Virus record (IMG/VR): IMGVR_UViG_3300008740_000001
Span: 128,001-192,000 of that record
Source: a virus
Taxonomy: Duplodnaviria; Caudoviricetes
Direction: 5' to 3' (one strand)
Length of the DNA: 64,000 bases
Part shown: positions 1 through 64,000 of the stretch, piece by piece
How the letters are laid out: each line of letters begins with the position of its first letter
How positions within the stretch are numbered: position 1 is the stretch's first letter
Position numbers and translations under genes: made by a program
The notes under the pieces: generated by a model
What the model was told of the DNA's origin: nothing
Databases searched by the model: none
The model's input: the letters and a program-made list of their open reading frames with translations, nothing else

Positions 1-2
1 CA

Positions 3-461
3 GTTGTCGGCGTCCGCCAGCGACTGACGAAGGCAGACCGAGATAAGCTGTATGAGCAGGCAATTAACCCAATTGCCAAGTTCCCGTCAGAAGGAATTGT
101 GGTCTTCGGTCAGAAGACTCTGCAGGCTCGCGCATCGGCCCTTGACCGGATCAATGTCCGCCGCCTCATGATTCACCTTAAGAAAGAGGTTTCCAGACTC
201 GCTACACAGGTCTTGTTTGACCAGAACGTGGAAGCAACTTGGAACCGCTTCAAGGCCCTTGTCGAGCCGCTGCTAGCCAGCACCAAGGCACGCTTTGGTC
301 TGACGGAATACCGACTCATTCTTGATGAAACCACTACGACCCCGGATCTTATCGATCAGAACATTCTGTACGCCAAGATCTTACTGAAGCCGGCTAGAGC
401 AATTGAGTTCATCGCAATTGATTTCAACATCATGCCAACTGGTGCTTCTTTCGATGACTAA
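3..461 (+). CDS. Tail sheath protein, C-terminal part (runs off the window start)
   Basis: Frame is open from nt 3 (VVGVRQRLTKADRDKLYEQAINPIAKFPSEGIVVFGQKTLQ). FGQKT..LDRINVRRL and P.RAIEFI are typical of T4 gp18-like sheath C-termini. Confidence 0.93.
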   Translation, partial: VVGVRQRLTKADRDKLYEQAINPIAKFPSEGIVVFGQKTLQARASALDRINVRRLMIHLKKEVSRLATQVLFDQNVEATWNRFKALVEPLLASTKARFGLTEYRLILDETTTTPDLIDQNILYAKILLKPARAIEFIAIDFNIMPTGASFDD

Positions 462-525
462 AAAGTTGAGAAAAAACTATAAATTAATTTTAGAGACTAT
501 ATAATTGTAAAGGAGACATCACAAA

Positions 526-1194
526 ATGGGATTTTGGACTCAAAGTAAAAGCTCGCTCGGACGTGATCCGAAAAGAGGCTTTAGATTTACCGTACAGATT
601 ACTAACTTAGGAGGTAGCGATCCTGCTGCTGGGGGAGGTATTCTATGGTATGCGAAGACCGCCGATAAGCCCAGTTTCGAGGTTAGTAACACAGAGCATA
701 ACTATTTGAACCACAAGTTTAACTTTCCCGGTAGAACGTCGTGGTCTCCTGTAGAAATTAAGTTGGTCGATCCAACTGATCCAGATATGGCCGCGAGTCT
801 TTCTGATATTGTTACTGCAGCCGGATATCATCCGCCCGCAGATGTCAACGATCACACTTCTATGCAGAAGGCTTTGGCCACTGCAGCCCTAGGAGACGTG
901 ATTATCACTCAGATTGATTCTGACGGAAACGCTCTTGAAAAGTGGACCCTCTGGAACGCGTGGATCTCCAAAGTAAACTACGGTAGCTTGGATTATAGCT
1001 CCGATGACCTCACAGAGATGTCGATGGAAATCGTCTATGACTGGGCAACGCTCGAAACCCCCTCTACAGCAGGAAGCAACTATGCTGGAACGGAAGCCGC
1101 AGGCTCCCCGAACAAGCAGAAGTTCTGGGCTTCTGATGGTAGCACGGATGCCAACCCCGAAGATGGCGGTGGCCCCGGATTCGGCACATCATAA
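526..1194 (+). CDS. Tail tube protein (T4 gp19-like)
   Basis: Directly follows the sheath; motifs FPGRTSW, WTLWNAW, LDYSSDD...YDWA; AAGGAG SD upstream. Confidence 0.85.
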   Translation: MGFWTQSKSSLGRDPKRGFRFTVQITNLGGSDPAAGGGILWYAKTADKPSFEVSNTEHNYLNHKFNFPGRTSWSPVEIKLVDPTDPDMAASLSDIVTAAGYHPPADVNDHTSMQKALATAALGDVIITQIDSDGNALEKWTLWNAWISKVNYGSLDYSSDDLTEMSMEIVYDWATLETPSTAGSNYAGTEAAGSPNKQKFWASDGSTDANPEDGGGPGFGTS

Positions 1195-1232
1195 TAATTA
1201 ACGACAAAACGGAACGAAAAGAGAGGTGATAT

Positions 1233-2120
1233 TTGTCAAGAAATAATGAAGATCGGTTAACTCCAAAAACAGGAGCTAGCCAAGACGCAGGCACCGAAGT
1301 TCCACCACAGACGACAGCGAAGACGGACTCAACAAATGATGGGGCTTCCTTCGCTTTCGTTACTCCTACGGAGTTTGTGGAGCTTCCGTCGAAAGGTGAC
1401 TACTATCCAGAAGGACACATTTTACATGGCGTCGAAACAGTAGAAATAAGGCATATGACTGCCAAAGACGAAGATATTTTAACATCAAGAACTTTGCTCA
1501 GAAAGGGCGTGGCTCTTGATCGAATGCTTAAGAATATTCTAGTCGACAAGAGAATTAATCTAGACGACATGCTCGTTGGAGACAAGAATGCATTGATCGT
1601 CGCTGCCCGAAAGAGCGGCTACGGCGAGGAGTATGAAACAAAAGTAACTTGTCCCTCATGTGGAGAAGTTAGCCAACATGTGTTCGATCTTTCTACCTTG
1701 GAGGATATACCAGAGGTTCCCGTATGGGATGGTATGCCAAGTGTTACAAGAACGGGCAATAACTTTGACGTAGAACTGCCAAGAAGTGAAGCTGTTGTAC
1801 AGGTTCGCTTGATGACCGGTAAAGATGAAGCAGTCGCTGCTCGCCAAGCCCGCATGGCCAAGAAAGCCGGCTCAGAGCAAGAATTAACATTAACAGGCCA
1901 ATTTAAGCGATTTATCGTTTCGGTAAATGGCGACAGCAGTCCCAGAAACATTGCATATTTTGTGGATCACATGCCCGCAGGAGACTCAAGGTTTTTGAGG
2001 ACTATGTATAAAGCAGTCACACCAAACGTTGATATGGTTATGATGTATGACTGTAACTCTTGCGGATACGCATCAGACATGGAGGTTCCGTTTACAGCGG
2101 ACTTTTTTTGGCCTCAGTAA
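1233..2120 (+). CDS. Baseplate hub assembly / tail assembly chaperone (T4 gp26-like)
   Basis: VELPSKG.YY, MTAKDEDIL and two CxxC motifs; lies between tube and tape measure; TTG start after GAGGTG. Confidence 0.75.
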   Translation: MSRNNEDRLTPKTGASQDAGTEVPPQTTAKTDSTNDGASFAFVTPTEFVELPSKGDYYPEGHILHGVETVEIRHMTAKDEDILTSRTLLRKGVALDRMLKNILVDKRINLDDMLVGDKNALIVAARKSGYGEEYETKVTCPSCGEVSQHVFDLSTLEDIPEVPVWDGMPSVTRTGNNFDVELPRSEAVVQVRLMTGKDEAVAARQARMAKKAGSEQELTLTGQFKRFIVSVNGDSSPRNIAYFVDHMPAGDSRFLRTMYKAVTPNVDMVMMYDCNSCGYASDMEVPFTADFFWPQ

Positions 2121-2127
2121 TGAATAT

Positions 2128-2292
2128 ATGGCAGACGTGTATGAGCAATTCTTCTTCCTTAAATACAAGGGCGGATGGAGCTTCACGGAAGCATATAACT
2201 TGCCAGTAGGACTTCGAAAATGGTTTGTTGAAAGACTAGTACAGCAGTTAGAGGCCGAGCATAAAGCTATGAAAGACGCTTACAAAAAATAG
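2128..2292 (+). CDS. gp51-like tail assembly chaperone segment (possibly a frameshift extension of the upstream gene)
   Basis: YEQFFFLKY.GGWSF.EAYNLPV.LR.WF resembles gp51-type chaperones; frame is open from 2047; no SD before the ATG at 2128. Confidence 0.65.
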   Translation: MADVYEQFFFLKYKGGWSFTEAYNLPVGLRKWFVERLVQQLEAEHKAMKDAYKK

Positions 2293-2345
2293 GTCTCTCT
2301 CTCACACCTACCCTCACACCCACTACTAGTATTTCAACAACCATC

Positions 2346-2381
2346 AAAGCCGGGAGCAAACACTCCCGGCTTTATTTTTTT
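2346..2381 (+). terminator. Rho-independent terminator
   Basis: AAAGCCGGGAG-caaaca-CTCCCGGCTTT stem followed by ATTTTTTT. Confidence 0.85.
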
Positions 2382-2420
2382 AAATTACTAATTATAAATG
2401 CAAAAGGGGATTTATAGCCT

Positions 2421-2762
2421 ATGTCAAGCTTGAGCGAAGACAAACTTAGCGAAATTGTAATAGATTTCGGACACATGAGAAACCCGGAATTGAAAGAGGG
2501 GTTTTTGGAGTCTTTTGGCTTCATGGTCAAGAGTATTCTTAAGAGAATTTTTGGGGGCTCTGCTCCCAATCTATCTGTTCGCGGCCGACCTGTTGAGGTT
2601 GACGCTTTCGCCAAAGCCATTAAGTCAGAAACCAATTATTTAGCTATGTTGCGAGATTATGGCCTAGACGATCCCCGCTCTTATAGAAACAAGGCCAAAC
2701 TAAAAAGTAGTGTAAAAAATTTCGAGCGGAAAACGGGTGTTAAGTGGCCTTTTGAAGTTTAG
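2421..2762 (+). CDS. Hypothetical protein (tail module)
   Basis: 113-aa ORF preceded by the putative late motif TACTAATTATAAATG. Confidence 0.6.
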   Translation: MSSLSEDKLSEIVIDFGHMRNPELKEGFLESFGFMVKSILKRIFGGSAPNLSVRGRPVEVDAFAKAIKSETNYLAMLRDYGLDDPRSYRNKAKLKSSVKNFERKTGVKWPFEV

Positions 2763-2775
2763 GGGAACTTAGCTG

Positions 2776-5700
2776 ATGGCAGACGATCCAAAAACCAATG
2801 AAAAATTAACCAGAGCGATTGAGCAGCTTACTAAGCAGGTCGAGCGCAATACGGCTGGTTTTAATCGAGAGTTAAAAAAGTCGGGCCAACTCACTGAGAG
2901 TCTGGGGGATTCGTTTGAGGAAATCGCCAAGAGCCTCAAGAAGAAAAATGATATTCTAGAAAATACAATACTGTCGTTGACTAGAATAGGCGAAATTACT
3001 ACTGTGCAGGATCGTCGCGCCGCATATCGAGCCGAAGCCTTGCAGGCAGAATTGGACAGCATTAATAACCTTCTGGCAGCCGAAGAGAGCAAGCTTGAGG
3101 TAATGATCCAAGAAGGGACGATCTCAGAAGAGGCCCGCAAGAATTATGAGATTAAACTAGAAGCCCAGCGCGAGTCTGTACGGCTTCTTAAGGGTGAAGT
3201 TCAGCAAATGAATGCTGCAGCCAGTGCTGCAGATGATGTTGCTAAAGGTATGCTCGGCATCGCCGGCATTACCGACAAAATGCGCCTAGACGATAAGTTT
3301 GCTAATGCTGTCGGTGAAGCTGGAGGCTTAGTTCCGGTTTTGCAAGCCGTTGGGAAGCGCCTCATGGACAACACCACAAAGACCATGCTTCTTTCGTCGG
3401 CTTCTTCGCATGTTTCAGACGCAATCATGGGCCTCGCCATGGCAGCAATTAAACAAATGGTGTCTCTTGATAACCTCGAAGCGCAGATGCGCCGGATGAC
3501 TGGCGGCAACCACGAGTATTCTGAATCTATTAGAGAGGTATATTTGGCGAACCGGATCAACGGTGTTTCTGCTGAAGATGCAGCTAGCTCAGTTAATACG
3601 CTCTACACCGAAATGAGCACGTTCACACGATATAATAAGGCGACCCGTTCTGAATTAGCGAACACTGGTGCGCTCCTAGAAAGAATGGGTGTTAGCAATG
3701 AAGCGTTTGCAGGCGGCTTAGAGGTATCGACAAAGATGTTGGGCATGACAGCGATTGAATCTCGCGACACTCAGACCGATATTGCCAGATTTGCAACTGA
3801 ATTGGGCGTTGCTCCCGAAACAATGGCTGCTGGCTTCAAGAACGCCGGCCCAATTATGGCGAAATTCTCAATTAACGCCACTAAGGCCTTTAAGAACGTT
3901 GCCAAGGCAGCTAAGGCCACCGGTATCGAAATGGACCGGATCCTCGACTATACACAGCGATTTGACACCTTTGAGGGCGCCGCAGAGCAGGTTGGCTCTC
4001 TGAACGCAATGTTGGGTGGCGATTATATCAACGCTATGGACCTGATGGCCACAGAAGACCCTGCAGAGCGAATGAAAATGATTACAGACGCTATTCATGA
4101 TTCAGGCAAGGCTTTTGAGGAAATGAGCTATTATGAGAAGATCGCAATTGCGGAAGCTTCCGGGTTCCAAGATGTCGGAGAGCTAGCCAAGGCCATGTCT
4201 GGCGATATGGACACCCTAAACACGTCTACTGAAGAGCATGCTTTAACAGAAGAACAGTTGGCCGAAAATGCCAAAATTAATCAATCACTTCAGGAAAAGC
4301 TCGCAAACACAATGGCTGAACTGGCCCCTGCTATAATGGACGTGATGGATGGCCTTAACAAATTCATGGTTCCGATTATGAAGTTCGTCGCCATTGCTGG
4401 CCCGGTGCTGTTCCCAGCACTTTTGATGCTCAAGGGGCTAATGTGGGCAGTTCAGATTAAGACGGCCATGGCCACGGCTGCAACCGAATTCCGAATGATC
4501 GCTCAGCTTAAAGCATGGGCCGTTGACAAGCTAGAAACTGCTCAAATTTGGCTTATGATCAAAGCCGATGAAGCCAAAGCGGCTATAGATCGCATTCGGG
4601 CCGCCACCACCGGCGCTAGTACGGCTGCAACAGCGGCCAACACCGGAGCCCAGAATCTCAGCACAGCCGCTACCATTAGGGGTCGACTCGCCATAATCGG
4701 CCAGAACATTGCCCGGGGTGTAGCGGTCGCGGGTACAGCCGCATGGGCCGTCATTCAGGGAGTTTGGGCTATTGCCACCGGTGCAGGTACTGTTGCAACT
4801 CTTGGCGCCACCGTAGCAACGTGGGGATTGAATACTGCACTTATTACAGCGACCGGTGGTCTGATTTTGATTATTCCACTGATTATCGCCATTGCATACG
4901 GCTTGAAGAAAATGTGGGAACAGGGCGGCATTGCGAAGGGCATTGTTATCGCACTAGGAATCGCTGCTGGAGCCGCATTGGTTGCTGCTACTGGAGGTCT
5001 TATACTTCTGGTCCCACTGGTTATTGGATTATTCTTGGGTCTTAAGAAGGTATGGGATGGGCTTAAGGAAGGTGCGACATGGGCAAAGATTGTGGGCGGA
5101 ATATTACTTTACATTTTCGCAGCCCCCCTTGTTCCTCTTTTCTTGCTTTGGCAGTTCTGGGACAAGATTAAAGCCGGCTTCATTATTGGTGCGAAAGCGA
5201 TTTTCAACGCGCTAACATGGCCATTCCAAAAGGCCTATGATCTTGTAACTTCTATTTGGGATGGGATCACTGGATTCTTTACGTCAAAGATTGATACTAT
5301 CAAAGCTGTGTTTATGTCAATTGCATCGGTGGGCAAAACTATCGCAAACGTCTTTAAGTGGCCGTTCAACGCACTTATTGGAATTATCAACAAGTTTATC
5401 GGTTTTATTGAAGGTGTCTTTACTCTTAAGATTAGGGTGCCCAAGATTCTCCCGGGCCCTTCGAAGTTCCAGATTGGTCCTCCGAATATGGGAAGAATAC
5501 CCAAGTTGGCCAAGGGCACAGAAGCCTTTGCTGGCGGAATGGCCATGGTCGGTGAGAAGGGTCCAGAAATGGTAAACATGCCGGCCGGCACGAGCGTAAC
5601 GCCCGCTGAGAAGACCAAGAAATTTGTTGAGACGCTAGCACAAGTAGCGAACATGACTGCAAAGATCGCAGGCGCCATGGGGGTGCCCGGCGCTTCAGCG

Positions 5701-5862
5701 GTCGCGGGTGTAACAGAAAAGGTGACCAAAGCAGTCGGAGGTGGACAGCAAGAAAGTCCCCAGCCGGTTCAAGTAAATATTACTTTGGAACTAGATAAGA
5801 GAGTACTAGCAAGACACACAGAAGAGATTATGGTTGCCAAACTGAACCCGGCAAGCGCTTAA
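2776..5862 (+). CDS. Tail tape measure protein
   Basis: 1028 aa, Ala-rich and helical, with hydrophobic stretches and W-periodic repeats; C-terminal IPKLAKG...VGEKGPEMV; position in the tail operon. Confidence 0.88.
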   Translation: MADDPKTNEKLTRAIEQLTKQVERNTAGFNRELKKSGQLTESLGDSFEEIAKSLKKKNDILENTILSLTRIGEITTVQDRRAAYRAEALQAELDSINNLLAAEESKLEVMIQEGTISEEARKNYEIKLEAQRESVRLLKGEVQQMNAAASAADDVAKGMLGIAGITDKMRLDDKFANAVGEAGGLVPVLQAVGKRLMDNTTKTMLLSSASSHVSDAIMGLAMAAIKQMVSLDNLEAQMRRMTGGNHEYSESIREVYLANRINGVSAEDAASSVNTLYTEMSTFTRYNKATRSELANTGALLERMGVSNEAFAGGLEVSTKMLGMTAIESRDTQTDIARFATELGVAPETMAAGFKNAGPIMAKFSINATKAFKNVAKAAKATGIEMDRILDYTQRFDTFEGAAEQVGSLNAMLGGDYINAMDLMATEDPAERMKMITDAIHDSGKAFEEMSYYEKIAIAEASGFQDVGELAKAMSGDMDTLNTSTEEHALTEEQLAENAKINQSLQEKLANTMAELAPAIMDVMDGLNKFMVPIMKFVAIAGPVLFPALLMLKGLMWAVQIKTAMATAATEFRMIAQLKAWAVDKLETAQIWLMIKADEAKAAIDRIRAATTGASTAATAANTGAQNLSTAATIRGRLAIIGQNIARGVAVAGTAAWAVIQGVWAIATGAGTVATLGATVATWGLNTALITATGGLILIIPLIIAIAYGLKKMWEQGGIAKGIVIALGIAAGAALVAATGGLILLVPLVIGLFLGLKKVWDGLKEGATWAKIVGGILLYIFAAPLVPLFLLWQFWDKIKAGFIIGAKAIFNALTWPFQKAYDLVTSIWDGITGFFTSKIDTIKAVFMSIASVGKTIANVFKWPFNALIGIINKFIGFIEGVFTLKIRVPKILPGPSKFQIGPPNMGRIPKLAKGTEAFAGGMAMVGEKGPEMVNMPAGTSVTPAEKTKKFVETLAQVANMTAKIAGAMGVPGASAVAGVTEKVTKAVGGGQQESPQPVQVNITLELDKRVLARHTEEIMVAKLNPASA

Positions 5863-5875
5863 AGGAGGCAAGAAA

Positions 5876-6739
5876 ATGGGCTTTTTAGATGAATTAAATG
5901 ACTTGAACAGAGAGCGTACTTCGCTGTTTGATTCAAAATCAAAAGCAGGTCGAGATGCATCAGACACGTATGCTAACCTAAACCAGCTTTATATTGAATT
6001 TTATCATTTGCCTTCAGACAGAAGTGTTACGTTCAAGGCTTATATCACTGAATGGTCAGACAAATTTAGTTCCAACTATAACACCGAAAACGTGTATGGA
6101 AGAAACGACCCGATTCATACTTTTGAGGGAACATCGCGTGAAATCTCGCTTGCATGGGAATGCGCATCTTCCACTGCTCACGAAGCACAAGAAAATCTAG
6201 CCAGAGTGTCTTTGTTGGCGCAATTTTTGTACCCAGCATTTAAGATGCAGGAGTTTACTTTTGGCCCGGGCGCAGAAACCTTAAAAGTTGGAACAATGGC
6301 CAAAGCACCCTTAGTTAAGGTGCGTTTTGCGAACTTGATCTTGGACAGTAAGGGTGCCGCCGTCGACGCGGCAACGGGGATGTCTGATGTTAACGCAAAA
6401 ACGGGCGGTCTTCTGTGTGCTCTAGATGGCTTAAACATATCAACAGATCTGGAAGAAGGCGTAATTGACGCGACTGGCATTTCAACCCCTAAAACATTAA
6501 CACTGAGCACAACCCTGAAAGTCATTCACCAGCATACGCTAGGTTGGGATAATAGCAATAAAACATGGCTGGGTGAAGGAAATGCAGTTGCTTTCCCATA
6601 TAATGCTTGGGGAGCCGGCGCCGCTGAATTGTCGGGCATCGAAGATCGTTACGGCGTAGAAGAACCGGAGGATCCCGCTGCAGCACCATCTGATGAACTG
6701 CCAACTATGGACGCCTCGTCGCTGGAGCGGGTATCATGA
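5876..6739 (+). CDS. Baseplate / tail tube initiator-type protein
   Basis: Follows the tape measure; ENVYGRNDPIHTFEGTSREISL resembles gpU/tube-initiator family proteins. Confidence 0.6.
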   Translation: MGFLDELNDLNRERTSLFDSKSKAGRDASDTYANLNQLYIEFYHLPSDRSVTFKAYITEWSDKFSSNYNTENVYGRNDPIHTFEGTSREISLAWECASSTAHEAQENLARVSLLAQFLYPAFKMQEFTFGPGAETLKVGTMAKAPLVKVRFANLILDSKGAAVDAATGMSDVNAKTGGLLCALDGLNISTDLEEGVIDATGISTPKTLTLSTTLKVIHQHTLGWDNSNKTWLGEGNAVAFPYNAWGAGAAELSGIEDRYGVEEPEDPAAAPSDELPTMDASSLERVS

Positions 6740-7086
6740 GTAGATATTTTGGTAGACGAAGAAAAACAACGAAAGAGAAGATGCACAAAGAGCTTCTTGA
6801 TAAGCGCGGCGTCAAGCATATTAAGCATTATACGACACCCGTCCTCTCTCACCCAACGGTTGAGGAAAGAAGCAAGTACACGCAAGAACTACATGTTTGG
6901 TCAGTGGGAGATCGCTATTATAAGCTAGCCCACAAGCATTACGGAGATTCTAAATATTGGTGGGTCATAGCCCACTGGAACCTTAAGCCCACTGAGGGAC
7001 ACTTAAACTTGGGTGATGCAGTTCGAATCCCCGGCCCGATTAATGTGGTATTAAATATCCTTAAGAGGAACGGCGGTGGTTATTAA
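6736..7086 (+). CDS. LysM-like baseplate protein (P2 gpX / T4 gp53-like)
   Basis: GDRYYKLAHKHYGDSKYWWVIAHWN...GDAVRIP. Confidence 0.78.
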   Translation: MSRYFGRRRKTTKEKMHKELLDKRGVKHIKHYTTPVLSHPTVEERSKYTQELHVWSVGDRYYKLAHKHYGDSKYWWVIAHWNLKPTEGHLNLGDAVRIPGPINVVLNILKRNGGGY

Positions 7087-10000
7087 TGTCGCGGGGTTAT
7101 ACAGCGAAAGTACCAGCGAACTGGAGTTCCGACGTACTCGATCTTGTCAATAGTTTTGAGATCGAAGGCGCAACTATCTATTTTGATGATGCGAATAAAT
7201 TCTCGGCAGAAGACTTAGATATTATCTCTGGAGAGGCCATCGTCAAGAGTTTGTCTTATGACAGAGACTTTTCAGGCGAAGGCGATATGCCCGATGGACT
7301 ATACGAATATAAGGGCGAATCACAACGCCTAGGATCTGTGTTCAAAGATCTCGCCGGATGTATTGACGGCACTCAGAATTACTGCCTGTCGTATGAAGAT
7401 TTCGACGATATCGACAAAGATTATCTTTCTGACTGGATCGTCGATAATGTTTCCTCTGGAGATGATGCTTTACCTTTATCAAACGTCAAATCTGGAGATG
7501 ATATCTTTAAAAACACTTGGGGGAATGACCCCGACTATAAGATGTCCGAAAGATATAGCTGGTCTAAGACGCGCTGTGGAAGTATTACCTCTAGTGGCCG
7601 CGCCAGCGCAATGTCATCTAATACTGCCAAACTTCCGATGACATCCGGCGGTGTACAAGGCTCTTCCACCGCCCCCTCTATGCGTGAATATTCGGATCAG
7701 CTATTCGCAGATTCTCGATTCCTCTCACAGCGCATGCAATACATTTCGAAGGCCGTTACCGCATATGAAGAATTAGAGGATCTTGACGATGAAGCCGTAG
7801 AGGAGGGTATGGACCGCCTCGCGGAGTTGCAGGAGAAGGAAGAAGACGGCGATCTCACCCCCGAAGAAGCGGAAGAACTGGCGCGACTCCAAGGCGCGAT
7901 GACGCCATCCAACTTGAGCGATAGAGCTGATCAGCAGGCCGCAGTGGCCGCATTGGAAGAAAGTGGAGAGGCCGGCTCATATGCTGCAGCTATGCGAGCT
8001 ATGGAACAGTGTTTTATGATAAAGGATATTGTGACGATGGCTCAGGCGAACGTTCAAAGGAGTAGGGAAGGAAAAACTCAGTATCGTGTCGCAGACGGGC
8101 CGGCAGCACACATGGTACACGGAGAGATGGGCCAAACAGTTTCAAAATTAATGTTCGACCCGGCCTATTCTGCTTATTATTTTATGCCACCGAGCAAGTT
8201 GTCGTACTTGACCCCTTCAATAAAACTGTATCAAGTTTTGCATGAGGCAAACGCATCCGGGCCATCGCCCGAGACATCAGACTTGAATCCGCCGGTAGAC
8301 TTCCAAATACCATTCTTTCAACACATGACCCAGTATTCGATAGATCAGATCATGAACGGAGAAGAGGGTCGCGGCGGCATCATCGGCTTAAAGAGTTTTG
8401 ATTGGGTCTATCAGGGCTCAAATCCGGCTTCCTCTAGAAGAGATATTAAGGCGACCTTGATATTGGAGTGTCAATCGTTTGGGGAATTGGTTAGGGAAAG
8501 GACCGTAACCCTCCAAGGGCCAAACGGCGAGTTTACTCATCATTGGACCTATGCTGATTTGGCAATTCGAAGAAACCGCGACCACAGACAGGCACCCGAT
8601 GTGATATATCAGCAAACAAAAGTGGTAGTTGGTTGGGGTTTGGACGACGCGTCTGAAGAAATTAACACTCTTGGGTTTACAGAAGACGAGATCCGGGCAG
8701 TTAAGAACTCTCAAATGACAATGTTTTTGACATTAATTGATCACGGGTTTGATATCAGAGAGGATGGCACAGTAGAGATGAAAATTGAATATCGGGCCTA
8801 CATCGAAGGGGCGTTTACTTCACCGGAAGCCAATGTGTTGATTACAGATGATTTGTTAGAAAAACAGGCCGAACGAAAACGCTTGTTAGGTGAGATGCAG
8901 GCAGATATTAATGATCCGAACGGAAGATGTAGAACTGCAGATTTGCAGGAGTTAAAAAGAAGGTTTACTAATCAGATACATGAAGAGAAGGAGCAAGCAC
9001 ATCTTTCTCTCTTGAAGGGTCTAGAAGACGAAAATAGCATCTTTATTCGGACTATTGATATTGTAGAAATGATGCAATTTATGCAAAATCCTTTCGCGGG
9101 CTCTTCCGGGGCTAACGCTCAAACAGGAGCCAGCGGCAACCCTTCTGTTTCGGGGAACTCATCAGCCGACCAACTTAGGACAGCGGATGGAGTTGTCGCA
9201 GATTTGGAGTCTAAATTTAATTTTCCAGATCAAGCAGCCCACGGCAGTGCCGAAAGCCAAAGCACAAATGAGTTGTTGGAAAACGTATATACAGAAGAGG
9301 TCGACGGCGAATTTCAGGTACCTTACTTTTTCCTAGGAGATCTAATTCACGTTGCGCTTAAGAATATTTCCAAATCAGACACGGCGGATCCAAAGAAATT
9401 TAAAAATATGCGTTTATTGTTAGGGGCCCTCGAAATTAATGATTTTGAAAACTCAGATGTTAAGTATCAGATTAATATAGCGGACGTGCCCATTGCGGTT
9501 ACATATTTTTTGGAATGGTTCATGAACAGAATTCAAAAAAAGCAAGAAGTTGTTTGGTACCTTATGGACTTCATCAAAGATGTCATCAAAAATATGATTT
9601 ACAAAGTGCTTAATTCAGATGAGTGCTTCGCCGGCGCCGTAAGGCAAAAAGCCAACTTTCAGAACATCTATCTCGTGGGCAAAGGCAACGGTGGCGTTGA
9701 TAAGATACAGGAACTAATTGATACGCCCGCAGGCGCCGATACTGGCCTATATAAGCGTTTGTTCGTAGATGATGTGTCTAGCGACCAGTCGCCTATTTTA
9801 GAAGTTGACAAGTCGGACGAACAGATCGACGCCGCCGACATGTTTCACTACGTGCTCTTATACGCAGCAGATCCTACCCCGAGAAACCTGAATGGAAATT
9901 TCAGCGAAGATGTGGAAAAGGGTGTATATCATTTTCATATTGGTACCAACAAGGGTCTTGTCAAAAGGATCAAGTTTACTAAGACGGATCAGCCCGGCTT

Positions 10001-10415
10001 GAGAGAGGCGAGATACTTCAGTCAAGGTTATGACGGCTTATCACAATTGAGAGAGCCGTACAAGATAGATATTGAAATGTATGGTAATGCGAGAATCTTC
10101 CCGGGGCAGACAATTTACGTAGATCCGCAGGGATTGGGTTTTAATTTAGGCAGCCCTGCCAACGAGGGCTCAATGGCTTGGACGCTGGGTTTGGGCGGTT
10201 ATCACATGGTTATCAATGTTCAGCACACAATCGCCCGTGGAATATTTGATACTAGGGTTAATGCAGTGTGGGTGCTCCGAGGCGGCATGGGCGGAGAATC
10301 AACAGAGGCCGATGGTACCGAAACCCCGGCGCGCAATACATCAGCCTGTCAGGTCTTGAACAATTCGGGACTTCCGGCGAGCGGGTATGACCCAAGTAGC
10401 GAGGGAGGAGGGTAG
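7086..10415 (+). CDS. Baseplate hub protein (gpD/gp27-like) with a long acidic N-terminal extension
   Basis: Follows the LysM gene; C-terminal IEMYGNARIFPGQTIYV...GGYHMVINVQH is typical of hub proteins. Confidence 0.6.
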   Translation: MSRGYTAKVPANWSSDVLDLVNSFEIEGATIYFDDANKFSAEDLDIISGEAIVKSLSYDRDFSGEGDMPDGLYEYKGESQRLGSVFKDLAGCIDGTQNYCLSYEDFDDIDKDYLSDWIVDNVSSGDDALPLSNVKSGDDIFKNTWGNDPDYKMSERYSWSKTRCGSITSSGRASAMSSNTAKLPMTSGGVQGSSTAPSMREYSDQLFADSRFLSQRMQYISKAVTAYEELEDLDDEAVEEGMDRLAELQEKEEDGDLTPEEAEELARLQGAMTPSNLSDRADQQAAVAALEESGEAGSYAAAMRAMEQCFMIKDIVTMAQANVQRSREGKTQYRVADGPAAHMVHGEMGQTVSKLMFDPAYSAYYFMPPSKLSYLTPSIKLYQVLHEANASGPSPETSDLNPPVDFQIPFFQHMTQYSIDQIMNGEEGRGGIIGLKSFDWVYQGSNPASSRRDIKATLILECQSFGELVRERTVTLQGPNGEFTHHWTYADLAIRRNRDHRQAPDVIYQQTKVVVGWGLDDASEEINTLGFTEDEIRAVKNSQMTMFLTLIDHGFDIREDGTVEMKIEYRAYIEGAFTSPEANVLITDDLLEKQAERKRLLGEMQADINDPNGRCRTADLQELKRRFTNQIHEEKEQAHLSLLKGLEDENSIFIRTIDIVEMMQFMQNPFAGSSGANAQTGASGNPSVSGNSSADQLRTADGVVADLESKFNFPDQAAHGSAESQSTNELLENVYTEEVDGEFQVPYFFLGDLIHVALKNISKSDTADPKKFKNMRLLLGALEINDFENSDVKYQINIADVPIAVTYFLEWFMNRIQKKQEVVWYLMDFIKDVIKNMIYKVLNSDECFAGAVRQKANFQNIYLVGKGNGGVDKIQELIDTPAGADTGLYKRLFVDDVSSDQSPILEVDKSDEQIDAADMFHYVLLYAADPTPRNLNGNFSEDVEKGVYHFHIGTNKGLVKRIKFTKTDQPGLREARYFSQGYDGLSQLREPYKIDIEMYGNARIFPGQTIYVDPQGLGFNLGSPANEGSMAWTLGLGGYHMVINVQHTIARGIFDTRVNAVWVLRGGMGGESTEADGTETPARNTSACQVLNNSGLPASGYDPSSEGGG

Positions 10416-11693
10416 ATGAAAGCAACTGACAAAAATATGATGCGCGGCAAAAACGACTTGTCATCGGATCTTATTTACTATTATCGGCTTTTGTACTCTG
10501 TTGTTCATAGTGTTGGTTCTCCGTATAAAAAGATTGGCAAAAGCGTCAGAAACTTTGAAAACGGAGAAAGAGTAATGTATGGGCGAGTTGACAGGGAGTA
10601 TGTTGCCATTTTGCCAAAAGAAGAACTGCTAGTGGCTCCCTCGGGCCAGACAGGCACGCAATTAGTTAGGGTAATGCCCTTCGTAGCAGATGCATTTGAG
10701 GATTTTCAAAAGGCATTTCAGTCAGCACTGTACGCCAAAAAGATAAGTGGCAATGACGCTTTTTTGTCGACGCCAATGCCAAAGAAGGGGTACATGTCCC
10801 CTACTCAACAATATAAAGAATATCGTCGTGCCATGTTTAAGATATTTATAAAATACTTAGACGCCTTAGACTGCCACAAGAAGATAACAGATTTTGAGAG
10901 CTTTCAGATTTACTTTATGGACTTTGTTAGAAACACAACTGCCCGGGCCCCTTTTACCATAGAAGGGTTTCAAAGAAGCCACCTTGCACACCCGCACATG
11001 TCTGGACTTGTAATAGACTTAGCAGACACGCTAGATCCGGCAGACGACAAGGCAAAAGTTGAAAAGATTTTTGAAAGCCCCAATTACAGATTTTATGAAA
11101 ACGCCGCAATGCAGTTTGGGTTTTCTATTGACAAAAACTGTCCTTGGAGACTGGTTGCAGATTTGGGTAGCCCCGTTATGCTCACATACATGGAAAATAG
11201 AGGATTTTCTTCAGTTGACAGGGTATTAAGAAAGTGTTATGATAAGGCTTATATGAGCGGGTACAATATATTCAAAACTATGTTAGAAATGTATTATAAT
11301 AGTTATATCGATCTCAAGAAGCGAGTAGTCTTTCCGAAGCGTAACTCGAAAGGGGACTATATTAGTGCCTCACTAAAGAGGAGCCAAACTAGTCTTGCTG
11401 ATTTATCTTTTGAATATGGCGAATCATACTTTTTAGAAAAATATATCACCATTAGAAATTTAGAAGAAGGGGGAATGTTTAGTGAGCAGAAAGTGCAGCT
11501 TATGCTGAGTCGCTCGTTAGAGATGATCCAAATAAGCGGTACAGAGTCGGCATTAAAGTACATCAATGAACAACTTTCTGATACCACCAATCGCTCTGGC
11601 TCGCTTGCACAGCGGAAACACAGAAGAAAAAAGAAAAAAGAAGAAGAAAAAGCCTTGCAATCTCAACCAAAACCGGGTACAATGAAATACTAG
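10416..11693 (+). CDS. Hypothetical protein
   Basis: 425-aa ORF abutting the hub gene; no recognised motif. Confidence 0.6.
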   Translation: MKATDKNMMRGKNDLSSDLIYYYRLLYSVVHSVGSPYKKIGKSVRNFENGERVMYGRVDREYVAILPKEELLVAPSGQTGTQLVRVMPFVADAFEDFQKAFQSALYAKKISGNDAFLSTPMPKKGYMSPTQQYKEYRRAMFKIFIKYLDALDCHKKITDFESFQIYFMDFVRNTTARAPFTIEGFQRSHLAHPHMSGLVIDLADTLDPADDKAKVEKIFESPNYRFYENAAMQFGFSIDKNCPWRLVADLGSPVMLTYMENRGFSSVDRVLRKCYDKAYMSGYNIFKTMLEMYYNSYIDLKKRVVFPKRNSKGDYISASLKRSQTSLADLSFEYGESYFLEKYITIRNLEEGGMFSEQKVQLMLSRSLEMIQISGTESALKYINEQLSDTTNRSGSLAQRKHRRKKKKEEEKALQSQPKPGTMKY

Positions 11694-11704
11694 GTAGGTG
11701 TTCT

Positions 11705-12889
11705 TTGCTGTTTCAAGCACTAGATAACAAAAATGAATGTATTGGCGTATATGCCAACGGGGAGTTGATCTATGAACTCCCAGAGAATCTGACAAAAACG
11801 TGGGGATATTCCTCATTTCTTTCGGAACGAGAAATTGAATATGCTAGCCTATATTGCATGGGCAAGGACATATCAGAAGTGTGTCCCGAAGGATTAAGAG
11901 AGGAGTGGGCTTTGTCTTCTGAACGCATGCGCGCTTATCTGAAATCCTTTACAATTGCAAAGATATCCCTAGACGACAATTGTTTTTTCGACCTGATCCC
12001 GAAACGTCATTTAATGGAATTGTGCGAAGTTAAGAATAAGATAGCAGAGCATGTTTTCCAGACATATGAGAGGCCAAGGAATTATGAACATCTCTTGGCA
12101 GTCACGAAACTTGTGGAAGACATCGCGCAACAGCCGTTGAAAGTAAACTCCGCGAACATAAAACACCTCAGAGCCAGCTTGCAGGCTCGAAATTTTTTAA
12201 AGAAAATTCAACGATCATCGTCGTATTGTAAATATGTCGTCGACGGAACTAAAACCGGCAGGTTGACCGTAAGGCCAAACAGCTTTCCTATTTTGACAAT
12301 GAATAAAGATTTTCGCTCTGTCCTAGAGCCTCAAAATGATTGGTTTGTCGAATTAGATTACAATGCCGCCGAATTGCGAGTATTGTTGGCCTTGCTTGAA
12401 AAGGAACAGCCAAAAGGCGATATCCACAAGTGGAACTTGGAAAATGTGTTCAAAGGAATGAATACCAGATCTGGGGCGAAAAAGAGGGCCTTTGCTTGGC
12501 TGTATAACCCAAATTCAGAAGATACGCTTATGGATCACTTCTACGAAAGAAACGTGGTTGTGGATAAATTTTGGGACGGCTCTAACGTAAACACCTGTTT
12601 TGGCAGAACTATTCCGGCTGACTCCTTTCACGCACTAAACTATATTGTCCAAAGCACCTGTGCGGATATGGTCTTGGAGCAAGCATGCAAAATACATCGA
12701 TTGCTGGCTCATAAACGCTCCTCAATCGCGTTTGTGGTTCACGACAGTATAGTGCTCGACTTTGCGGACGAAGACCGTCAGACGCTAGCTGAGCTTGTTA
12801 GTGAATATTCCACTACAAGGTTAGGTCAGTTCATGGTAAACTTGAACGCAGGAAAAAACTTTGGCAACCTTAAACCATTGAGGACGTAA
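11705..12889 (+). CDS. Minimal family-A DNA polymerase-like protein
   Basis: TKTGRL, motif A LDYNAAELRVL, motif B RSGAKKRAFAWLY, motif C VHDS; only 394 aa. Confidence 0.82.
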   Translation: MLFQALDNKNECIGVYANGELIYELPENLTKTWGYSSFLSEREIEYASLYCMGKDISEVCPEGLREEWALSSERMRAYLKSFTIAKISLDDNCFFDLIPKRHLMELCEVKNKIAEHVFQTYERPRNYEHLLAVTKLVEDIAQQPLKVNSANIKHLRASLQARNFLKKIQRSSSYCKYVVDGTKTGRLTVRPNSFPILTMNKDFRSVLEPQNDWFVELDYNAAELRVLLALLEKEQPKGDIHKWNLENVFKGMNTRSGAKKRAFAWLYNPNSEDTLMDHFYERNVVVDKFWDGSNVNTCFGRTIPADSFHALNYIVQSTCADMVLEQACKIHRLLAHKRSSIAFVVHDSIVLDFADEDRQTLAELVSEYSTTRLGQFMVNLNAGKNFGNLKPLRT

Positions 12890-13735
12890 ATGGATAAAAT
12901 CATCGGCCTAGGCGCCGCCGGCTGCAATGTGGTCAAAGAATTTCAGAAATTCCCACAATATACTGGATATCAGCTTGACGTTGGCCTTAAAGGTCTAAAG
13001 AAAAATGGAATATATTCTATAGAACCGCAGGAAACCCCAGAAGCATACGAATCTGGTTGTCCTTCTGTTAAAAATTTTCTGAAAGAGGCGAAGCCTACAG
13101 TAAAGTTCGTACTTGCTGGATCTGGCAAAATTGCAGGTGCGACACTTTCAATTTTAGAGCAAATCAAGGATAGAGATATCCACGTTTTGTTTGTGAAGTC
13201 TGACGAGCGGCGCCTGAGTGAACACGCACGGCTTACTGAACGTGCAACTTTTGGAATCTTGCAGGAATACGCCAGATCGGGGCTTTTGGGCTCTATTGAA
13301 CTTGTTAGCAACAAAGCGGTCAGTGGTATTTTGGGGAAAGTTCCGGTTATGGGATATTATCCAGCGATTAACGAACTAATGATCAACACCATGCACATGA
13401 TTAACGTATTTGACAACTCAACTCCTATTATATCGGACTTTTCCCCGGTTTCAGAGATTAATAGAATTGCAACGTATGGGGTCTGCCCGTTCGAAGAAAA
13501 AAATAAAGAAAATTTGTTTTTTCCACTTGACAACGTTCGACAAATGAGGTATTATTTTGCTATAAATCAAAAACAATTAGAAGAAGACACAGAATTAAAC
13601 TATAAAATTAATGAGTTTTTGGACGACTCACAAGAAGAAGAAATCGACACTTCATACGGAATTTATTCTACAAATTATGAACAAAATTTTGTATACTATA
13701 AACTATACACTAACGCAATACAGGAGTACAAATGA
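12890..13735 (+). CDS. Divergent tubulin/FtsZ-family protein
   Basis: N-terminal IIGLGAAGCNVV (FtsZ T1 loop), then FVLAGSGKIAG at the signature-loop position; ~280 aa. Confidence 0.72.
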   Translation: MDKIIGLGAAGCNVVKEFQKFPQYTGYQLDVGLKGLKKNGIYSIEPQETPEAYESGCPSVKNFLKEAKPTVKFVLAGSGKIAGATLSILEQIKDRDIHVLFVKSDERRLSEHARLTERATFGILQEYARSGLLGSIELVSNKAVSGILGKVPVMGYYPAINELMINTMHMINVFDNSTPIISDFSPVSEINRIATYGVCPFEEKNKENLFFPLDNVRQMRYYFAINQKQLEEDTELNYKINEFLDDSQEEEIDTSYGIYSTNYEQNFVYYKLYTNAIQEYK

Positions 13736-14016
13736 AAGCGTATACGGGAACTTTTACCAAGGTGGATGGTAGCAAACGAACAATGAATTTTGTTCGCTTG
13801 ACAGACTTGCCAGACAGCTTCCTCGCCGCGCAAATTAAGGGGCGAAATCTCTCAGAAACACGAATTCGAGCCAAGGCTAGGATGGTTGCTGAGGGGAAGG
13901 AGACTGTATGGGATCTAGAGAAGAACACGTTTCGTATTTTTAACTGGAAAACGACCACCGGTGAGGTTACAGAAATCGAGATCGAAAATAAAAACTTTTT
14001 TGAAAATAATACTTGA
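13732..14016 (+). CDS. WYL_2/DUF2693-like SH3-fold protein
   Basis: FTKVDGSKRTM...VWDLEKNTFRIF pattern. Confidence 0.55.
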   Translation: MKAYTGTFTKVDGSKRTMNFVRLTDLPDSFLAAQIKGRNLSETRIRAKARMVAEGKETVWDLEKNTFRIFNWKTTTGEVTEIEIENKNFFENNT

Positions 14017-14041
14017 CTTTTATATAAAGCGGTGTTATATT
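14013..14041 (+). promoter_or_regulatory. Sigma70-type promoter for the SSB gene
   Basis: TTGACT-N17-TATATT with extended -10 TG. Confidence 0.8.
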
Positions 14042-14107
14042 TAATAACAGAGGATCGGAATATTTGCCGATTCTACTATAGCCAAGAGCAAAAAGGAGAA
14101 AAGACTA

Positions 14108-14848
14108 ATGGCAATTGATATGAAGGCTATGCGCGCCAAGTTAAGCGCACTCAAGAACGGGGGTCAGAGGAACACTTTCTGGCGCCCACAGGATGGGGAT
14201 CAGACGATCCGCATTGTTACCCCGGAAGACGGAGATCCCTTTAAGGACTACTTCTTCCACTATAACGTGGGCAACAATAGTGGGTTTTTGTGCCCAAAGA
14301 GAAACTACGGAGATGACTGCGCAGTTTGCAACTTTGTTCGTGCCCTTTATGATGAAGGCACGGAGGAATCTGTAAAGATGGCAAAGTCCCTCACAGCCCG
14401 TCAGCGTTTCTTCAGTCCCGTCGTTGTACGTGGCGAGGAGAAGGAAGGGGTCCGCATTTGGGGTTATGGCAAGACCGCATATGAGACTCTTCTGAATCTG
14501 GTCCTTAACCCAGATTACGGTGATATCACCGATGTTGATGAGGGCACAGATCTTTCCGTTAACTACGGAAAGCCCGCCGGAGCTTCGTTCCCGCAAACGA
14601 AGATCCAACCTCGCCGTCGCACTAGTGCACTTGCGGATTCACCAGAGTTCGTGGCTGAGTTACTCAGCAATATTCCTGAGTTTGAAAGTCTCTTTGAAAA
14701 GAAGAGCACACAGGATGTTGAAGGACTCCTAGACGCTTTTTTGTCTGACGATGAAGATGTTGAAGAGCGCTCTAGTGAAACTGTTCGCTACACTTCAAAG
14801 AGTGAAACCTCAAGTGTTGATGAAGCGTTTGACTCGCTTCTAGCTTAA
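14108..14848 (+). CDS. Single-stranded DNA-binding protein (T4 gp32-like)
   Basis: FWRP..G...IRI, H/C zinc ligands (FHY...CP...C.VC), acidic C-terminal tail; AAGGAG SD. Confidence 0.85.
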   Translation: MAIDMKAMRAKLSALKNGGQRNTFWRPQDGDQTIRIVTPEDGDPFKDYFFHYNVGNNSGFLCPKRNYGDDCAVCNFVRALYDEGTEESVKMAKSLTARQRFFSPVVVRGEEKEGVRIWGYGKTAYETLLNLVLNPDYGDITDVDEGTDLSVNYGKPAGASFPQTKIQPRRRTSALADSPEFVAELLSNIPEFESLFEKKSTQDVEGLLDAFLSDDEDVEERSSETVRYTSKSETSSVDEAFDSLLA

Positions 14849-14928
14849 CGACAGCGCCCACAGGGAGGCACAGGGTTATCAGGTGCCTCACCCTTTATAG
14901 TAAATAGTATTGTAATTACCAATTTTAT

Positions 14929-15004
<76 letters not shown>

Positions 15005-15026
15005 TTTTTTTAAGGCCGGAGATAAC

Positions 15027-15308
15027 ATGTTTAAGAAAATCGCAATTTTGATTATGCTCACCCTCACCGCCAGCAGTACTGCTATGGCTGCCGGGTTTGA
15101 AGCCGACACAAAGTTAACACGCGCTGAGGCAGTCAGTGGCTTGCACTTGCACCATCATCATCCACCTCCACCAAAGCCTCGTCCACATCGAGCACCGCCA
15201 CCGAAATACGTGGCACCAGTGGTTACTGCCGCAGTCGTCTTGGCTGTGGGAGCAATTATCCTTGTGGATTCGCTCAATCACCACCCAACACACGCTCACG
15301 TACATTAG
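15027..15308 (+). CDS. Secreted/membrane His-Pro-rich protein
   Basis: Signal peptide, HLHHHHPPPPKPRPH, C-terminal hydrophobic helix; GGAG SD. Confidence 0.6.
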   Translation: MFKKIAILIMLTLTASSTAMAAGFEADTKLTRAEAVSGLHLHHHHPPPPKPRPHRAPPPKYVAPVVTAAVVLAVGAIILVDSLNHHPTHAHVH

Positions 15309-15311
15309 GAA

Positions 15312-16439
15312 ATGCTTAGAATGGCGAAAAGAAAGAAGAGTGGCGCCGGCAAGATGTCTATTGCCGATATGCGTTCAATTATCAACAAAAAGGCTGGAAT
15401 GGAAGTCGCCCACAGCCTAGCCGGTGAGAATCCAACCGAAGTAAAAGATTGGATTCCCACCGGTTCTCGTTGGCTGGATTCAATTATTGCCCGGGGCAAA
15501 CGAGCCGGGATCCCCGTAGGCAAGGTCACGGAGATCGCAGGTCTCGAAGCTTCTGGCAAGTCTTTCTTGGCTGCACAAGTTGCCGCCAACGCGCAGAAGA
15601 TGGGCATCGACGTAATCTATTTTGATTCTGAGTCTGCCATCGACCCAATGTTTTTGACACGGGCAGGGTGTGATATTAATGATCTTCTATATGTTCAAGC
15701 CTCTTCTGTTGAGTTTGTTCTGGAGACTATCGAAGATTTGCTGGCCAATAATGAGAACAGGATGCTTTTCATCTGGGACTCTCTAGCACTGACGCCGGCT
15801 ATATCGGACGTTGAAGGCGACTTTAACCCACAATCTTCTATGGCTATGAAGGCGCGCATTCTCGCCAAGGGCATGAGTAAACTAACAGTTCCGATTGCCA
15901 ACTCGCAGTCGACGTTTTTGGTCCTGAATCAGCTTAAGTCTAATATTACGCGCTCACCATCTGAAGCCCTTGTTACGCCTTATATGACACCGGGCGGCAA
16001 GGCTATGATTTACGCCTATTCGCTTCGGATTTGGCTAACTCGCCGGAAGGCAAAAGCCAGCTTTATTACAGACGACAAGGGGTTCCGCATCGGTTCAGAA
16101 GTAAAGGTAAAGTTGGAGAAATCACGCTTTGGAACACAGGGCCGTCAGTGCAACTTCAAAATTTTGTGGGGCACGGAAGATGTTGGTGTGCAAGACCGGG
16201 AATCATGGTTTGAAGCCATCAAGGGATCAGAACATATCAAGCAGGCCGGCGCATGGTTTACACTAATGTACGCTGACGGCACCGAAGAACGTTTTCAGGC
16301 GTCAAAGTGGGCGAAAAAGCTAGAAAATGAGAAGTTCCTTGCTAGGGTAGAAGAGCTTATGGATATCGAAGTTGTGAGAAAATTCGATGCACGCGAAGGC
16401 ACTGCCGAAGAATTTTACGGGGAAAAAGAAGAAAATTAA
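15312..16439 (+). CDS. recA: RecA/UvsX recombinase
   Basis: Walker A GLEASGKS, YFDSE, IWDS, LNQ, TPGGKA..YAYSLRI. Confidence 0.93.
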   Translation: MLRMAKRKKSGAGKMSIADMRSIINKKAGMEVAHSLAGENPTEVKDWIPTGSRWLDSIIARGKRAGIPVGKVTEIAGLEASGKSFLAAQVAANAQKMGIDVIYFDSESAIDPMFLTRAGCDINDLLYVQASSVEFVLETIEDLLANNENRMLFIWDSLALTPAISDVEGDFNPQSSMAMKARILAKGMSKLTVPIANSQSTFLVLNQLKSNITRSPSEALVTPYMTPGGKAMIYAYSLRIWLTRRKAKASFITDDKGFRIGSEVKVKLEKSRFGTQGRQCNFKILWGTEDVGVQDRESWFEAIKGSEHIKQAGAWFTLMYADGTEERFQASKWAKKLENEKFLARVEELMDIEVVRKFDAREGTAEEFYGEKEEN

Positions 16440-16448
16440 AAAAAACAC

Positions 16449-16477
16449 TTGACTACTTATTGCAAAAGTGTTATATT
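16449..16477 (+). promoter_or_regulatory. Sigma70-type promoter
   Basis: TTGACT-N17-TATATT. Confidence 0.8.
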
Positions 16478-16498
16478 ATTAATACAAAAGGAGAAAAA

Positions 16499-16834
16499 AT
16501 GAGATTTTCATTAGTAGCACTGCTTGCGCTCCTAACTAGCGGCTGCGCAGCGCATGCCCATCGACCCGTTTCTACGGTATATGTGGCAACCCCGCCTCCC
16601 ACAACGAAGGTTGTGTATGTGGCGCCATCCCCGACAATCCGATACCACTACGTGTATACAAACAGTACTTGGGTCCGTCGCACAGGCGCACCACCTGCAG
16701 GATCGCGGTATCATGCTCATCCAAGGCACAGTCACAGTGTGATTGTTCACCGTTCAACCAGCCCTAGGGCTAGCCATGGACACCAACCTCGTGCAAAGAG
16801 CACAACGAAGGTTGTCCGCCGCTCTACACGATAA
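16499..16834 (+). CDS. Predicted lipoprotein, Pro/His/Arg-rich
   Basis: MRFSLVALLALLTSG-C lipobox; AAGGAG SD. Confidence 0.68.
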   Translation: MRFSLVALLALLTSGCAAHAHRPVSTVYVATPPPTTKVVYVAPSPTIRYHYVYTNSTWVRRTGAPPAGSRYHAHPRHSHSVIVHRSTSPRASHGHQPRAKSTTKVVRRSTR

Positions 16835-16847
16835 CCAAGAGGTGTAT

Positions 16848-17372
16848 ATGCGCCACATCAGCGCTCTTTTCACGGCAGCTATTTTTTCAGGTTGTACTTT
16901 CCATGCCGACGCAGACGGCTGGATTTCACCCGGATACCCAGAAGACACCGGTACGACAATTGTCGATACCAGCGGCCATTCTGGCAATCATTCTATGATC
17001 GTCGATACATACGCCGAATGCTGGCTTATGCAGAACAACACTAATGGAGAGTATGGTTGGTACTTTGAAGCAGTGGTGGACTACGCCAACCATCACTTGG
17101 AGGCAATTGACGAGGTGTGGGTTGATGTCTACGACGGCGGAGGCCTTCTATTTTCTCAACTGATGTACGACGAGGTTGACTACGAAGCTTGGCTCCGACC
17201 ACCTGCAGCAGCAACTTTCGGATATCAGACCGACGAGTTGGACGGTGTGTTCATGTACGCAAATGTTGAACAAAATGTAAACCTTAAGTGCAACTCTAAC
17301 ATCCCTTATGATGTGTATACTACGGTTTATGATATTTATGGGAATTACGAAACAACTGTAGAATATCTTTAA
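16848..17372 (+). CDS. Predicted acidic lipoprotein
   Basis: MRHISALFTAAIFSG-C lipobox; GAGGTG SD. Confidence 0.62.
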   Translation: MRHISALFTAAIFSGCTFHADADGWISPGYPEDTGTTIVDTSGHSGNHSMIVDTYAECWLMQNNTNGEYGWYFEAVVDYANHHLEAIDEVWVDVYDGGGLLFSQLMYDEVDYEAWLRPPAAATFGYQTDELDGVFMYANVEQNVNLKCNSNIPYDVYTTVYDIYGNYETTVEYL

Positions 17373-17380
17373 ACTACTGC

Positions 17381-17426
17381 TTGACTCAGGCCCCTGTATC
17401 TGTTATATTATATGATATAGGGGCCT
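17381..17426 (+). promoter_or_regulatory. Sigma70-type promoter whose -10 is enclosed by a 13-bp inverted repeat
   Basis: TTGACT-N17-TATATT; AGGCCCCTGTATC...GATATAGGGGCCT. Confidence 0.7.
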
Positions 17427-17448
17427 TTGTGTATATAAGGAGAAGACT

Positions 17449-17928
17449 GTGAATATCGGAATAGACTTTCATGATACAATTTCGTATGCACCCGAGTTTT
17501 TTAAAAAACTGATCAGAGATTGGCGCGGAAATGTTTATATTGTAACTGGTACCCCGCCTTCAAAGTCGAACGAACTAATCCGAGATTTAGAAAAATATGG
17601 TTTCACTCCAGATGATTTCAAAGGCATTCTTATGGGCTTTGAATACGACAAGAATAAAATGAACTTGTCACACTTCAGGAAGATGGCTAAACACAAACTA
17701 AAACTCTTGCAAGAAAACGATATTCGGGTTTATTTCGACGATAATCCTTTTTATGTAGACTATGTTAGAGACCACGGCATAGTCGCTATGCAGCCAATTT
17801 TGAATAAAGAGTACCTTGCACGCTTCGAAGAAGCCGACCCCTTTTTTACTTGTAACCTTCAAAAGATGCAATTCGATTATCTAGAGGATCTGGAAAATGA
17901 TACCATGGTCCGATCAAAACACGAATGA
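17449..17928 (+). CDS. HAD-superfamily phosphatase/nucleotidase-like protein
   Basis: Motif I IGIDFHDT, motif II VTG, motif IV YFDDNP. Confidence 0.7.
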   Translation: MNIGIDFHDTISYAPEFFKKLIRDWRGNVYIVTGTPPSKSNELIRDLEKYGFTPDDFKGILMGFEYDKNKMNLSHFRKMAKHKLKLLQENDIRVYFDDNPFYVDYVRDHGIVAMQPILNKEYLARFEEADPFFTCNLQKMQFDYLEDLENDTMVRSKHE

Positions 17929-18158
17929 GGCTTGTAGATTGCGAAACTCCAGAAGTAAAACACTTAAAGGTGGGAGACTTAGTAACCTTTGACCCAAAAC
18001 ACTGCGGCCCCGAGTGGGCCGAAAAGATTGCAATTATTCTCGATATTGACATGGATATGTTGACACTTTGGTGCGAATATGATATATTTGATAGACAACC
18101 ATGGTGGGCCGTAACCATATTAAGCAAGGCAACAAATGAAACGAGTATTGATTATTGA
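17925..18158 (+). CDS. Small SH3/KOW-like protein
   Basis: KVGDLV...IAIIL pattern shared with the cassette family. Confidence 0.5.
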   Translation: MRLVDCETPEVKHLKVGDLVTFDPKHCGPEWAEKIAIILDIDMDMLTLWCEYDIFDRQPWWAVTILSKATNETSIDY

Positions 18159-19101
18159 CGCACTAAATATGTTTTTTAGAGCGTACATTGTAGACCCAAG
18201 TCTTTCCACTAACGGCCAACCCATTGGTGGTCTTAAAGGCTTTCTTAAGATTTTGCAGAAGCAGATCCGCGAGACAAAGCCAGACGAAGTGGTGATTGCT
18301 TGGGACGGCCAAGGTGGTTCCCGCAAGCGTAAGTCGGTTAACAAGAATTACAAAGAAGGACGCAAGCCAATACGTTTGAATCGTTCCATTCGGAACATGA
18401 CCGAGAACGAAGAAATGGAAAACAAGGTGTGGCAACAAACACGCCTATTCGACTATCTAAACGAGATGCCGATCTCTCAGGTGGTCTTGCCAGAGGTGGA
18501 GGCTGATGACGTGATTGCCGCTGTAAAGATTCTCGATTATTATCGCGGCTGGCAAAAGGTTATCGTTTCCAGCGATAAAGACTTTCTGCAATTGTGCGAT
18601 CACGAAACCGTTTTGTTTCGTCCAATTCAGAAGGTGGTGATGAACCGAAATGATGTTGTGGAAGAATATGGAATCCACCCAGAGAATATGGCCCTCGCCC
18701 GCGCTATCGTTGGTGACAAGTCGGACAACTTGGCTGGCATTTCTGGCATTGGTTTGAAAACTGTTGCTAAGAGATTTCCATTTTTGGCAAACGAGGAAAA
18801 TTGTACAATCGATAACTTGATTGAACACTGCGAAAACCACGAAGAATCAAGCTTGAAGGTATACACTTCGATTGTTGAAAATAGAGAACTAATTGAGGAA
18901 AACTATAAGCTTATGCAGCTTTATGTTCCATCGATTTCCGTACAGGGAAGACAGAAGGTAAAGTACGCCGTAGAAAACTCCGAAAAGAGCTTTAATCAAA
19001 CAGAAATTAATGTTATGATGCTACAAGATGGTATGGGAGTCTGGGATTGGACGACCCTATTTACCACCATGAAACGAATCGTAGCAAACTCAAAGGAATA
19101 G
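18136..19101 (+). CDS. 5'-3' exonuclease / flap endonuclease (Pol I N-domain, T4 RNase H-like)
   Basis: LIIDALN, EADDVI, SSDKDFLQ, GDKSDNLAGISGIGLKT (H3TH). Confidence 0.92.
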   Translation: MKRVLIIDALNMFFRAYIVDPSLSTNGQPIGGLKGFLKILQKQIRETKPDEVVIAWDGQGGSRKRKSVNKNYKEGRKPIRLNRSIRNMTENEEMENKVWQQTRLFDYLNEMPISQVVLPEVEADDVIAAVKILDYYRGWQKVIVSSDKDFLQLCDHETVLFRPIQKVVMNRNDVVEEYGIHPENMALARAIVGDKSDNLAGISGIGLKTVAKRFPFLANEENCTIDNLIEHCENHEESSLKVYTSIVENRELIEENYKLMQLYVPSISVQGRQKVKYAVENSEKSFNQTEINVMMLQDGMGVWDWTTLFTTMKRIVANSKE

Positions 19102-19110
19102 GGGCGCCCA

Positions 19111-20469
19111 ATGGAAGAAAAGGTGGATTTCGGCCGCTACGGTAAGAGGTTTCAAGAGGGACTGTGCCAGCTGGTTTTGCAAGATAGGCCCTTTGCTGAT
19201 CGTATCACTGAAGTGCTGGATTTAAACTTTTTGGAACTGGCATATTTGCAGACTTTCGTTAAGAAGATTGTAGAATATCGTGACAAGTATGGTGTTCACC
19301 CCGAATACGAAACCATGCTTACGATCTTGCGAACCGAAATAGAAGACGAGCCAGAAGTTGTCCAAAAGCAAGTACGCAGCTTCTTTGCGCGCATTCACAA
19401 GTCCGACGTTGAAGGGCCAGAGTATATCAAAGAAATTTCTCTAGATTTTTGCAGGAAGCAGAAATTGAAAGAAGCTATGTTGGAATCTGTGAAGCTTCTG
19501 AAGTCATCCTCATATGATGAGATTTCGCAAGTTATCAACGAGGCTCTTAAGCTCGGATCTGACAATAATTTTGGATATGACTATGTTGCTGATTTCGAGG
19601 AACGCTTTAAGTTTAAGGCCCGGGATCCGATCTCAACAGGCTGGGCCGAGATCGACGCGATCTGTAAGACCGGTCTCGGCAAGGGCGAACTGGGCGTCGT
19701 CATTGCTCCCACGGGTACTGGAAAGTCGATGGTATTGGTACATTTAGGCGCGGAAGCCTTACGACAAGGCAAAACGGTAGTGCAGTATACATTGGAACTT
19801 CAGGACACAACCATCGCCACGCGCTATGATAGCTGCTTAACCAACATCCCACTAGATGAACTAGTGGGGTTCAAGGAAGAGATCTTTGAATTGGTTCAAG
19901 ATATCGAAGGGAAGTTAATTATTAAGGAATACCCGACAAAATCAGCCTCTCTTAAGACGATTAACAACCATCTCGATGGCCTGAAGAAGAGAGATATTGA
20001 TGTTGATGTGGTAATCGTTGATTATGCAGATCTTTTGCGACCAATTAATTCTCAAAGAGAGAAAAGAATGGAACTGGAGGCTATTTACGAAGGACTACGC
20101 GCAATTGCACAAGAGCGCAAATGCGCAGTATGGACGGCCTCGCAGACAAATCGCGGAGGTCTGAACGCAGAGGTGATTACAATGGAGTCAATTTCAGAGG
20201 CTTTTAACAAGTGTTTTGTTGCAGACTTTATTTTTTCGGTTTCTCGCACAGTGCAAGACAAGGCCACCAATAGTGGGCGAGTATTCATTGCAAAAAACAG
20301 AAATGGCCCTGATGGTTTGATTTATCCTATATACATGGATACTAGCAGAGTCAAGATAAAAGTATTTCCCAGCCAAAACGAAACCATTGAGGGCATCGCT
20401 GCCGTATCAGCTAAAGAACAGCAACAGTCTCTAAAGGACAAGTACAAAAAATTTAAAAGGAAAGATTAA
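19111..20469 (+). CDS. Replicative DnaB-family helicase (gp41-like)
   Basis: Walker A APTGTGKS, IIKEYPT, IVDYADL, TASQTNR, KNRNG. Confidence 0.92.
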   Translation: MEEKVDFGRYGKRFQEGLCQLVLQDRPFADRITEVLDLNFLELAYLQTFVKKIVEYRDKYGVHPEYETMLTILRTEIEDEPEVVQKQVRSFFARIHKSDVEGPEYIKEISLDFCRKQKLKEAMLESVKLLKSSSYDEISQVINEALKLGSDNNFGYDYVADFEERFKFKARDPISTGWAEIDAICKTGLGKGELGVVIAPTGTGKSMVLVHLGAEALRQGKTVVQYTLELQDTTIATRYDSCLTNIPLDELVGFKEEIFELVQDIEGKLIIKEYPTKSASLKTINNHLDGLKKRDIDVDVVIVDYADLLRPINSQREKRMELEAIYEGLRAIAQERKCAVWTASQTNRGGLNAEVITMESISEAFNKCFVADFIFSVSRTVQDKATNSGRVFIAKNRNGPDGLIYPIYMDTSRVKIKVFPSQNETIEGIAAVSAKEQQQSLKDKYKKFKRKD

Positions 20470-20473
20470 TACA

Positions 20474-22444
20474 ATGAGAGAGAACACAACAGTTAGAAAA
20501 TTCCGGCTCTCCGATACTTTTATCGAGCCGTACAAAACAGCAGAGGTGCCGTGGGGCCCTTTAGGTTATGTAACCTTTAAAAGAACCTATTCGCGGCGCC
20601 TAGATGAATTTGATTCAAGTGCCACGGGGACTGAAGAGTGGTGGCAGACATGTCGACGTGTCATAGAGGGCATGTTTACAATCCAGAAGCGCCATGTTTA
20701 TATGCTCGGATTAGAATGGAACGACGCCAAAGCCCAGCGAACGGCAAAAGACGCCTACGATAGACTCTTTAGTCTTAAGTGGACCCCTCCCGGCCGTGGC
20801 CTGTGGATGATGGGCACAGATTTCGTTGAAACTCGCACTGGCGCTGGCTTGTTCAACTGCGCATTTCGTTCCACCAAGGAACTCTCGTCAAAGGGTGGAT
20901 ACCTTTTTAAGTGGATTATGGACGCTTTGATGGTAGGCATTGGTGTGGGTTTCGACACGCTCGGCGCCGGTTCAGTTACGATCAAGGAGCCAACATGGAC
21001 AGACGAGATTTATCACATCGCAGATTCCAGAGAAGGTTGGGTCGAGAGTGTTGGCATACTCCTCAATGGTTACTTTTTCGGAGAAAAGGTACCAGAGTTT
21101 GACTATTCGCGAATCCGCCCTCTTGGCGCCAAGATACGCGGCTTTGGAGGCACCTCCTCCGGTCCCGCACCGCTCATCGAACTACACAATAATCTTAAAA
21201 TTATGTATTCAAACAGAATTGGGAAAACAATCACTTCTGTAGATATCGTGGATACAGAGAATCTTATTGGCCGCTGTGTTGTTGCTGGGAATGTCCGCCG
21301 GAGCGCAGCACTAGCGCTTGGCCAATATGATGATCGCGAATATCTTGAAATGAAGAACGACGAAGACGCTCTCTATCACCACCGATGGGGTTCAAACAAC
21401 TCTTTTGTGGCCGAAGTTGGTATGGACTATACTTGGCATGCCGAACAATCTCAAAAGAATGGTGAGCCGGGATACATCTGGCTTGATCAGGCACGCTCAA
21501 AGGGGCGCTTTAAGGATCCGAATCGGTATGACGACAAAAACATTATGGGGTTCAACCCATGCGTAGAGCAACAGCTTGAAGATGCGGAATTGTGCTGTTT
21601 GGTAGAAACATATCCAGCAAAGCACGACAGCTATGAAGATTATGTTAAAACGCTAAAGATTGCGTATCTATATGGCAAAACAGTAACCTTGGTGAACACA
21701 CACTGGCCAGAGACTAACGCAATCATGCTCAAAAACCGGCGCATCGGCCTCTCTCAAAGTGGCGTGATTCAGGCGTTCAACAAGCATGGTCGTCGACAAA
21801 TGTATAATTGGTGCGACCGGGCCTATGATCACGTACAGGATTTGGATGAGCAGTATTCCGACTGGTTGTGTATCCCCAGATCTGTACGTATGACTTCGAT
21901 TAAGCCATCAGGAACAGTATCTCTGCTGAACGGATCTACTCCCGGGATACACTTTCCAGAGGACGAATATTATATTCGGAGAATTAGATTTTCGAAAACT
22001 TCGGAATTAATTAAAACTTTGGAAGAAAACGGTTATAATGTAGAGGATGACAAGTATTCGCCTAATACTGTAGTCGTAGACTTTCCGGTACATGAGCCGT
22101 ATTTTCATAAAGGCAAGAGGGATGCTAGCATGTGGGAACAGCTTGAAATAGCTGCACAATATCAGCACTATTGGGCCGACAATTCGGTTTCAGTAACTGT
22201 ATCGTTTAAGCCCGAAGAGGGCCCGCAAATTAAGTCTGCGTTGGAAATGTATGAAACGCGACTCAAGGCTGTCTCGTTTTTGAAGTATGAAAAGACGGGC
22301 TATGTCCAAGCGCCCTACGAGCCAATATCTAAAAAGAAGTATGAAAAGTTAATGGCGAAAATTACCCCATTCCAGCGGGCCGAAACAACCGACGCAGGCG
22401 CCGGAACCAAATTCTGTGATGGGGATACTTGTGTGATCAATTAG
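20474..22444 (+). CDS. nrdJ: Class II (adenosylcobalamin-dependent) ribonucleotide reductase
   Basis: PPGRGLW, FNC, GNVRRSA, FNPCVEQ, TSIKPSGTVS, C-terminal FCDGDTC; monomeric RTPR type. Confidence 0.92.
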   Translation: MRENTTVRKFRLSDTFIEPYKTAEVPWGPLGYVTFKRTYSRRLDEFDSSATGTEEWWQTCRRVIEGMFTIQKRHVYMLGLEWNDAKAQRTAKDAYDRLFSLKWTPPGRGLWMMGTDFVETRTGAGLFNCAFRSTKELSSKGGYLFKWIMDALMVGIGVGFDTLGAGSVTIKEPTWTDEIYHIADSREGWVESVGILLNGYFFGEKVPEFDYSRIRPLGAKIRGFGGTSSGPAPLIELHNNLKIMYSNRIGKTITSVDIVDTENLIGRCVVAGNVRRSAALALGQYDDREYLEMKNDEDALYHHRWGSNNSFVAEVGMDYTWHAEQSQKNGEPGYIWLDQARSKGRFKDPNRYDDKNIMGFNPCVEQQLEDAELCCLVETYPAKHDSYEDYVKTLKIAYLYGKTVTLVNTHWPETNAIMLKNRRIGLSQSGVIQAFNKHGRRQMYNWCDRAYDHVQDLDEQYSDWLCIPRSVRMTSIKPSGTVSLLNGSTPGIHFPEDEYYIRRIRFSKTSELIKTLEENGYNVEDDKYSPNTVVVDFPVHEPYFHKGKRDASMWEQLEIAAQYQHYWADNSVSVTVSFKPEEGPQIKSALEMYETRLKAVSFLKYEKTGYVQAPYEPISKKKYEKLMAKITPFQRAETTDAGAGTKFCDGDTCVIN

Positions 22445-22453
22445 GAGTATATT

Positions 22454-22699
22454 TTGCGTCTTACAAAATTAAATCATCTTCTGGATGAGAGGCAGGCAAC
22501 TGGTAGGTGCCCAACGGGTAAACAGCACTGCTGGGTAGCGAGCGGGGAAGTCCGGTCGACCGCAGGAGGACACGTTGTATTGCATTTGCGTTGCAACAAC
22601 TGCAACAAGAGAGAAACGACCTTCTTAACCAACGAAGATTATAGAATACAAGAAACTGTTATCAACAATTCAATTAAAGAACACACCCATAGGAGTTGA
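22454..22699 (+). CDS. Hypothetical Cys-rich protein
   Basis: C..GKQHC...CNNC; TTG start after AGGAG. Confidence 0.5.
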   Translation: MRLTKLNHLLDERQATGRCPTGKQHCWVASGEVRSTAGGHVVLHLRCNNCNKRETTFLTNEDYRIQETVINNSIKEHTHRS

Positions 22700-22700
22700 G

Positions 22701-23018
22701 ATGAGTGATACAACCTTCATACCGTTCAACCGGTATATTTTAGTAAAGAGGCCTCCGCCTCTTGAGTCATCGGATTCAACAGGAATCCTTCTTCCAGACG
22801 AATACAAGAAAACACAGAGTCTTTATGAAACTGTGACTGTGGTGCGTACATCGCCAAACTGCGCCTTCAAAGACAGGATCAAGCCGGGATCTCAGATCGT
22901 GGTTCTTACAAATTTTTTGGAAGAAATCGAAATAGCTGGCGATATTATCACAGTTGTTCTCGAAAATCATGTTTTTGGCAAGTTGTCTTGCCACCTAGGT
23001 GAGCAGCATGGACAGTAA
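22701..23018 (+). CDS. groES: GroES/Cpn10-like co-chaperonin
   Basis: PFNRYILVKR...TGILLP...IKPGSQIV...LENHVFG follows the Cpn10 pattern. Confidence 0.65.
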   Translation: MSDTTFIPFNRYILVKRPPPLESSDSTGILLPDEYKKTQSLYETVTVVRTSPNCAFKDRIKPGSQIVVLTNFLEEIEIAGDIITVVLENHVFGKLSCHLGEQHGQ

Positions 23019-23226
23019 CCAACGTGCCTCGCTAGACGACAATCAGATGCTTTTTACGCTTTTGGCTGCGCTTGTCAAGCGTTCTGGCGGCGAGATTCGA
23101 ATTCCCGAAAACGAAATGGACGGGGTGACGAAGAAGGACATGGTGATGTTGTACTATGATCAAGAACAGAAAGAATTGATTTTGGCTACACATTTCCTCA
23201 CAAATAGAGAAGAGACAGAGCACTAG
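23008..23226 (+). CDS. Hypothetical protein
   Basis: Short ORF in a contiguous operon. Confidence 0.5.
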   Translation: MDSNQRASLDDNQMLFTLLAALVKRSGGEIRIPENEMDGVTKKDMVMLYYDQEQKELILATHFLTNREETEH

Positions 23227-23235
23227 GGAGTAAAA

Positions 23236-23799
23236 ATGAGTAATGATTTGCCTTTACCAAAGGCTCGAAATCTATATTTAGCAAAGCAGGTAGACCAAGC
23301 ATCTATGAATGCGCTGACAAAGGGCATTCTTGAAATTAATGATGACGATGAATATCTCAAAAAGCTATATGCAGTACATGACTTGGAATACAATCCAAAA
23401 CCTATAAAAATCTATATTGATTCTTATGGTGGGGCAGTGTACCAATGTTTTGGTTTGCTCGGCGTGATCGAGAAGAGCGGAACTCCCGTTCACACTATTG
23501 TCACGGGAGCAGCAATGTCTTGCGGATTTATGATTCTCATCAGTGGCCACCATAGGATGGGATATCCGCTATCTACCCCTCTTTATCATCAGGTTTCTTC
23601 TGGATTTTGGGGGAAGGTGCAGGACATAGAAGAAAAGCTAGAAGAGACCAAGAGATTGCAGAAAAAGATTGAAGAGATAACAATTTCTAAAACACAGATT
23701 TCAAAGAAAAAGTTAACTGATATTCTAAAGAAAAAGACCGATTGGTACATGACCGCAGAGGAGGCTTTGGGTTTAGGCGTTATTGATGAGATTGTCTGA
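23236..23799 (+). CDS. clpP: ClpP-family protease, copy 1
   Basis: YIDSYGG, AMSCG (Ser), YHQ (His), TDWYMTAEEAL (Asp). Confidence 0.88.
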   Translation: MSNDLPLPKARNLYLAKQVDQASMNALTKGILEINDDDEYLKKLYAVHDLEYNPKPIKIYIDSYGGAVYQCFGLLGVIEKSGTPVHTIVTGAAMSCGFMILISGHHRMGYPLSTPLYHQVSSGFWGKVQDIEEKLEETKRLQKKIEEITISKTQISKKKLTDILKKKTDWYMTAEEALGLGVIDEIV

Positions 23800-24634
23800 T
23801 AAGCACGTTTATCATTATGACAAGGTAATTGTTGGCAATTCTTTATCGGCATTATTATGCGGTTATCATACGGCCACACCGGTTCTTTCCTTGAATCCTC
23901 GACTGCCTCTGTTCTTTGAGAGATTCGAGCCAAATGTAAACTTGGAATTTTTGGGAATCAAAAACGAATCGCGTCAAATTCAAACCAATGTGGGTGAAGA
24001 AACTGTTGGAATAGAGAAAAGTAAAGTTTACCGCCGGCTCATTATGATTATGTCAATGGCCGGCCTGTTACCAATCGGCGCTAAAGCAAAATCGATGCGC
24101 CTCATGGAAGAAAAAAAGATAAGAGTAGTTTTGGACCATGCCAGAGCAGCCAACTTCGTTTGCGAGAATATAACAGTATTCGGAGATAATCTGTTAGAGC
24201 CAGAAATCCCTCCAGAACAATATATGGTTTTAGATTGGATGAATGTGCGCTCTGGCATGGTTCACCCTTATGACCGCATAAGTTCAGATTCAGACTTTGT
24301 TAACTGTATACATTTTTACCCTTCTAAGCGGATTGATGGCAGTCATTTGGACAAGAAAGACTTGGTGTGCGTATCATATCTCACAAGAGAGCAAATGGAG
24401 AATTACGAGTACTCAGACACTTATGCAAGATTCGAGATATCTGATCGCATGAAGGCTTTAGGCATTCGTGGAGCCCGCAATGGCAGGGATCCATCCAACC
24501 CAGAGAGATACAAATACTATGCGCTAAAGATCGAATCTGACCGACGAGAAGCAATGCGAGTGCCTCGTTCCGTCATCTTTGAACCAAAGGCAACCACGGA
24601 TTCATACTTGCAGTATTTGACAGAGAACTTGTGA
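23783..24634 (+). CDS. Hypothetical protein with Rossmann-like N-terminus
   Basis: YDKVIVGNSLSALL resembles a degenerate FAD-binding GxGxxG start. Confidence 0.45.
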   Translation: MMRLSDKHVYHYDKVIVGNSLSALLCGYHTATPVLSLNPRLPLFFERFEPNVNLEFLGIKNESRQIQTNVGEETVGIEKSKVYRRLIMIMSMAGLLPIGAKAKSMRLMEEKKIRVVLDHARAANFVCENITVFGDNLLEPEIPPEQYMVLDWMNVRSGMVHPYDRISSDSDFVNCIHFYPSKRIDGSHLDKKDLVCVSYLTREQMENYEYSDTYARFEISDRMKALGIRGARNGRDPSNPERYKYYALKIESDRREAMRVPRSVIFEPKATTDSYLQYLTENL

Positions 24635-25512
24635 GATTACGCCAAAGACACATCGCTGGCATCATCCCGGTGGCCGGCCGCGAAGATATTTTCGGTTTCG
24701 AATGGCCAGACTGTGTAATGCCTTTATCCGAAGATTATACTTGCGTCGAACGAAGTGTGCTTGAGTGCGCTTATGCTGGTTGTAAGACAATTTGGGTAAT
24801 TTGCAACGACGATGTGGCTCCCGTGTTAAAACACCGCATAGGCGAATATGTAAACGATCCAGTTTGGCAACATAGAAAAGACAAATATCCAAGTGATAGT
24901 CGCCGCATTATACCAGTCTTTTATGTCCCGACACATCCAAAAGATGTCAACAAGAGAGATTGTATGGCTTGGAGTATTATCTATGGTGCCCTAACTGCTT
25001 TTAAGATTGGTTCATCTCTTAGTAAATGGGTGGCTCCGTATCGATATTACGTGTCTTTTCCATACGGGATATATGATCCTTCTGTTATCCGAGAGCACAG
25101 AAATAGTATTAAAAAAGAAGAGGTTTTCGCCCTATCTTACGAGCAAAACACAGCAAAAGAGAATAAGTATTTGGGCTTTACCTTTGGGAAAGAAGAATGG
25201 CTAGAGTTTAGGCGGGTCATCCGCTCGGGAACGGGCATGTTCACGTCAGACAACATGGCAGAGGGCAAGTATCCCAGAACATTGTTGCCACTAGCTGAAA
25301 GATATTCCGCCAAAAATTTTTCACTTAGTAAAGTTCTGGCAGCCCTACAACCTACAAATTTAGTCGAGATTGATAGTTATAACTCAATAGACAGTTGGCA
25401 GGATTACGTCGATTATATGGCGTCCGAAAATATTTTAAAAAAACCACATAACTACTTGACAAGTGGTAAGAAATTGAATACAATATATAAAGAAGATAAG
25501 GAGTCTCAATGA
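24631..25512 (+). CDS. Divergent sugar nucleotidyltransferase (NTP_transferase-like)
   Basis: IAGIIPVAG...PDCVMPL...SVLECAYAGCKTIWVI follows the RmlA/GlmU N-terminal layout. Confidence 0.55.
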   Translation: MRLRQRHIAGIIPVAGREDIFGFEWPDCVMPLSEDYTCVERSVLECAYAGCKTIWVICNDDVAPVLKHRIGEYVNDPVWQHRKDKYPSDSRRIIPVFYVPTHPKDVNKRDCMAWSIIYGALTAFKIGSSLSKWVAPYRYYVSFPYGIYDPSVIREHRNSIKKEEVFALSYEQNTAKENKYLGFTFGKEEWLEFRRVIRSGTGMFTSDNMAEGKYPRTLLPLAERYSAKNFSLSKVLAALQPTNLVEIDSYNSIDSWQDYVDYMASENILKKPHNYLTSGKKLNTIYKEDKESQ

Positions 25513-28500
25513 AAACAAACCCCAACAGGAAGAAGGGAAGTCTTCCCTTCGTAAACCTTCATGCTCACAGTGTGGCCGGATCGATCTTCGATGCGATTGG
25601 GTACCCGCAAGATCATATGGATTTCGCATATGAAAACGGGCTTAACGCCTTGGCACTCACAGATCATGGAAACATGAATGGATTGGCATATCAGGTCTTG
25701 CATGGTAAGAAAATGGCAGAAGAAGGAAGGGACTTCAAACCGATTTATGGTGTTGAGGCGTACTTCGTTCCGTCCCTTTCGCAATGGAGAACAGAGTATG
25801 AGAAGGTCATGGAGGATAAGAAGAAGGCACGCTCTTCTGCCAAGGGTCTTCAATCCGGCGCAACCGTAGAGGACTCTCATGAGTCGAAGCGAGCAATGAA
25901 TAACGTTCTAAAGCGCCGCAGTCATTTGGTCCTGTTGGCTCAAAACCAAGAGGGCTTGAATAATATTTTCAAACTTATTTCTGAAAGTTATAAGGCAGAA
26001 AACTTTTATCGATATCCGCGTATTGATTACGCGCTTCTGGAGAAATATAGTGATGGCATTATTGCCTCATCTGCATGTCTGGGAGGTATTTATGCCGGAG
26101 ATTACTGGCGTGCTAGCACCTATGACGAGGAGGGAAATCGCACCGGCGTCGACACTGATGCTGCTTTGGAATCCATGAGGGAAACGACGCAGCGTATGCA
26201 GTCGATTTTCGGAGATAGGTGGTACGGAGAACTGCAGTGGAACAACATCAAGGAACAGCATGAGTTGAACAACATGATCATTCAAATGGCTACAGAGTTT
26301 GACATGGACTTGATTTCTACGGCAGATAGTCATTATCCAAATCCCGATGCTTGGAAGGATCGTGAACTCTATAATCGCCTAGGCTGGCTTGGCAAGGGGC
26401 GCCCATCGTGGGCCGAAGAAGATTCGGATCTACCTGTGGATGTCGATGAGATCGGGTACGAACTATATCCCAAGAATGGTGATCAGATGTGGGATTCGTA
26501 TAGAAAGTACTCCAAGCACTGCAATGTAGAATACGATGATACTGTGGTTCGCAACTCTATTACAAACAGTTACGCCATTGCAGAGGAACGCATTGAGCGC
26601 TTCTTTCCCGATAACACAGTTAGGCTTCCAGACTTTGTTGTTCCGGTTGGAATGACCGCAACTCAAGCATTAGTAAAGTTGTCCATGGATGGCCTTAACG
26701 AACTTGGCTTGGCTGAAAATGAAGAGTATCTTGGAAGACTTAAGTCGGAACTAAAGGTCATCGATGATCGAGGCTTCTCAAAGTACTTCTTGACTATGAA
26801 GGCGATCTCTGATCGTGCTACTGAGACGATGCTCACCGGGCCCGGTCGAGGCTCCGCTGCTGGCTCATTGGTGGCGTATGCTTTGAAGATTACACAAGTT
26901 GATCCGATTAAACACGGCTTGTTGTTCTCTAGATTTCTGCGTTCAGACGCAACGGACTACCCAGATATTGATTACGATGTGGCCGATCCGATGGCCCTTA
27001 AGGAGCAGCTAATTGAAGAATGGGGAGAGGATACCGTTGCTCCAATCTCTAACTGGAACACGCTGCAGCTTCGCTCCTTGATCAAAGACATTTCCAAGCT
27101 GTATGGTGTCGAATTTACCGAGGTTAATAAGGTGACATCTACAATGATGTCAGAGGCAACACCTGCTGCAAAGCAAAAGCATGGAATCAAGGCCGGCGTA
27201 TACGCGCCAACTTGGCAAGAAGTTGTCGAGTTCAGTCCTACGTTGCGTGATTTTCTAAACAAGTATCCAGATATCCGCACACACGTTGAAACTTTGGTTG
27301 GACAAGTCCGCTCGTGTTCCCGGCATGCCGGTGGTGTAGTGGTAGCCGAAAATCTTGATCGGCATATGCCGCTGATCAACTCGGGAGGAGTTAGGCAGAC
27401 CCCGTGGTCTGAGGGACAGAATGTCAGGCACCTTGAGCCCATGGGGTTCATTAAATTTGATATTCTGGGTCTGGCTAGTCTTCGGATGATCGACGGAGCT
27501 ATTCGCCACGTTCTCAAGAGGCACCATAACATAGAACAGCCCACATTCTCAGATGTGAAGGACTTTTATAATAAGCATCTCCATCCTGACACAATTGACT
27601 TTGATGATCAGGCAGTATATGAAAATGTTTTTCATGCAGCAAAGTGGGCCGGCGTGTTTCAGTTTACAGAGACTGGCTCACAGAACTTCTGTGTACGTGC
27701 ACAGCCACGCAGCATTATTGATCTGTCTGCAATCACTTCGATCTTTCGACCGGGCCCACTCTCGGCCGGCGTGGATACTGATTATGTGGACGCAAAAACT
27801 TCCCCGCAGTATATTAAGTATGCGCACCCGCTCGTGCAAGAGGTCACCGAGGAAACTTATGGATTTCTGATCTTTCAAGAGCAGATTGCCCTCTTGGCAC
27901 ATAAGCTTGGCAAAGATTTGAGTCTGGATGAGGGCAACAAGTTGCGCAAACTCCTTACCAAGAAGGGCACTGGCAGTGCGGCCCGCGAGAAGAAGCGAAT
28001 TCACAAGAAGTTTGTAGACGGTTGCACCGAAAAGGGAATGAAGAAGGATGTGGCGCAGAGACTCTGGGAGACATTTGAGTACTTCTCGGGATATGGCTTC
28101 AACAAGTCGCATGCAGTTTCATATAGTATTCTATCGTTCCAGTGCGCATGGTTGCTGAACTACTACCCGTCTGAGTGGGTGGCAGCATTTCTTGACAAGG
28201 AGCCGGAGTCTCGCAAGGAAAAGGCAATTGGTATTGCCAAGAGTCTTGGCTTTGAGATTGAGCCGCTGAACGTCAACACATCTGGCAGGGTGTGGGAGAT
28301 TACGGAATCTGGTACAACACTAGTCCAGCCGTTTAACTCGATTAAGGGTCTTGGTGATGCTGCGATTGATCAGATTTTAAACAATAGACCGTTTAATAAC
28401 ATTGAAGAGTTTTTGTTTAACGAAGAGATCTCTTATTCTAAGCTGAACAAGAAGGCTCTGGACGTATTGATCAGAAGTGAGGCCTTGGATACTCTCATGG

Positions 28501-28988
28501 ATGAGCGCTTTACCGGGGCGAAGCACTTCTGGTCTGCGGTGGCTGTGGACCGACCGAAGAATAAGAAGAAGTTTCTAGAGAACGTTGAGCTTTATCGACC
28601 AGAGGGAGATTTTACAGAAGAAGAGAAGATCCAGTCTATTGTTGATTTGACAGGATCGTTCCCTATGAGTCGAGTCATCGACGAAGATGTGATGCAAAGG
28701 CTTGAGGAAAAGTGTATCCCGCCCATCGCGGAATACGATTCAGACTTGCAAGTAACTTGGTTCATTCCTCGCAAGGTTACAGCTAAGAAAACAAAGAACG
28801 GCAAGCTCTATTGGATTCTAGAAGTTATTGATTCAACCAATTCGCTTACCAAGATTCGTTGTTGGGGCGTAAAGCCGGAGCAAGATCGTATTCTTATGAA
28901 CCGGCCCTATCTTGCTAGGTTGGACCACAATCAACAGTGGGGGTTCAGCACGCGCTCTATTCGATACAATTTTCGACTACTGGGATAA
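25509..28988 (+). CDS. dnaE: DNA polymerase III alpha subunit
   Basis: PHP domain (HAHS, TDHG, YGVEAY), GRGSAAGSL, PDIDYD, KFDILGL, YGFNKSH, C-terminal OB fold. Confidence 0.96.
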   Translation: MKTNPNRKKGSLPFVNLHAHSVAGSIFDAIGYPQDHMDFAYENGLNALALTDHGNMNGLAYQVLHGKKMAEEGRDFKPIYGVEAYFVPSLSQWRTEYEKVMEDKKKARSSAKGLQSGATVEDSHESKRAMNNVLKRRSHLVLLAQNQEGLNNIFKLISESYKAENFYRYPRIDYALLEKYSDGIIASSACLGGIYAGDYWRASTYDEEGNRTGVDTDAALESMRETTQRMQSIFGDRWYGELQWNNIKEQHELNNMIIQMATEFDMDLISTADSHYPNPDAWKDRELYNRLGWLGKGRPSWAEEDSDLPVDVDEIGYELYPKNGDQMWDSYRKYSKHCNVEYDDTVVRNSITNSYAIAEERIERFFPDNTVRLPDFVVPVGMTATQALVKLSMDGLNELGLAENEEYLGRLKSELKVIDDRGFSKYFLTMKAISDRATETMLTGPGRGSAAGSLVAYALKITQVDPIKHGLLFSRFLRSDATDYPDIDYDVADPMALKEQLIEEWGEDTVAPISNWNTLQLRSLIKDISKLYGVEFTEVNKVTSTMMSEATPAAKQKHGIKAGVYAPTWQEVVEFSPTLRDFLNKYPDIRTHVETLVGQVRSCSRHAGGVVVAENLDRHMPLINSGGVRQTPWSEGQNVRHLEPMGFIKFDILGLASLRMIDGAIRHVLKRHHNIEQPTFSDVKDFYNKHLHPDTIDFDDQAVYENVFHAAKWAGVFQFTETGSQNFCVRAQPRSIIDLSAITSIFRPGPLSAGVDTDYVDAKTSPQYIKYAHPLVQEVTEETYGFLIFQEQIALLAHKLGKDLSLDEGNKLRKLLTKKGTGSAAREKKRIHKKFVDGCTEKGMKKDVAQRLWETFEYFSGYGFNKSHAVSYSILSFQCAWLLNYYPSEWVAAFLDKEPESRKEKAIGIAKSLGFEIEPLNVNTSGRVWEITESGTTLVQPFNSIKGLGDAAIDQILNNRPFNNIEEFLFNEEISYSKLNKKALDVLIRSEALDTLMDERFTGAKHFWSAVAVDRPKNKKKFLENVELYRPEGDFTEEEKIQSIVDLTGSFPMSRVIDEDVMQRLEEKCIPPIAEYDSDLQVTWFIPRKVTAKKTKNGKLYWILEVIDSTNSLTKIRCWGVKPEQDRILMNRPYLARLDHNQQWGFSTRSIRYNFRLLG

Positions 28989-29025
28989 GTTATGCTCTAA
29001 ATAAAGGTACGATTCTCTAAAAATT

Positions 29026-29040
29026 TACTATTTATAAATG
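29026..29040 (+). promoter_or_regulatory. Putative late promoter motif TACTATTTATAAATG
   Basis: Identical 15-mer at 43846-43860; variants at 2386 and 35622; all precede putative virion genes. Confidence 0.55.
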
Positions 29041-29062
29041 CGAACCTGCAGGAGTCCCAAAT

Positions 29063-29509
29063 ATGTTTTTAACAGAAGACCTTTTGAAGAAGCTGATTTC
29101 AGAAATCAGAGATGAATATTTAACACAATTACCATCCACAGCGGATGCACCCATAAGCGATACGGAAGCCTCAATGGATGCTTTCACTGCCGAACTGGAA
29201 GAGATTGAGATCGATCCCGGCGAAGGCGTGCACTTTATGGGCAAAGCTATGAATTATGATGAGTTTTTGGCAATTCTTGGAAACTACATAGCAACCAGAG
29301 AGCAGCGTCGTCACGGAGGCCAGCCTGATAAGTATCTCCGAAAGGAAATTAAGGCTGCTGTGAGAGACGCCCTTGTTAGAGTCCCCCAGATGATAGCTGA
29401 TGCTATCGCAGAAGTGCTCGAAGACCGTCTTGAAGATGACAGTTGGGAGTATGGCCCAGAATCTAGACGACCCATGACGCCCGAAGAGAAGGAGGATTGG
29501 GGATTATGA
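29063..29509 (+). CDS. Acidic putative head-packaged protein
   Basis: N-terminus MFLTEDLLKKLISE; preceded by the late motif. Confidence 0.55.
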   Translation: MFLTEDLLKKLISEIRDEYLTQLPSTADAPISDTEASMDAFTAELEEIEIDPGEGVHFMGKAMNYDEFLAILGNYIATREQRRHGGQPDKYLRKEIKAAVRDALVRVPQMIADAIAEVLEDRLEDDSWEYGPESRRPMTPEEKEDWGL

Positions 29510-30297
29510 AAATTACCAGAACAAGACTTAAGGAGATTCTCGCAGAGGAAATTACTCTTTATGAAAATTTCCGTGGCACTGCTGGTGGCTTACAATCACC
29601 GAGTGGGCTTACTCCGGAAGATATCGCCAATGAATTACTCCAGCAAGGAGTTAGCGACGAGGATGCCATAACGCAAGCAATCCTCGATGCCGGCGTCCAA
29701 GACGACAGCATACCAGATTTTGAAGATGCCGTTTGGGGAGAACTTGACAAGGCACAGAATTTACCAGAGTCACTAGAAGCTGCAGCCGGCCTGATGTCAC
29801 AAGCAGGTGTGTATACCAAACACCCCAAGGTACAGCAGCGACTGATGCGCGTGGTTCAGCAAGCGCGAGAGGCCGGATTGACCGACGAGGAAATCTTAGA
29901 GTTGACGCAGGGCCTTCTTGGGGCGGATATGATGCAGACTGCTGAAGAGGCACCCGATGAGGTGGGACTCGAAGAAGAACGCTTTATGGGCGGCCAAATC
30001 GATATCGAGCCTTTGTCCGACGAAGAGCAAGCTGCATCGACCGAGGCGTATTATGAGTTGTTTAACGTTCTCTTAGGCTCCAATCTTCCCGGCGACAAAC
30101 CTTCGGAGAAGCTAAAGTATGCGCTCCGCTGGATTGCAAAATTTGAACAGAGTGGAGAGGAGGATAGAGCATATCGAGCCAAGCTTGATGATGCGCCTGC
30201 GATGGGCCGCTTCGTTCGTGGACTCAAAGAGGTAGAAGGGCGCAAGGAACAATTAATTGATATTATTACGGAAGTGGTTCGAGATGAAATTTACTAA
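29506..30297 (+). CDS. Acidic putative head-packaged protein
   Basis: N-terminus MKITRTRLKEILAEE; GGAGG SD. Confidence 0.6.
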   Translation: MKITRTRLKEILAEEITLYENFRGTAGGLQSPSGLTPEDIANELLQQGVSDEDAITQAILDAGVQDDSIPDFEDAVWGELDKAQNLPESLEAAAGLMSQAGVYTKHPKVQQRLMRVVQQAREAGLTDEEILELTQGLLGADMMQTAEEAPDEVGLEEERFMGGQIDIEPLSDEEQAASTEAYYELFNVLLGSNLPGDKPSEKLKYALRWIAKFEQSGEEDRAYRAKLDDAPAMGRFVRGLKEVEGRKEQLIDIITEVVRDEIY

Positions 30298-30691
30298 ATC
30301 GGACATAAGAGAAATCATCGCGGAAGAAATCGACAATATGCTGGCCGAAAGTCATGACGAAGAAAATGAAGGAGCTATGGCAGTTAACCAGCTGAACCAG
30401 ATTGGACAAATGTCTGCAGAGTTGGGAGATATGATTTCCGATGCTACAGACTTGGAAGAATGGGCAGAAGCGAAGATAACAAAGGCTCACGATTATCTCA
30501 ATACGGTATTGAATCATCTCGCCTCCTCACAGGAGCTTCACTCTCAAATCCCCGAAGAGCCAGATCCACTGAAGGCAGATGATGGTGCTGTGGAACCAGA
30601 TGCGGTTGAACCCCTGCGCTTAAAGACACCTACGCGTCAGAAAATTAATAGACTTAGAAGAAACTTGGCAACTGGGGATTGGTCAAGATGA
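30284..30691 (+). CDS. Putative head-packaged protein
   Basis: N-terminus MKFTKSDIREIIAEE; core EGAMAVNQL...LEEWAEAKITKAHDYL is a pattern I recognise from myovirus hypotheticals. Confidence 0.6.
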   Translation: MKFTKSDIREIIAEEIDNMLAESHDEENEGAMAVNQLNQIGQMSAELGDMISDATDLEEWAEAKITKAHDYLNTVLNHLASSQELHSQIPEEPDPLKADDGAVEPDAVEPLRLKTPTRQKINRLRRNLATGDWSR

Positions 30692-31644
30692 GGGTCTCCA
30701 TGTCGCAACTGCAGAAGATTATTAAAGAAGAGCTTGACGAGGCCACCGCTCTGGGTACCTCTTGGGCGGACAAGATGGCTCGGGAGTATGGCGCATCGAG
30801 TCGCAAAGAAAAAGAGCGCGGCCGGAAGAGAAAAAAGGGCGACAAAGAAAAAGTCAAGGAAGAAGTCGAGGAACCGACCAGCTTTGCTCCAACAGCGGCA
30901 GAAGAGGCTCAAAAGATCAACGATCAAACTGGCTTGACTTATGTTACTGATCAATCGTATTGGGAGAGCATGGGTGTGAAGACGGGTGAAGACTTGGCAA
31001 GAACGGTTTTGTTTCAAACATATTCAGATACATACAAAGAATTATACGGGCACCGGCCCAGAGGCATGCCGTGGAAAGAAATGACACCTCAAGAGATTCA
31101 AGACGCTCAGGCTGCACTTGACGATGAGTGGATGGAACATCGCCATCATGATGATCAAGCTTGGAAAGACGACGATCCCGAATATATTGCACGCGCCAAA
31201 GAAATAGAAGCAGAATACGAAGCAGAGAAAGAAGCAGCCGCCAGCGCCGCCGAAGAAGAGAGAATGAAAACTCCCGAACAAGGCGAAGAGTTTCCCAAAC
31301 GCGCCGGGATGGGCAAAAGAATGAAGGAGACTAGCACAAGGAGAGGCACAGTGAAGATTACAACAGCAAAGTTAGACGAGATTATCAAAGAAGAGACAGA
31401 CTCGGCCATTAAAGAATGGGAAAATACCCGAGATTACCGCGAGGGCCTATATTCCGGCTTGGGCGAACCAGAACATGAAATGAGCGACGAGGGCAACAAT
31501 GTATTTGTAACCTCTGGTGATACGCCACCAGAGAGAGAAGGTTACCTTGAAGCGCGCATTATTGATGCGGTAACACTTTTGAAGCAGGGACACTCTGAAG
31601 AGGCGTTAGAAGAATTGATGAACGCCTTGACAACCAAGTTATAA
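30688..31644 (+). CDS. Putative head-packaged protein with an internal second leader motif
   Basis: N-terminus MRVSMSQLQKIIKEE; internal VKITTAKLDEIIKEE at 31351. Confidence 0.6.
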   Translation: MRVSMSQLQKIIKEELDEATALGTSWADKMAREYGASSRKEKERGRKRKKGDKEKVKEEVEEPTSFAPTAAEEAQKINDQTGLTYVTDQSYWESMGVKTGEDLARTVLFQTYSDTYKELYGHRPRGMPWKEMTPQEIQDAQAALDDEWMEHRHHDDQAWKDDDPEYIARAKEIEAEYEAEKEAAASAAEEERMKTPEQGEEFPKRAGMGKRMKETSTRRGTVKITTAKLDEIIKEETDSAIKEWENTRDYREGLYSGLGEPEHEMSDEGNNVFVTSGDTPPEREGYLEARIIDAVTLLKQGHSEEALEELMNALTTKL

Positions 31645-31655
31645 TCTGTTATATT
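31627..31655 (+). promoter_or_regulatory. Sigma70-type promoter
   Basis: TTGACA-N17-TATATT. Confidence 0.78.
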
Positions 31656-31661
31656 ATATAA

Positions 31662-31925
31662 GTGAAATACAAAGTAGGCGACATTGTACTAGTCGAGTCT
31701 TTTGCTGGGCCCCAAGTGCGTGTCCGACTAAAGACACGGATCATAAAGCCAAACAATGGCTGGGGTGCAGACGGCTGGGATGCTGTGATAATTTACAAGA
31801 AAGATGTAGACGCTCTCATTAGCAGTGGTGTGCCGTATAAGCGCGGCAGCAAACCCACTACTTTTGTATTTGATGAAGACATCATCAAAAAGGTGATAAA
31901 AAAAAGACGCACAAAGCGTAAATAA
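31662..31925 (+). CDS. Small SH3-like protein
   Basis: MKYKVGDIVLV N-terminus. Confidence 0.5.
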   Translation: MKYKVGDIVLVESFAGPQVRVRLKTRIIKPNNGWGADGWDAVIIYKKDVDALISSGVPYKRGSKPTTFVFDEDIIKKVIKKRRTKRK

Positions 31926-31979
31926 ATGTGGACAAACTACGATAAATGTAGTATATTAATAGAATAGCAAGGAGAAAAA

Positions 31980-32252
31980 ATGCTAAATCTAAATGATGAC
32001 AAGAGGGCCAAGATTGTTGAATTCATTCGGTCACTTAAGGCTCTTGAAGATGCGATGGAACCATATAAGGAACAGCGACGAGAATTGCGCTCTGAGTTTA
32101 AGCAACAGGGTTGGCTAAACGTTGATGAGCAGCGTCTGGCTGTAAAGGCTTACCGTCTCATGCGCACTGACGTTAATTTGGACGACCTGTACGATGTCTA
32201 TGAGACTCTTGTCAAGCCGCCCACTCTGCCTGCAGCGACGAGCGGAGAATAG
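31980..32252 (+). CDS. GapR/DUF2312- or T4 DsbA-like dsDNA-binding protein
   Basis: IVEFIRSLKALED...RRELRSEFKQQGW three-helix pattern; AAGGAG SD. Confidence 0.5.
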   Translation: MLNLNDDKRAKIVEFIRSLKALEDAMEPYKEQRRELRSEFKQQGWLNVDEQRLAVKAYRLMRTDVNLDDLYDVYETLVKPPTLPAATSGE

Positions 32253-32714
32253 ATGTTACTTGAATACTACAAAGTCAGAGGGGATGCCGTATCTCCAACC
32301 CGCGCAAACCCCTCAGATGCAGGCTTAGATATTTATTTTTGCCCAGAAGATTCGATCCTTACTGGGAAGTGGCTTGAGCCCGGGGAATCTGGCCTTTTCC
32401 AGACCGGTCTCAAGTTTGGTGTGCCTCATGGATATATGCTAGAAGTAAAGAACCGATCAGGAAACGCTGCCAAGCGGCATCTTCTGGTCGGCGCATGCGT
32501 AATTGATTCTGGTTATGATGGTGAGGTGTTTGTTAACCTACACAACGTGGGCCATGACCGGCAGCTTATTGAGAAGAACATGAAGATTGCACAAGTAGTT
32601 CTTGTGCCCGTGGTCCATTTCCGGACAGCCGAGGTACAGCAGGATAGCCTGTATGCAGATTATCCTATTACGATCAGCGGCCGAGGAGATGGGGCCTTGG
32701 GGAGCACCGGATGA
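32253..32714 (+). CDS. dut: dUTPase (trimeric)
   Basis: SDAGLD, RSG, VIDSGYDGE, KIAQ, RGDGALGSTG. Confidence 0.95.
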   Translation: MLLEYYKVRGDAVSPTRANPSDAGLDIYFCPEDSILTGKWLEPGESGLFQTGLKFGVPHGYMLEVKNRSGNAAKRHLLVGACVIDSGYDGEVFVNLHNVGHDRQLIEKNMKIAQVVLVPVVHFRTAEVQQDSLYADYPITISGRGDGALGSTG

Positions 32715-33202
32715 ACGATTCAACATTGAAATTGATGTTTTCGAGCAAAAAGGGCACATGGTCGACTCCTCAAAAATTTTTCGACAAACTAAATTGGAGA
32801 TTTGGGCCTTTTACATTGGATCCCTGCGCAGATTGCGTGAGTGCCAAGTGTGAACTTTATTATACAGAAGCGGATGATGGGCTATCCAAGGACTGGGCGG
32901 GACACACAGTATATGTGAATCCGCCATATGGTCGTGGAATTGACAAGTGGATCAAGAAGGGCTTTGAAGAGGGCAAAAAGGATGACACAAGAGTTGTGAT
33001 GTTGATTCCGGCCCGTACAGATACAAAATATTGGCACGATTATGTGATGAAAGCTGCAAGAGTCTACTTTGTGAAGGGTCGTCTTAAGTTCGGAGACAGC
33101 ACTAACTGTGCTCCCTTCCCATCAGCAGTGGTAGTTTTTGATGGCTTGGCGAAGAAATATGATTATGGACCCCTTCAGGTGTTTGCAGGGATGAATCGAT
33201 AG
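32711..33202 (+). CDS. Phage-type DNA N6-adenine methyltransferase
   Basis: WSTPQ, LDPCA, catalytic NPPY, LIPARTDTKYWHDY, GRLKFG. Confidence 0.9.
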   Translation: MNDSTLKLMFSSKKGTWSTPQKFFDKLNWRFGPFTLDPCADCVSAKCELYYTEADDGLSKDWAGHTVYVNPPYGRGIDKWIKKGFEEGKKDDTRVVMLIPARTDTKYWHDYVMKAARVYFVKGRLKFGDSTNCAPFPSAVVVFDGLAKKYDYGPLQVFAGMNR

Positions 33203-33211
33203 AGGTAAAAG

Positions 33212-33439
33212 ATGACATTAGAAGAAAAAATGATTAACAGCTTGTTGGCTCGATACCAAGCACAGAAGCAAGAAGCGGCAGCAATGATAGAGCTTTACAT
33301 CAAGAAAGCAGTTGGTGTTGGGGAGCATTCTCAAATTCTCGATGAAATTGATAAGTGGGTTGCTCTTGCTACTGAGGCGGACGATAAGCACGAAACGTTG
33401 TTATCGATGATAAACGTGGAAATTGTTGATGAACCGTAA
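33212..33439 (+). CDS. Hypothetical protein
   Basis: Helical ORF containing AVGVGEH; GAGGT SD. Confidence 0.55.
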   Translation: MTLEEKMINSLLARYQAQKQEAAAMIELYIKKAVGVGEHSQILDEIDKWVALATEADDKHETLLSMINVEIVDEP

Positions 33440-33716
33440 AGACCGAAGAGCCCAGTCAGCCAAATACAGAAAAACAGTAAAGAAGGCCAAGGGCGCCGAG
33501 ACACCAATCGGTGCCAAGATGTTGCTTTTCGGCCTTATTCCCGAAGAGTGCACTGCCTGCAGCGCGGCATTTGACAAAACAGATCGAGAAATGGTCATGT
33601 CGTGGAACGTCGTTGTGCGCGAAGAAGAAGAAAAAGTAAACTTATATTGCCCACCTTGCTGGCAGCAGGCGTTGGACGTTATTAATGGATTTTACGATAG
33701 AGTAGAGGAAGAATGA
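33429..33716 (+). CDS. Hypothetical zinc-ribbon protein
   Basis: CTAC...CPPC. Confidence 0.55.
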   Translation: MNRKDRRAQSAKYRKTVKKAKGAETPIGAKMLLFGLIPEECTACSAAFDKTDREMVMSWNVVVREEEEKVNLYCPPCWQQALDVINGFYDRVEEE

Positions 33717-34741
33717 AGCAGGCTCTCTCATATGACGATATCTTATTGGTTCCGCATTATAGCGACATTTCAAGCCGGAAGATGATCGACATCTCAAACT
33801 CCCTAGACAAAAGCTTAAAACTAGAACTACCAGTGATTGCTAGCCCAATGGACACGGTGAGTAGTTTTGAAATGGCCACCGCTATCACGAAATTTGGCGG
33901 AGCAGCCATTATTCACAGATATATGGATGCCTTGGAACAGGTTAGAATTGTTGGAGATTTAAAAAATCAATTCGGCTCTATCGTTGGTGCCGCAATCGGC
34001 ACCGGTTCTGATGCGAAACTCCGATCCCAGATGCTAGCCGCCGTTGGCGTGGATATCTTGTGCATCGATGTTGCGCACGGCCATCACGCACTGGTAGAGG
34101 AGACAATCAAGGAAATTAGGCAGATCCCGTCTGTTTCCAACATACACATTATGGCTGGAAACGTGGCCACCCCCCAAGGCGTAGCAGATTTACACGCATG
34201 GGGGGCCGACTCTATCCGCGTCGGCATTGGCGGCGGCTCGATTTGTTCAACTAGGCTTCAAACGGGCCATGGTATACCAACGTTGCAGTCTATTATGGAT
34301 TGCGCCGCAGTTGCCGATGACCTCGGTGCGAAGCTAATTGCTGATGGTGGTATCAGAAATTCGGGTGATATAGTAAAGTCCTATGCAGCCGGCGCCGACT
34401 TTGTTATGATTGGTTCGTTACTGGCTGGCACCACGGAAGCACCGGGCAAAATCATAACGATGAACGGAAATAAATACAAAGAGTATAGAGGAATGGCGTC
34501 AGCCGAAGCACAGATGGATTGGCGTGGCCGAACCGCCTCTTTAGAGGGCGTCTCTACGATGATACCATATAGGGGCTCCGTCGAGCCAATCTTGGAACAA
34601 ATCGAAAACGGCATACGAAGCGGCTTTTCTTATTCAGGTGCCAGAACGTTCTCAGAATTTCAAAACGCCAGCACCATGATCCGCCAAACTTCAGCCGGCC
34701 AGTTGGAGAGTTCAACGCACATCCGAGTGCGATATGGATAA
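33713..34741 (+). CDS. IMP dehydrogenase / GMP reductase family (no CBS domain)
   Basis: SPMDTV, DVAHGH, AGNV, RVGIGGGSICSTR, IADGGI, YRGMAS, SYSG. Confidence 0.9.
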   Translation: MKQALSYDDILLVPHYSDISSRKMIDISNSLDKSLKLELPVIASPMDTVSSFEMATAITKFGGAAIIHRYMDALEQVRIVGDLKNQFGSIVGAAIGTGSDAKLRSQMLAAVGVDILCIDVAHGHHALVEETIKEIRQIPSVSNIHIMAGNVATPQGVADLHAWGADSIRVGIGGGSICSTRLQTGHGIPTLQSIMDCAAVADDLGAKLIADGGIRNSGDIVKSYAAGADFVMIGSLLAGTTEAPGKIITMNGNKYKEYRGMASAEAQMDWRGRTASLEGVSTMIPYRGSVEPILEQIENGIRSGFSYSGARTFSEFQNASTMIRQTSAGQLESSTHIRVRYG

Positions 34742-35060
34742 TGTTAAAAACGAAAAAAAGATCATTTTTTATGATACAGAGAAAAGACACGCAAACTTAA
34801 AAGTGAGGTTGCAGCATGATAGTCTTTCCCAATCTGCTTTCTTCAGGATGATGATCACTGGATATTTAGAAAACAATGCAGGCATTTTAGAATATATGGA
34901 TGAATACAAGGCAAATAACAATGTTCAGTCGAAGGCTCACCGAAAGGCGTCTAAGAAGAACATAGAGGCTGGCAAGGTATTAGAAAATGCTTTGGGCCTA
35001 GGTAACGAAGAAGTAGAGAACATATTTGATTTAATTGAACAGGAGCATCCGGAATTATGA
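34734..35060 (+). CDS. Putative ribbon-helix-helix DNA-binding protein
   Basis: KKIIFY strand followed by two helices (EKRHANLKVRL, SQSAFFRMMI). Confidence 0.4.
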   Translation: MDNVKNEKKIIFYDTEKRHANLKVRLQHDSLSQSAFFRMMITGYLENNAGILEYMDEYKANNNVQSKAHRKASKKNIEAGKVLENALGLGNEEVENIFDLIEQEHPEL

Positions 35061-35335
35061 AAACAATAAAAAACAATATCGGAAGAGTAGTTTTACAAAA
35101 CAAGGACGGGGTAACCAGATATGGCGTAATTACATTTCAGAGAATGCGTGAAGATTGGATGTACTATACCGTTTACTGGATTAGCAGTGTACCGTCTGAT
35201 TCACCATGGATCTCACAAATTGAGTGGCGATGCGATAAGGTCAAGATCATTGATGAGAAAACTCATCTAGCTGATCTACAGAGTGCCATCAACTTTCGTA
35301 ATTCGCGCAAATTCAAGGAGGCGATGATGCCATGA
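35057..35335 (+). CDS. Hypothetical protein
   Basis: Beta-rich small ORF in the operon. Confidence 0.5.
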   Translation: MKTIKNNIGRVVLQNKDGVTRYGVITFQRMREDWMYYTVYWISSVPSDSPWISQIEWRCDKVKIIDEKTHLADLQSAINFRNSRKFKEAMMP

Positions 35336-35592
35336 AGAAACGACAAAATGCGGCGCCCTGCGGTGCGTGGATGAAGCTGATAGAGTGTGATAAGATATGC
35401 CACAAGGAAGACTGCCGATTATGGCAGAATTATCCAGAAGACAGAAACTGCACTAATGTGACGGTTTACGAGCACGGACCATTAACTTTGGCAGAAACAG
35501 CAAAAAGGGTTGGGTTGTCACTATCTAGAATTAAACAGATTGAACAAAAGGCCTTGGAGAAGTTGAAGAAAAATAAGAATTTCGATTTTTAG
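35332..35592 (+). CDS. Stand-alone sigma-70 region 4 HTH protein with Cys-rich N-terminus
   Basis: PLTLAETAKRVGLSLSRIKQIEQKALEKL aligns with sigma70 region 4.2 ([28 protein letters not shown]). Confidence 0.8.
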   Translation: MKKRQNAAPCGAWMKLIECDKICHKEDCRLWQNYPEDRNCTNVTVYEHGPLTLAETAKRVGLSLSRIKQIEQKALEKLKKNKNFDF

Positions 35593-35705
35593 ACCACATT
35601 AAAGCATTTAAAAAAAGTGGATACTATTTATTAATGTTGATTTTGGTACAAAACCAAAAATGATTTAATTCATCAATTTTTTAAAATATGGGAGATTTGT
35701 AAAAG

Positions 35706-36308
35706 ATGAGCAAAAAGACACTTTTAAATGAAACACAGGTTAGGCGCTTCATGAAGTTGGCCAATGTTGGCACACTGTCAGACGGTTTCGTCGACGGACT
35801 TGAAGAGGCAGGATATTTTAGACCGGTAGCTGAGCAAGGCGAGGATGAGTTGGGCGAACTGCCCGGCGACGAGGGTCCTGTTGAGGACGAAGTTGCCCTC
35901 GATGCGGAAGTTCCGGTTGAAGATGAGTTGGGCGACGATCTTGGAGGCGAAGAGGATCTTGGGCTGGACGATGCAGCCGGCGGAGCCGAGTTACCTCCCG
36001 AAGTTGTTGCACAAGTTGAGGACGCCCTTGCTAGCGCTTTAGGCGCAATGGAGCAAGAGCTTGAAGCCGCAATCCCCGAGTTGGACCTTTCGGTTGAGAG
36101 GGAAGGCGAAGAGGAATTGGGCGGCGAGGAAGACCTAGGTGGTGACGAAGAGTTGGCAGACCTAGGCGGTGAAGAAGAGTTGGCCCCCGAGGATGACCTT
36201 GGTGGCGATGACTTAGGTGGCGACGAAGAGTTGGCCCCCGAAGATGAGCTTGTCGAGCGTATTGCTCGTAAGGTTGCCCTTAGATTGCGTAACGCAGTCA
36301 AAAAGTGA
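35706..36308 (+). CDS. Highly acidic low-complexity protein, putative scaffold/core protein
   Basis: MSKKTLLNETQVRRFMKLA leader, D/E/G-rich repeats, basic C-terminal helix; late motif at 35622. Confidence 0.6.
   Translation: MSKKTLLNETQVRRFMKLANVGTLSDGFVDGLEEAGYFRPVAEQGEDELGELPGDEGPVEDEVALDAEVPVEDELGDDLGGEEDLGLDDAAGGAELPPEVVAQVEDALASALGAMEQELEAAIPELDLSVEREGEEELGGEEDLGGDEELADLGGEEELAPEDDLGGDDLGGDEELAPEDELVERIARKVALRLRNAVKK
36109..36250 (+). repeat. Imperfect coding tandem repeats (LGG[E/D][E/D][E/D]L units)
   Basis: GAAGAGTTGGCCCCCGA occurs twice and (C/T)TAGGTGG/CTAGGCGG units recur. Confidence 0.7.
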
Positions 36309-36336
36309 TTTAATCCCTCCCATATGTGACCTGCTC

Positions 36337-36366
36337 CAAAGGCCGCTTCTGCGGCCTTTGTTTTTA
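36337..36366 (+). terminator. Rho-independent terminator
   Basis: CAAAGGCCGC-ttct-GCGGCCTTTG followed by TTTTTAT. Confidence 0.88.
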
Positions 36367-36430
36367 TGTGTGAAAACTTTTCTAAAAACTAGTTATAATA
36401 TACAGACATTTATAAATAAGCGAGGTGTAT

Positions 36431-37099
36431 ATGAATGGAAAAAAGCCACATTTTGAAGAGGAATCTTCGGATAAAAACGAGGCTGAAAACAGCAAGATAA
36501 TCGTTTTAGCCCAGCGTCCACCCTCAGACAATGCGACCTCTCGCAAGGTCAGGCTTTTCGGAGAAGTGACAGAAGAGAAGTCTGAAGAACTAATTGGCGA
36601 AATGTTGTCAATGGCAGATGAAGCCGAAGAGATGGTGCCTAAAAATCCTGAAGATCCAGAATGCAAAGAAACAGAACGAGTGGTTCACGGGATTGACTTT
36701 TTAATTTCAACATACGGCGGCAACGCGGATGACATGTTTGGTATTTATGATATGATGAAACACGTTCAGCAGCAGTGCCCTATTTCTACGTATGGAATTG
36801 GTAAAGTTATGTCCGCAGGAGTGCTCTTGTTAGCCGCCGGAACGAAGGGAGAACGCAGAATTGGAAAAAATTGTAGAGTGATGTTGCATCATGTGGCCGG
36901 AGGCCTTGAGGGTTCTTTACCTTCGATGGAGACAGACCTCGAATCTTTGAAGGTTATGGAAAAAAGATATTTGGAAATTATGGTTGAGGAAACCAAGTTT
37001 ACAAAAAGATCGCTACAAAAACTGCTAGATAAGAAAGTAAACGTCTATTTAAATGCAGAGGAAGCGATTAAGCAAGGTATCGCGGATAAGTATATTTAA
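36431..37099 (+). CDS. clpP: ClpP-family protease, copy 2
   Basis: ISTYGG, VMSAG (Ser), MLHH (His); the third triad position reads VNVYLNAEEA (Asn). Confidence 0.85.
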   Translation: MNGKKPHFEEESSDKNEAENSKIIVLAQRPPSDNATSRKVRLFGEVTEEKSEELIGEMLSMADEAEEMVPKNPEDPECKETERVVHGIDFLISTYGGNADDMFGIYDMMKHVQQQCPISTYGIGKVMSAGVLLLAAGTKGERRIGKNCRVMLHHVAGGLEGSLPSMETDLESLKVMEKRYLEIMVEETKFTKRSLQKLLDKKVNVYLNAEEAIKQGIADKYI

Positions 37100-37113
37100 G
37101 AGAGAAACAGAAC

Positions 37114-37737
37114 ATGGCTAAAATAAGAGGTTTCCATGCGGAACTTATAAAAGAAAGGTATCGTAAAATTTTAGAGAAAAAGGGCTATAAGTTCTTTGAC
37201 AAGAATTTGCCGTACAATGTCAACATAATAGGCGTTCGAAATTCTGATGGAAAGGCGAACGTGTTTGATGATATGATTTTGGTAATTTATCGTGACAGCT
37301 ATAAGAGGTGGCTTGTCGAGACCTATCAGATTACAACCGATCCCGGCCTTTATTATTTAAAAAAGCCAATGAATGTTAACGGCACAGCAATCTTGTGCCC
37401 AGACCAGTATCGCAGCGCATATCAGATTGACAAGCATCGCGGTAAATATGACGCACTTTGCCAGCGCGGCGCAGAGGTTACTGTTTGGCGCGACACTAAC
37501 CGGGATTCCAAGCATGATATGATCGACGAAAGTAAGATCACTGGCTGGTTTGGTATCAATATCCACAAGGCCGGCAAAGAATCGACTCGTGTTGATAAAT
37601 GGTCCGCCGGCTGTCAGGTTTTCAAAAACGATAGTGATTTCAAACAGTTCATGTCGGTAATGCACGAAGCAGCCAAGCGGCTAGGAAATGGATTCACTTA
37701 TACATTGATCGAAAGTGACGATCTAGAAGAGGATTAA
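37114..37737 (+). CDS. YkuD/L,D-transpeptidase-like cell wall enzyme, candidate endolysin
   Basis: GINIH-x12-WSAGCQV resembles the H-x(14-17)-SxGC catalytic motif; no signal peptide. Confidence 0.5.
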   Translation: MAKIRGFHAELIKERYRKILEKKGYKFFDKNLPYNVNIIGVRNSDGKANVFDDMILVIYRDSYKRWLVETYQITTDPGLYYLKKPMNVNGTAILCPDQYRSAYQIDKHRGKYDALCQRGAEVTVWRDTNRDSKHDMIDESKITGWFGINIHKAGKESTRVDKWSAGCQVFKNDSDFKQFMSVMHEAAKRLGNGFTYTLIESDDLEED

Positions 37738-37738
37738 A

Positions 37739-39418
37739 ATGTCAGATTTTGACAAACTAGTAGAAAGTTTTTTAAAGCCACGAAGCACATTAGACTTTGG
37801 AACTTTAACATCGTTAGTAGAGGAGGTCCTTGACGAATGGCCATTACGGCAATTAAACGAAGAGGACATACCAGATGGGTCTTCCGGTGGGCGCTTCAGT
37901 GTGCACATCCCCATCCCCAAATTAGTCCCCACGGAAGCGTGGGGAGATCCCAGTTCGATGGCTCGCCAAGATATCGACAAGGTTTTCTCGGCAATTCGCC
38001 GTCAGGGATCGATTAAGGATCGCATTGCACATGTTAATTCTTTTCTAGATCCCGAACAGGCCCTAAAGAAAGCCCCCGGTGGAAAAGTAAACACCCTGCT
38101 TAGCATGATGCAGATCATTGAGTCTTTGCAAGCTACACTAAATGACTTCAACGAATCCTCTGCTGGGTTCGTTTTTGAAGGTTTTATGGCTGCGCTGACA
38201 CAGGGCCGACAGGAGGCCGGCCGCGTCGGCGGCACCCTGCCAATTGAAGATTTCATTACCAGTGATAACCGAAATGTAAGTTTGAAGCTGCTGAGTCCTA
38301 AGACTGCAATTCATGGCAGCTTTACCAACTTAGTTGACTATCTTTTTATTCGTGGAGGATCGGGGGTTGATTCTATTGACTATCTGGTTGCCTACAAAGA
38401 TAAGGAGGGAGATGATGTTTCACGTCTAGGAATTTGGGAATTTAAAATCAATCGTAAAAACCTCGTACCCATGCTGTCCAATTCAGGTAAGAAGAATGAA
38501 GGATTGCTGGGCGATCAGGCCGAAGCCTTGAAGACACACATCGCCAACTGGCAGGACTCTCCAGAGTGGCGCGTCGGCATGGCCAATATTCTGGAACAGA
38601 CCCCGGGCTATACATGGCAACGAGGCATGTTCAACAAGAACCTTGACTCTGCAGGAGCATTCGACGCCGGCGAGTCAGTTGAGGTTGGCGATGAAGAAGC
38701 TGATGACAAGATCAGTCCGTTCGATGCTATGGTCGGACGCGGTGAAACAACTTTAAAAATAAGACAGTTAGCAAACACAGCAGGCTTTGAACATTCTAGA
38801 GAAAACGGTCCAGATTTCGATGCATGGTGGGCAAGCATACCCTATGAAGAGAAATTGAATGCAGGTTTCGCGTCAAAGAGCACTAAGATGACCGACGCTG
38901 CCCGCGCAAGGTCGGATAAGAAGTATGGCGAGAGGCTACGCCCGGACTTCGATAGGGGGGTCAAGAAGGCAGAGGATACAATGGCTGGTAACGACGAAAT
39001 GGAGCAGGCGCCAGTTAGCGAATCTTATTTTGGCGAATTTCATGAAAGAGAAAAGCGGCTGATGGCTGAAGAGAACGCTTTGATGGAAAGCAACAAGGAT
39101 GGCACCGAGGCCGGTTCACAGTGGGGCTTGTCTGGCACTCACATTGTTTCATTATCGTCCGTACTAGAAACAGATTTTTACGGGCAACTCAATTTGTCTA
39201 GCAAGAATATCGAAGCAGTTGCTAAGATCTACATTGAAAAGCTCGGCAAAGACATGATTACTTTGTTACAGACAACCAAGGAATTTGCAGAGAACATCGG
39301 AGTTTACTTTACAGCAGAAGACCGCACAAGGGGCGCGGAAGCTAGTCGCCAAGCGCAGGACCAAGGTACCGCGATTGTTACGGCCCTCGCACAACGCCCA
39401 GAAGAAGACTCGGAATAA
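37739..39418 (+). CDS. Putative virion protein with a nuclease-like core
   Basis: Leader LVES/LVEE/LNEE; GFVFEGFMAAL...IEDF...SLKLL pattern. Confidence 0.5.
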   Translation: MSDFDKLVESFLKPRSTLDFGTLTSLVEEVLDEWPLRQLNEEDIPDGSSGGRFSVHIPIPKLVPTEAWGDPSSMARQDIDKVFSAIRRQGSIKDRIAHVNSFLDPEQALKKAPGGKVNTLLSMMQIIESLQATLNDFNESSAGFVFEGFMAALTQGRQEAGRVGGTLPIEDFITSDNRNVSLKLLSPKTAIHGSFTNLVDYLFIRGGSGVDSIDYLVAYKDKEGDDVSRLGIWEFKINRKNLVPMLSNSGKKNEGLLGDQAEALKTHIANWQDSPEWRVGMANILEQTPGYTWQRGMFNKNLDSAGAFDAGESVEVGDEEADDKISPFDAMVGRGETTLKIRQLANTAGFEHSRENGPDFDAWWASIPYEEKLNAGFASKSTKMTDAARARSDKKYGERLRPDFDRGVKKAEDTMAGNDEMEQAPVSESYFGEFHEREKRLMAEENALMESNKDGTEAGSQWGLSGTHIVSLSSVLETDFYGQLNLSSKNIEAVAKIYIEKLGKDMITLLQTTKEFAENIGVYFTAEDRTRGAEASRQAQDQGTAIVTALAQRPEEDSE

Positions 39419-39433
39419 TTTTAATAAACTTAG

Positions 39434-39531
39434 TTGCAAGTCATACAATACTAGGTTATAATAAAAGCAGACACTTCAAGTGATTAAAACAATAAAAAAT
39501 ACTTGAAAGTCGACTGATAACGTGTTATATT
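39434..39531 (+). promoter_or_regulatory. Tandem sigma70-type promoters for groEL
   Basis: TTGCAA-N17-TATAAT (39434) and TTGAAA-N17-TATATT (39503). Confidence 0.7.
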
Positions 39532-39552
39532 AAATTAAACTCGGAGGACTGA

Positions 39553-41130
39553 TTGTCAACGTTTAAATATGATTCAAATACTTCTCTTCACCAGAAGATC
39601 TTAAGAGGAGTTAATACTCTGGCCGACAATGTGGCCACAACTCTTGGACCCAAGGGACGCAATGTAATCTTGAAAGAAAAAGACAAGGCGCCATTCATCA
39701 CCAAAGATGGAGTAACAGTGGCCAGATTCGTCCATTTAGAAGACGCTTTTGAAGATGCGGCTGCACAAGTGATCAAGCAAGCCGCAATTGAAACAAACAC
39801 TCATGCTGGCGATGGCACCACCACCGCTACCGTTCTATCGCGTGATATGCTCATGGAAGCGCAGAAGTATCTCATGGCAGGGTGCAGTCCTGTTGAACTC
39901 AAGCGCGGCATGGACAAGGCTTCTAGGGCGGCTATTGAGCATCTTAGGGAGGCAGCAACTCCTGTCAAGACGATCAATGATGTAGAACAGATTGCAACAA
40001 TCTCCGCAAACAATGACAAGTTCATAGGTAAGCTTATTGCCACCGCCGTTGATAAGGTGGGCAACGATGGCTCGATTACGATTGAGGAGTCTCGAACGAT
40101 GGAAACTCATGTTGATATCATGGAGGGCTTTCGGTTTGATTCAGGTTATCGCGCCAACGCCTTTGTTACTGATGAGCGCCGAGCCACAATGAACTATAAC
40201 GATCCTTTGATCTTGGTGACAGACTATAAGATTGAAATGGTAGATGATATCTTACCAACACTTGAATTGGTTGCCAGAGAATCACGCCCGCTTATTATTG
40301 TTGCTGATGATATCGAAGGTCAAGCTCTCGCCGCACTCATCATGAATACGATGCGCGGGACCATGAAGGTTTCGGCAATCAAGGCGCCGAGATACGGCCA
40401 AGAGCGCCGAGATATACTGGGAGATCTGGCTCTGTCTGTGGGCGCCACAATGATTAGTCGCGCTTCAGGACTGAAACTCCGTGACGTTAAATTAACTCAC
40501 TTGGGCGCCGCCAAGACTGCTGAAAGTAGCAAGACCCACACCACCATTGTTGGCGGGCATGCCGATTACGCTGGAATTGAAACAAAGATCCAGTCCTTAA
40601 AGGCCGAGATGGAAGCAACCGAATCCCTTCCGGTATGCAAGACCATACAGGAGCGAATTACAAGACTCTCAAGCGGCGTCGGCGTTATCTATGTAGGTGC
40701 TCCCACACAGGTTGAGATGATCGAGAAGAAGCACAGAATTGAAGATGCGCTGGAAGCTGTCAAATCAGCACAGGTCGATGGCATCGTCACCGGAGGCGGC
40801 ACTGCTCTCCTTCGCGTTGCCAACGAGATCGCAGGCCAAATTGAGGTAGACAATGACGATCAGCGCCTAGGCGTTGACATTGTGCTGAAGGCGATGACTG
40901 CTCCTATTAGGCAAATGGCTCTTAATGCAGGGGTATCTCCAGATTTGATCGTAGAAAAGGTAACGTCTGCCTCGTATACACACGGCTACGACTTCAGAAG
41001 TTTGAAGCAGGTTGATATGATGCAGAGTGGGATTATTGATCCCGTGAAAGTGACCACCACTGCGCTGCAAAATGCAGTTTCGGCTACGGGCACGCTCATA
41101 ACAACAAATTATGCCATTATTCAACGTTGA
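39553..41130 (+). CDS. groEL: Chaperonin GroEL/Cpn60
   Basis: TLGPKGRNV, ITKDGVTVA, AGDGTTTATV, GGGTALL, GIIDPVKV; no GGM tail; TTG start after GGAGG. Confidence 0.95.
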   Translation: MSTFKYDSNTSLHQKILRGVNTLADNVATTLGPKGRNVILKEKDKAPFITKDGVTVARFVHLEDAFEDAAAQVIKQAAIETNTHAGDGTTTATVLSRDMLMEAQKYLMAGCSPVELKRGMDKASRAAIEHLREAATPVKTINDVEQIATISANNDKFIGKLIATAVDKVGNDGSITIEESRTMETHVDIMEGFRFDSGYRANAFVTDERRATMNYNDPLILVTDYKIEMVDDILPTLELVARESRPLIIVADDIEGQALAALIMNTMRGTMKVSAIKAPRYGQERRDILGDLALSVGATMISRASGLKLRDVKLTHLGAAKTAESSKTHTTIVGGHADYAGIETKIQSLKAEMEATESLPVCKTIQERITRLSSGVGVIYVGAPTQVEMIEKKHRIEDALEAVKSAQVDGIVTGGGTALLRVANEIAGQIEVDNDDQRLGVDIVLKAMTAPIRQMALNAGVSPDLIVEKVTSASYTHGYDFRSLKQVDMMQSGIIDPVKVTTTALQNAVSATGTLITTNYAIIQR

Positions 41131-41158
41131 ATCGTTTCAGAAGACTACTTAAAGTGCC

Positions 41159-41455
41159 ATGCCAGATTTTAATGATCCAAATAACAAAGAAATCGAAATA
41201 GATCTTGTCCAATTGGGCGCCCAACTCCAGCGTTTAGTTGACGCAGTTGAGGTTGTCAAAGACCGGCAAGAACAGATGGCTGAAGACATAGGAAAGATAA
41301 AAGAGGCTGTGTACAATCCCGACCAAGGTCTCTACGCACGTCTAAAATCTTTAGAGGCTTGGAAGGAAACTAGCACGCGCTTAACGTGGATTATTGTTAC
41401 CACTCTTGCTGGCCTTGCAACCGCCACTTTGTGGAATATGGTTATTAATCAATAA
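41159..41455 (+). CDS. XhlA/holin-like membrane protein
   Basis: Coiled-coil N-terminus and a single C-terminal TM helix (LTWIIVTTLAGLATATLW). Confidence 0.5.
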   Translation: MPDFNDPNNKEIEIDLVQLGAQLQRLVDAVEVVKDRQEQMAEDIGKIKEAVYNPDQGLYARLKSLEAWKETSTRLTWIIVTTLAGLATATLWNMVINQ

Positions 41456-41461
41456 AAAGGC

Positions 41462-41490
41462 TTGACGCCTTGTTAACAATGTGTTATATT
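41462..41490 (+). promoter_or_regulatory. Sigma70-type promoter
   Basis: TTGACG-N17-TATATT. Confidence 0.78.
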
Positions 41491-41507
41491 AAATATTAGG
41501 AGTATAT

Positions 41508-41918
41508 ATGTCAACAAAACAACAAAGAGTCAATGTACAGTACTCGGTAAAACTGGAAGAAGTTCCTAAGTTGGTGTTGGAGTTACTTAGAGAAGTCCAT
41601 TCTAACTTGGAGCAAGCCATCCCAGCCGATTGGTTTGAGGCAATTCAAACTCAGGCGACAGATTATCAGAATTATTCATATGGAGCATCGAAGATCAACG
41701 AACTTAGGCTTTTGTTAGCAGAGGCCGATTACCGCTTGTCTGATTGTCAGGCAATGCTTACGGGATTGGCCCAGCTAGAAGCCTCTGGAGACGCAGCCCA
41801 GCCTGAGCTACCAGACATCGAGAATCGAGTTTCGGATCTAGAAGCCGCTACTGCGGTAACGGCTGAATATACGCAGCCGGGCGAGTTGGAAACCCACTCT
41901 GGTGATCTCAATGAATAG
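41508..41918 (+). CDS. Hypothetical protein
   Basis: AGGAG SD; helical ORF. Confidence 0.55.
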   Translation: MSTKQQRVNVQYSVKLEEVPKLVLELLREVHSNLEQAIPADWFEAIQTQATDYQNYSYGASKINELRLLLAEADYRLSDCQAMLTGLAQLEASGDAAQPELPDIENRVSDLEAATAVTAEYTQPGELETHSGDLNE

Positions 41919-42201
41919 ACCACAGTGGACCACGGGTGATTTAGTATACATTCCCTCGAAGACTAGCTTAGTGAGCCTGACTCAAACTGCTGAAACGGGC
42001 ATGCAGTCGGTCGAGACGTTTAAAGAGCTAGCGGTACCAGCAACAGTCTTGGTCACGGGCTATTCTACGCGCCACGATATGTACGAGGTGGTTTTTCAGG
42101 GTGCAAAGTGGCTTGTGGGGACCAAGGACACCTATCCCGCCCCAGAAATTAACAAGATTAAGGAACAGCATGATGGCAGCACAAATTGTCAAGTTCGTTG
42201 A
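41911..42201 (+). CDS. Small SH3-like protein
   Basis: WTTGDLVYI N-terminal strand. Confidence 0.5.
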   Translation: MNRPQWTTGDLVYIPSKTSLVSLTQTAETGMQSVETFKELAVPATVLVTGYSTRHDMYEVVFQGAKWLVGTKDTYPAPEINKIKEQHDGSTNCQVR

Positions 42202-42469
42202 AATAGTACAGAATCATTCGGCAGTGGGGGACAGTTATAATCTGCGTGAAGTGTTCATCAACCCAAACCATATCGTATATATCCGAGATGAGCCGCATAT
42301 GAAGCAAAGGCTAGCAGAGGGTAAGCTTGAAGGAATTGATCCGAGACAAGAGTTTACTCGGATTCATCTTAATCGAGGCAATTCGGGCCTAGACATCACA
42401 GTTGTTGGGGATGTAGCTGCTGTTAATGAGAAGATTCGACCCGGCCAGCAAGAATTGTTGCGAGGGTAG
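42170..42469 (+). CDS. Hypothetical protein (weak FlbD-like pattern)
   Basis: VFINPNHIVYI...V.GDVAAVNEKI. Confidence 0.45.
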   Translation: MMAAQIVKFVEIVQNHSAVGDSYNLREVFINPNHIVYIRDEPHMKQRLAEGKLEGIDPRQEFTRIHLNRGNSGLDITVVGDVAAVNEKIRPGQQELLRG

Positions 42470-42470
42470 T

Positions 42471-42764
42471 GTGCTATATCACTATCATATATATGCAAAA
42501 GCCAAGTGTCCATACTGCGTAAAGGCAATTAACCTGTTACACGAGATGGGCTACGAGTTTGTATTAACATTAGTTGATAACTCCCCCGAATACTATCACA
42601 AGCTTAAACAGAAGTATGAACATCCGACTGTGCCAATGATAGTAGAGCGCTCCGTCGCGGGCGATGAGTGGTTTATTGGCGGTTGGTCGGATCTAGAAAA
42701 ACATTTTGCGGATTACCTAAATGACGATAGCGATACAGAAGTCTCCCCTAACATACCCGTATGA
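42471..42764 (+). CDS. Glutaredoxin
   Basis: CPYC, TVPMI, FIGGWSDL. Confidence 0.9.
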   Translation: MLYHYHIYAKAKCPYCVKAINLLHEMGYEFVLTLVDNSPEYYHKLKQKYEHPTVPMIVERSVAGDEWFIGGWSDLEKHFADYLNDDSDTEVSPNIPV

Positions 42765-43497
42765 TCGCCCCCGCGTGGGCACTTTGTTATCCGAATATAT
42801 TCCGACAGGCACAGCTAATATCATAACCCCATTTCTGGGTGGTGGCTCGCTAGAACTTTCGTTGGCCCATAGGGGCTACAGGGTCACTGGATGCACTGAT
42901 TTTCGATTACTGTATGACTTTTGGAAGTGCGTGCAAACAGATCCTGAAAGGGTCTATGAGATGGCAAAGAACTTTCATCCTTTTGAGGATAGCAAGTTAT
43001 TTTACGCACTCCAAAAGAAAGTGTATCAGCCGCATGATGAATTTCTCAGATCGGCTATTTTCTGTGTTTTGAATCTGTGCACAATAGAAGGCACTGCCAC
43101 GTCCGGAGTGTTGGAAAAAAACACGCCTAGATTTAATGATTTGCGACTGATGCAGCTGGCCCAATATGCGTGTGAGAACTTTCAGGTCCGGTTTAGCCAT
43201 TATGAAGAAACAATTTCTGCCACGGCAGAGCTTGCTAACACATATTTAATAGCTGCTCCTCCGCCACTAATATTGGGTGGGATGCCTGCAGCAGTCACAG
43301 TGCCAGAAAAGCCACAAATAGATCATATGAAGTTGTTTGAGTTATTGTCAAGCAGGAACAACTGGCTTCTCTTATATGATTATCACGAAAAGCTTAGTAA
43401 ACTCTACAAAGATCACAAGATCATTCTATTGAATGACGGCTACCGCGTTGTAACAAATCCACAGAAAGCAACGGGAGCCCTGATTGTTGGATCCTAG
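42721..43497 (+). CDS. Degenerate Dam (D12-class) adenine methylase homologue
   Basis: Motif I-like ITPFLGGGS retained; APPP at the DPPY position; C-terminal DH..L...WLL.YD...LY. Confidence 0.65.
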   Translation: MTIAIQKSPLTYPYDRPRVGTLLSEYIPTGTANIITPFLGGGSLELSLAHRGYRVTGCTDFRLLYDFWKCVQTDPERVYEMAKNFHPFEDSKLFYALQKKVYQPHDEFLRSAIFCVLNLCTIEGTATSGVLEKNTPRFNDLRLMQLAQYACENFQVRFSHYEETISATAELANTYLIAAPPPLILGGMPAAVTVPEKPQIDHMKLFELLSSRNNWLLLYDYHEKLSKLYKDHKIILLNDGYRVVTNPQKATGALIVGS

Positions 43498-43834
43498 AAT
43501 AATTTATGGTATGCTGTGCTTTGTCGCAGGCCACACAATAGCGTGGTTCCAAATCAATTCTCAGTTTGTATGGGGCTGGTGGAAAGACCGGCCCTTATTG
43601 GCAGTTTGCCTCTACTCGATTCCAGCCGGCATTTGTTTCTGGCATGGAGCCAAATTCATTTTTGAAGCTACGGATGAACTCTGGAGCGCTCGCTTCTTGG
43701 CGTTCACGGCATCTTATGTAAGTTTTCCGTTATTGACATGGTATATGTTGGGCGAGTCTTTTTTTACGCCAAAGACAATCGTTTGTAGTTTGTTGGCATT
43801 GACCATTGTATTACTTCAGGTCTTTTGGCGATAG
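43484..43834 (+). CDS. Small 4-TM membrane protein (DMT/SMR-like)
   Basis: Four hydrophobic helices in 116 aa; LGE loop. Confidence 0.55.
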   Translation: MLDPRIIYGMLCFVAGHTIAWFQINSQFVWGWWKDRPLLAVCLYSIPAGICFWHGAKFIFEATDELWSARFLAFTASYVSFPLLTWYMLGESFFTPKTIVCSLLALTIVLLQVFWR

Positions 43835-43845
43835 TTGACAAATTG

Positions 43846-43860
43846 TACTATTTATAAATG
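43846..43860 (+). promoter_or_regulatory. Putative late promoter motif TACTATTTATAAATG
   Basis: Identical to 29026-29040. Confidence 0.55.
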
Positions 43861-43885
43861 CAGATTTATATCGGAGTTGCATTAG

Positions 43886-46800
43886 ATGAAAAGTATGAAG
43901 AAGATCCTCGCTGAGTTTCGCGAGTATACCCAAAAAGTAAACTCTCTTGAGAAAGTAATCGAAGCCAGAAAAGCGAAACAAAAGCAACTGGGCGAAGATC
44001 GAGAAATTCTAGATGAAATTAGTTCGCAGTCCGCTGAGAAGATTTATGATTGGATGCGTGACACCGATGGCATGCCTTATGATTTCGAGGAGTTGTTTGA
44101 CGGCGCCATGCGGGTTTACTTTCCGCTAGCCTCCGATGACCAGATGAAGCTGGCTAAGGTAGTAAAAGAACTGAAATCGGCAAACTGGGGAGTTCCAGAG
44201 ATCGATATCGGCTATGGTCCACACAAGGCTTTCGAGACAAAAAAGGTAAAGCAAAAACTCCAGCGCCTTGCTGCAGATGGCGGCGGCGAATACGAAATTG
44301 AAGTCGATGTTGCTGACTTACGACTGGTGAGAAAGACGCAAAAAGTGATTCCTGCGGGCCCAAGAGCCGGCGAGACAGTTGAAAAGAAAGAAGAAACCAC
44401 TATGAGCAAGGCAATCGCTCGCTTAGTAAAAGGCGGCCAGCTTGATAAGGGAATGTATGAGTGGTGGCAAGCTAAGCAGGTTTTGTACACTCGCGATGGC
44501 CAACACAAGCAGATTGAAAAGGCTTTCAGCGGTGAAGATGGTTCGTCATATTCGGTGGTCGTTTCACGTCATCCGATTGATGTACTCCGCATGTCTGACA
44601 TCAGTAACATTCGCTCATGTCACTCTGAAGGCAGCGAATACTTCCACTGTGCGATTGCAGAAGCCAAGGGTCACGGCCCTATCGCGTATCTGGTGAAGAC
44701 GGAGGATCTGGAGAATCACTTGATGGACAAAGCGGACGATAGGAATCCGGTTCAGCAGCTTGGTCATGACCTCACATATTTAGACAGAGATGAATACCGA
44801 GAAAAGATCACAACAGAATATGATTTGGATTCCGTTCAGGGCCGCATGTTATACTTGGAAACATGGGCGCACACTACAGAGGGTGCAAGATGGCTAGCTA
44901 TGTTCGAACGAGATGTGAAAATGGCGTCTAAGCCAGATCAATTTCGTACTCAGAAATATCAGGCTATGACAATAAGGCTGGGCATTTTTGATGGAGGCGA
45001 GGCATTACGCGCCTATCACAAGTGGTGGAAATCAGACCGCGCACCCGGTGGGGTTGCAATTCATCTTGGTATGAACCAGCCTCCACCCGGCGTCTCAGAA
45101 AAAGATTGGAAAGAAGCATATGACGCGGTTTATAACAAGCCGGAAGAAAAGGATACCGGACTTAAGCCCTTATCGAATTTCGATGATCAAGAACTGTTCC
45201 GAGACAGAGACAGGAGAATTCAAGGCATCGGTGCAGCAGCACGAGTGCGCCTTCGCAAGTTTGAAGAGCCTATGCGATTCGGCACCTTTGCTGTGCCCGA
45301 GGTTCGTGTGTATGGCGCAAATGTGCCCGGCTTTGTTGATTCTGTCAAGGAATGGGCGGTCGAAGGTCAGCGTGATCAGTTCGTTGGTGACGATGGAGAC
45401 TTGGCATTTCCCCGCCGAGCAGATTTAACTCGACGCGGGGGCTCTTATGGAGATAATAGGGATGGAGATATCCTCAATAGGTTCTTTCGGAAAATGGCCA
45501 GCGCCGACGACGACGATAGCTGGCGGGAACCATACGATCCACATCAAGACGTATACAAAGACGACGACGATGAAGAGAACGAAATGGAACAGCGCTGGGA
45601 AGAATATGAGCGAGAAACAGAAGAGCTTAACGAGCATGCAAACAATACTCTTAAGCATTGTTACGCTAGCGGTCATGTTGACGGTGATGAAGAGCCCTAT
45701 GTCCATGCTGATGGCGGAGTTGAATATGAAATTGATCTAGGCTGGAAGAATTATGTTGAGGAAGATGGCAAGTATTATCCGGCCGACGCGAATGAAAACA
45801 TTATAGATGGCTTCGAGATCCCAAAGAGTTGGGGTGGAGACTGGGCAATCCGAAACGCTTTTGATGGCGCCCTTACAGATCCGGTGGATTATTACCCAGA
45901 GGAAACGGATTGGGAAATTGATTCCGGTGGAGATGGAGTGACTCTTCGCGTTCGCCATCGAATCTCCTGCGATGAATGTACCAATCCGCAGGAATTTGAG
46001 TACTTCATTGATATGATGGAGTCTGATATTGACGCCAACTATCGAGAAAATCTAGAGAAGATTCGCCGTAGCTTGGTCGAGGCAGAATATCTTGCCCCTA
46101 ACGATTGGGATAATTTAGAAGATGACTTTTCCGAAATGGAAGAATCGCTGAAGAACTGGAGTGTCATTGGGGTTGGCGATGAAGATGGAGAGGTGATTTT
46201 CTCACTTAATCCTGTTGATAGTCTCCCGGGCAGCAATAAGCTATTCACTGGCATCAAGTGGCCATATCCTTCTGGCTCACACATGTCGAACTTAACCACC
46301 TTACAGGGCTTGTTTGGTGGAACAACGGCAACTTTTGGAATCGAAAGGTATGTAAGCCTCAGTCCAAACGCTAACGAAAGAGGGGGATACTCCAGTGGGC
46401 AACAGGGACGAGGCGGCATGTTGTTCGCAAAGCGATTCAGGGGCTTGCAGCAAGCAGCCAATGAATATGCAAAACGTCAGCTAGATTTAGATTTTGGTCC
46501 AGAATACGAGAGAAAGGCGGATCCTTTAGTTGGCCTAGCCAAGAATATTGAACTGGGCATTACGCTGGGAACAAACGCTGCGAGCTATACTGAGTCAGAC
46601 GAGACGCTAGAGCTAGCCTTTCACATGAGGGTCAAGGTGTTCTCAGATCACACATCTGATGAGATTGAGGCCGCCTTTAATTTTGTGAAATATATTGATG
46701 CCAACATGTCTCTTCTAAAAGAGGTAGTTGTTGCTGCTTTTGACGACGAGATCATAGCATGGCACGAACAGCGTAAGGCTGACGAACGTGCGATGACAGA

Positions 46801-48136
46801 CGGCACAAAAATGAAACAACACGCTCGACAGATTAGGTTGCGATGGGATGAAGCCGCCTACGCGGGCAACCAAACTGCCGAAGCTCTCATTATCTTAGTT
46901 GATTGGATAGAACAAAACTTTGAAAAGATGAAGACTGAAGCAGAAAGATGGGTGGCGACAGATACACTTAGAGAACAAGCTGCGTCTCCCCGTGCAGGCA
47001 TATGGGACCTTGATAAAGATTTGCCTCACGAATGGACCCAGAGAGTCAAACGCCAGATGGTGAACTTAGGCGCTACTTTTAGTCAAAAAGAAGCATACAA
47101 TCCTAATTATCTAAAAGGCAGTCCCAATCCAGAGATTAGCTCTGATGAGTATGCGGCTAGCCGAGGTATCGATAGCGATGCAGAGATCAATGATGTGCCA
47201 GAATTGAAAGAAGAAATTTATAAGAGACTAGATAAAATTGTTATGAAGAAAAAAATAAAGTCACACCTCGAAGAGAAGTTCAGGCTTCGAAAAGATGAGC
47301 AGAGGGAAAAAGTAAAGTCTGAGCTGCAGAAAAAGCTCAGACTTCAGAAGGAAAAGCAGAAGCAAGATGTCCGGCAGCTGATCAAGAGTAAACTTACTGA
47401 GCTTGACACCGGATACACGCAGCGTACTTATAAAATTACGATGCGAATCGCTATGGCAAAAGAGCACGGCGGCAAGCGCGACGAGACGGAGAACGAGATC
47501 CGTGGCGTCCTCGGCGTGGGTACGGTAAAAATTCTTCCGGGTACCACTAGGCAGGACGGCAGCAACTACTACGCCGATGTTTTGGTCAAGTTCTCACTCC
47601 TTGGAAAACATTCAGTGACTCAATACATTCGAAGCCAACTACTTCCCTCAATGCGCAGTATCGAGGGCCTTAGTGTGTTGCGGATGGATCGTTATGAGGA
47701 AGTAAACCCTCAATCACCGATAGCAGAAACCACTTCAACAAGATTTGCCTATTCCTCCGACGCGCCTGACCGGTCCTCGGTGCGACCAACGCCTACGCCA
47801 ACAATCGATCAGATCGCCCAAGATTGGATGACAACCGGAGAAGATCGAATGGGGATCAATGTAAGTAATTTGGCAGCACAGGTGAGACAAGAGACGATGA
47901 TTCCCGTGGAAGAGTTAATGAGATATTTGGGTACGAATTATTATAGCGCGACCATGACAGAGTTCGAGGATGCTAAAGAAAAATTGATTAATTATGGCCC
48001 CAAAGAGCCTGTTATGATAGCTGTGGGCCGAAATGGTCGAGTTAAGATAATTTCGGGCGACGACATCGTAATGGCTGCAAAAGACATAGGCTTAGAAGAG
48101 TTGCCAGTTGTGTTCAGCCTGCAGTTACAAGTTTAA
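43886..48136 (+). CDS. Large multidomain putative virion protein with C-terminal ParB-like domain
   Basis: 1416 aa; leader MKSMKKILAEFREY; C-terminus YGPKEPVMIAVG...IISGDD..MAAKDIGLEELPV. Confidence 0.65.
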   Translation: MKSMKKILAEFREYTQKVNSLEKVIEARKAKQKQLGEDREILDEISSQSAEKIYDWMRDTDGMPYDFEELFDGAMRVYFPLASDDQMKLAKVVKELKSANWGVPEIDIGYGPHKAFETKKVKQKLQRLAADGGGEYEIEVDVADLRLVRKTQKVIPAGPRAGETVEKKEETTMSKAIARLVKGGQLDKGMYEWWQAKQVLYTRDGQHKQIEKAFSGEDGSSYSVVVSRHPIDVLRMSDISNIRSCHSEGSEYFHCAIAEAKGHGPIAYLVKTEDLENHLMDKADDRNPVQQLGHDLTYLDRDEYREKITTEYDLDSVQGRMLYLETWAHTTEGARWLAMFERDVKMASKPDQFRTQKYQAMTIRLGIFDGGEALRAYHKWWKSDRAPGGVAIHLGMNQPPPGVSEKDWKEAYDAVYNKPEEKDTGLKPLSNFDDQELFRDRDRRIQGIGAAARVRLRKFEEPMRFGTFAVPEVRVYGANVPGFVDSVKEWAVEGQRDQFVGDDGDLAFPRRADLTRRGGSYGDNRDGDILNRFFRKMASADDDDSWREPYDPHQDVYKDDDDEENEMEQRWEEYERETEELNEHANNTLKHCYASGHVDGDEEPYVHADGGVEYEIDLGWKNYVEEDGKYYPADANENIIDGFEIPKSWGGDWAIRNAFDGALTDPVDYYPEETDWEIDSGGDGVTLRVRHRISCDECTNPQEFEYFIDMMESDIDANYRENLEKIRRSLVEAEYLAPNDWDNLEDDFSEMEESLKNWSVIGVGDEDGEVIFSLNPVDSLPGSNKLFTGIKWPYPSGSHMSNLTTLQGLFGGTTATFGIERYVSLSPNANERGGYSSGQQGRGGMLFAKRFRGLQQAANEYAKRQLDLDFGPEYERKADPLVGLAKNIELGITLGTNAASYTESDETLELAFHMRVKVFSDHTSDEIEAAFNFVKYIDANMSLLKEVVVAAFDDEIIAWHEQRKADERAMTDGTKMKQHARQIRLRWDEAAYAGNQTAEALIILVDWIEQNFEKMKTEAERWVATDTLREQAASPRAGIWDLDKDLPHEWTQRVKRQMVNLGATFSQKEAYNPNYLKGSPNPEISSDEYAASRGIDSDAEINDVPELKEEIYKRLDKIVMKKKIKSHLEEKFRLRKDEQREKVKSELQKKLRLQKEKQKQDVRQLIKSKLTELDTGYTQRTYKITMRIAMAKEHGGKRDETENEIRGVLGVGTVKILPGTTRQDGSNYYADVLVKFSLLGKHSVTQYIRSQLLPSMRSIEGLSVLRMDRYEEVNPQSPIAETTSTRFAYSSDAPDRSSVRPTPTPTIDQIAQDWMTTGEDRMGINVSNLAAQVRQETMIPVEELMRYLGTNYYSATMTEFEDAKEKLINYGPKEPVMIAVGRNGRVKIISGDDIVMAAKDIGLEELPVVFSLQLQV

Positions 48137-48214
48137 AGTTTTTTACCTATTCTCCTGAAAAACCGTTTTAAGCTCATAGTTACTTATGGGTAAAGAGGCT
48201 TTTGTCTCGATGGT

Positions 48215-49045
48215 GTGAGGGAGGATCTATTTTTGAAATGGGTAAAATATTTCGTAAGAACAATAGTGTTGTCACTTCTAGCAGTGTTGGTTCTGCCAGT
48301 TGCAATACAAAACGACGGCCCGGGCCGCGTAATCGAAAGTGCGAGAGAGAGAACGTTTGAGACGGTAGAACAGACTACACGAGATCTTACAACAGCACAG
48401 ATAGCAAGCTTGAGTCGATCACAGTTGGTGTCTAGAAGGACCGCTGTAAAAGTGTGGTGCGCAAACCCACTCAGCGATGACGTGCGCGGCAGCGGAACAT
48501 ATGTAAAATACAAGGGACGATACTTGGTCATCACGGCAGCACACGTCGTCTCGCCATCCTTTCTTCCGCCAGAATTGCAAAGCGCAAATGAGATATCTGT
48601 AGAGCCATCTTCGGGCCAGACTTTTGGCGCTGAAGTTGTCTATGTGGATAAGGATCAGGATATTGCTATATTGTTACTGCCAAATCGCTTACCGGATATG
48701 ATTCCCGTGAAGCTTGACTTGGCCAGTCCGTTTGATGTGAAGATCGGAGATCCAATTGTTTATACCGGCTCGCCTTCGCATCATGATAATTTAACTATTT
48801 TTGGCAGAGTCGCAGGAAATACCGATGGAGGCGACTTCTTAATGCATTCATACGCATGGCCCGGCGCTTCCGGCGCAGGAGTCTTCGATTCCCGAGGTCG
48901 CTTAGTAGGCGTATTATATGGCATAGATATGGGTGTCGGCCCCGGAGGTATTCCAACAATGGTCGAGGATATAGTATACTTTACTCCTATTTGGAGAATC
49001 GCTCAAGATTTATTGAACACTAAGTTGGAGGAACAAGGTAAATAG
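48215..49045 (+). CDS. Membrane-anchored trypsin-like serine protease
   Basis: GSG, ITAAHV (His), DIAIL (Asp), PGASGAGV (Ser); N-terminal TM segment. Confidence 0.9.
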   Translation: MREDLFLKWVKYFVRTIVLSLLAVLVLPVAIQNDGPGRVIESARERTFETVEQTTRDLTTAQIASLSRSQLVSRRTAVKVWCANPLSDDVRGSGTYVKYKGRYLVITAAHVVSPSFLPPELQSANEISVEPSSGQTFGAEVVYVDKDQDIAILLLPNRLPDMIPVKLDLASPFDVKIGDPIVYTGSPSHHDNLTIFGRVAGNTDGGDFLMHSYAWPGASGAGVFDSRGRLVGVLYGIDMGVGPGGIPTMVEDIVYFTPIWRIAQDLLNTKLEEQGK

Positions 49046-49062
49046 CTAGGAGGTGTGAGACC

Positions 49063-50097
49063 GTGAAAAATATCATAAAATCAATTTTGTTCGCTATGTT
49101 GGCTGGGGTTACGACTACCGGCTGCATGCAGCCCGATTATGCCATAGTAGGCAAGGGCGAAACAGTATACGTAGAAGTACCGGGTGACGAGGTGATCGTC
49201 GAGGTAGAAGTGCCGGTGTATATTGAAGTAGAAGTGCCGGGTGAAACTGAGTACGGGGAGATATGGGTTGATCACTTTACTCAGCCTCTCAGTGTTGACG
49301 GAGTAGACATACTTTGGGTCATCGATACTTCTGGCTCAATGTATCGGTACGAAGATGAACTAATGGCGGGGATCGAAGCAATGCTCGGAGCCTTGCCGGA
49401 ATCAGGCTGGCGATTGGCCATGATTTCTAACGACCCCAGCAAAGCATTGATCGAAGCACAATTTCCACTAGTGCCCGGAGATGATATTGACGACGCGACC
49501 GACATGTATAATGCAATGGGTCGCGGAGGATTTGAAGAAGGCTTCGACGCAGTGTACGAATACATCGTTAATAATTCTTATGCAGCGACTTGGATGCGAA
49601 CCGATGCGGCCCTACTAGTCGTGTTTGTATCAGACGAAGAAGAACAGAGCAACCAATATATGATCAATGTCAGTGACTTTACATCATGGTATGGTAGCTT
49701 GCGCGGCGGTTCTGCATTTACCTCTAGTATAGTAAATGTTGAGGCTGCAGACTCCGTGTGTCCTGCACCGCCTTCCACTATAAACATTGGACATCGCTAT
49801 ATGGAAGCCACCAATCATTTTGGCGGCATTATTGTGGATATCTGCGCCGAGGACTGGTCACCGGGGGTTACAGACGCTTCCGCGCAAATAGAACCTCATG
49901 AGTTTTGGGAGCTTACCCATGTGCCTGCGCACGAAGCCACTATCCGTGTCTTTCATGATGGAGTGCTGAATTGGGATTGGTACTATGAAGCTTCAGACAA
50001 TACGGTTCAATTTACCGTTGTTCCATCGGGGAACGTGTTAGTTGAGATCGCTTATCATTATGAGCCCGAGGAAGAAGACACGGGAGATACTGGGTAA
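49063..50097 (+). CDS. vWA-domain lipoprotein
   Basis: Lipobox-like TTG-C; MIDAS DTSGS; VSDEEEQS; VEVP repeats; DTGDTG tail. Confidence 0.8.
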   Translation: MKNIIKSILFAMLAGVTTTGCMQPDYAIVGKGETVYVEVPGDEVIVEVEVPVYIEVEVPGETEYGEIWVDHFTQPLSVDGVDILWVIDTSGSMYRYEDELMAGIEAMLGALPESGWRLAMISNDPSKALIEAQFPLVPGDDIDDATDMYNAMGRGGFEEGFDAVYEYIVNNSYAATWMRTDAALLVVFVSDEEEQSNQYMINVSDFTSWYGSLRGGSAFTSSIVNVEAADSVCPAPPSTINIGHRYMEATNHFGGIIVDICAEDWSPGVTDASAQIEPHEFWELTHVPAHEATIRVFHDGVLNWDWYYEASDNTVQFTVVPSGNVLVEIAYHYEPEEEDTGDTG

Positions 50098-50117
50098 ACC
50101 ACTAGTTACACAATGTC

Positions 50118-50405
50118 ATGGAATTCTTTGTCCTCACTACTCTCTTTGGAGCCGGCGCACTTTACTGTTTGGCTTTGTTCTTGATGGCCAAGGAGCGTGA
50201 TCGTCGTGTCGAAACTTTGTTAACGAGTTATGCAAGAGATCTGGACGAGGTATATGCTCGCTATAATCACCCAGTAGTCATTGATAAAAATAACGTCATA
50301 AACGTGGATTTTACCGAAGTAGAGCCGTCAGATATAGAGTCCGCTTTAAAATACAAGCTGGTATATGACGAAGTTCTAGGCATCTACTATAAGACGCCGA
50401 GATAA
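50118..50405 (+). CDS. Membrane-anchored hypothetical protein
   Basis: N-terminal TM helix. Confidence 0.5.
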   Translation: MEFFVLTTLFGAGALYCLALFLMAKERDRRVETLLTSYARDLDEVYARYNHPVVIDKNNVINVDFTEVEPSDIESALKYKLVYDEVLGIYYKTPR

Positions 50406-50454
50406 AGATTAACCGTTTAGCGTACTATTTATTGCTGTACTTTGGGAGATTATT

Positions 50455-50682
50455 ATGTTACAATGGTTAAGAGTAGATTCCAAAAGAATCCTGAAACTAG
50501 AATCTGAAGTTGAGGATCTAAAAAAAGAAGTGGACTATCTCAGGAATCAGAATAAAGCGATGCTGGAGTACATCGAAAATATTAGTAAGTACGAAAAGCA
50601 ATTGATAAACACAATAGAACAATTAACACAAGAATTATCAGGTAAATTAAATGATGCCGCAGGAGAAAAGTATGTCGGATGA
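50455..50682 (+). CDS. Coiled-coil hypothetical protein
   Basis: Heptad pattern; GGGAG SD. Confidence 0.5.
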   Translation: MLQWLRVDSKRILKLESEVEDLKKEVDYLRNQNKAMLEYIENISKYEKQLINTIEQLTQELSGKLNDAAGEKYVG

Positions 50683-51019
50683 GCCGAAATCAACAGAGGA
50701 TGAGGTGCCCACCGATCCTGAAGATCTTAAACCAAAGCGCCCCTCCAAACGCGCTCCCGAGGGAATTCGTATGTTTACTGTGTGTAGGCAAAGCGACGAA
50801 ACCGGAATTTCTGGAGAGGGCGTGGTGATCGAAGGCGTAACTTTCGCCACGGGACACACGGTTATTCACTGGCTAACACCGGCTCCTCGCGGGTCTATCG
50901 CTTTCTTTGATGCTTACGATGATTTCATCAAGATACACGTCACTAGTCACCCGTCCAACAATACGATCATCACTTTCGAAGACGGGGAGCAAACTCTGTA
51001 TGAAGGGAAGGAGTTGTAG
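50672..51019 (+). CDS. Conserved phage hypothetical protein
   Basis: DETGISGEGVVIEGV.F..G..VIHW pattern; AGGAG SD. Confidence 0.6.
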   Translation: MSDEPKSTEDEVPTDPEDLKPKRPSKRAPEGIRMFTVCRQSDETGISGEGVVIEGVTFATGHTVIHWLTPAPRGSIAFFDAYDDFIKIHVTSHPSNNTIITFEDGEQTLYEGKEL

Positions 51020-52429
51020 ATGGCATACGGCTTTCGACATGGCCACCTTGATATTTCCGGTTCAGTGGCTTCCGATGACATATCCTACATGGACGACTCG
51101 GATACCCTCATCGACTTTGGCAGTGACAGGATCAAGCTTAAGACGAACAATACTAGCCGACTAGAGGTTGGAAACAATCGAATATCGATTAAAGACCAGC
51201 TAGTTGTTGGCTCAGTTGACGTAGGTACATGGGCGCTAACTCCCCCAAGCGAAGATGTTCTTCACGTTCAAGATGGTACGGTCGTTTTTCAACGGAATAG
51301 TGCAGATGCTTTTGGCCTGACTCTAGCTTTTAACAAAAGTCGCAATGCCACAGACGGCTCCAACACCATTGTTCAAGACAACGACGCGATTGGATATATT
51401 CACTTTATGGGAAATGATGGCGCAGGGTACGAAGAACTAGCCTGCATCCAAGCGTCAGTCGATGGCACCCCCGGCAGCGATGACATGCCCGGTCGCCTTG
51501 AATTCAGCACCACACCAGATGGAGACAACGAGGTTGTCGAGAGAATGAGGATTGATTCAACAGGTAAGGTTGGAATTGGTACGACTAACCCGACTAACAA
51601 ACTTCACGTATACGGTAATTCATCAAACGAATATGTCGCGCTTATTGATAACGACCAATCTGGTCAAGGACATGTCCTAAAGATTTCTTCAGATGGAGTG
51701 GGCACTGACACTGATATTTTCTTAGCGGAATCTGGAAACGGCACAGTATTCAAAATCAGAGGTGATGGAAGGGTTGGTATCGGTGTAGCCACCCCCGGCT
51801 CGACATTATCTGTAGATGATGAAATAGCCGTTGGCGAAAAACTGATTCACAGAGGAGATCCTGACACATACCTCCAGTTTCCGGGGCAAAATCAAATAAA
51901 CTTGGTTGCTAATGGACACTCTTTCCTAAAGTATGACGGCAACATTAAAATAAATAACGCAAATCGAGATCGCGACACACAAATCATGGCGGACGATGGC
52001 GCAGTTGTATTGCATGTTGACGCTGGAGATAACACAGTTGGTATCGCAACGACTTCCCCGAAGTCTACTTTGTCTGTCGCTGGCTCACTAGCAATAAACG
52101 TTACTGGTATAAACTCTAGCAATGATCCCGGCACCACGTATTCAATGGCGGCTACCGACTGTGTATTGCTGATCAACACTCGCGCCGCCAACGAGGGCGG
52201 GATTGACAGCGCGATAACAGTAACCTTGCCGGCGGCCGCAAGTTTCCCCGGCAGAGTGGTTACGATCAAGGATGCGGCAGGCAACGCAGACAATAATGCC
52301 ATCACCATTTCCCGTGCTGGAAGTGACACGATCAATGGAATCGATCAGACTGTTACTTTATCTACGCCATCTAGTTATAAGACACTTATATCGGACGGCG
52401 TGGATTCATGGCAGGAAATTGGAAGCTAA
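51020..52429 (+). CDS. Tail fibre / virion fibre-like protein
   Basis: Repeated G.VGIGT..P units and C-terminal TLPAA...IKD..GNA..NAITI..AGSDTI. Confidence 0.7.
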   Translation: MAYGFRHGHLDISGSVASDDISYMDDSDTLIDFGSDRIKLKTNNTSRLEVGNNRISIKDQLVVGSVDVGTWALTPPSEDVLHVQDGTVVFQRNSADAFGLTLAFNKSRNATDGSNTIVQDNDAIGYIHFMGNDGAGYEELACIQASVDGTPGSDDMPGRLEFSTTPDGDNEVVERMRIDSTGKVGIGTTNPTNKLHVYGNSSNEYVALIDNDQSGQGHVLKISSDGVGTDTDIFLAESGNGTVFKIRGDGRVGIGVATPGSTLSVDDEIAVGEKLIHRGDPDTYLQFPGQNQINLVANGHSFLKYDGNIKINNANRDRDTQIMADDGAVVLHVDAGDNTVGIATTSPKSTLSVAGSLAINVTGINSSNDPGTTYSMAATDCVLLINTRAANEGGIDSAITVTLPAAASFPGRVVTIKDAAGNADNNAITISRAGSDTINGIDQTVTLSTPSSYKTLISDGVDSWQEIGS

Positions 52430-52446
52430 CAAGGATACTTATAGAT

Positions 52447-53406
52447 ATGGAAGACTGGAATGATTTTAAGCGCATGATACGAGAGGTGGCGGAACCTACC
52501 CCCTTCAAGAGCGCAGCACAAAAGAGATATAAGAAGCTAAGAAAGAAGAACGATATTTACTCGTCACCGGCTGGACACAAGAATCTGAGCAGTGGAAGTC
52601 CGTTTAGCGGAAAAACCCAACGAGCCGGAACTGACAGGCTGCGCTTCGAAGAAGAAGTTGATCCAAGCAGTATCGACTTGTCTAGCTTTGAAATTCAGGA
52701 TGATTTGGAACGAAACTTGTGGTCTGCGAAAGATGAACTTAAACCACTGATGCGCGAGTATATGCTGAAGATCGCACTAGACTTTATCGAAAGTTTGGAT
52801 ATCCCAGTCAAGGTTACTGATATAAGGCTGACTGGTTCTATCGCAAATTTTAACTGGTCAAAGTATTCTGATGTTGATCTTCACATTATTGTAGACTTTT
52901 CAGATTATGGCGACGAGGAAGAACTTGTGCGAGGCTATTTCGATGGCAAGCGCATTGTCTGGAACAACAATCATGATATTAAATTAGCTGGCTATGATGT
53001 CGAACTTTACGTTGAAGGCGACGACGATGTGCATATTTCAACCGGCATGTATTCGGTTATTCACAACAAGTGGTTAACGAAGCCAACAAAAGAAGAGAAG
53101 GCTATAGAGTATGACTTGATCCGACAGAAGGCTGCTGGCTTAATGGATATGATCGAAGCTGCACAAGAAACCTTGCAGCGCAAAGATTACAAAGCCGCAC
53201 ATTTGTTTTCTGAAAAACTAAAAGAGAAGATTCGCAATATGAGAAAGTGCGGCTTGGAAAAGGCTGGCGCCTACTCCGTTGAGAACTTGTCTTTCAAGGT
53301 ACTAAGAAGAAACGGATACCTAGGCATGCTATCGGATGTTAAGAATAAGGCGTATGATGGACTGCACACGCACGATCCCCAAGGGGGCATAGTGATTAAG
53401 GTGTGA
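52447..53406 (+). CDS. Pol-beta-superfamily nucleotidyltransferase
   Basis: LTGSIANFNWSKYSDVDLH (GS...DxD) and a downstream acidic VELYVE. Confidence 0.75.
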   Translation: MEDWNDFKRMIREVAEPTPFKSAAQKRYKKLRKKNDIYSSPAGHKNLSSGSPFSGKTQRAGTDRLRFEEEVDPSSIDLSSFEIQDDLERNLWSAKDELKPLMREYMLKIALDFIESLDIPVKVTDIRLTGSIANFNWSKYSDVDLHIIVDFSDYGDEEELVRGYFDGKRIVWNNNHDIKLAGYDVELYVEGDDDVHISTGMYSVIHNKWLTKPTKEEKAIEYDLIRQKAAGLMDMIEAAQETLQRKDYKAAHLFSEKLKEKIRNMRKCGLEKAGAYSVENLSFKVLRRNGYLGMLSDVKNKAYDGLHTHDPQGGIVIKV

Positions 53407-53678
53407 GGTATAGCTATAAAATTGGCGACTTAGTAGAGATTCGGCACCCTTACGGTAGTGAGGAGTGCAGCTATACGATAGGGCTAATTTTAGCTGTCAA
53501 TAGAATACCTATTGAGTCGCCTCTTAATTCCGAGCGTACAAAATATAAAATTTATTGGTTGACAAGTGCCGGAAAATATGTTAAAAATTGGATAGACGCT
53601 GAAAAGATTTCACTGATTGTTGCCGTGGAGGGCAACGAAGCAAGATACGCACAATATAGAGCAAAAGATGAGCGATGA
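53403..53678 (+). CDS. Small SH3-like protein
   Basis: YKIGDLVEI...IGLI...YKIYW. Confidence 0.5.
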   Translation: MRYSYKIGDLVEIRHPYGSEECSYTIGLILAVNRIPIESPLNSERTKYKIYWLTSAGKYVKNWIDAEKISLIVAVEGNEARYAQYRAKDER

Positions 53679-54006
53679 ATTTACAGTAGATGATAGACTC
53701 CTGACAATACAATTCTTGGGCGTACTACACACATGGCTGCAAGAGACGAAAGCAGAAAAAGAAAGAGAATTGGAACTATTGCAGTTGCAAGAGGGAATAG
53801 TAAAGATCATGTTCGCAAGAATTTCAAGGCCGGAGGATTTCCACACCGAAGAAGTCATTGAGGCCGGCGAGAAAGTATTCTCAGAGAACTGGGAAGAAAT
53901 GCTAGAGCAAGAAATAAAGAAGCTGAATGAATCAGAGCCTCTCCCCGAAACCGAGAGGGACAACATTATTGATTTTTCAGCATGGAAAAAAAAGGATGAG
54001 GACTGA
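53668..54006 (+). CDS. Acidic hypothetical protein
   Basis: ORF ending NIIDFSAWKKK. Confidence 0.5.
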   Translation: MSDEFTVDDRLLTIQFLGVLHTWLQETKAEKERELELLQLQEGIVKIMFARISRPEDFHTEEVIEAGEKVFSENWEEMLEQEIKKLNESEPLPETERDNIIDFSAWKKKDED

Positions 54007-54239
54007 TGACAATTAGAATAGGCGACTTGGTAGAGCACTGTGAATATCCGGGCTACCGAGGTATAGTGAGAGAGGTTCTCGCAACACGCGGGAATGGCAA
54101 GGCTCGTACCATAAAGGTTAGTTGGTTCCCTCCCCTGTCTGATGCATCTCCTAAGCAACGCTGGCAAACAATGCACGTTGAAGGCACAACAAGCGTGTCG
54201 GTGTTGGATGTAAGGCAGATTTCAGCCTTGGGCACTTAA
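54006..54239 (+). CDS. Small SH3-like protein
   Basis: IRIGDLVEH...GIV...VSW. Confidence 0.55.
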   Translation: MTIRIGDLVEHCEYPGYRGIVREVLATRGNGKARTIKVSWFPPLSDASPKQRWQTMHVEGTTSVSVLDVRQISALGT

Positions 54240-54523
54240 TGATGGCTGGCATCGTCGGCGCCCTAGTACAACTTAAGAACTGGCAATCGTCAAAAGACGG
54301 GAAGTCTCAAAGTGGGATAATCCTCTCAAAGCCTTTGCCTGCATCGCGGTTGTATCATCATGACTTTCTGGATGGTTATCGTCCAGATTGGGATCGATTT
54401 GGGTTCATGGAGCCGCACCACCCGGCCAACACTATGGATAACATGGTGCTTGTTTATTGGCCAAGCAATTCAACTGAGCGTTGGCACTTGATGAAAGATT
54501 TAGAATTTTTAAGTATGCCGTGA
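54239..54523 (+). CDS. Small SH3-like protein
   Basis: VGALVQL...GII...VYWP...DLEFL. Confidence 0.5.
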   Translation: MMAGIVGALVQLKNWQSSKDGKSQSGIILSKPLPASRLYHHDFLDGYRPDWDRFGFMEPHHPANTMDNMVLVYWPSNSTERWHLMKDLEFLSMP

Positions 54524-54533
54524 TAGTTACTAT

Positions 54534-54830
54534 GTGGGTGACTGTGAGACTATCAAGCCAAAGAAGGGCGATTTAGTAAGGTGGATTTATGATTATGCTT
54601 TGTATGCAGCTGACGACAAAGGCAACGCTTGGCCTCACGATCCACAATATGAATACGGCGTGATCATGGAAGTTTCACACTCAGACCCACATGCCATAAT
54701 AGTTTTTAGTACAACGACTAAGATGTGGCATGTTGCTCATATGGTTGACGACGACATCGAAATCATCAGCGAGTCCAGAAACAAGGTGGTGATTCCCACC
54801 GCCGAGGAGATCAAGAAGTATGAAAAGTAA
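54534..54830 (+). CDS. Small SH3-like protein
   Basis: KKGDLVRW...GVIM...IEIISES. Confidence 0.55.
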   Translation: MGDCETIKPKKGDLVRWIYDYALYAADDKGNAWPHDPQYEYGVIMEVSHSDPHAIIVFSTTTKMWHVAHMVDDDIEIISESRNKVVIPTAEEIKKYEK

Positions 54831-54906
54831 ACTTTTCGACGAGATCAGGGGCGAGAATGAGTTAAAAACTTTGCGCCAAAATTTTCCTCTTTGGCAGACA
54901 GGTAGG

Positions 54907-54935
54907 TTGACATGAACGCACAGGCGGGTTATAAT
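54907..54935 (+). promoter_or_regulatory. Sigma70-type promoter
   Basis: TTGACA-N17-TATAAT, perfect consensus. Confidence 0.8.
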
Positions 54936-54941
54936 AATGGT

Positions 54942-55130
54942 ATGAATTGGGATAGAATCATAGAAGTGGGTGATTTGGTGAAGGTTGTGCCAAGCAGTTA
55001 TACGCTTAGGGATGAAATACTTACAGGCATCGTGATAAAAAAGATGAAAACCTGCGGGTTTTTTATCGTTTATCATAATGGTATTTATCACCAAAACGTC
55101 CACCTTGAAGAAATGGAGAAGTATCCTTAA
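54942..55130 (+). CDS. Small SH3-like protein
   Basis: IEVGDLVKV...GIVI. Confidence 0.5.
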   Translation: MNWDRIIEVGDLVKVVPSSYTLRDEILTGIVIKKMKTCGFFIVYHNGIYHQNVHLEEMEKYP

Positions 55131-55315
55131 TGTGGGAAGAAGTGTTTTACAAAGTAAAGTATCTAGACAAGAGCACAAACGCTTCTATGCAGGCACTCAT
55201 AAGTGCACCACCATCAAAAACTATTGAGAGAGTACGCGAAATATTATCAGAAGTATATCCTCGATGGGAAATCGAGAGCATTACGGTGACTCTATATACG
55301 CCGATAGACAAGTAA
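55130..55315 (+). CDS. Hypothetical protein
   Basis: Coupled ORF (TAATG) with GGAG upstream. Confidence 0.45.
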   Translation: MWEEVFYKVKYLDKSTNASMQALISAPPSKTIERVREILSEVYPRWEIESITVTLYTPIDK

Positions 55316-55342
55316 AATCGTTCCCGCGCCTCTACTTAGTGC

Positions 55343-55660
55343 GTGGGCGATTCAAACATAAAAAAGGGCGTGCTTGTGCGCCCTGTGGTATTTTTTAGTC
55401 AATGGCTGGGAGTAGTGTTGACCGACCCTGTGCAGTATGTGCCAACCGATAATGAACTGGAAATGGCCGGTTACGCGCCAACTCAAGAGTTTTATTGGGA
55501 AGGGGTCGAAGTTGTCAACGTATATTGGTTTACTGAGGGGATGGCCTCCGAAGAATTTATAGACTTTCTGGAGGTAGTGTCGCCACCTGTTGACCACCTC
55601 GATGACCCCGATTTTGCTGAAAAAATGTTCAATTTTTACTGGACAGACGACGATGATTAG
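55343..55660 (+). CDS. Small SH3-like protein
   Basis: IKKGVLVRP...GVVL...LEVVS. Confidence 0.5.
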   Translation: MGDSNIKKGVLVRPVVFFSQWLGVVLTDPVQYVPTDNELEMAGYAPTQEFYWEGVEVVNVYWFTEGMASEEFIDFLEVVSPPVDHLDDPDFAEKMFNFYWTDDDD

Positions 55661-55693
55661 GTTATAATATACTATGTAATCTAGGAGAGCTTT

Positions 55694-56182
55694 GTGAAAA
55701 TTGTTTTTTTGCATGGACTGGAATCAAGTCCCAACTCGGCAAAGGTAAAATTTCTGCGCGAACAAGGTCACGAGGTGCTGGCACCCCGTCTTGATCGAAA
55801 CGATTGGGAACAGTCTGTTATGGCGGCTCGTGATGCTATCACTGCTTTCCAACCCGATGTGGTCGTTGGCTCGTCTAGGGGCGGTGCTGTTGCTATGGTC
55901 GCAAGAGTCTCACCCATTCCAACAATCCTAATCGCACCTGCATGGAAGAAATACGCGCCTTGGGCCACCATCAGCGGGAGCACAGTGATTCTTCATTCTT
56001 CACAAGACTGGATTGTGCCCTTTGCAGACTCGGAAGAACTCGCCCGTACTTTCGGTGCTAAACTTTATGACGTTGGCGAGGACCATCGCATGAACGACCC
56101 AGAGGCACTTAGTGCCTTGGCTGTGGGCCTTGATTGGCAGGGACATGGCTGGTTTAGTAAAAATCTTCAAGATAACACTTGA
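55694..56182 (+). CDS. Alpha/beta hydrolase (YqiA/UPF0227-like esterase)
   Basis: FLHGLES, GSSRGG nucleophile elbow, HSSQD, DH. Confidence 0.88.
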   Translation: MKIVFLHGLESSPNSAKVKFLREQGHEVLAPRLDRNDWEQSVMAARDAITAFQPDVVVGSSRGGAVAMVARVSPIPTILIAPAWKKYAPWATISGSTVILHSSQDWIVPFADSEELARTFGAKLYDVGEDHRMNDPEALSALAVGLDWQGHGWFSKNLQDNT

Positions 56183-56207
56183 CATTTGAATCTATCTGAT
56201 ATATATT
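56179..56207 (+). promoter_or_regulatory. Sigma70-type promoter
   Basis: TTGACA-N17-TATATT. Confidence 0.78.
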
Positions 56208-56215
56208 ATAGGTGA

Positions 56216-56482
56216 GTGACAAAAGATATGTCTGACCAACTGATAAATCACGCTAGCGGATCGATGCCGCAGCTTACCCTTTTTGAGAGTGCCCAACTAG
56301 GACTAATGGCCTTCGTCGGAGGGCTAGCGATGGATGCCCAACTCGATGCCATTATCCCGACTATCCGCGAATCAGAGCGTTTGAAGTTGGATGGCACTGT
56401 AACCCAACATGAAGTAGCTTTGCTAGACGCCTTTATTGCACAGGCGCTGCGCGATCTGCCTCCCGTTGCAGAGGATGTATAA
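56216..56482 (+). CDS. Hypothetical protein
   Basis: First ORF after the promoter. Confidence 0.45.
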   Translation: MTKDMSDQLINHASGSMPQLTLFESAQLGLMAFVGGLAMDAQLDAIIPTIRESERLKLDGTVTQHEVALLDAFIAQALRDLPPVAEDV

Positions 56483-56757
56483 TGAAAACCGTTATTGTCG
56501 TTGACACTGACGATCCAAAGGGGATGGAGAGTACCCGGCGTATTGTGGACAACCTGTTGACCACCTATCATCACCGCAGTATTGAAGCCGGTGATCCATT
56601 CTCTGGCAAGATCCAGTTCATCAAGCACTTGCGAGCATATGTAAAGTTCTGTGAGGAAAACTGGCCCGATGACTGGCAAAATCAGATCGGCAACCTTAAG
56701 ACCTCGAAGGGATACGCGGATACCCTCAAACTTTTCCAACGTGCAGGTAACCTGTGA
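56482..56757 (+). CDS. Hypothetical protein
   Basis: GAGG SD, coupled ORF. Confidence 0.5.
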   Translation: MKTVIVVDTDDPKGMESTRRIVDNLLTTYHHRSIEAGDPFSGKIQFIKHLRAYVKFCEENWPDDWQNQIGNLKTSKGYADTLKLFQRAGNL

Positions 56758-56975
56758 GTCAGAGCCAGCACTACTATAATCCGCAAGTGGGCGATTTGGT
56801 GCGAATCATCGAGGGTACACACGATCCGAGCATGCCCGAAGATCGTATTGGTCTGATCGTGGAGATTCTGCAACAGGAACCGGGAGACGCCCCGCGCAGT
56901 CACGATACTTTTATGGTCAAGTTTGGCACCCGTACCTTGAAGTTCCACAAGATGTGGCTTGAAAAAGTCTCTTGA
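56754..56975 (+). CDS. Small SH3-like protein
   Basis: PQVGDLVRI...IGLIV...LEKVS. Confidence 0.55.
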   Translation: MSQSQHYYNPQVGDLVRIIEGTHDPSMPEDRIGLIVEILQQEPGDAPRSHDTFMVKFGTRTLKFHKMWLEKVS

Positions 56976-57026
56976 CATCTTTTTGACAAAAAACCCCTTG
57001 CACCTCGCGCTAGCCTGTGCTATATT
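56972..57026 (+). promoter_or_regulatory. Triple -35 promoter
   Basis: TTGACA(56972), TTGACA(56983), TTGCAC(56998)-N17-TATATT. Confidence 0.8.
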
Positions 57027-57051
57027 ATATACATGATTTACGGAGAGTGTC

Positions 57052-57384
57052 ATGTCTGATTTTTATGTGAGCCGAATCGACGTTCGGGCTGGTGATCCTA
57101 CTGCTGGCGAGCCCGCTGTTGTTGCAGAGGAGGTCGTCCTGACCCTCAAAGCGCCATATCATGCTGCGGAGCGTAGTTACCAAAAGTTCCGCGCTTTGGG
57201 CATTGAGAACATTGGGCTGTACGAGTATTCTTTGAACAAAAAGTCTTACGCGGCTAGCCTCAAAGCGCAGAAGCGCAGGAAGTTCAAGAAGATCACGCTG
57301 GCTGACGTGGCAAAGGATTTGCAAGAGTTTATGGAGGAAGGCAAGCCCGATGCCGATCAAGAAACACACACTGAAAAGGGGTGA
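57052..57384 (+). CDS. Hypothetical protein
   Basis: GGAG SD, first ORF after the promoter. Confidence 0.55.
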   Translation: MSDFYVSRIDVRAGDPTAGEPAVVAEEVVLTLKAPYHAAERSYQKFRALGIENIGLYEYSLNKKSYAASLKAQKRRKFKKITLADVAKDLQEFMEEGKPDADQETHTEKG

Positions 57385-57574
57385 TCTTGTTCGGCTTCGC
57401 ACAGGCTGGCCCGAACATTGGCGTTATGGAATCGTGTTGCGAGTGAACAACCACAACCCTGAATGGCCACACTGTGATATACACTTTTTTCAAACACCAA
57501 CATCAGAATCAAAACAATCTAACATCAATCAATATCTAACTGGACTGGAGAAGATAAATGAGCAACACATTTGA
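57350..57574 (+). CDS. Small SH3-like protein
   Basis: LKRGDLVRL...GIV...LEKINE. Confidence 0.55.
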   Translation: MPIKKHTLKRGDLVRLRTGWPEHWRYGIVLRVNNHNPEWPHCDIHFFQTPTSESKQSNINQYLTGLEKINEQHI

Positions 57575-57788
57575 AATCGGTGAGGCTGTCGTGGTCGATA
57601 CCCGCAACTATTTGCAACACACAGAAGGCATCGTGATTGACGCATCATCGTCGGTCGATGGGTGCAGCGAGGATATGTATACGGTCGAGGTCGAAAACCA
57701 CGGTACGCATTTCTTCTATGGGTCTGATCTCCGAGCGGCAGCACCGGATGAACCTGAAGAAGAACCGGAGTGGAGGATTGCACTGTGA
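57558..57788 (+). CDS. Small SH3-like protein
   Basis: FEIGEAVVV...GIVI...YTV...DL. Confidence 0.55.
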   Translation: MSNTFEIGEAVVVDTRNYLQHTEGIVIDASSSVDGCSEDMYTVEVENHGTHFFYGSDLRAAAPDEPEEEPEWRIAL

Positions 57789-58042
57789 AGTTGTCAAGCA
57801 AACAGATGCGCTCGCTCCACCAGCTTGTAAAGCACGAGGTGGAAACAATGGGCGCAGCGTGGAACATTGACGAGGAGGAGTACCAGCAGGACATTCGGGA
57901 AGTGTTGGGAGTGATCGAGGCTACGCAATCGCAAAGTAAACTTGTAGCTCAGGCTGCTGAGACAAGACGAGCCAGAGTTAGTGCAACGTCTGCACCCGAG
58001 CAGGTGTGGCCCAAACCAATAAATGATCCCGCCGACTGGTAG
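57770..58042 (+). CDS. Hypothetical protein
   Basis: Overlapping ORF; start uncertain. Confidence 0.45.
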   Translation: MEDCTVKLSSKQMRSLHQLVKHEVETMGAAWNIDEEEYQQDIREVLGVIEATQSQSKLVAQAAETRRARVSATSAPEQVWPKPINDPADW

Positions 58043-58055
58043 GAGGCAAAAGAAT

Positions 58056-58364
58056 ATGCCAATGTGGAAACTAAACGAGAAGGTTGTTTGTCGTGATGGG
58101 TTTGAAGCCAGCATCCAAGCAAATGAAGGTGCATACTGTACGCCAAGAGTCACAGATGCAGATAACTATACAGCAGTCGAGATCGGCTTTCCAAGCCAGC
58201 GAGAAGAACTGATTATAGAATGGGCCGAAGATCCTCACCGCCCGACCGAGACTGTGTATGGCTGGGTTCCTGTCGATAGGGCCTCGCTTATGATCGCCAA
58301 ACATGGAGGCATCGTATCTGGTGAGGTTCCACCCGGTGTCATTCGACTGGAGGCCAAAAAGTAA
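58056..58364 (+). CDS. Conserved phage hypothetical protein
   Basis: C.DGF..SIQA....YC.PR...VEIGFPS...YGWVP; AGGAGG SD. Confidence 0.6.
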   Translation: MPMWKLNEKVVCRDGFEASIQANEGAYCTPRVTDADNYTAVEIGFPSQREELIIEWAEDPHRPTETVYGWVPVDRASLMIAKHGGIVSGEVPPGVIRLEAKK

Positions 58365-58400
58365 ACTTTGGCATTTCTCAAAGTTGTGAGATTAGATTAT

Positions 58401-58485
58401 GGCGCGGTGGTGGAATCGGTATACACAGCAGACTTAAAATCTGCCGCTTTTTAGCTTGCGGGTTCGAGTCCCGCCCGCGCTACCA
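58401..58485 (+). tRNA. tRNA-Leu(TAA)
   Basis: Acceptor GGCGCGG/CCGCGCT, anticodon arm GCAGA-CTTAAAA-TCTGC, long variable arm, T arm GCGGG-TTCGAGT-CCCGC, encoded CCA. Confidence 0.95.
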
Positions 58486-58499
58486 TTTTTCGCTGCCCT

Positions 58500-58595
58500 G
58501 TTCAGCGGCGGGACTTGCGACCCGCCTTGAAGTGCAGACCGTCACTAGGAGCAGAGGCGAAGTCTACGGGCTTCGACCTAACCGCTGCTGCCACG
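58500..58595 (+). ncRNA. Candidate structured ncRNA downstream of tRNA-Leu
   Basis: Closing CAGCGG/CCGCTG, internal hairpins CGGG..CCCG, AGTG..CACT, and GAAGTC-TACG-GGCTTC (C-UACG-G tetraloop). Confidence 0.5.
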
Positions 58596-58660
58596 AATCG
58601 GTGCTGGGGGTTTCTTTTTATTCGCTTCTAGTTATTATAGTATAGCTTGGAGGCTTTATC

Positions 58661-58843
58661 ATGATTATCATTCCACTTGACAAACTTGAAAAACTACGAA
58701 TCGAACAAGGCAAGGAGAGGCCAACCGACCGGCCCGCGCTGCAGTTGCCCGTGCCGGAGCATATGCCAGAAGCAATACACAGCGGGTCGGTTGAGCCGAC
58801 CGAGGACGAAACCGGTGCTGCAATCATAGATTTCACCCTTTGA
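58661..58843 (+). CDS. Hypothetical protein
   Basis: GGAGG SD; stop codon lies inside the first TTGACA box. Confidence 0.55.
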   Translation: MIIIPLDKLEKLRIEQGKERPTDRPALQLPVPEHMPEAIHSGSVEPTEDETGAAIIDFTL

Positions 58844-58894
58844 CATTCTCTTGACAACTTGGCTATTGACGCCACACCTCTCGCATGTTATATT
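58840..58894 (+). promoter_or_regulatory. Triple -35 promoter
   Basis: TTGACA(58840), TTGACA(58851), TTGACG(58866)-N17-TATATT. Confidence 0.82.
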
Positions 58895-58900
58895 ATATAC

Positions 58901-59071
58901 ATGAAACGAAGAAAGACAAAGGCACCGAAGTCGCGCAACTGGCTTGCGGTACATGCACGAATGGACTTGGCCACTGGTGGCGAGCGCAAAGGCGCTGGAC
59001 CGCACGGAGGCCGGAAGCAGCGTTATAGCCGCAAGGTAAAGCACAAGGGGCGTACTAATGAAAGTCGGTGA
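58901..59071 (+). CDS. Small basic protein, ArfA-like C-terminus
   Basis: RN.LA...KGAG...YSRKVKHKG; ends NESR* in the cassette junction. Confidence 0.5.
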   Translation: MKRRKTKAPKSRNWLAVHARMDLATGGERKGAGPHGGRKQRYSRKVKHKGRTNESR

Positions 59072-59219
59072 TCTGATCATGTCGAAAGACGGATACCATA
59101 CTGCGCTAGTGGTGAGTATTGTCGGAGCCGCTGCTTTCAACCGCATCAAAGTGCTGGTTGTTGGCAGCGACACGCCCGAAATGTGCGATCCGAGAATGTG
59201 GGAGGTTATAAGTGGATAG
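59058..59219 (+). CDS. SH3-like cassette protein (not in the ORF track)
   Basis: MKVGDLIMSKDG...WEVISG*, 53 aa, translated by hand. Confidence 0.65.
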   Translation: MKVGDLIMSKDGYHTALVVSIVGAAAFNRIKVLVVGSDTPEMCDPRMWEVISG

Positions 59220-59340
59220 CCTGCCTCAAACTCCCTTGGTGGCTTTTCTTTACATCTTTGCCTTCATAGGTCTTGGCATATTGATTAGTCAGGCCAGTCA
59301 TATTTTATACGACATTTGGGAAGATTGGAGGAAGAAGTGA
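59212..59340 (+). CDS. Small single-TM protein (42 aa)
   Basis: GGAGG SD, GTG start; LVAFLYIFAFIGLGILI. Confidence 0.5.
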   Translation: MDSLPQTPLVAFLYIFAFIGLGILISQASHILYDIWEDWRKK

Positions 59341-59420
59341 GAAGTATATTGGTAACTATTGGAATCGTGGTAACGATTTTCGTGCTTTCGTTTGCTATTA
59401 CATTGGCGCTAACAGCATGA
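59337..59420 (+). CDS. Small hydrophobic peptide (27 aa)
   Basis: GGAGG SD, GTGA and ATGA couplings at both ends; MRSILVTIGIVVTIFVLSFAITLALTA. Confidence 0.45.
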   Translation: MRSILVTIGIVVTIFVLSFAITLALTA

Positions 59421-59617
59421 AAGTCGGTGATTTGGTGCGCCCAACAGACAGAAACCTTCTATCGGGAAGCCGACGAGTTGGCATTGTTGTGCATGTGGAT
59501 ACCGGATGGGATAACAAACAAGTAAGAGTAAAGTGGGACATCCCCTCGTGGATGGACGATGAGGGTTTGGCGTCTGAATCTCCCGAGAACCTAGAGGTGA
59601 TCAGTGAAAGTCGGTGA
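59417..59617 (+). CDS. SH3-like cassette protein
   Basis: MKVGDLV...LEVISESR*. Confidence 0.7.
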   Translation: MKVGDLVRPTDRNLLSGSRRVGIVVHVDTGWDNKQVRVKWDIPSWMDDEGLASESPENLEVISESR

Positions 59618-59765
59618 CTTGGTTCGACATTGGTTGACAGAACAACTCGGTATTATCCTCGATGTTGGGTTTCACAATATCAGGGTTCAGTGGCTAGATG
59701 AGATCGTCTTTGGTGTTGAAGAACTTGATCCTCGCAACGTGGAGGTGGTCAGTGAAGCCCGGTGA
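59604..59765 (+). CDS. SH3-like cassette protein (not in the ORF track)
   Basis: MKVGDLVRHW...VEVVSEAR*, 53 aa, translated by hand. Confidence 0.65.
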   Translation: MKVGDLVRHWLTEQLGIILDVGFHNIRVQWLDEIVFGVEELDPRNVEVVSEAR

Positions 59766-59940
59766 TCTGGTAAGGCATTCCGAGCCTGTGGACCGGGCTG
59801 AGTTTGATGCTGTTGGTGTTGTTGTTGAGATTCAAGAAGATTGGATGAAGAACTGGTCAAAAGTAAAAGTAATGTGGACCGGCCTTCAGGTTCCAGTATG
59901 GGAACCAATCCGCTGCGTCAAACTCTTTACATCCTCTTGA
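59752..59940 (+). CDS. SH3-like cassette protein
   Basis: MKPGDLVRH...VGVVV...VKVMW; GGAGG SD. Confidence 0.65.
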   Translation: MKPGDLVRHSEPVDRAEFDAVGVVVEIQEDWMKNWSKVKVMWTGLQVPVWEPIRCVKLFTSS

Positions 59941-59980
59941 CAAGATTCTTGTTGACAGCCACAAACCCTTGTGCTATAAT
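59926..59980 (+). promoter_or_regulatory. Triple -35 promoter
   Basis: TTTACA(59926), TTGACA(59937), TTGACA(59952)-N17-TATAAT. Confidence 0.8.
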
Positions 59981-60005
59981 ACATAGGTAAATCGGAGAAC
60001 ACACC

Positions 60006-60344
60006 ATGAATATCGAACTAACCGAAGATGAGATTATCATGATCCTTGACTGCATTGGAGCACGGATTGAGGATCTTCAAGAAACCTTGGCATGGACACC
60101 TGATTGCGGCGAATCTGCCGATCAGCTATCCGCATTGGCCGATCTGGATATGGACTTGCGCGAGCAGTCCAACCGGCGGGACGATGGCTGGAATGACGAA
60201 GTGACTGAAACCTTTACGACGAACCTAGTCCAGTCTGCCATCGACGACTGGCAATCAAAAGTAACCTCTAGCTCGAAGGCCGCCAGCAGGCGGCAGGCCC
60301 GGTGGCTAGGACTGAACCGAACAACCAACAAAGGGAATGAATAG
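60006..60344 (+). CDS. Hypothetical helical protein
   Basis: GGAG SD, first ORF after the promoter. Confidence 0.55.
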   Translation: MNIELTEDEIIMILDCIGARIEDLQETLAWTPDCGESADQLSALADLDMDLREQSNRRDDGWNDEVTETFTTNLVQSAIDDWQSKVTSSSKAASRRQARWLGLNRTTNKGNE

Positions 60345-60540
60345 CATGGCGATTTGCATCGAATGTGAAGAAGAATACAACGACAAGCGGAAAGCCTTGG
60401 GCTACCGCACTTGCTTGGACTGTGGAGGTCGAGCAGCAAACAGGACCATCCGGGCCCGAAACGCTGCCAGCTTGCGGGCTATGACCCCGAACCACTACGA
60501 AGGCAGCGTGGAGGATATGTTTGACAAGCGCCCCTCTTGA
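60337..60540 (+). CDS. C4 zinc-finger protein (TraR/DksA-like finger)
   Basis: CIEC-x15-CLDC with internal R...G. Confidence 0.5.
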   Translation: MNSMAICIECEEEYNDKRKALGYRTCLDCGGRAANRTIRARNAASLRAMTPNHYEGSVEDMFDKRPS

Positions 60541-60544
60541 AGCC

Positions 60545-60599
60545 TTGACATTTACTTGACAAGAAATGCCTTGCCATCTAGTGCAGGGCATGATATATT
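60545..60599 (+). promoter_or_regulatory. Triple -35 promoter
   Basis: TTGACA(60545), TTGACA(60556), TTGCCA(60571)-N17-TATATT. Confidence 0.82.
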
Positions 60600-60605
60600 A
60601 TATAC

Positions 60606-60890
60606 ATGAGCCAAAGGAGAAATCTCATGATGCCTGACTACGATCCAGATTTTCAAGTCTACACCGATATGGAGCAGTGTAACCGCTTTGAAGCCTCGTA
60701 CTTTGATCACGAGGCCGAGTTGGTTGTTGCAGCATCTACCCTTCTGGAGTCGAAAGGACCGGGCGGCTATGATGCTTCGCATACCGAGTTTTTGTCACAG
60801 TTTGGTTCAGGCACACTGGTGCTTCGTCGCACTAGCGAACAGTGCCCCGGCTGGTGGCGTGTTCACAACTTTATCCCGACGAGGTGGTAA
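60606..60890 (+). CDS. Hypothetical protein
   Basis: First ORF after the promoter; alternative start after AAGGAG. Confidence 0.5.
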   Translation: MSQRRNLMMPDYDPDFQVYTDMEQCNRFEASYFDHEAELVVAASTLLESKGPGGYDASHTEFLSQFGSGTLVLRRTSEQCPGWWRVHNFIPTRW

Positions 60891-61196
60891 ATGGAACTTT
60901 GGGTCATGACAGGTACATATAACGGCGAACATTTCGCCACAACCCACTTGACCGAAGTCGGAGCATTGAAATCAATGATCTTCGACGTACTCCAGTTTCT
61001 TGGCATCGAGGAAGAAGAACATGCGAGAGCAGATCCCGACGCAGCAGAAAAGCCAGACTTGGAGTGGAGCCCGCAAGTGATTGGAGAAATGGAAGTTGAT
61101 GAACTGCGGTCCCTAATGCGTAAGTACCACCAATACACTTGGGACAACTGCGAAGGGTACTCCATAGAAATATGCCGGTGCCAACTGGAAGCATGA
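60891..61196 (+). CDS. Hypothetical protein
   Basis: GAGGTG SD, coupled ORF. Confidence 0.55.
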   Translation: MELWVMTGTYNGEHFATTHLTEVGALKSMIFDVLQFLGIEEEEHARADPDAAEKPDLEWSPQVIGEMEVDELRSLMRKYHQYTWDNCEGYSIEICRCQLEA

Positions 61197-61423
61197 TTAG
61201 TAAACTTAGCCGACAACCACGGCGCAGCTTTGCGCCCCGACGCAGCAAGGCCCCGAGAATGGGGGATGTGGTGATCCATAAAGTTGATAAGTCTCTCGGT
61301 GTGGGTCTGGTTATGGAATGCTGGGGGATCGATTGCTTGGTTCAATGGGCCAAAACAATCGTGGAGCCAGATCCATGCTGGCATCGCCGCGTCAAGCTAG
61401 AGGTGATTAGTGAAAGTCGGTGA
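61193..61423 (+). CDS. SH3-like cassette protein
   Basis: RMGDVV...GLV...VQW...LEVISESR*. Confidence 0.6.
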   Translation: MISKLSRQPRRSFAPRRSKAPRMGDVVIHKVDKSLGVGLVMECWGIDCLVQWAKTIVEPDPCWHRRVKLEVISESR

Positions 61424-61607
61424 TTTGGTGATTATGCCGGGGTCGGGTATTGTTCCTGAAAGGCCAGCAATCGGCATTATAGTAACGCCCCGTGTCAACA
61501 GGGGAAAGACCCGCAGGACTGCCCGAATCGGTGTCATGTGGTCGGATGGCGATGGCGTGGATATGGAACCTTGTCACTGGCTGGAGGTGATTAGTGAAAG
61601 TCGGTGA
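61410..61607 (+). CDS. SH3-like cassette protein
   Basis: MKVGDLV...LEVISESR*. Confidence 0.7.
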   Translation: MKVGDLVIMPGSGIVPERPAIGIIVTPRVNRGKTRRTARIGVMWSDGDGVDMEPCHWLEVISESR

Positions 61608-61878
61608 TTTAGTGGTTCAAGGCAATCGAGTCTTGATGATAAAGGGCAGTAAGCGCAAGTCGAAAATGATTGGTGTTGTTGTAGCGATCCGTGACATGCC
61701 GCCCGCCCGACCGGAAGAAACTGAAGTGTTGAGACAAATGATGGCTATGCTAGGGCGTCAGGTTGATGTGCTTTGGCCTAATGGCCATGTGTCTAAAAAC
61801 TTTGCCGAGAACGGTTTAGAGGTTGTAACGTCCAAAGAAGAATGGCTGGAGGCTGTTAGTGACGTACAAGAAGGGTGA
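61594..61878 (+). CDS. SH3-like cassette protein
   Basis: MKVGDLV...GVVV...VLW...LEVV...EAVSD. Confidence 0.7.
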   Translation: MKVGDLVVQGNRVLMIKGSKRKSKMIGVVVAIRDMPPARPEETEVLRQMMAMLGRQVDVLWPNGHVSKNFAENGLEVVTSKEEWLEAVSDVQEG

Positions 61879-62065
61879 TTTGGTCGAAGTTAGGCGTATT
61901 CTGGGTGTGGGCGATGGGTTTCATCCACGGCGACGGGGCATAGTTCTGCAAACGACAGCGGCGATTTCTGACAACGATCCCAAAGGTGTTCTGGTGATGA
62001 TCAACGACGGAGTTGAGGCTAGCGAGTGGTATGCTTGGCAACTTGAAATGATTAGTGAAAAGTAA
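61859..62065 (+). CDS. SH3-like cassette protein
   Basis: MTYKKGDLV...GIV...LEMISEK*. Confidence 0.65.
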   Translation: MTYKKGDLVEVRRILGVGDGFHPRRRGIVLQTTAAISDNDPKGVLVMINDGVEASEWYAWQLEMISEK

Positions 62066-62119
62066 ACTTTGACATCTGAGTTTCTCCGCCGAGACTACTT
62101 ACAAGCGACGAGGTGAAAA

Positions 62120-62296
62120 ATGAAAGAAGTTGATGTAAAGCTGAACACCGGGCAGATTGAGATGATCGAAGAAGCCTTGCAGCTATTGCGAGTAACTTAT
62201 GACGGCAGCACTATCATTGGCAAGATCCGCCTGCGCGATGTGAAGTCGCTAGCAAGGAAGATGCACGAGGCGAAAGAGGACGCAGAAACGCCTTGA
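62120..62296 (+). CDS. Hypothetical protein (58 aa, not in the ORF track)
   Basis: GAGGTG SD; MKEVDVKLNTGQIEMIEEAL...; stop codon inside a TTGACA box. Confidence 0.55.
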   Translation: MKEVDVKLNTGQIEMIEEALQLLRVTYDGSTIIGKIRLRDVKSLARKMHEAKEDAETP

Positions 62297-62347
62297 CACA
62301 CTCTTGACAACTGAACTCTTGACAGGCTAGCCCGCAGATGGTATATT
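62293..62347 (+). promoter_or_regulatory. Triple -35 promoter
   Basis: TTGACA(62293), TTGACA(62304), TTGACA(62319)-N17-TATATT. Confidence 0.85.
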
Positions 62348-62353
62348 ATAGGC

Positions 62354-62584
62354 ATGATGATTGGTGATCTAGTGCTGGTTCATTGGGGCAACAGCGACTA
62401 TTCCGGCGCAGAGGGTGTCGATTGGGGTCGTTCCCCCGGCATCGTCATTGGCGAGGTCCGGTACTGGAATGAGGACGCCCGAGCCAGCAACTCGCCCGTG
62501 TGTGGCGATGTTGATCTATGGTTTCGTAACGAAAGAATCTCATACAATATCGGACGATGCGAGGTGATCAATGAAAGTGCCTAG
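62354..62584 (+). CDS. SH3-like cassette protein
   Basis: MMIGDLV...GIVI...EVINESA*. Confidence 0.7.
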   Translation: MMIGDLVLVHWGNSDYSGAEGVDWGRSPGIVIGEVRYWNEDARASNSPVCGDVDLWFRNERISYNIGRCEVINESA

Positions 62585-62753
62585 CCTAAAGATTGGTGAT
62601 CTGGTTGTTCGCACCTATGGAGAAGGACAAAGGCCGATGGCGCTCGTCGTTGGCCGGTTCAATGCGTTGATCGTAAAAGTAAAGTGGCTGGGCTCTGACA
62701 TGATCGAAGATGTGAACAGTCAATATCTGGAGGTAATCAATGAAAGTCGGTGA
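62571..62753 (+). CDS. SH3-like cassette protein
   Basis: MKVPSLKIGDLV...LEVINESR*. Confidence 0.7.
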   Translation: MKVPSLKIGDLVVRTYGEGQRPMALVVGRFNALIVKVKWLGSDMIEDVNSQYLEVINESR

Positions 62754-62937
62754 CTTGATAACTCTCACATATGAGGGTGAACCACTTGATGATCGGGCTG
62801 TGGGCATTGTTACCTGTATTGATCCCGAAGAACTTGGCGACGACGAAGAAGTTGAAGTATGGTGGATCGGTCATTTCACCGGCCACAGCAATCACTCAAC
62901 ATGGAATCTGGAGGTTATTAGTGATGCAAGTAGGTGA
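62740..62937 (+). CDS. SH3-like cassette protein
   Basis: MKVGDLI...LEVISDASR*. Confidence 0.7.
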   Translation: MKVGDLITLTYEGEPLDDRAVGIVTCIDPEELGDDEEVEVWWIGHFTGHSNHSTWNLEVISDASR

Positions 62938-63154
62938 CATAGTTCAGGGCGAAGCATGCAGCAACTTGGATGCTGTTGGCATCATTATATCGAAATCAAC
63001 ATCACCACCGTGGGCTGGAGGTCCAGACCGAATCGTGGTGTGCATAACAAAGAGCGCCGCGAACAATCATACAGACAAGTTTCAAGCAGGTAGTCACGCA
63101 TCAACAAAGGTCAGTTATAATCTTTGGAAGGTCATTAGTCATGCAAGTCGGTGA
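62924..63154 (+). CDS. SH3-like cassette protein
   Basis: MQVGDIV...KVISHASR*; probable true start is the ATG at 62924 after GGAGG. Confidence 0.68.
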   Translation: MQVGDIVQGEACSNLDAVGIIISKSTSPPWAGGPDRIVVCITKSAANNHTDKFQAGSHASTKVSYNLWKVISHASR

Positions 63155-63353
63155 TTTGGTGAGAAACTACATGACGGAACAACTGGGTACTGTTGTTGCT
63201 GAGTCGTGTCGCGTTACTGGTGGTAACGATACTGACGAGCCTCATAGTTTTCAAGTGCTGTGGACTACTACGGGCGATTTTGGAGGCGAAGTTGGGTCTA
63301 AAGAATGGACAGGCCCGACGTTTGTGGAGATATTGGATGATGATCGGTCTTGA
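63141..63353 (+). CDS. SH3-like cassette protein
   Basis: MQVGDLV...VEILDDDRS*. Confidence 0.68.
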   Translation: MQVGDLVRNYMTEQLGTVVAESCRVTGGNDTDEPHSFQVLWTTTGDFGGEVGSKEWTGPTFVEILDDDRS

Positions 63354-63404
63354 CATTTACTTGACAAAGAACCTCTTGACAGCGACCGAGGCATATGGTA
63401 TATT
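63350..63404 (+). promoter_or_regulatory. Triple -35 promoter
   Basis: TTGACA(63350), TTGACA(63361), TTGACA(63376)-N17-TATATT. Confidence 0.85.
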
Positions 63405-63428
63405 ATAGGCACAATCAAGGAGATCCCT

Positions 63429-63776
63429 GTGGGTTATAGATCAGAAGTTTTGCTAGCAGTCAGCGCGAAGGCTTACGCGCTGCTTACCACCAAAATCGCC
63501 AAAGGCGGGCCATTCGCGGAGTTGTTTAGTGATGAGTGCACATCGGACCAGCGCGATTATGACAACGATGGCAGCAAGATGTTTCTTTGGGGAAGTGTCA
63601 AGTGGTACGACAGTTATCCAGAGGTCGCTGCCGTCGAGCAGTTTATGTCAACTCTTGATGAAAACGATATGGAAGAAGAATACAAGTTTGTCCGTGTCGG
63701 TGAGGACATGGACGACAACGAAGGACGAGGCTGGGGTTTTGATGACATCTATATCACCCGCTCAATCAACTACTAA
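63429..63776 (+). CDS. Conserved phage hypothetical protein
   Basis: MGYRSEV...WGSVKWY...FVRVGE..DD.E; AAGGAG SD. Confidence 0.65.
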   Translation: MGYRSEVLLAVSAKAYALLTTKIAKGGPFAELFSDECTSDQRDYDNDGSKMFLWGSVKWYDSYPEVAAVEQFMSTLDENDMEEEYKFVRVGEDMDDNEGRGWGFDDIYITRSINY

Positions 63777-63969
63777 TCGAGGCTGTCACGCGAGACACCA
63801 ATAACTATAAGTGAGGGCTCATTGTCTCTAACGAGCCCATGCGTCAGGATAGGCTCACTAACTATGAGCATGGCGCGAACCCGCAAGGGAGTGATAGAGA
63901 GACTAGCGAGGGCAACGCGGCGAGAACAGCGCAGCCTGTGGTGTCCGTGATGGGCAACCTCGATTAGTA
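63771..63969 (+). ncRNA. Candidate ~200-nt structured ncRNA
   Basis: Perfect 12-bp terminal inverted repeat TACTAATCGAGG/CCTCGATTAGTA, nested stems TCACG/CGTGA and GACACCA/TGGTGTC, and three internal hairpins including CCC-GCAA-GGG. Confidence 0.55.
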
Positions 63970-64000
63970 AACTTTATAGCAACCAAAAACAGGATCATAA

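What the first reader, a model, noticed from the sequence alone, without database searches (positions are those of the whole stretch)
63771..63969. Unassigned ~200-nt multibranched structured RNA with a perfect 12-bp closing stem
Seen: TACTAATCGAGG (63771-82) pairs perfectly with CCTCGATTAGTA (63958-69). Nested inside are TCACG/CGTGA (63786-90/63946-50) and GACACCA/TGGTGTC (63794-800/63939-45). The interior holds GGGCTC..GAGCCC (63815-38), GCTCA..TGAGC (63853-69) and CCC-GCAA-GGG (GNRA loop, 63880-89). A possible loop-distal pairing GTCTCT (63824-29) with AGAGAC (63898-903) would form a pseudoknot. TAACTAT and GGGCAAC each occur twice, and a 28-aa ORF (63864-63950, MSMARTRKGVIERLARATRREQRSLWCP) is embedded. 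It does not match the RNase P, tmRNA, 6S or riboswitch consensus motifs I know. Inference: a novel phage ncRNA, possibly acting with a gene just beyond the window.
Basis: partly seen in the sequence, partly recalled or inferred. Interest (0 to 1): 0.7.

Follow-up and report, generated by a model that had tools for sequence, protein, structure and literature searches.

The report
New pseudoknotted RNA of marine phages
The 199-base stretch is a real folded RNA with a pseudoknot, the first described member of an uncatalogued RNA family found in about 17 distinct uncultured marine phage sequences; what it does is still unknown.

Summary
Comparative evidence shows the fold is selected. I collected 17 distinct homologues from IMG/VR and marine metagenome contigs. 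All have an 11-16 bp closing stem, with at least seven different sequences. One pseudoknot position shows four different Watson-Crick pairs. In 15 sequences 91% of cells are paired and 16 of 25 pairs show double changes; 0 of 500 shuffles reach these values. G.U pairs favour the gene (+) strand. There is no Rfam match at E<=10, and no tRNA or tmRNA call at the locus. The 204-kb genome has no reverse transcriptase or Ro60 gene and carries a single copy. In this phage the RNA lies inside an early transcription unit: promoter, 115-aa gene, RNA, 84-aa gene. The stop codon of the 115-aa gene lies inside the closing stem. In relatives the RNA usually follows a 270-aa gene plus a tiny ORF with a strong ribosome-binding site, and precedes a promoter with three TTGACA boxes. 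My best guess is a stable ncRNA cut out of early transcripts through its long stem. That step is inferred; no expression data were found.

The parts
63376..63404 (+). Sigma-70-type promoter (TTGACA, 17 nt, TG-TATATT) with two further TTGACA boxes upstream. It drives the unit that contains the RNA.
   Evidence: L001 2376-2404 = window +61000; sequence.
63429..63776 (+). 115-aa ORF (p115) of unknown function. Its TAA stop (63774-63776) lies inside the 5' arm of P1.
   Evidence: Homologues sit directly upstream of the RNA in L073, and in L102 and L097.
63771..63782 (+). P1, 5' arm of the closing stem (12 bp, perfect).
   Evidence: All 15 members tested have an 11-16 bp contiguous closing stem of differing sequence.
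63786..63800 (+). Inner continuation of the closing helix, 5' strands (TCACG and GACACCA). These pair with 63939-63950.
   Evidence: The innermost 5 bp are in the models, and all 5 pairs show changes on both sides.
63801..63814 (+). J1/2, an A/U-rich joiner (ATAACTATAAG...). It is partly conserved: TAACTA recurs in L055, L073 and L102.
63815..63838 (+). P2 hairpin: GGGCTC (63815-20) pairs with GAGCCC (63833-38). The 12-nt loop has the consensus A-N-N-G-Y-C-N-C-N-A-A-Y.
   Evidence: 100% of cells are paired in 17 sequences and 4 of 6 pairs change on both sides. Stem variants: GGGUUC, GGUUUC, CCUUC, GUGUUC, CCGUUC.
63824..63829 (+). Pseudoknot 5' strand (GTCTCT) inside the P2 loop.
   Evidence: Pairs with 63898-63903. 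Covarying versions: GUCCC/GGGAC, GCCGCG/CGCGGC, GUCACC/GGUGGC, GCCAC/GUGGC, GUCUC/GAGAC, GACUCU/GGAGUC.
63841..63876 (+). Optional P3 domain. Tentatively GCGT (63841-44) pairs with GCGC (63873-76), enclosing the variable hairpin P3a GCTCA/TGAGC (63853-57/63865-69).
   Evidence: P3 was read by eye in relatives and not formally counted: CUGC/GCAG, CUAC/GUAG, GCCUG/CAGGC, CUUGCC/GGCAAG, GCCUU/AAGGC. The domain is absent in L073, L004 and L096. Its register in this phage is uncertain.
63880..63889 (+). P4 hairpin CCC-GCAA-GGG.
   Evidence: Stem covaries. The loop is not conserved (GAAA, GUAA, UUCG, others), so it is unlikely to be a specific contact.
63890..63909 (+). Conserved joiner AGTGATAG, pseudoknot 3' strand AGAGAC (63898-63903), then conserved TAGCGA.
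63910..63937 (+). P5 hairpin: CGC (63916-18) pairs with GCG (63929-31), with an outer GGGC/GCCT. The conserved 10-nt loop is GGCGAGAACA (family consensus GGYRAGRACA).
   Evidence: The domain is replaced by a different 3' hairpin in L102 and L097.
63939..63950 (+). Inner closing helix, 3' strands (TGGTGTC and CGTGA).
63958..63969 (+). P1, 3' arm.
63966..63974 (+). One copy of the strand-specific 9-mer AGTAAACTT, overlapping the last 4 nt of P1. The same GATTAGTAAACTT context follows two other gene ends.
   Evidence: 8 copies on the + strand in 14.9 kb, against 0.07 expected.

Best explanation
Shown: the stretch encodes a conserved, pseudoknotted RNA domain of a family not in Rfam. A long closing helix (P1, 11-16 contiguous bp, extended to about 24-40 bp by nested or flanking pairs) carries a compact core. 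The core contains hairpin P2, whose loop forms a 5-6 bp H-type pseudoknot with a strand 60-95 nt downstream. It also contains an optional P3 domain, a small P4 hairpin, conserved purine-rich joiners and a P5 hairpin with a conserved loop. The RNA is read from the gene strand and sits inside early, sigma-70-type transcription units.

Inferred: the RNA is made as part of polycistronic early transcripts and released through its long double-stranded closing helix, in the way RNase III processes such helices. It then acts as a stable small RNA. Its invariant pseudoknot core has three fixed G-C pairs alternating with free pairs, plus fixed joiner purines, and is the likely binding surface for a protein or other factor early in infection. 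The translated ORF or mini-ORF that ends 0-30 nt upstream would couple ribosome passage to the opening and re-forming of P1.
For: Structure. P1 is present in all 15 members tested, with at least seven different sequences. In 15 sequences 91.2% of cells are paired, 16 of 25 pairs change on both sides, and the covariation score is 0.395 against 0.134 for shuffles (0 of 500 shuffles reach it). Slid controls pair only 31-42%. For P2 plus the pseudoknot in 17 sequences, 93.1% of cells are paired. Pair 42/194 occurs as CG, UA, AU and GC.

Strand. In well-formed pairs there are 8 G.U against 2 A.C. P1 stems also contain G.U pairs.

No known family..

Transcription context. In this phage the order is promoter, p115, RNA, p84, next promoter. 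In the divergent member L096 the order is own promoter, SD plus ATG-ATG-TGA, RNA, U-rich tract, which looks like a self-contained RNA gene.

Long helices. Flanking sequences extend P1 in MFE folds of many members.

Copy number. One copy each in three complete genomes of about 190-204 kb.

Core versus periphery. The core sequence is conserved while the neighbouring genes differ. This fits a function carried by the RNA itself.
Against: No transcript, RNA end or processing site has been observed. Nothing shows RNase III cleavage or a binding partner. One complete related genome (G003, 190 kb) has no copy, and several phages that carry p280 also lack it, so it is dispensable. In this phage the stop codon of p115 lies inside P1, so cleavage within the stem would damage that mRNA. 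The intercistronic position fits a cis-acting role equally well. P5 is replaced in two members, so the conserved P5 loop is not essential. Covariation counts were made on model-fitted alignments of related sequences, which inflates them somewhat.
Confidence: 0.45

Rival explanations
1. A cis-acting intercistronic mRNA element. The folded domain stays in the polycistronic transcript. There it controls mRNA processing, stability or 3'-end formation, or couples translation termination of the upstream ORF or mini-ORF to the fate of the transcript, as an insulator or attenuator placed before the next promoter.
For: It always lies just after a translated ORF: the stop-to-P1 distance runs from inside P1 (the stop overlaps the 5' arm) to about 30 nt. 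In 11 of 15 members there is a dedicated 2-5 codon mini-ORF with a strong SD. Most members are followed directly by the next promoter. A/U-rich or U-rich tracts follow P1 in L055, L097 and L096. In this phage it sits 32 nt before the next start codon.
Against: A stability element or terminator would not need an invariant pseudoknot core, conserved joiners and conserved loops. No canonical terminator is predicted at the element in this phage. U-tracts are inconsistent across members. Upstream and downstream genes differ between lineages.
Confidence: 0.25
2. A new class of self-cleaving ribozyme that cuts early polycistronic transcripts between cistrons.
For: The element is a compact pseudoknotted core with invariant unpaired nucleotides, of modest size and in an intergenic phage location. 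It shares the hairpin-loop-to-3'-strand pseudoknot topology of pistol ribozymes (from my knowledge of that class).
Against: No hit to any Rfam ribozyme model at E<=10. No candidate cleavage site was identified. The long, perfect P1 is not typical of small ribozymes.
Confidence: 0.1
3. A ligand-binding, riboswitch-like aptamer.
For: A multi-helix junction with a loop-to-joiner pseudoknot, and conservation concentrated in joiners, resembles known aptamers such as SAM-I and SAM-II (from my knowledge of those classes).
Against: There is no expression platform. In most members P1 is followed by a promoter, not a terminator or a sequestered SD. P1 is too long and stable to depend on a ligand. Downstream genes are not functionally coherent. 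There is no Rfam match.
Confidence: 0.07
4. A DNA-level element (small mobile element of the MITE type with inverted ends, a recombination or origin site, or a chance palindrome) rather than an RNA.
For: There are terminal inverted repeats. Both strands fold equally well in silico. The element occupies different gene neighbourhoods in different phages. In L073 the 3' arm coincides with a TTGACA box.
Against: It is single copy in each genome. The non-nested pseudoknot covaries. G.U pairs are tolerated on one strand only. Orientation relative to the genes is constant.
Confidence: 0.03
5. A retron msr-msd non-coding RNA.
For: It is a ~200-nt structured RNA bounded by perfect inverted repeats, like the a1/a2 repeats of retrons.
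Against: There is no reverse transcriptase (PF00078) anywhere in the complete 204-kb genome, and the control genomes scored correctly. None of the neighbours in relatives is an RT.
Confidence: 0.01

Closest known systems
Orphan structured phage RNAs (GOLLD RF02032, ROOL, and the unnamed candidate structured RNAs predicted from IMG/VR by Fremin et al. 2023, PMC10690425)
   Same: Phage-borne, strongly structured, supported by covariation, function unknown, and found mainly in metagenomic viral contigs.
   Different: Much smaller (about 115-200 nt). No sequence or model similarity to GOLLD or ROOL. Not next to a tRNA. I could not check whether it is among the 10,006 unnamed candidates, because the supplements are not held.
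Retron msr-msd RNA
   Same: About 200 nt, closed by perfectly complementary terminal repeats.
   Different: No reverse transcriptase in the genome. The core is an H-type pseudoknot, not msr/msd hairpins.
Bacterial and phage Y RNAs (YrlA) bound by Ro60/Rsr
   Same: The 5' and 3' ends form a long stem that carries a structured module, and some are phage-encoded.
   Different: No TROVE/Ro60 gene in the genome. No tRNA-like T-arm. No Rfam hit.
RNase III processing helices (T7 early mRNA sites, rRNA precursor stems)
   Same: Long, imperfect double-stranded helices at intercistronic positions of early phage transcripts. In rRNA precursors the helix encloses the RNA that is released.
   Different: Here the helix encloses a small conserved pseudoknot domain. 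Cleavage has not been shown.
Pseudoknotted aptamers and small ribozymes (SAM-I and SAM-II riboswitches, pistol ribozyme RF02679)
   Same: A hairpin loop pairs with a downstream strand, and conserved nucleotides are concentrated in joiners.
   Different: No model match. No expression platform. Different conserved nucleotides. A very long P1.

Membership tests
Any Rfam 15 family (4227 models) | Score at or above the family's gathering threshold, or at least a suggestive E-value | tested here: not met
   The whole window at gathering thresholds gives only two tRNAs elsewhere. In 63300-64000 at E<=10 there are only two chance hits outside the element. Six homologue loci at E<=5 give nothing.
tRNA / tmRNA | ARAGORN or Rfam detection of a cloverleaf or a tag-coding tmRNA | tested here: not met
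   only tRNA-Met at 14929 and tRNA-Leu at 58401.
Retron ncRNA | Adjacent or genome-encoded reverse transcriptase | tested here: not met
   PF00078 is absent from the complete genome, and the controls were positive.
Retron ncRNA | Flanking inverted repeats (a1/a2) | tested here: met
   A 12-bp perfect repeat. This feature alone is not specific to retrons.
Y RNA / YrlA | Ro60 (TROVE) partner gene and a tRNA-like module | tested here: not met
   PF05731 is absent. There is no Rfam match.
Riboswitch | Aptamer followed by an expression platform (terminator or SD sequestration) upstream of a coherent gene set | tested here: not met
   In most members P1 is followed by a promoter. No terminator is called at the element. 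Downstream genes vary.
Riboswitch | Specific ligand binding | not testable with these tools
   Needs in-line probing or ITC.
Self-cleaving ribozymes (hammerhead, twister, twister-sister, pistol, hatchet, HDV-like) | Match to a class consensus | tested here: not met
   Searches give no hits.
Self-cleaving ribozymes (new class) | Site-specific self-scission | not testable with these tools
   Needs an in vitro cleavage assay.
Intrinsic terminator | GC-rich stem with a short loop, followed immediately by a U-tract | tested here: not met
   One search finds none at L001 2771-2980. The tail in this phage is AACTTTATAGC. U-rich tails occur only in some relatives.
   The window element scores 126 bits with R1, which was built from it and three others. 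It scores 87.6 bits with R2. All helices form.

The most novel reading that the evidence does not exclude
The element founds a new functional class of phage RNA. Its compact H-type pseudoknot core, with alternating invariant G-C pairs and fixed purine joiners, would be an active site: either a new self-cleaving ribozyme or an aptamer that captures a host or phage factor early in infection. Its folding would be gated by ribosomes terminating on the conserved mini-ORF just upstream.
Probability: 0.2. Interest if true: 0.85.

Novelty: categorically new. Interest (0 to 1): 0.62.

Why it matters
Few phage-encoded structured RNAs have known functions, and those that do have often revealed new biology. 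Examples I know of are tRNA-like decoys, anti-CRISPR RNAs, CBASS-triggering RNAs and the GOLLD/ROOL cages. This family has a pseudoknot with unusually clear covariation. It sits in the early, host-takeover region of a clade of large uncultured marine phages, and it is small enough (a 115-170 nt core) for direct biochemistry and structure determination. The recurring strong-SD mini-ORF directly upstream suggests a link between translation and RNA folding that can be tested with simple reporters. At the least, it provides a new covariance model for annotating marine viromes.

Tried and rejected
Searches that found nothing:
- BLAST of the element and of a relative against 50,697 GenBank phage records gave no match. 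The p280 protein also has no match there.
- The first two pattern scans of viral contigs found only one new member. A pattern scan of prokaryote genomes found one chance hit, which the model rejected.
- No RNA holder was listed for this stretch. Three metatranscriptome runs of the same study laid no contig on it. This says nothing about expression.

Neighbouring proteins:
- The p280 protein, the usual upstream neighbour, has no Pfam or PHROG family. Its atlas clusters are viral hypothetical proteins. An AlphaFold model (pLDDT 71, helical N-terminal 190 residues) has no PDB match at E<=0.001.
- The zinc-knuckle protein is only a lead. It has a CX2CX4HX4C motif by eye, and its atlas scores are below 0.9.

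Ideas considered and dropped:
- The P5 loop as a CsrA GGA site: this phage and L073 have GAA instead.
- P4 as a GNRA tetraloop contact: L073 has UUCG.
- The P1 3' arm as an anti-SD mimic (GCCUCCUUA): true only in one subclade.
- Stop-codon read-through into the RNA: the p115 frame stays open for 58 codons after TAA here, but not in L073.
- The 28-aa ORF and the duplicated heptamers: not conserved.

Limits:
- The MFE fold of the single sequence pairs the pseudoknot strands as a nested helix and drops P2. Only the alignment shows that both helices exist.
- The supplements of Fremin et al. 2023 are not held, so overlap with their catalogue could not be checked.

Full report
**Setting.** The window is bases 128001-192000 of a 203,859-bp IMG/VR virus record with direct terminal repeats, estimated 100% complete. 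It is a phage with a tape-measure protein, a DnaB-like helicase, a DnaE-type polymerase, ribonucleotide reductase and GroEL. It has no close cultured relative: the polymerase is at most 31% identical to any GenBank phage. DNA holders of the stretch are marine or seawater metagenomes.

**Observation.** The 199-nt stretch folds at -77.4 kcal/mol against -59.5 for dinucleotide shuffles (z -4.45). The reverse strand folds equally well. A 12-bp inverted repeat within 200 nt is not rare by itself; the window holds three. The single sequence therefore does not prove an RNA. The element is single copy in the genome.

**Not a known family.**
- Rfam 15 at gathering thresholds finds only two tRNAs elsewhere in the window.
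- A permissive scan of 63300-64000 at E<=10 finds nothing on the element.
- Six homologue loci give nothing at E<=5.
- ARAGORN finds no tRNA or tmRNA here.
- The genome has no reverse transcriptase and no TROVE/Ro60 gene. This rules out a retron and argues against a Y RNA.

**Homologues.**
- nhmmer against loci fetched through the flanking proteins gave a first weak hit, L055.
- Motif scans of IMG/VR added L063, L053/L054, and the short variants L004 and L073.
- Covariance model R1 plus one scan of marine metagenome contigs added L075, L076, L080, L082, L085, L088, L090 and L092.
- Model R2 found a very divergent copy in a second complete 190-kb genome (L096).
- R2 also found two copies in phages whose p280 protein is closest to this one (L097, L102).
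- The total is 17 distinct sequences, all from marine viral or metagenomic contigs.
- One complete related genome (G003) and four more distant p280-bearing contigs have no copy.

**Architecture.**
- P1 is a contiguous 11-16 bp closing stem in all 15 members tested, with at least seven unrelated sequences. Nested pairs (this phage) or flanking pairs (relatives) extend it to roughly 24-40 bp in MFE folds.
- P2 is a 6-bp hairpin. The three pairs next to the loop are almost invariant (UUC/GAA), while the outer three covary freely: GGG/CCC, GGU/ACC, GUG/CAC, CCG/CGG, CC/GG.
- The 12-nt P2 loop pairs with a strand 60-95 nt downstream. I found seven complementary versions (listed under parts). Pair 42/194 occurs as C-G (8 sequences), U-A (5), A-U (2) and G-C (1). 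Pairs 39/197, 41/195 and 43/192 never change.
- An optional P3 domain with a variable inner hairpin lies between P2 and the pseudoknot 3' strand. It is absent in L073, L004 and L096. Its stem differs compensatorily among relatives by eye, but I did not count it formally.
- A small P4 hairpin also lies there. Its stem covaries and its loop is not conserved.
- Conserved purine-rich joiners flank the pseudoknot 3' strand.
- P5 carries a conserved loop, GGYRAGRACA, in 15 members. L097 and L102 have a different hairpin in its place.

**Statistics.** On the 15-sequence model alignment, 91.2% of cells are paired and 16 of 25 pairs change on both sides. The covariation score is 0.395 against 0.134 for shuffles (0 of 500 shuffles reach it). 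With the 3' partners slid by 1-3 columns only 31-42% pair (similar). Two caveats apply. The sequences are related, and the alignments were fitted to the model.

**Strand.** In well-formed pairs there are 8 G.U against 2 A.C, and P1 stems contain G.U pairs. This favours the + strand, which is the strand of all neighbouring genes.

**Context in this phage.** Strong promoters (TTGACA, 17 nt, TG-TATATT, each with two extra TTGACA boxes upstream) lie at L001 2376 and L001 3279. Between them lie p115, the RNA and an 84-aa ORF. The TAA stop of p115 is inside the 5' arm of P1. The 3' arm overlaps one copy of a strand-specific 9-mer, AGTAAACTT. That 9-mer is 8-fold repeated in 15 kb, mostly at gene ends.

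**Context in relatives.**
- In ten relatives the RNA follows the 270-aa gene p280. After it come a three-box promoter, a small gene, a protein with a CX2CX4HX4C zinc-knuckle motif, and an AAA_5 ATPase with a DUF2201 partner.
- In L073, L097 and L102 it follows a p115 homologue, as in this phage.
- In L096 it has its own promoter and a U-rich tail.
- In 11 of 15 members a strong SD plus a 2-5 codon mini-ORF of non-conserved sequence lies between the upstream gene and P1. Everywhere, a translated ORF ends between inside P1 and about 30 nt upstream of it.

**Interpretation.** The RNA core is what is conserved, and the gene neighbours change. This argues that the function resides in the RNA, not in a fixed protein partner next door. 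The invariant pseudoknot core, on top of a long double-stranded stem within early polycistronic transcripts, is most simply read as a small RNA released by a double-strand-specific nuclease, which then acts through its core. That reading is inference (confidence 0.45). The same facts fit a cis-acting intercistronic element coupled to translation termination (0.25). A new ribozyme (0.10) or aptamer (0.07) cannot be excluded. A DNA-level element (0.03) or a retron (0.01) is unlikely.

**Expression.** No expression data could be obtained.

**Novelty.** No family in Rfam, GenBank phage records or the searchable literature matches. A bulk catalogue of 10,006 unnamed viral candidate RNAs exists (PMC10690425), but its supplements are not held, so overlap could not be checked. 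An earlier first-reader note in this scan flagged the same stretch from an overlapping window. No look-alike was noted on other genomes.

Noticed in passing
L076 ~190-240, L075 ~2350-2400, L053 ~4585-4620, L096 ~1640-1665 (minus strand), and other family loci: A strong SD (GGAGGAAG-like) followed by ATG, 1-4 further codons and a stop lies just upstream of the RNA in 11 of 15 members. The peptides are not conserved (MED, MQD, MRQ, MLR, MRES, MEE, MPGFG, MEDSG, MEYSG, MM). The stop-to-P1 spacing is 5-22 nt.
   Followed up: partly
window 63966-63974 and seven other sites in L001 (199, 1061, 4058, 4862, 5594, 6634, 10667): The strand-specific 9-mer AGTAAACTT is 8-fold repeated in 14.9 kb (0.07 expected), mostly at gene ends. 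Three copies share GATTAGTAAACTT. One copy overlaps the 3' end of the RNA's closing stem.
   Followed up: partly
window 63340-63404; L001 1319, 2376, 3279, 4131; downstream of the RNA in most relatives: Early promoters carry three TTGACA-like boxes ahead of one extended -10. The same design follows the RNA in distant relatives (CTTGACATTCTCCTGACA...). In L073 the first box is itself the 3' arm of P1.
   Followed up: partly
L001 1354-2353 and 3314-4108; L004 1403-2377; L063 6132-6552: Tandem arrays of small paralogous genes (about 60-90 aa, starting MKVGDLV... and ending ...EVISESR) surround the RNA in all these phages.
   Followed up: no
L085 2604-2759 and L084 1-151: One natural variant, seen in two samples, has GGAGGC instead of GGGAC in the pseudoknot 3' strand. 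This leaves one mismatch in the pseudoknot. Its close relative L082 keeps the canonical strand.
   Followed up: no
The same is not true in L073, so this is probably chance.
   Followed up: partly
window 63273-63286 / 63487-63500: A second 14-nt inverted repeat (93% complementary) brackets the promoter and the start of p115.
   Followed up: no
L001 5765-10301; L097, L098, L101, L102: A conserved module comprises a protein with two CX2CX4HX4C-type zinc-knuckle motifs, the 270-aa p280 protein, an AAA_5 (MoxR/CobS-like) ATPase, and a DUF2201_N/DUF2201 protein. p280 has at least 248 marine metagenomic homologues and no known fold.
   Followed up: partly
L097 2113-2247: A 44-codon ORF with a hydrophobic centre lies between the p115 homologue and the RNA in this relative.
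   Followed up: no
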